A stretch of DNA of 63,620 nt, counting the filler, from Kipferlia bialata (taxonomy: Eukaryota), in the NCBI GenBank assembly GCA_003568945.1. It is 8 parts of 8 records of this genome, joined end to end, with 100 filler letters (N's around TTAATTAATTAA, not from the genome) between each part and the next. Parts side by side here need not be neighbours in the genome. Positions count along the whole stretch, not along the records: positions 30,283 to 40,272 come from BDIP01001521.1; 7 more parts are not named here. One strand, 5' to 3'. The translations under genes and the position numbers were made by a program. Shown here one piece after another: positions 1 through 63,620 of this stretch; position 1 is the first letter of the stretch, and each line of letters begins with the position of its first letter. The notes beneath the pieces were generated by a model, which saw only the letters and a list, made by a program, of their open reading frames with translations, made no database searches and was not told the DNA's origin.

Positions 1-28486: not shown

Positions 28487-29450
28487 CTATCTGACACTCA
28501 GAGGGCCACTCCGCTGCCAAGCACCCTGGTAGACATGTGACACTGTGGACAGTGGAGGGGGTATTGGCAGTAGGTACAAATTCATACATATAATACAAAT
28601 ACTATATAGATATAGATATAGATAGATATGTAGGGGGGGGGAGAGAGAGAGAGAGAGAGAGAGTATACAGACATGTGACACTGTAGACGGTGGAGGGGGG
28701 TATTGGCAGTAGGTATGGGTGTATACGAACAAACACATGTCCATCCCTCTCACTCCAGGCCTGCCCAAGTCCATCCCCTCCTCCATGCTGGATGCCAGGA
28801 TGGCCAAGGACAGTATAACAACGGAGGTATACAGTATATATATATATATAGTATATACCACTGTATATATACATAGTATCCTATGTATCCATGCTGGATG
28901 CCAGGATGGCCAAGGACAGCACTACAGTGGAGGTATATACAGTATATATATGTGTAGTAATTTAGGAGTACTATACATGAATATACCTCACAGTAGGGTG
29001 TTCACAGCTATCACACACTAATGTATACTATATATTACTAAATGTGAGAGTCATTGGCGGAACCTAATATCAGGGCGTGCAGCTTGAGTGGACTGGGTCT
29101 AGGCCTAGACCTTGTGCTGTGGTGCCAGAGGGAGAGAGGACACGGGAGCCTACGCTGTTACTAAGGTATATAGTATATATAGAGTATACATATAATATAT
29201 ACTACTGGTATATGTGCTGTGCTGTGGTACAGGAGGGAGAGGGGACAAGAGAACCAACACTGCTGTTGAGGTAATATTATTATGGAATATATGGACCAAA
29301 GGGTTCTTTCTACTTTGAGGTTGTATATATAGGATATGAATAGACTGAATGACACATATTGCTATTGTAATGTGTGACATTATGTCTAACCATAGGTGCC
29401 GAGAGGACATTCTGGTCATGGAGGGCCTTGCTGATACATTCGCCAAGTAG
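20317..29450 (+). CDS. WRAP73: WD-repeat protein WRAP73/WDR8 (centrosome/cilium), 5' truncated
   Basis: Spliced exons give WSPDSLFVAA, KWTPDSRHIITISDYGLEACVWSL, GIAFSPSFEYMACVVRLQCKDHI, VVVWDTPMTYR, MGVKACTVSHRGHYIAAGGFDERLRVLD, WSPDDLYIATHNQNMPHAVWIW, LRAVILQSTPVSSFKWAP, collinear with WRAP73 as recalled; TAG at 29448-29450. Confidence 0.85.
20821..21650 (+). repeat. Exon-echo array around WRAP73 exon 20931-20995
   Basis: One upstream head copy (20829-20870, after aaccccAG) and five downstream tail copies of gtgccaggaaggtgcatgtctttag|GT ending at ~21116, 21250, 21390, 21510, 21646. Confidence 0.92.
23470..24150 (+). repeat. ~120-bp tandem intron-tail+exon-head units before WRAP73 exon 23896-23999, plus a tail echo 24097-24146
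   Basis: Repeated ttcgcgt-ccctttcttatctc-ctag + (G/A)T(T/C)..CAGTTCCGT..TCCAAGACCCCCACC units with heads at ~23505, 23625, 23746. Confidence 0.9.
24690..25280 (+). repeat. Exon-echo array around WRAP73 exon 25086-25154
   Basis: ctaatcctAG|gttgagaccactgtgtacaaccc-tactcagacag at 24701, 24833, 24941 precede the full exon; a tail copy follows at 25239-25275. Confidence 0.92.
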
Positions 29451-30282
29451 AGTGTTCACGGGTGGATTGTTTAATAGAGAACAAATAGAGTGTACTAGTC
29501 TGAATAGTACAGAAGGGCATTACCAATACAAGGACATTCGCCAAGTTGCCACCTTGCCAGAGGTCTCATTCATATATAGATGAGAAGAGAGTCAGTTGCG
29601 AATTGAGGTCTTACTTTTCCATCATGGTTCAATTGAGACTTGATACTTGAGTATACACTCTGCATCGGAAGACATAATTGTAATATTCTCTGGAGTATAA
29701 CAACAGTGTCTTTAGTTACAAATCTATACATTTACTATTCTATTTAGCCAAGCATGACTACTGCATCGGAAGACATCTTTAGTACCTCTATTGAGTGATT
29801 GATAGTATCAATTTGATACCCCTCACTACGAGGTCGAGCGAGACTCTCGCCTTGAGATAACCTGTTGGCCCATTCATGGGGTCGCTGATACAAATGTATA
29901 TATGAATATATGTATATACATATTTAGTAAATATGGATTCTTATCTCAGCGGACCCTGACGCATGGTTATTATTTAAGAATCCTTCACATACAGTGTCTT
30001 GCGCTGTAGCAGTTGTAGTTTATGGAGAAAGAAACCCTCAAGTGTACAGGAGCACCCTGTTGAGTAATTGATGCCCTCACTGTATACAGATGGCCTCTCA
30101 GTCCACAAGGCCGCCTGGTTCGCACCCCCTCTCTTCTTGAAGCTGTCTGTAGGTATTATTGGGAACGTCCTACACCCAGCGGNNNNNNNNNNNNNNNNNN
30201 NNNNNNNNNNNNNNNNNNNNNNNNNNTTAATTAATTAANNNNNNNNNNNNNNNNNNNNNNNNNNNNNNNNNNNNNNNNNNNN

Positions 30283-30332
<50 letters not shown>

Positions 30333-30386
30333 CGTACTGTATATATTCAAATACAGGTACTGCTCCAACACATATACTGTCCCTAC

Positions 30387-33300
30387 CTGCCCTTAGATCA
30401 TCCACTGGCAGGTTGAGCTCTGTGCCAATCTTGATGGCACGCTCCCTAGGGGGTGAGAGAGACAGAGAGAGAGAAAGAATCATCAATACATTCAATACCT
30501 CGTGTCTGGTCTGTTAGGCCATCTGGACAGGACATCCCTCAGGATGGACAGGGCCTAGAGATTAGGAGTATTGGTATATTAATACTTGCGTGCATATACA
30601 TAGTAGTACACATCGTACACATAAGACAAATACATAAGACATCCCTCAGGATGGACAGGGCCTGGGGGTGAGGGGTATAGATGCGTATATGCTATATATC
30701 ACATACTGTATAGGTGTTTTTAGAGTACATGTGTATATATACGTATCTGTCTCTCAGAATGGACAGGGCCTGGGGTGAGGCAAGGATACACACATTCCAA
30801 TAGTACATAAGGTACACATATACAACATATATACATAACACATCCCTCAGAATGGACAGGGCCTGGGGGTAAGGGGTATAGGTATATATATATGTAAACA
30901 CACACCAGTACACACAATAACTGTACCTGCCCGCCCTGTCCTGGCCATACATACACGAATATATATATCTATATATGGTCTATCTATATAAACTACTACT
31001 GTACCTGCACGCCCTGTCCTGCTCCTGGACAGGACATGGAGAGTAAGAATATGTATGTATACAAATATATACACAGTCACTGTACCTGCACGCCCTGTCC
31101 TGACCATACCCACACTAATATATATATATATCCATATATATCCATATATATGGTCTATCTATGTGTATCCATATGTCTCTATACATCTCTATATATCTGT
31201 ACCTGCACGCCCTGTCCTGCCCGGGAGAGCAGAAGGGCCTTGGTCTCGTGGTATCTGGGGGTCAATAGCGGGTGTATATGATACAAAAATGTTGATACAC
31301 CAATAGAGTGGTAACCATGGTTGATTATCGACTCGATGACTCAGTCGCTATACACATAGCATATATACACATGTATATGTATGTGTGTCTATACTATACC
31401 TTGGGTTGAACGACCCCTCAATCTCGATGAGCCTGTCTATGTACTGTAAGGCATTGGGGGTGTTGCCTCTCCTGGGCATTAGAGACATTAGAGTAGGGAC
31501 ATACCACAATGGGACAGGATACCAGCATACCACTCTTACACTATATATGTATATACAATACACGATACCTCACGCAGTGTGCTGCCAGCCAGGACAGGAC
31601 CTGCACATTCCCAGAGTTCAGCCTGGGATAAGCGTTAGCGTGAGGGTAATAATGCCCCTATAAGGCAGTCGTGCACGATATACACCCACCTGTCACTCTC
31701 CCTGTAGCTGTGCAGTGCCCTTGTCTCCTGGCCTGATGCAGCATAGAGCTGGCCAAGGCTGGGGGGGTGAGGATGGAATAGCATATTGATAGTACTCATC
31801 AAGTTATTGATTAATACTGATTTGCATTGATTGATATATCCCATACCGCATGTAGAGGCCTGGGTCGTGTGATGATACAGACAGAGCACGGGACAGAGAG
31901 TCGATGGCATCGGTGGGTCTGGGGGTGAGGAGGCTGAGACACAGAGATATGTGTAAGTACTATATAGAATGGGTACACTCTGAGGGAGCCGATGGCGTCT
32001 GGGGTTAGGGGGAGGCACCACAAGGTATACACAACTCACTCACACTACATCCAGTAGATGAAAAAGAGTACTACACAATACTATGTATCCCGTACCTGTC
32101 TGTGTGTGCGTAGCACTCCCCCAGCATCCACCAAGACATATATCTAAAAGTCTTATAGATATATATACTCATTTGTAGTATATATACCTATCTGTGTGTG
32201 CGTAGCACTCCCCAAGCAGGAACAGAACCTCGGCACTCCTGGGGTCAGGAGAGATACATATTGTCGACAAGTAAACACCATATATATAATATATATACAG
32301 CAGTGTATACATAATGTACCTCGGCAGCCTCTGGGCGAGTCCTGCGAATATGGAGAGTGCGTCCTGGTATCTGGACTGGTCAAAGTAGCACAGAGCGAGG
32401 TTGTACTTGGCCTCGAGGCTGTCCTGGAGTGAGTATTGAAGAAATAGTGAGAATCAGCAGTAACATATACGCATGGATGAACATAAATATACACACGACC
32501 ATCCAAGTACCTGATCCACCTCCACCGCTCTTAGGAATGTGTCTGTGGCATCAGTCAGCTGGGCCTTGCACACGTGGCAGCAGCATGGGGTGAGGGTGTA
32601 CTATAAACGATAGTATTGATATTGACACATGGACAAACAATAACTCAGAGAAGTGGGCCTTGCACACGTGGCAGCAGCCTGGGGTAAGGTGTGTGTATAT
32701 ATAGAGGATATGTATATATATATATATATACATACATAGAGATGAGCCTTGCATACGTGGCAGCAGCATGGGGTGAGGGTATATATAGGGATAATGCTAT
32801 ACTATATAGTATCTGGATACTATTGTACCGTGCCCTTGATGAGGAGTGCATCATATCATACACTACTACATATATACTATATATATATGTGTGTCTATAT
32901 ATATACGTATATACCCCATACCCTTGATGTGCAGTGCCGGCACAACATAAAAGTACACCCCATTCATATATATGCTACTACACCCATACTACATATGATA
33001 CGTATATACTAACATATACCCTTGATGAGCAGTGCATCATATATACTACTACCTCCATACTATATATGTGTGTGTCTATATATACAAACATATCTATCAT
33101 ATCCCCCTACCCTTGATGAGGAGTGCCGGCACGTTGAGGTTGTCGAGGTCCAGGGCCTTGTCGGCATGGCTGGGGGGTGAGGATATGAAGATCTACGAAA
33201 TATATACTATATATACTATACAATACTAAATAATATACATAATATACAATATATATATGTCAAGGGTCCTGTCGGCACGGCTGGGGGTGGGTATCGGTAT

Positions 33301-36300
33301 AGGTGAGACGAGTATAGATAGACTCCAAGACCCCAATAAGGGGCATTGATGGTATATGTGTGATTGGATGGGGAGTACATAGTATATCCATACACACTGT
33401 ACCTAATGGCCTCCTGTGTGTTCCCAGCCACATACTCTGTGTAGGCTAGGTTGGTGTACACAAAGCGGCGCGTCACCTGGTTGATACCGACCTAGAATGT
33501 AAGGAAGAAAGTGCAACATACACATATATAGGCAGGGCTACTAATATATGTGTAAGATAGAGCAGTATACTACTATGTACACTGCGCACATCTCCCCACC
33601 TTGTCGAACCCGTGCAGTGTCTCGACAGCCTGCTTGAAGTCAAGCCTGGGGTGAGAGGTATGCAATCAGTGTCAGTATCAGTGTTAGTATCAGTGTCAGT
33701 ATCAGTGGGTGAGAGGGATCCTATGGAACGTATGTATCCACTAGCTATAGGAAATATATCCACTAACTACACGCACTTTCTGAGCTGTGCGAGTGCCTTT
33801 CCCATCTATAAGTACATAACTATACTACACATAAATATATATATTCATCAGACACTATACACTAACTACACGCACTTCCTGAGCTGTGCGAGTGCCTTCC
33901 CCATCTCGAGTCTGATGGCCAGGTCTCCCTTGCCGTAGGTGCGCAGGACAGACACGACGCGGTCATAGCCTGGGTCAATGCAAAAGTACTCAATGCTTAT
34001 ACATAATTCCTATTGGATACTGTATATACAATACATCACTATGTCTTTAGGACAGAGACTACGCGGTCATAGCCTGTCGTGAAAATGCAAATACATACAC
34101 ATAAAGGACAAGCAAGTCATACAGTATTAAACATTCATACATCCCTACATCTGATACATGAGCCGATTGAGTATGATATGTTGGGTGCAATGGTATTGAA
34201 ATAGAGCACATTACACAAATCTATCCCTCCCTCTATCTCTATATATACATATCTATAGATACTTACACCATCATACTCTACCTGAGCTGATAGAGTATGA
34301 TATGCTGGGTGCAATGATACAGTGCACTATTCCTATACTATATATGCATATACGTATAATACTATACTATATACATTGATACCTGAGCTGATAGAGTATG
34401 ATATGCTGGGAGCAATGAGTCTGGCCACCAGTAGCACACCCCTGGGAGGGTGAGTAGGTGTGTGGGTAACACACATATTAATAGAGAGACACATCTAGTA
34501 TATATATATCTACAATATATGAGTCAATCAGTCTGGCCACCAGAAGAACACCCCTGGGAGGGTGAGAGAGATACATCTTACAGTATATGTATATATAGTG
34601 CATGCCATAAAGAGTATAAGAGTACACACCTGAGATGGTGAGGGGGTGGGGAGTAAAAACATACATACGTATAGATACGCAATCATAGTCGGTGTAATAC
34701 AATTGTACTACAATTGCATGTAGAGAAGCAGAATCAGCATTGTACCTAGCGTTGGACTGCAGTATTGTGGAGAGGAGGGGGGGGGGGGAGATATGTATCT
34801 ACTATATATATATATATGTGTATTGTATATATACAAATAAGGCATACCTAGCGTTGGACTGCAGTATGGTGGAGAGGTGCCTCCCAAGGTCATCGGCCTG
34901 GAGATAAGTACTACATACATACTAGTCGATATACAAATTACTATATGATATATGATACTTATCGATATTTAATGATACTATATATATGGTGGAGAGGTGC
35001 CGCCCAAGGGGGGTGAGCATTATAGAGACATCAGTAATCGGTATATACATACAATGTCTCTGTATAACTAAGGTCATCGGCCTGGGTCGAGTATGGGCAG
35101 GGGGAGGGAGTAGATACTAAACCCGACACCTTATAGATACTAATGGAGAGGATCATACTGATACCATACTGAATGCAATATATACCTGGTTAGCCCCCTC
35201 GTCCACCTCCCCGTCTAGGTTGATGGACAGGTTCAGGGCATTGTCGTCCATGCCTGGGGTGAGAAGGGAATAGGTACTTATAATGTATGATTCACATCTA
35301 TGTCTACAATACAGATACATTACTAAAAGAATAGATAGTAAGGGCCAGGGCATTGTCGTCGATGCCTAAGGTGAGAATGGGATATCAAGACAGGTATGAG
35401 TGTATGAATACAGTACTATGATCAACGATCTAGAGGTCAGGGCATTGTCGTCCATGCCTGGGGGGTAAGAGGGGATGTGTACACAGTACACACATAGTAT
35501 TATAGGCTAGAGGGGAAAGATGTATAAGAAGAGAGAAAGAGTGATCGAGAGAGAAAGAGAGACCATTGCTCCTACTTGATAAGGCCATGTCTATACCATT
35601 AATATACCACACCTATTGAGTGTGCATTGGCTATGGATGTGTCATATATATATATCTATATACCATACACTATATATATATATATATATATACACCATAC
35701 CTATTGAGTGTGCATTGGCTATGGAGGCATCTGCCTCGTTCAGGGCCTTGACCAGTCTGGAGGGTGAGGGGAGGGTATATATATACATACCCACACATTA
35801 ACACACATATATATGTGTGTGTGATAACGAGGGCCTATACCAGCCTAAGGGTCAGAGAGGGGGGGGGGGGGTTTAATATACCAATACATACACAATTCAT
35901 GCTTGCAACTGCCTCTGGTCCACCTCTCTCTCTCTCTCTCTCTATAAATACGCATAGACTACTCTATATACCTAGTGAATGCCTGGTGCATCAGCCTCTG
36001 GTCCTCCAGGGCATAGTAGCAGATGACAAGGGAGTAGAGCACGCTGAACTCCTGAGGCTTAGACAATAAATACATATACATGTATAGTAGTATCATGTAT
36101 ATATATATACAGGGAGTAGAGCACGCTGAACTCCTGGGGATGAGGGGCAGATAATACCAATACCGTGGTGACACACACATATACATGAATATAATAGAAC
36201 ATATCCATACCTGCGTGACCTCTGCCAGGTCCTCCAGCACAGAGACTTGTATATGTATATATATATACATATACTTATATATACTTACAACATATGCATA

Positions 36301-39300
36301 TATTTTCATGTATCTATATACACTGTCTATCTCTATCCATACCTGCGTGACCTCTGCCAGGTCCTCTAGGACAGACACGGCATCCTGCCACCGCTCTGGG
36401 GGGTGAGATGGATATGGAGGATACATGAATACACATATATGATACACATGCATACTAGACAAATACACGGCATCCTGCCACCGCTCTGGGGGGTAAGATA
36501 GATATGGCAAGGCCATACAAACGTAGAACAGATATATACACTGTACCTAGCAGTATGAGTGCTTTGACTATGTTGAGGGGTAAAACCTACACTCTGCATC
36601 TACTAATTATCAATCTATATAGATCCATCTCAATATACATATACTCCCTACCTAGCAGTATGAGTGCCTTGACTATGTTGAGGGATATCCTGACACTCTA
36701 TATCTACTATCTATATATATATATGTACACTATATATATATATACACTATATACCTAGCAGTATGAGTGCCTTGACTATGTTGAGGGATATCCTGACACG
36801 CAGGGTCTCCCTGGCCCTGGGGGATGAGGCATGGGTATCTATATATCTATCTATATATTAACATAGAGGTACTCTATGGATCTGTTCCAGCTATGTAGGG
36901 AGAGAGAGAGAGACCTGCATAGAAAAATATACAGACAGAGGAATACCTTGGAATCTGGTCCAGTGCCATGCGCCAGTACTTGATGGCATCCTGGTACCTC
37001 TCCTGGGGTGAAAGTTACATAAATATAGAGCTTTTCAGATATTTAGATATGAATAAATGAAATATATGCTGTTTCCCACCTGCTTTTAGCGAAGTGCATC
37101 ACCATTGACTCTGACCATATATGAGTATGTCTGCATCCATTCCCATTATAATATACATATATATATATATATATATAACCTATGCCTATATATACATATA
37201 CTTAAATATGCAACCTGCTTGTAGTGGAGTGCCCCAACGTTGACCCATATGTATATGTCTCTATCTATATCCATACCTATCTCATCTGCATAACTATAAT
37301 CTAAGCCTCTATATGCCTATACATACCTGCTTGTAGTGGAGTGCCCCCACGTTAACCCTGATCTCACTGGTCCTCTCGGGGTCAAGGCCCTCGGTCGGGG
37401 TGCCGTTGCCTGGGGGTTAGGTATATATATACATATAGGGATATATGATACTAACAACACTAGAATATATGTGAATAATATAGGTCGGGGTGCCGTTGCC
37501 TAGTGGTTAGTATGTATATAGAGATAGGTATATATGGGTGTATATATTTTAGTCTATATGAATTGTGAGGGTCGGGGTGCAGTTGCCTGAAGGTTAGGAT
37601 GTGTATATAGTGACGTATGCTATAACACACATATACATATACACTATGTACATACCGTTACTCCTAGACTGTGCTGTCAGCAGGTTGCCATAGGTATATA
37701 TATATATATATATATATATACTATTATGCACTAATATACATATATTCACTGTGTTCATACCGTTACTCCTAGACTGTGCTGTCAGCAGGTTGCCATAGGT
37801 ATATATATGTATATATATACTATTATGCACTATTACACATATATACACTATGCACATACCGTTACTCCTTGACTGTGCTGTCAGCAGGTTGCCATAGGTG
37901 GCCAGGGCCTCGGATATGAGACCAGCCCTGGGGGTTTGACCCTAGTAGTGTATGTACATCATGCATCTAACTATATCTACATATATCTATATCTATATAT
38001 GCGTATAGGTGGCCAGAGCCTCGGAGATGAGACCAGCTCTAGAGGTGAGATTAGGACATACAATTCAATGCAATAATGGTATACATACTGACTATACTGT
38101 ATGTATACTCTACAAACATAATTCTCCCACCTTGGCTGGCAGATACCCCTGTGATACCATGCCCTATACACCATGTACTATACCACAAATACATACATAC
38201 TATATCCACTATATATCCACTATACACTCACCTTGTCTGGCAGATGCCCCTGTGGAACTGCAGGGTGTACCTGGGGGTGAGGAAGATATATATGGAGAGA
38301 GACACATATGTAGAGAGAGAGAGAGTACCTCAGGTCTGTACTAGCCAGGGTCTCTGACACATCCAGGTCATGGGTCTCCATCAGGGACCTTGGGGTGTGG
38401 GAATATATATATATATACTATACTATGTATGTATAGGCTGAGAGAGAGAGAGAAAGAGAGGCCATGGGTCTCCATCAGGGACCTGGGGGGTTAGGATATG
38501 TATATAGTATTGTATATGAATGGGGGACATCCACACATCCACATATATTCATATTCGCATACCTGAGCTTTGTCTCGAGCTGGATACCCTGCCTAATCCT
38601 CTTCAGGGCCTGGGGGTGAGGTATTTCTAGGAGGTACGTCTGTATTACCAGTGGATGTGTATCTGAATGAAATACGCTTTCTGCTGTGCCCATACCTAGA
38701 GTATATACTATTCTCCCATATATATATATCCATATACTGTATCCATACCTTCTGGTGTGCCTCTGTGGTGCCCAGGGCAAATGCTATACTATTATACTTN
38801 NNNNNNNNNNNNNNNNNNNNNNNNNNNNNNNNNNNNNNNNNNNNNNNNNNNNNNNNNNNNNNNNNNNNNTACATACTCATATATATTGTCTCATTGAGTA
38901 TACCTTCTGGTGTGCCTCTGTGGTACCAAGGGCACAGGAACAGGCAGCGTCCTGGGGTGAGGGATGGAGGCCACACTCAATCTATACCATATATCTGTAC
39001 ACTATGCATCTATACCTCCATGCACTGGTGGATCTGTCTCTCTCTTCCTCGCTCTCTCTCCCTATATATATACTATAAATATATGCCATATATATACTCT
39101 CTGTACCTCCATGCACTGGTGTATCTGTCTCTCGAGTGCCCTGGCCTTGATCTTGGGGGACGAGGACACGGCGTCCCTAGGGGTTAGGAGATATGATATG
39201 TACATTAATATATACTACCATATATATATATATATATATATACATATCTTGGGGGACGAGGACACGGCGTCCCTAGGGTTATTAACCTATACTATATTAT

Positions 39301-39901
39301 TTGTTATAATATTATATGTTATATTATATACATATACATACATCATATACTTGGGGGACGAGGACACGGCATCCCTGGGGGGGTGAGAAGAAACATGCCA
39401 AGAGAGAGAGAGAGAGAGACATATAGGCAGAGAGAGGCCAAAAGACACAGCGACCCATATAGAGTTGGTCAGCGCACATATACTTCACCTTACATATTAA
39501 TGAATATATATACATACACATATATATGTGTGTGTGTGAATACATACCTAGGCAGTCTGCTCTGTGTGGCGTATCCTGCTGAGCGGCCCATCCTGCCTAG
39601 AGGGTGAGGCAGAGACATATACATACAAGTATATAAATGGAGACTAAGATATAGAGATGTATACATAGCAGAGCGGCCCATCCTGCCTAGGGGGTGAGGC
39701 AGAGACATATATACATACAAATACACACACACACCAATATATATATATATGGAGACTAAGGTACAGAGAGGTATACAAAGCAGAGCGGCCCATCCTGCCT
39801 GGGGGGTGAGGCAGAGGGAGACATGGGGGGGGGGGAGGAGAGAGTAAGCGAGAGGTATGCACTATCAGTACCTGTCCCTGCCTCTGCTGCTGAACCCAGC
39901 T

Positions 39902-39932
<31 letters not shown>

Positions 39933-40196
39933 CTCAATATATATATATATATACTCAACATAAATATATACTAGAGTATACACACCTGTACCCGGCCTGC
40001 CTCTGCTGCTGAACCCAGCTGCCTGCACTGCAGTCATTAGTCTAGCGGGGGGCTCTCTGCTGCCTAAGGGTTAGGGAGAGAGAGGACGGAGAGGGATAGA
40101 ACAGAGTACAACGAGTCAGCCATTTATCAGTCACCCCCTACCTCCGGCATGGTTTCCTGTCACACCGATGGTGGCTGTGGCCTGCTGCTGCACTAC
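30387..40196 (-). CDS. IFT88: Intraflagellar transport protein 88 (TPR protein), truncated at both ends
   Basis: Minus-strand exons give RLMTAVQAAGFSS, IRVNVGALHYKQERYQDAIKYWRMALDQIP, LVARLIAPSISYSISSGYDRVVSVLR...LAIRLEMGKA, YTNLAY, HADKALDLDNLNVPALLIKG, EAKYNLAL, LGQLYAASGQETRALHSYRESDR, NVQVLSWLAAH, matching IFT88 motifs (RPMTAIRAAGF, AIKFYRMALDQIP, AKLIAP). Confidence 0.92.
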
Positions 40197-40372
40197 CTGG
40201 GTGTGAGGCCAGGAGGATACATGGGGAGAAGGGGGGGAGGGGGGGGGGGGGGGCCACCAAGGGGGAGGAGGCNNNNNNNNNNNNNNNNNNNNNNNNNNNN
40301 NNNNNNNNNNNNNNNNTTAATTAATTAANNNNNNNNNNNNNNNNNNNNNNNNNNNNNNNNNNNNNNNNNNNN

Positions 40373-40422
<50 letters not shown>

Positions 40423-40599
40423 GATGACCATATATACAAGACATGCAAAAGTATATGTACATATACACACCTCTGGGTGCATGTCCAGGTGGTTTGTCTC
40501 ACTCTCCATCTTCCACATTCAATAATATATGTACAAATATACTGGCCAACCTTTAATTAATATATACATACTAATATATTTGAGTGATACAATATATAC

Positions 40600-43500
40600 C
40601 TCAGGGTGCATGTCGAGCTGGTGTGTCTCTCCCCCCACAGTCACAGTCAGAGGGGTGTGGTAGGGCTCATACTCAGGGGCCATGGCAATACCGTAGTGCC
40701 TGACTGTGAGACCTAAGTACCCGGGTTCGAATCCCACTCCTTGTAATTTCTCAACAAGACTCACCTGAGTGTCTTGTGGTAGTGGCCCTTCTTCACCTTG
40801 CCCTTCTTGGCCTTCTTCTCTCCCTCTCCCTCTCCCTCTCCCTCATCTCCCTCGTCATCACTCTCTCCCTCACTGTCGGAGTCGTCTCCACCGGCTGCAC
40901 CCTTTTGTGTGAGTCAATCATTGGAATAAGCAACATATCTCATTAGAATATGAACATATATATATATATATGTATATGATCACACAGTCGGAGTCGTCTC
41001 CACCGGCTGCACCGTTAGTGTTAGTAATTGGTAGTGTATGCCATGTAAAGGAGAGAACTGCATGAATAATATATGTATTATATATGTACCTGCAGGGCTG
41101 CCATGTCGATGTCCTTCCACCAGGCATATGAACATGTTATATATATACTGTATATATACTGCACTATAATATATATATATATACACATATACTATACCTG
41201 CATGGCTGCCATGTCGATGTCCTTCCACCCGCTATATGAACACGCTGTATATATACTATATATATACTGCACTATAATATATATATATATATACATATAT
41301 ACTATACCTGCAGGGCTGCCATGTCGATGTCCTTCCACCCGCTATATGAACATGTTGTATATACACTATATATATACTACACTATAATATAATAAATATA
41401 CACTATAGATAGTACCTGCAGGGCTGCCATGTCGATGTCCTTCCACCAGGCATAGGGCACATCATCCTCACCAAAGATCTGGAGTTAGAAGGATACATAT
41501 GAAGAGAGAGAGAGGGGGGGAGAGAGAGAGAGAAGGTGTAGGGCACATCGTCCTCACCGAAGATCTAGGGTGAGAGTGACATACATACATGATAAAAGTG
41601 GAGAGAGAGAGAGAGAGAGAGCATACCTCCTCCAGTGTGGGCACGGGGTGGTCCTCGTTCAGCCTGAGCTTCCCTGATGGTAGGGATAGAGGTATATATA
41701 AGAATATGCCTGATGGTAGATATACATACATATATATAAGAATATGCCTGGTGGTAGGGATACATACATATATATATGAATATGCCTGGTGGTAGGGAAA
41801 TAGATCTATGATACATATGTATGATATGTATATATTTATGAAACATTGCTTGTTCAGCCTGAGCTTGCCTGATAGTAAGGAGCAGTTAGATAGAATAGAT
41901 CATCACAATGAAATCTATACCAGTGTCAGTACCATGTAGCTTCTCATCCCTCTCAACATACATATAGATAGATATACACATACCTGAGTTCGACTTCTCC
42001 TCCTTGGCCGCAAATCTCTCTCTCTCCCCATATACATTTTCGAACACTATATATACTATTTGTACATCCATTTACCTATATATATATATCATTGCACATA
42101 CCTGAGTTCGACTTCTCCTCCTTGGCAGCAGGGCGCCTCTTGGCCTCGGCCTAGGGGGTCAGACATATATGTATACCAGTATATATACACATATGTATAT
42201 ATATACATGTATGTATTAAACTATATACCTGCTGGGCTGCGGCCTCCTCGGCCTTCCTCTTGGCAGCCTTGGCCCTGGCTGATGGTAAGAGAGAGAGAGA
42301 GAGAGAGAGAGAAAGGGTGTAGAGGGAGAGAGTATTGGTGAAAAGGTAACAGGTGAGAAAGAGAGAGAGAGAGGGTGTAGGGGGAGAGAGTACCTGCAGA
42401 CTTCTTGGGGGCCAGCTCCTCCTCGATGGCCTCTCTCACCATGTCAATGTTGGAGAAGAGGACCTCGGCTCCTGGGGGTAAGGTCCCGGGTTCGATTCTC
42501 TCTGAGGCCGCAGATTGAATAGACACATACAGTTATATATATATGAGCACTCACCCTTGCCCTGGCTCCAGAGAGAGTCCAGAGAGCCAACAAGCTCACT
42601 GTAGGGGTGGGAGGTCTGAGGGTAAGAATGAATAGAGAGTTTAGAGGAAATAGTGAGGTCATAATATGAGAGAGAGAGAGAGACTGGCTGAAAGGGTGGG
42701 AGGTCTGAAGGTAAGAACATAGAGGGAGAGGGAGAGTAGAGGAAGGAGACAAGTCATGGAAGAGAGAGAGGATATGACGTACGTGGTTGACTAGCTTGGA
42801 GATGTCTGTGAGTCTGGACCTGTTGACATCGGAGAAGTCATCCTCCTCGACCTGGGGGTGAGGGGGCGCGGGTTCGATTCCCTCTCGTGACTCTATATGA
42901 GTGTATATATATACCTTTGGCTGTGTCCTTCTCTTGGCAGGTGCCCTCTTCCTCTCCTTCTTCACAACGACCTGGGGGTCAATAGGGGTGTAGAGGGGAG
43001 AGAGGATGAGCATGTGACACTACTAGACTCCATACTTACTATGTATTTATGACTATTTCATATATTGAGACTGCATATGTGTCCTCAGATCCAGCTAAGG
43101 GCTTCCCTGGTACTGTATATATGATGATTAACAGAAACAGACGAAGAGAGTATGTATAGTACATAGTATATGTAGTATATACATGGATATATATAGTTAT
43201 GAGATATGTATAAAAATATAGATATGCCTCACCTCGTCCTCAGAGTCTGAGTCCAGCTGATGGCTACCTCTATCCTCTGAATGTATATACAAATATAGAT
43301 ATGATACACATACATGTATATACACATATATGCCTCACCTCGTCCTCAGAGTCAGAGTCCAGCTGCACCTTGGTCTGGGGTGAGATACTTATAATGACTA
43401 ATAGAGAGAGAGGGAGAGAGAGAGAGAGAGATAGAGAGACAGAGAGAGAGAGAGAGTCCAGCTGCACCTTGGTCTGGGGTGAGATACATATATAGAGGTA

Positions 43501-44375
43501 TATATATTATATACAGAGAGAGAGGATCGGGGGGCGGGGGGGTGGAGGTGATACATAGTGATATGGAGAGAGAGTGTGTGTGTGATAGAGAGAGAGAGGG
43601 AGAGTGATCGGCCATACCCTGCGCTTGGCCGGTGTCCTCTTGGCAGGGGTCTTCCTGGCAGCCTAGGGGTAAGATACATATATATACATATATCAATAGC
43701 ATATATGTACAGAGAGAGAGAGAGACACTTGGCAGGGGTCTTCCTGGCAGGCTAGGGGTTAGACATATACATATGCGTACATATATCAATAGCACATATG
43801 TACAGAGAGAGATAGAGAGAGAGAAAGAGAGATAGCAGGGGTCTTCCTGGCAGCCTAGGGGCGAGGCATATATATACATATATATATATATATCGTATAT
43901 TTACCTTCTTCTTGGCCTTTGGCGACTCCCCCTCCTCAGTCCACTCCCCCTCATCCCTCTGAGGGGTCAGTGAGATAGCATATAAGAGACAGGACATAGG
44001 GAGACAGAAGACAGCGAGACGGGAGATACTAGACCGGCCTGACAATGACTAGCGAGATATGGAAAGAAAAGAATTCATCCTTATATGGAAGCAGTTATGG
44101 GCAGGGGATTTCACTATACAGTTCTTACACTCCTGACACTGGCCTTGATATCCCCCCCCCCCACCCCTCTCTCTCTCCCTATCTATCTCTCCCTATATAT
44201 GTGTGTTATACTATATATGATACCTTCTTCTGCGCCCTCCTCCTGGCATTGGCCTCTCTATCTGAGATATACATGATACCCGAGTCTCTATCTCTATAGT
44301 GGACACTATACTCAATATGATATATGTATACGATACGTGCTTCTGAGCCCTCCTCCTGGCATTGGTTTCATACTC

Positions 44376-44408
<33 letters not shown>

Positions 44409-44492
44409 CTCACTACACATGTAAGGATATTTGTAATACTACATACCTTCTTCTGAGCCCTCCTCCTGGCATTGGCCCTGGCACGCACAGCC
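40600..44492 (-). CDS. TOP1: DNA topoisomerase IB (TOP1): charged N-terminal domain and start of the conserved domain, truncated
   Basis: K/E/R-rich low-complexity exons are followed by VPYAWWKD (41416-41478) and KGHYHKTLR/HYGIAMAPEYEPYHTPL...LDMHPE (40765-40900, 40600-40699), matching eukaryotic TOP1 WW-E...KW-TLEH-G..F-PPYEP...L-PE. The catalytic core is not in the contig. Confidence 0.72.
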
Positions 44493-45052
44493 CTGACATG
44501 AGTGTATATATACATGTTAGTAGAGAGAGAGAGACAGAGAGAGAGAGATGGGGAGAGAGAGTCTGTGAAAGAGCACTGAGGATCTGACACGCATATCCCA
44601 GAGAGAGAGAGCGTGTGTGTGTGTGTGTGTGTGTGTGAGAGAAGGACAGGTGACACTCAATATGCAGAAGGCAGATAGTGTGTGTGGGGGGGGGGGGGGG
44701 ATAGGAAAAAATTTCACTTCTGNNNNNNNNNNNNNNNNNNNNNNNNNNNNNNNNNNNNNNNNNNNNTTAATTAATTAANNNNNNNNNNNNNNNNNNNNNN
44801 NNNNNNNNNNNNNNNNNNNNNNCCCGGTCCCCGGGTTTCCCCCCCCCCCCCCCCCCCCCCTCTTCTGTTCTTACCTCAATTGGTATATATATATGAATAC
44901 ATATGTGTATCCATATCCCTCATCCTAGGACATGTGGGTCAGGTCCAGGCTCAGTGCCTCTCCGTCTCTCTCTTTCTCTGTTTCTCTCTGTCTATCTGTC
45001 CCTCTCTCGCTCTCTCTCTCTATATATATACATACATATACTAATCCATCAG

Positions 45053-54735
<9,683 letters not shown>

Positions 54736-54759
54736 TTTCTCTCTCTCTCTCTCTCTCTC

Positions 54760-54793
<34 letters not shown>

Positions 54794-55053
54794 NNNNNNN
54801 NNNNNNNNNNNNNNNNNNNNNNNNNNNNNNNNNNNNNTTAATTAATTAANNNNNNNNNNNNNNNNNNNNNNNNNNNNNNNNNNNNNNNNNNNNACACTAT
54901 TCGGGGAAAGAAAGCAGCTCTAGAGACCCGCTATAGGGTCGATTCGTACTTTGCAGTATAAAATACTCATCATTTCTATGTTGGCCTTGCCCATCTCAAT
55001 TTGAACATGTGGACATTTCAATTTGAACATGTGGACTCTACATATTGACCATC

Positions 55054-57158
55054 TCATCCCCAAATCCTCAGCGCCTCCTCCTCCGTCTCCTTGCTCTTCA
55101 CAACTCTTTCTCCCTGCTGGCCCAGAACCAACACCTTTGGCACTGGACGAGAGTTGAACCTGGGGTAATTCATGTGAGAACGTATGCAAGGTATCAGTGT
55201 GAGACAGATACAGGCTGTAGCAACTGCACAGATATGTACCTGCTCCAGACTGAGAGCGTGTATGCCCCCGTGCATCCAAAGATTGCAACGTCTCCCTCCC
55301 TCAGGGCGGGGAGGTACTCTCTCTCCCAGGCCACAATGTCAGCTGGAGTGAGAATATATAGTGGAAAGAGGGTGAAGTATAACTACATTCTATAAGAGAA
55401 AGTTGCGACGCAACTCAATCAACAGCATATATATATTTGAATGAAGGGCAGAACCACGATACGAGATGCGATATTCTATTGTTGACTATTGCTTAGGTAT
55501 CTCATTGAAAGTACACTCCATACCTGAGAAGCATAGGGGGCCAACGACGTCTAGACCGTTGGCCACAGAGGAAGTGTCCACGGGAGTGTCCTCTGGGGTC
55601 CGCAGTACCCACTCCCCATCCTTCTGTCCGTATATGTCCATGGGCAGACGCATCATGTGCTCCTGATATTAGATCCTTGACTGTGAAGGGCAGTGCAACA
55701 GCTATACACCTCCGCCATGTGAGATATATACATAATGGGTCACCTTGGTGTATGCAGTCCACACACACATGTCAGCCCCAAAGTGGATGGTTGCAATCTG
55801 CCTCCCGCCCTGTGACTTGACATACTCCACCTTGGAGGCCAGGTATCCAGACCTAAAGTGGGATTATAGGCAAGGAAATACCACACCAGTGTCATTAAGA
55901 ATCAAATGAGCACAAACTCATATTGTAACACTTCATGTAACTCATCATGTATCTCATCATGTATTCACCAACCTAGCGATAAGTGCCCTTCCAAACTCTG
56001 TGACGAGTCTGTACTCTGTGACAGAGGGGACAGCTGCCACAACAGCACCCCAGTACTGGGCAAAGGAGGGGGACTCCTGGCAGTCAGAGAACAAGGGTAT
56101 AATGGTTCAAGGGTATAGTAGGGCACTGCCCATATAGGCATATCCTAAGTGCATCAACAAATATCTCTGTGCACTCACCTTCATCTTCTCGTAAGAGACT
56201 GGGAATCCACCGCCAATGTCCAGTGTGGTGATCTGTCTGTGGCCCAGGGCAGAGTTGATGGCCTGGGGGTGAGCAGTCTACTGACCCCCTGGTTGATATA
56301 AATATATGGAAAGCACATCCACAATAGTTGCTTCTGATACCCTGGACACAATCTGAATAATACAGGTATTACTACCCCCTACCTCTGCTGTGGAGCATAT
56401 GGATGCCACCCCTGCCACCAACTGGTCGAAGCCCATACCGCCAGAGCCTGAGAGTAAGGGTATTGGATATAGAACTTGATATATAACCTGATAGTGCACA
56501 TACCCACGTGCACGTGGAGTGCATTGACCCTGGGCATGGCAGCACAGGAGTCAATCACACGCTGCAGGACCCCTGGCTGTGAGGAATGGAGGAGAGAGGG
56601 GGAGCATGTTGGCATGCGATATATTCTCTTCAGTATCAGTATCTGATATATGTCTGTGCCTGTGCCTACCTGGCTGGTTGACTGGGATGCCGAACTTGGC
56701 CGTGGCTGTGGCAGTGCTGGTGGCCTAGGGGGTGAGGGTCACTAAGTATAGATGGCACAGTGACGGTATGCACTACAATACATATACTGATACCTCAATA
56801 TCCCCTGCCCCTATCTGGGGGTTGATCCTGAGACCCACACTGCTGGTGGAGGCTGAGCACTCACCAGACACCAGGGACTGGATGCGGGTCTGGGGTGAGG
56901 CAGGGGAGAGCGAGTGATCAGGTGTCTACTCTGATATATGTATAACACTCTTATCATTTCACCCACCAGTTCATCGAAGTTGTCCACATTGAGCAGACCC
57001 ACGTTCCTAGGGGTGAGGCAGTGCTTAGTCCAAGAGATATTGTGCCAGTATCAGGGAGTGGTGCATACCCACCTGTTCAGTGCCAGCCTGAGCTCCCTCA
57101 TAGTCTTGGCGGGGGAGTCATACACAACCTGGGAGGGGGCAAGGCCGGTCTTGAGGGC
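55054..57158 (-). CDS. Group IV PLP-dependent decarboxylase, diaminopimelate decarboxylase (LysA)-like, bacterial type; N-terminal PLP-lysine exons not found
   Basis: Exons give VVYDSPAKTMRELRLAL, LNVDNFDEL, GLRINPQIGAGDIEATSTATATAKFG, LHVHVGS, LDIGGGFPVSY, LVTEFGRALIA, VEYVK, DVVGPLCFSAD, TGAYTLSVWSRFNSRPVP, ending RIWG-TGA at 55054. Confidence 0.88.
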
Positions 57159-57227
57159 CTGGGGTGGGGGAAACAGGGGGGAAAGGAACGGAGGGGGGAT
57201 GTGATAATAGGTTAGGATTGAGTGTGT

Positions 57228-57263
<36 letters not shown>

Positions 57264-57339
57264 GGAGTACTCAATGAGATGGTACCGGGAGTGGCAGGCG
57301 AGTCACATCAAGAGGGTGATAGTACTTACACACACTCAC

Positions 57340-58197
57340 TTGGGCTTGAAGGCGCTGCATCTGTAGACAAGGTGGGAGGGGGAGGGGGCGTCGACAGGGG
57401 AGGGGGAGAGGGAGAGTACGTGGGAAGAGGAGGAGGGGGTGGCCACGGCCACAGTGAGCATGTCTCTCACATCGTCCTGGTTGGGCTGCTCCATAGGGGT
57501 ACGGAGCTGGGTATGAGTACAGGGACACACACAACAGTAGACAACAACACTATTCACGAGTATACATATATATTTGGTACCTTGTTGATGACGTGGACAC
57601 AGACATCGATGACGCATCCCTCACGGGTGAACTCAATGACATTGAGGGACACGGTACAGGCAGAGGGGTCGATCTGGTGGCGCTGAGGATGAGAGGCAAT
57701 GGAGAGAGGAAACAACTGAGAGCTGGGAGAGCAGCAAAGACATCGACAATCCATACCTTCAGTGCGGTGGTGCGCTCCTTACCCCTGGCTTCAAGTGCCT
57801 GGGTAATGAGGAGGAGACATAGTCAGGAGAGTGAGTCTGAGTGCTGAGTGTTTTGGATAATTGTCTCTGACATACCTGCTGCACACTGGAGACCTGGCAC
57901 TCCTGCAGAGCCTGGGCAGACACGATGGTGTCGAGGCGTCCGCAGCAGTGGTTGACAAAGAGGCGGACCTGTCGTCAGTCATAACTCTAATTGAACAAGT
58001 AGAATTGTGGAATAACGGAGTACCTCTATGTACCCACCTCATCATTCAGGGACTCCACATCGGGACGGTCTGCTGGCAGGTTGGACAGCTTCTGGAGGGC
58101 TGCCTGGATCCTAACAAGAGATGCAGTGTTTTCCATATCTGTCGCGAGAAGAAGTGAGTGTATGACAAGTACCTCTCGCTACACCCTCAGACCACAT
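57340..58197 (-). CDS. Hypothetical protein, 5' exons
   Basis: Phase-compatible GT-AG exons: (MWSEGVARD)MENTASLVRIQAALQKLSNLP.../VRLFVNHCCGRLDTIV.../ALEARGKERTTALK/RHQIDPSACTVSLNVIEF.../LRTPMEQ...AFKP. Start codon ambiguous; no family recognised. Confidence 0.65.
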
Positions 58198-58282
58198 AGA
58201 CAAAAATGTCGACCAGTTCTTCTCTTGACTGGCTCCCTGTCTTCATACACATATCAGAGCAAGAACACGCTTATATAAACAC
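58198..58282. promoter_or_regulatory. Putative compact bidirectional promoter
   Basis: 85 bp separate the divergent ATGs at 58197(-) and 58283(+); TTATATAAA at 58271-58279. Confidence 0.45.
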
Positions 58283-58990
58283 ATGGATAGTGGAGAGCGA
58301 GGCCTGGGGGAGACCGTCCCCCTGGAACCGGCCGATCTGTCCCCCCATGAGACAACAGAGGGAGACACCGGAGTCAATATCGATGAGTTGCTAGTGATCC
58401 CTGATGTGAGTATCACCAATGACCCTTCCGACTTGTTCGCAGGGGAGACCAAGCTCCAGCAGCTGGCCCCTCCAGGTGTGGCACACGGTGTATGAATATC
58501 ATCATGTTTCGAGGTCATTTGATATACCAGATTCTCTGGGACAGTGTTTCGTCTCACACAGGCTATTTCTGGTCACCAGCGGGACCCAACCTCCCACTAT
58601 TTGTGCCACACACGTCCCCTGCCAGCAGAGATGCGTCAGAGCAGACCCTGAAGGACGAGATCGAGAGCAGGCCGTATGGGGGAGAGGAGGGCGAGGCCCC
58701 CCTTACCAAGGAGGAGAGACGGGACCTGACTTCACAGGACACACAGCGGTCCACAGCCACACACAGCAGGATGAGCAAGGCAACACTCTCCCCCTTCCTC
58801 AGACCCGGGGACCTAGGCCTTGCCAGACTCGCAGTGACCCTTGGGAAGCACAGGTGGGTGTATGCAAGTGGTGTATATACCAGGCCATGCGTGGAGGGTG
58901 TATGGTGTTACATATGTTAGTCGGACTCATCATCAGGAAGACCAGTGAGGGGGCAGCCACAGGGGTTCCCCTGTCTCTTTTGGGAACAAG
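58283..58990 (+). CDS. Hypothetical protein, 5' exons
   Basis: ATG 58283; in-frame exons 58283-58487, 58562-58853, 58937-58990 with GT-AG boundaries (MDSGERGLGETVPLEP.../GYFWSPAGPNLPLF.../KTSEGAATGVPLSLLGTR). Confidence 0.65.
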
Positions 58991-59332
58991 GTGAGACATA
59001 CTGTCTCCATCGGAGTCTTTTACATGGTTATGTATTGCTCCGTGTTTCTCTCTCTCTCTCCCCCCCCCCCCCTTTTTCCGCCTGGCCGTCAATCGGGGNN
59101 NNNNNNNNNNNNNNNNNNNNNNNNNNNNNNNNNNNNNNNNNNTTAATTAATTAANNNNNNNNNNNNNNNNNNNNNNNNNNNNNNNNNNNNNNNNNNNNCT
59201 GCGTATCACATCGGCAAGGTTTCTTATTCGACCCCCCCCCTCCCCCCCCGTCACTAACCCCGTCTCCCTGCAGGTGTCCCAGTATCAGTATCTATGCTAC
59301 TACTATCTATGATACTGAGACTGATACTGCAG

Positions 59333-62300
59333 GTGTCCCCCCTAGAGCTCATACCCGTCCTGCACAGACAGCTCAGAAGGCTCACAGACGTGGTGGAGTA
59401 CCTCAACAGGAGGTAGGATGGCAGTATCTATGATACTGATACTGATACAGATACAGGAGGATAGCAGAGCATCCTCCCAATTTCTCTTTTTTATGCACCG
59501 CGAGTTGAACGACTAGTTCCCGCCATGATTGTAGGCATCACATGATACATTTTTGAGGCATCATACTAGACATGTCCCCCACCCCTATATGTATGATATA
59601 TGTATTTGTGATGTATATGTATAATGTATACTTTTGGAGACGGACTGGTCTGTCTTTCTGCATCATATATCTCTCTATCTATATTTATGTCTATGTCATC
59701 ATATACCCCACTCAACTAGAGTATTGAATATTCTCACATACCCCATTTTACCGTTATATTTAGACTGGTGGTGATCCATTATTATTGTTGTCTGCATATG
59801 CCTCTCACCCACAGCGTAGGCCTTGTTCACATCTACTGGTACTGGGCACCTCCCTCTGTGGCCCATGCCCCATTCAGGCTCTTCCAGACGCTGGACCAGG
59901 TATGGATATGTTATACATTTCTGTTTCTTGTCCTATACAAGTGTGCGTTGTGTCACCGCGTCACTACATGATGGTATATGTCACTACATTATGACCGGAT
60001 GTGTCTTGGTATCCCACCTCTATGCCTGACCCCAGGCCAAGGCCAGCACCAAGGTGTCCAGCTCAGACTGTCCCACAGATAGGTACACTTGTATACATGT
60101 GCATGTTTATATACCTCTGGCTACTGTATGCACCTCACCTCAGGACGCTGGAGGCATTGGCCCCCGCCCTCTTTGCCCAGTCTGAGTACTGCTGCGGGGA
60201 AGGTGACGCCCTGTCCCGGGTGCTGAGAAGGGCCTGCCAGGGGTCCCCGCACCGCACCCTTGTGATGGGGTCCCCTCTCTTTGACCTATGTGCTCTGTCC
60301 TCGCTTGATAGCCTCACAATCGGAAGGTAAAAGCATGTTGCTCTTCGTTTTGTACTTAATTGTTGATGAGGTCGTGCCATGTGTCTACATTATCCAGTGT
60401 CCAATTCCCATTGGGTCCTCAATTGACATAGGGTGTGCCATATATATCAGTATTGTATGTATCAGTATAGTAATGATACTGATACTCCACATTGACCCAT
60501 AGGTTATGCCCCCCCGAATGGCCAGAGGTCCGTATAGCATCGGTAGGCAATGGATCTACATCCATCAGGCAACATCTCCAGGTATCGGCATGTCACGTAC
60601 CATACCCTCCTCCATGTGTACCCTGACCCTCAGTCCCTCTTCCAGTTGACTCCCGACCGGCTGGCAGGTGTGGCTCTGCTGCAGTGTGAGAACCTCGGCC
60701 AGACGTTCATGGATCTACCGGGGTCTCAGGTACCATTTGTTTGCAGTCCCTTGTGATTATACATGTACATGTTGCTCAATATCCCATGTATGTGTGCACG
60801 TGTGCCAAAGTGCTACCTCCGCTGACTACGTTGAATAATAGAGTAGAATAATAGAATTATTATAGGACTATTACATATATTGAACTATTATAAATGGACT
60901 TTTGGATATTACAACTACGGTACTGATGCCAGGGCGACTCCAATATCTCTGTGGGTCAGTACCTGCAGCAGATGAGGTCTGGGGTCTACAGGAGAGGGAT
61001 AGAGTCTGTACTGGCTGACGCAGGTTGGACAGTGCTGTATATTGCTATACAGTTGTTGCTCAAGTATATATATCTATATTTAAGTATGGTCCTATCAGGC
61101 GCTCGCACATGAGAAATAGTCGGGCCATTCTACTATTTAGCTGCTGCACTTCCTTCATGTTGGCCCCACAATAGTTCTATAGATGTTTTGAATATTGCAT
61201 ACGTCATTGTACTAGTATATATATATCTTTATGTAGGATATATCCATAGATGTCGCTCTATACACTCACCCCCAGGGGCCTCGGACAGTATCCTCTCCCA
61301 GGCCAGAAAGGCCTTGGCGGATGTCTCTATGTGTCTTACCGGAAGGTGGGTCAGTGTCTGTGTCTGTGTCTGTCTGATACTGATTCTATCAGATACTGGG
61401 TGTCTGTATATGACTCTGGTCTTGGTGTCATTGCCACATCGTATATATGGAATACATATATGATATTCCCTGTCTCACCCTAGGGCGGGTGAGCACCCAT
61501 CTTACTCCTCTCCACTCCTCGCGATGCTCTCTGCCCAGGCCCGCATCCCCATCTCCCCCTTCTTCGATATCACCTGGGGCACCCCCCTTCTGGTCGGGGA
61601 CCTACTGGCTCCCATCCTGACTAGACTGGCCCTCCAGGCCGGTACACCTCCTCCCTCTCTGGCAGGTGGTATTGGTACTGATACACAGGTGCCACGGTGG
61701 GTGAGCCAGCCAGGCAGTGCTTCCAAGGTACATGGCAACTCTAGCACCTGCTATGGCTAACCCGTTGTCATCAGCCATGGTCATAGTAACCTGGTGTAGC
61801 CGTGACTACCCCCACCTCTAACCCAAGGTAGCCACCCTCCTTTGGGTGTCAGGTCTCTCTTCGTCCCCCATCCCTCCACACACCCACTCTGCTGTCGACA
61901 CGCTCACCTGCATGGTCGGGGCCTGGGGCGTGGTGGCACTCCTGTGTGTGGGCAGAGCCCTCGTGCAGAGACGGGTACTGAGTGTTGGCGAGGTCAGGGC
62001 TCTGCTTCAATATGCTGTATAATATATACATATATATACATATATATGCACCTTGTGTCTGTTACCCCAGGTCGAGGCCGCCCTGACTGCTGCCGTTGCC
62101 TATGCCGACCTGTCCAACGCCGAGAGAGAGGCCTACCACGCCAAGCTGCCTCACCTCAACTCCAAGCTGCCATCGAGGTATGTATATATATTTATATACA
62201 TACATATATATATATATATGTATATATATTAATATATATGTGTGTGTGTGTGTGCCATCAGTACTGTCGACTTAGGACCTCCCCCCTTTCCTTTCTTCTG

Positions 62301-63550
62301 CGCTAGCCCCCCCCCCCTCCCTATGAGTGTCACGTCATTGCACTAAGTACAAGGCTCATGTGCACCACCGCCCTGGTAGCCGAGGTTGAGAGGGCGCTGC
62401 TGGCGTCTGCTGCTGTGGGCACACAGTCCATGGCAGTGCATGATCGGTATGTGTTGATTCACTTATATTTGTGTATACATATATACTCATTTATCTCTCT
62501 CTTTAGCAAGTATTTCAGGATGTCGCTGATTGGTTCAATAGTGTGTCACTATACCATTCTAGAAGTCTATTCTGGCAATAGTGGTATGAGTCATCCACCT
62601 AGTATTGTCAGTGTGCGTCATTGGGTTCTCTTCCGCTATCTCATTCCAGGAGTGTCTGTGACAGTGTCAGTATATGTATGTATCTGTATATATCTGTATA
62701 TATACTGAAACTTGATATAGTATCTCATATCAGGAGTGTCTGCGACCGTCGGAGTGTGGTTAGTGCCGTTGTGGCTCTGGGCACCCTTACAAAGACAGGT
62801 GTGGAGCTTGTACTGATGTGTCCATGGATCTCGATATAGTGCCCCCAGTCTGACCACTTTCTCTATTTGTTTCATATGGATGTGTATTGTCTCACGTAGG
62901 GCAGATTGAGAAGGGAGACGACCCTCTTCACTGCACCATGGACTACCTAGGGCTTAGTACTAGTGACAACACCCTCACGGCTGTCAGGTAAGACTGTTCT
63001 ACTAGTGTTTCATAATGCTCCATGTATAACAACTGTGAGAACCCCTCTACACCCCTCTGCTCTCCCCATGCTCACTTCTTCCAGATATCTTGTGGACACC
63101 TATGTTACCAATGCCCCCTCGGAGACTGCTGCCGTGGAGAGGGTCATTCCAGAGGTAGGGTTCCGATGTGAACAGTGGGTCAGTATATATATGTTATATC
63201 AGTATATATATGTTATATATGTTCATGAACAGAGGTTAAAGTACCCAGTGACCTCCCATCTCTCTCTCCCTCATCTCAGCACGACGTATCCCAGATGGTG
63301 CCAGGTGAGCAGGCCTGTCCCTTGTATCCAGAGCTCTCTCCCCTGCCCGCCGACAGCAAGGTAGCAAGGCAGTCTCACATGTATATCTTCTTGGTCTTCT
63401 GATAGATGTATAGATAGAAATCTTTCCCTCACATCTCAGTGGGACTCCATTCTAGAGACCATCCTCTGCTCAGATGCAGACACCCCTGTGTTCATAGCTG
63501 GTGAGACAGGGTCTGGCAAGTCCACAAGAGTACCCGCCATGATCAGACAG
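59333..63550 (+). CDS. DEAH/RHA helicase with long unrecognised N-terminal extension, truncated just after motif I
   Basis: About 18 GT-AG exons; the last two give LSPLPADSK/WDSILETILCSDADTPVFIAGETGSGKSTRVPAMIRQ (LP..K..IL...GETGSGKST, DEAH motif I, 63440-63550). No stop seen in the upstream exons read, but every junction phase was not rigorously checked. Confidence 0.7.
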
Positions 63551-63575
63551 GTGCGAGACCCTTGTAATCTCTCTC

Positions 63576-63620
<45 letters not shown>

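What the first reader, a model, noticed from the sequence alone, without database searches (positions are those of the whole stretch)
32511..32775. IFT88 exon lacks an AG acceptor; only an upstream echo has one
Seen: the full exon 32511-32584(-) (GCCHVCKAQLTDATDTFLRAVEVDQ, needed for frame and TPR length) is preceded by ctcaccccAT. An echo at 32654-32678, identical over 25 nt, is preceded by ttaccccAG, and a third copy (32746-32767) again has AT, which argues against a single-base error. Inference: either a non-canonical AT acceptor, or the echo acts as a micro-exon spliced at AAG|GC...AG|GCC (a newborn GC-AG intron from tandem duplication), or DNA-level recombination joins echo head to exon body.
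Basis: partly seen in the sequence, partly recalled or inferred. Interest (0 to 1): 0.85.

Follow-up and report, generated by a model that had tools for sequence, protein, structure and literature searches.

The report
AT-ending intron beats its AG twin
In the flagellar gene IFT88 of the protist Kipferlia bialata, an RNA contig starts one exon exactly after the letters AT instead of the usual AG, likely because the splicing machinery uses that odd site directly and ignores a normal AG copy 94 bases upstream, one of many partial exon copies that fill the introns of this DNA.

Summary
Observation confirmed. The gene is Kipferlia bialata IFT88 (KIPB_006087). A contig from a run listed as probable RNA joins 33111 to 32584 exactly. 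The 526-nt intron therefore reads GT...AT. The full exon restores 34-residue TPR spacing; the public model uses a cryptic AG and loses 14 residues.

Best reading (0.62): a direct GT-AT intron. The AT site's branch/pyrimidine stretch outscores 60 of 66 true acceptors. The micro-exon route needs a donor below all 29 real donors and an acceptor below all 66. The DNA base at 32585 could not be checked, so a heterozygous AG allele or consensus error remains (0.22).

The echo is not special here: 19 of 30 introns carry partial exon copies. These copies are oddly constrained. 31 of 41 differences from the live exon are synonymous (25-33% expected), 34 of 53 in other genes, and 67 of 69 echo acceptors keep AG although their intron tails look unrelated. 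GT-AT introns are known (human DGCR2, Giardia DinF). Five Kipferlia searches and two general ones listed no paper on the echoes; I read parts of only some hits. The scan noted similar echoes in a sea-urchin gene.

The parts
33111..33169 (-). Upstream IFT88 exon (model exon 21)
   Evidence: Matches KIPB_006087; its 3' end is the loose end of the RNA contig
32585..33110 (-). 526-nt intron, GTAGGG...CTCACCCCAT (GT-AT)
   Evidence: Junction from RNA contig; register test
33020..33035 (-). Donor echo 1 (end of exon 21 followed by GT)
32922..32943 (-). Donor echo 2 (followed by GT)
32834..32849 (-). Donor echo 3, followed by GC; the only non-GT among 19 donor echoes with a printed flank
32746..32780 (-). 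Acceptor echo 2: 13-nt identical tail ending AT, plus exon head with synonymous differences
32654..32690 (-). Acceptor echo 1: branch motif, AG, and 25-nt exon head identical to the live exon; joined to the exon end it would frameshift
32585..32598 (-). Branch motif CTCAC, C run and AT of the live acceptor; branch A 6 nt from the intron end
   Evidence: sequence; score above 60 of 66 true acceptors; spacing within the 5-9 nt seen in 27 of 30 introns
32511..32584 (-). Live 74-nt exon (model exon 22), completing one TPR
   Evidence: RNA contig, 0 other letters; TPR spacing 34; gap against IFT88 relatives
32543..32544 (-). Cryptic AG used by the public gene model, which drops 14 residues
   Evidence: not used in the RNA contig
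30388..40037 (-). IFT88 gene, 31 exons in the model, partial at the contig ends
   Evidence: (Chlamydomonas IFT88 chain 8bd7_A, E 1.4e-44)

Best explanation
The RNA contig joins the upstream exon to the base right after an AT, and the 526-base intron is likely removed in one step as a GT-AT intron by the organism's ordinary spliceosome, which likely places the cut by the strong branch site six bases upstream. Shown: the junction, the GT start, the strong branch/pyrimidine stretch and the tight 5-9 nt branch-to-end spacing of this gene's introns. Inferred: the spliceosome picks the acceptor that lies one short exon (39-104 nt in this gene) from the next donor, so upstream echo acceptors are passed over, as they must be at the 12 other exons with acceptor echoes. 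A terminal G-to-T change is then tolerated because position, not an AG scan, fixes the site. Also inferred: echoes are tandem copies of exon ends taken from working alleles by unequal exchange or conversion. On that reading echo 2 records an earlier AT version of this acceptor and echo 1 an AG version.
For: Exact junction in the only RNA-type contig laid, depth 157.7, with no alternative joint listed. Of 11 registers tried, only GT..AT and TA..TG give it. Positions -14..-3 score 10.3, above 60 of 66 true acceptors and higher than echo 1 (7.4); even with AT counted, the site outscores 15 of 66. Branch-to-end distance is 5-9 nt in 27 of 30 introns, and 6 nt here. A second AT copy carries the same 13-nt flank. 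Of seven acceptors tried, only the AT site and the annotation's cryptic AG keep the frame open, and only the AT site gives the 34-residue repeat. Precedent: U2-type GT-AT conserved in human and mouse DGCR2 (PMC1557818, passages); a rarely spliced GT-AT intron in Giardia DinF (PMC10711314, table passage); strict branch-to-acceptor spacing in Giardia and Trichomonas (PMC6679479, passages).
Against: The T at 32585 was not confirmed by independent DNA data, and the species is reported as diploid (PMC5874029, passage). The mRNA is identical under the micro-exon model, so the contig cannot tell the two apart. Contigs drop rare forms, so splicing efficiency is unknown. The donor is weak (above only 1 of 29), which is not the compensation often seen at non-canonical introns. 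A motif scan passed 96 AG sites and 45 non-AG rows; by eye none of the latter was a second live non-AG exon start, so tolerance is not shown to be general. The Giardia GT-AT intron is spliced in only 1.3% of reads.
Confidence: 0.62

Rival explanations
1. The site is heterozygous or miscalled: another homologue (or the true sequence) has AG and makes the mRNA, while the assembled AT copy is a weak or dead allele, perhaps overwritten recently by echo 2's tail.
For: No DNA cover at the base. The species is reported diploid. The live site shares its tail with echo 2 but its head with echo 1, as a recent conversion would give. Run X1 holds 0.99 of 243 sampled words, which leaves room for one discordant base.
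Against: A random miscall would not recur in echo 2 with the same flank. The shared repeats (25-26 nt) are short for a flank swap in a short-read assembly (general knowledge, not tested). The RNA contig differs from the assembly at 0 of 496 exon bases, suggesting little heterozygosity here.
Confidence: 0.22
2. Echo 1 works as a 20-nt micro-exon: a 432-nt GT-AG intron ends at echo 1, then a 94-nt GC-AG intron is removed between the two copies, giving the same mRNA.
For: Echo 1 has a good canonical acceptor (above 41 of 66) and is identical to the exon for 25 nt, so the product is the same. The AG used would be the first AG after the live branch motif. Echo acceptors keep AG unusually often.
Against: The donor GCCCAC scores below 29 of 29 true donors; +3 is A or G in all 29. 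The acceptor scores below 66 of 66, has 3 G in -10..-3 (maximum 2 in true sites), and would lie 26 nt from the branch motif (sequence). The shortest exon in the gene is 39 nt. The other registers (GT..AC, GT..GT, GC..AT) are still non-canonical. No unusually stable fold brings the ends together (z -0.30).
Confidence: 0.07
3. The 94 bases between echo 1 and the live exon are deleted at DNA level (on one homologue or in part of the cells) by recombination between the 25-nt repeats, creating a normal AG exon that is the expressed form.
For: The repeats are direct and in register, and the product would be canonical. The coding-like conservation of echoes suggests such exchanges happen over evolutionary time.
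Against: The assembly shows the undeleted form, run X1 holds 0.99 of its sampled words, and no DNA joint was listed, although cover was absent. The six downstream junctions are ordinary GT..AG splices, including one that skips a donor echo.
Confidence: 0.05
4. The RNA is spliced to echo 1's AG, and the 94 bases are lost only in the cDNA by reverse-transcriptase template switching between the repeats.
For: Direct repeats favour this artefact (PMC4176328, passages).
Against: The long form would stop at residue 472 in a gene needed for flagella (general knowledge), and the artefact would have to be the majority form in the contig.
Confidence: 0.02

Closest known systems
U2-type non-canonical GT-AT intron of human/mouse DGCR2 (Sheth et al. 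2006, PMC1557818, passages)
   Same: GT start with a major-type donor, AT end, good pyrimidine stretch
   Different: Conserved between two species there; here one assembly, no DNA check, and an intact AG copy with the same exon head 94 nt upstream
Giardia 'Type A' GT-AT intron in DinF and fused branch point/3' site introns of diplomonads and Trichomonas (PMC10711314, PMC6679479, passages)
   Same: Related lineage; short branch-to-acceptor distance; GT-AT ends
   Different: The Giardia case is 30 nt and spliced in 1.3% of reads; here the junction is the form kept in the contig of a 526-nt intron, and spacing varies from 5 to 9 nt
U12-type GT-AT introns (7 listed in PMC1557818 Table 2)
   Same: Works alike: 3' end set by a nearby branch site, terminal T tolerated
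   Different: Donor GTAGGG lacks the U12 motif. Human IFT88's minor intron follows TAT (PMC6717393 supplement 1), not the Lys-Gly codons here, so it is likely another position
Human F7 IVS7 37-bp minisatellite with repeated silent donor sites (PMC1557585, abstract)
   Same: Copies of an exon-intron border lie in the intron and are passed over
   Different: One locus, donor side only; here both sides, in 19 of 30 introns, with mostly synonymous divergence
Intron gain by tandem duplication of a proto-splice site (recalled, no call)
   Different: The repeat here offers AG|GC with a very poor donor and no nearby branch site

Membership tests
IFT88 | Full-length similarity to a named IFT88 | tested here: met
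   KIPB_006087 vs 8bd7_A, E 1.4e-44 over residues 18-573; best natural hit
Major-type GT-AT intron | Transcript joins the two exons exactly at GT and AT | tested here: met
   (TA..TG is the only other register)
Major-type GT-AT intron | Organism-typical donor and branch/pyrimidine signals | tested here: met
   Donor within the true range but weak (above 1 of 29); acceptor stretch above 60 of 66
Major-type GT-AT intron | Terminal base confirmed in DNA of the expressed allele | tested here: inconclusive
   DNA run gave no cover at 32585; metagenome scan found no second isolate
Major-type GT-AT intron | Removed in one spliceosomal step (lariat to the branch A near the AT) | not testable with these tools
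   Only contigs were available
U12-type intron | U12 donor motif (GTATCC-like; consensus recalled, human IFT88 example GTATCTTAT) | tested here: not met
   Donor reads GTAGGGGG
U12-type intron | Minor spliceosome present in the organism | not testable with these tools
   No genome held; PMC6679479 section 11 found no snRNA candidates at all in K. bialata
GC-AG intron born by tandem duplication (micro-exon) | AG|GY proto-site inside the duplicated unit | tested here: met
   AAG|GC at offset 20 of the 25-nt repeat
GC-AG intron born by tandem duplication (micro-exon) | Strong donor context and branch site at the organism's spacing | tested here: not met
   Donor below 29 of 29, acceptor below 66 of 66
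Repeated silent splice-site arrays (F7 IVS7 type) | Intronic copies of an exon border that are skipped in the mRNA | tested here: met
   45 echoes. The RNA contig carries the live-exon letters where the donor echo near 32126 and echo 2 differ; only these two could be checked

The most novel reading that the evidence does not exclude
Kipferlia keeps spare, working copies of exon ends with their splice sites inside most introns. They stay under coding selection because they are swapped into use, by recombination or at RNA level, and the AT exon of IFT88 is a site that now depends on its spare (micro-exon or repeat collapse). This would be a genome-wide back-up system for splice junctions.
Probability: 0.12. 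Interest if true: 0.87.

Novelty: new variant of a known kind. Interest (0 to 1): 0.52.

Why it matters
If the base is right, this is a natural experiment: two acceptors 94 nt apart share the same 25-nt exon head, and the one without AG marks the exon start in the transcript. That would show 3' site choice by branch position and exon context in a reduced spliceosome (87 of 174 proteins found, U1 proteins nearly absent in the metamonads studied; PMC6679479 section 11), and it is easy to test with reads or a minigene. It also corrects a public IFT88 model by 14 residues and suggests that GT-AG-only annotation of this species (124,912 introns counted as GU-AG, PMC5874029) hides other cases. The wider echo pattern, with synonymous-biased heads and kept splice signals, bears on how introns grow and how exon borders are turned over by recombination.

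Tried and rejected
DNA check of base 32585: run X1 covered 6 of 30 bins, none at the site; no raw reads were listed. No whole genome is held, so counts come from this window only. Second isolate: one metagenome scan with a degenerate exon motif gave 2 loci, both unrelated (no blastn match to the window, tblastn E 6.8). U12 remnant idea rejected: no U12 donor, and the human IFT88 minor intron has another exon flank; the Larue and Roy survey names Kipferlia only in a supplementary tree whose values I could not read. RNA structure joining the repeats: z -0.30. Second non-AG exon in the window: none found. Apparent hits such as +12421 are donors of minus-strand genes, and -16008 is an echo with AC. 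The frame-free test of synonymous bias outside IFT88 was not significant (13 of 28 spacings divisible by 3, p 0.10). Echoes as cDNA inserts rejected: they carry intron flanks. Literature: Kipferlia searches and general ones listed no paper on these echoes or this intron by title or abstract start; one search found the GT-AT precedents and the human minor intron. Subscription journals and bioRxiv supplements were not searched.

Full report
Identity. A window translation found one protein with E <= 1 among 92 candidates: Kipferlia bialata KIPB_006087, 636 aa, on a 9,990-base contig. This equals the stretch between two N spacers of the window (30283-40272), so the window appears to be several contigs joined end to end. 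The protein's best natural PDB match is Chlamydomonas IFT88 (8bd7_A, E 1.4e-44). Mapping it back gave 31 exons and 30 introns on the minus strand.

Observation. The live exon 32584-32511 follows CTCACCCCAT. Echo 1 at 32678 follows CTTACCCCAG and is identical for 25 nt. Echo 2 at 32767 shares 13 nt on each side of the border, including AT, and differs at two synonymous positions. The public model avoids the problem by using a cryptic AG at 32543 and loses 14 residues. That loss is a 14-column gap against 8bd7_A and against P0005; with the full exon, helix starts are 34, 34, 34 residues apart.

RNA evidence. Two runs were listed. The one contig laid from X2 (2,294 nt, depth 157.7, kind 'RNA?') skips six GT..AG introns, covers 32510-32584 with no other letter, and its loose end matches the upstream exon from 33111. 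The junction is therefore 33111|32584. Of 11 registers tried, GT..AT (526 nt) and TA..TG give it. DNA run X1 covered 6 of 30 bins and not the site, so the T rests on the assembly alone. Contigs drop rare forms, so efficiency and intermediates are unseen.

Which route. I trained weight matrices on 29 canonical introns of this gene plus 37 hand-picked acceptors from other contigs (66 acceptors, 29 donors). The AT site's -14..-3 stretch scores above 60 of 66, better than echo 1 (41 of 66). Its branch A is 6 nt from the end; the motif lies 5-9 nt from the end in 27 of 30 introns, and the other three show variant motifs at similar distance by eye. The micro-exon route needs donor GCCCAC (below 29 of 29; +3 is A or G in all) and an acceptor below 66 of 66. 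Direct GT-AT needs one deviation, so I favour it. Against it: the real donor is weak (above 1 of 29), and a scan that passed 96 AG sites and 45 non-AG rows showed no second live non-AG exon start by eye.

The echo is ordinary here. The gene has 45 intronic copies of exon parts in 19 of 30 introns: exon heads with intron tails upstream, exon ends with GT downstream. Thirteen exons have acceptor echoes, and in each only the last copy continues into a full exon, so passing over an upstream AG copy is the rule. This needs exon-context recognition rather than a scan to the first AG (inference). RNA confirms skipping only where it was laid and the letters differ (echo 2, and the donor echo near 32126).

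The echoes are not behaving like dead DNA. In IFT88, 31 of 41 differences from the live exon are synonymous (27 of 37 after merging shared ones), against 25-33% for neutral change and 40-49% if only the live exon were constrained (p 0.0005 and 0.003 against 0.49). In 36 families on other contigs, with frames chosen by codon usage, 34 of 53 distinct differences are synonymous (p 0.0001-0.01 against the second model); two frames there look wrong by eye, which would undercount. A frame-free test was not significant (13 of 28, p 0.10). Splice signals are kept: 19 of 20 acceptor echoes in IFT88 have AG, the exception being echo 2; 18 of 19 donor echoes with a printed flank have GT, the exception being in this same intron. 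Across 69 pairs in 48 hand-curated families (wrong-strand and offset duplicates and the target family left out), 67 echoes keep AG and 66 a branch motif, while tails at -40..-15 are hardly more alike than unrelated ones (0.63 vs 0.58). Seeding on AG sites may inflate this last count; the IFT88 counts were found without it. The simplest reading, inferred, is that echoes are copies of working alleles laid down by unequal exchange or conversion, and that they cycle back into use when repeats collapse. Echo 2 would then record an earlier AT acceptor and echo 1 an AG one. The same process could have put AT on one homologue recently, which is why the heterozygous rival keeps 0.22; the RNA contig matches the assembly at all 496 exon bases laid, which suggests little heterozygosity.

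Known systems. A U2-type GT-AT intron is conserved in human and mouse DGCR2, and 7 U12-type GT-AT introns are tabulated (PMC1557818, passages). Giardia has a rarely spliced GT-AT intron (PMC10711314, passages). Fused branch and 3' sites with strict spacing are described in diplomonads and Trichomonas (PMC6679479, passages and section 11). U12 introns tolerate a terminal T, and direct repeats cause RT artefacts (PMC4176328, passages). The intron is not U12-type: wrong donor, and the human IFT88 minor intron (PMC13216214 and PMC7507305 passages; PMC6717393 supplement rows) follows TAT, not Lys-Gly. Repeated silent donors are known from human F7 (PMC1557585, abstract; lead from earlier finding e1-7787398, then listed). 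The passages I saw of the species' genome paper count GU-AG introns and report diploidy (PMC5874029); its supplements were not read. PMC10639083 gave nothing usable on Kipferlia (passages and one supplement hit). Searches listed nothing on these echoes by title or abstract start.

Verdict. A real exon with an RNA-supported start after AT, most likely a direct GT-AT intron (0.62): a known rare class in an unusual setting with a built-in AG competitor. The echo architecture with coding-like constraint is the more surprising part and deserves its own genome-wide test. Interest 0.52.

Noticed in passing
window 30388-40037 (-) and other contigs (4754-62734): Partial copies of exon ends with their splice sites fill most introns; differences from the live exon are mostly synonymous (31 of 41; 34 of 53 elsewhere) and AG/GT are kept while intron tails diverge.
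   Followed up: partly
window 32768-32833 (-): The gene's only GC donor echo and only AT acceptor echo are the innermost pair of this same intron, 66 nt apart. Unexplained.
   Followed up: no
window 32511-32584 (-): The public model KIPB_006087 lacks 14 residues here because it uses a cryptic AG at 32543.
   Followed up: yes
window N spacers, e.g. 30183-30282 and 40273-40372: The window appears to be separate contigs joined by N runs around a 12-base spacer; genes on either side are not neighbours.
   Followed up: partly
window 40143-40204 and 40038-40062 (-): The RNA contig holds 1,429 nt before this exon against about 1,290 in the model, so the gene likely has further 5' exons beyond the annotated start.
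   Followed up: no
window 16008 (-): An acceptor echo ending in AC, upstream of two AG copies.
   Followed up: no
window 10900-20000 (-) and 44900-53500 (+): Exon translations resemble two DEAH-box RNA helicases (family recalled from motifs printed; not searched).
   Followed up: no
window 38389, 37928, 36052 (-): Three live acceptors lack the T-N-A-Y branch motif and show variants (CACAC, CAAAC, CTAAG) at similar spacing.
   Followed up: no
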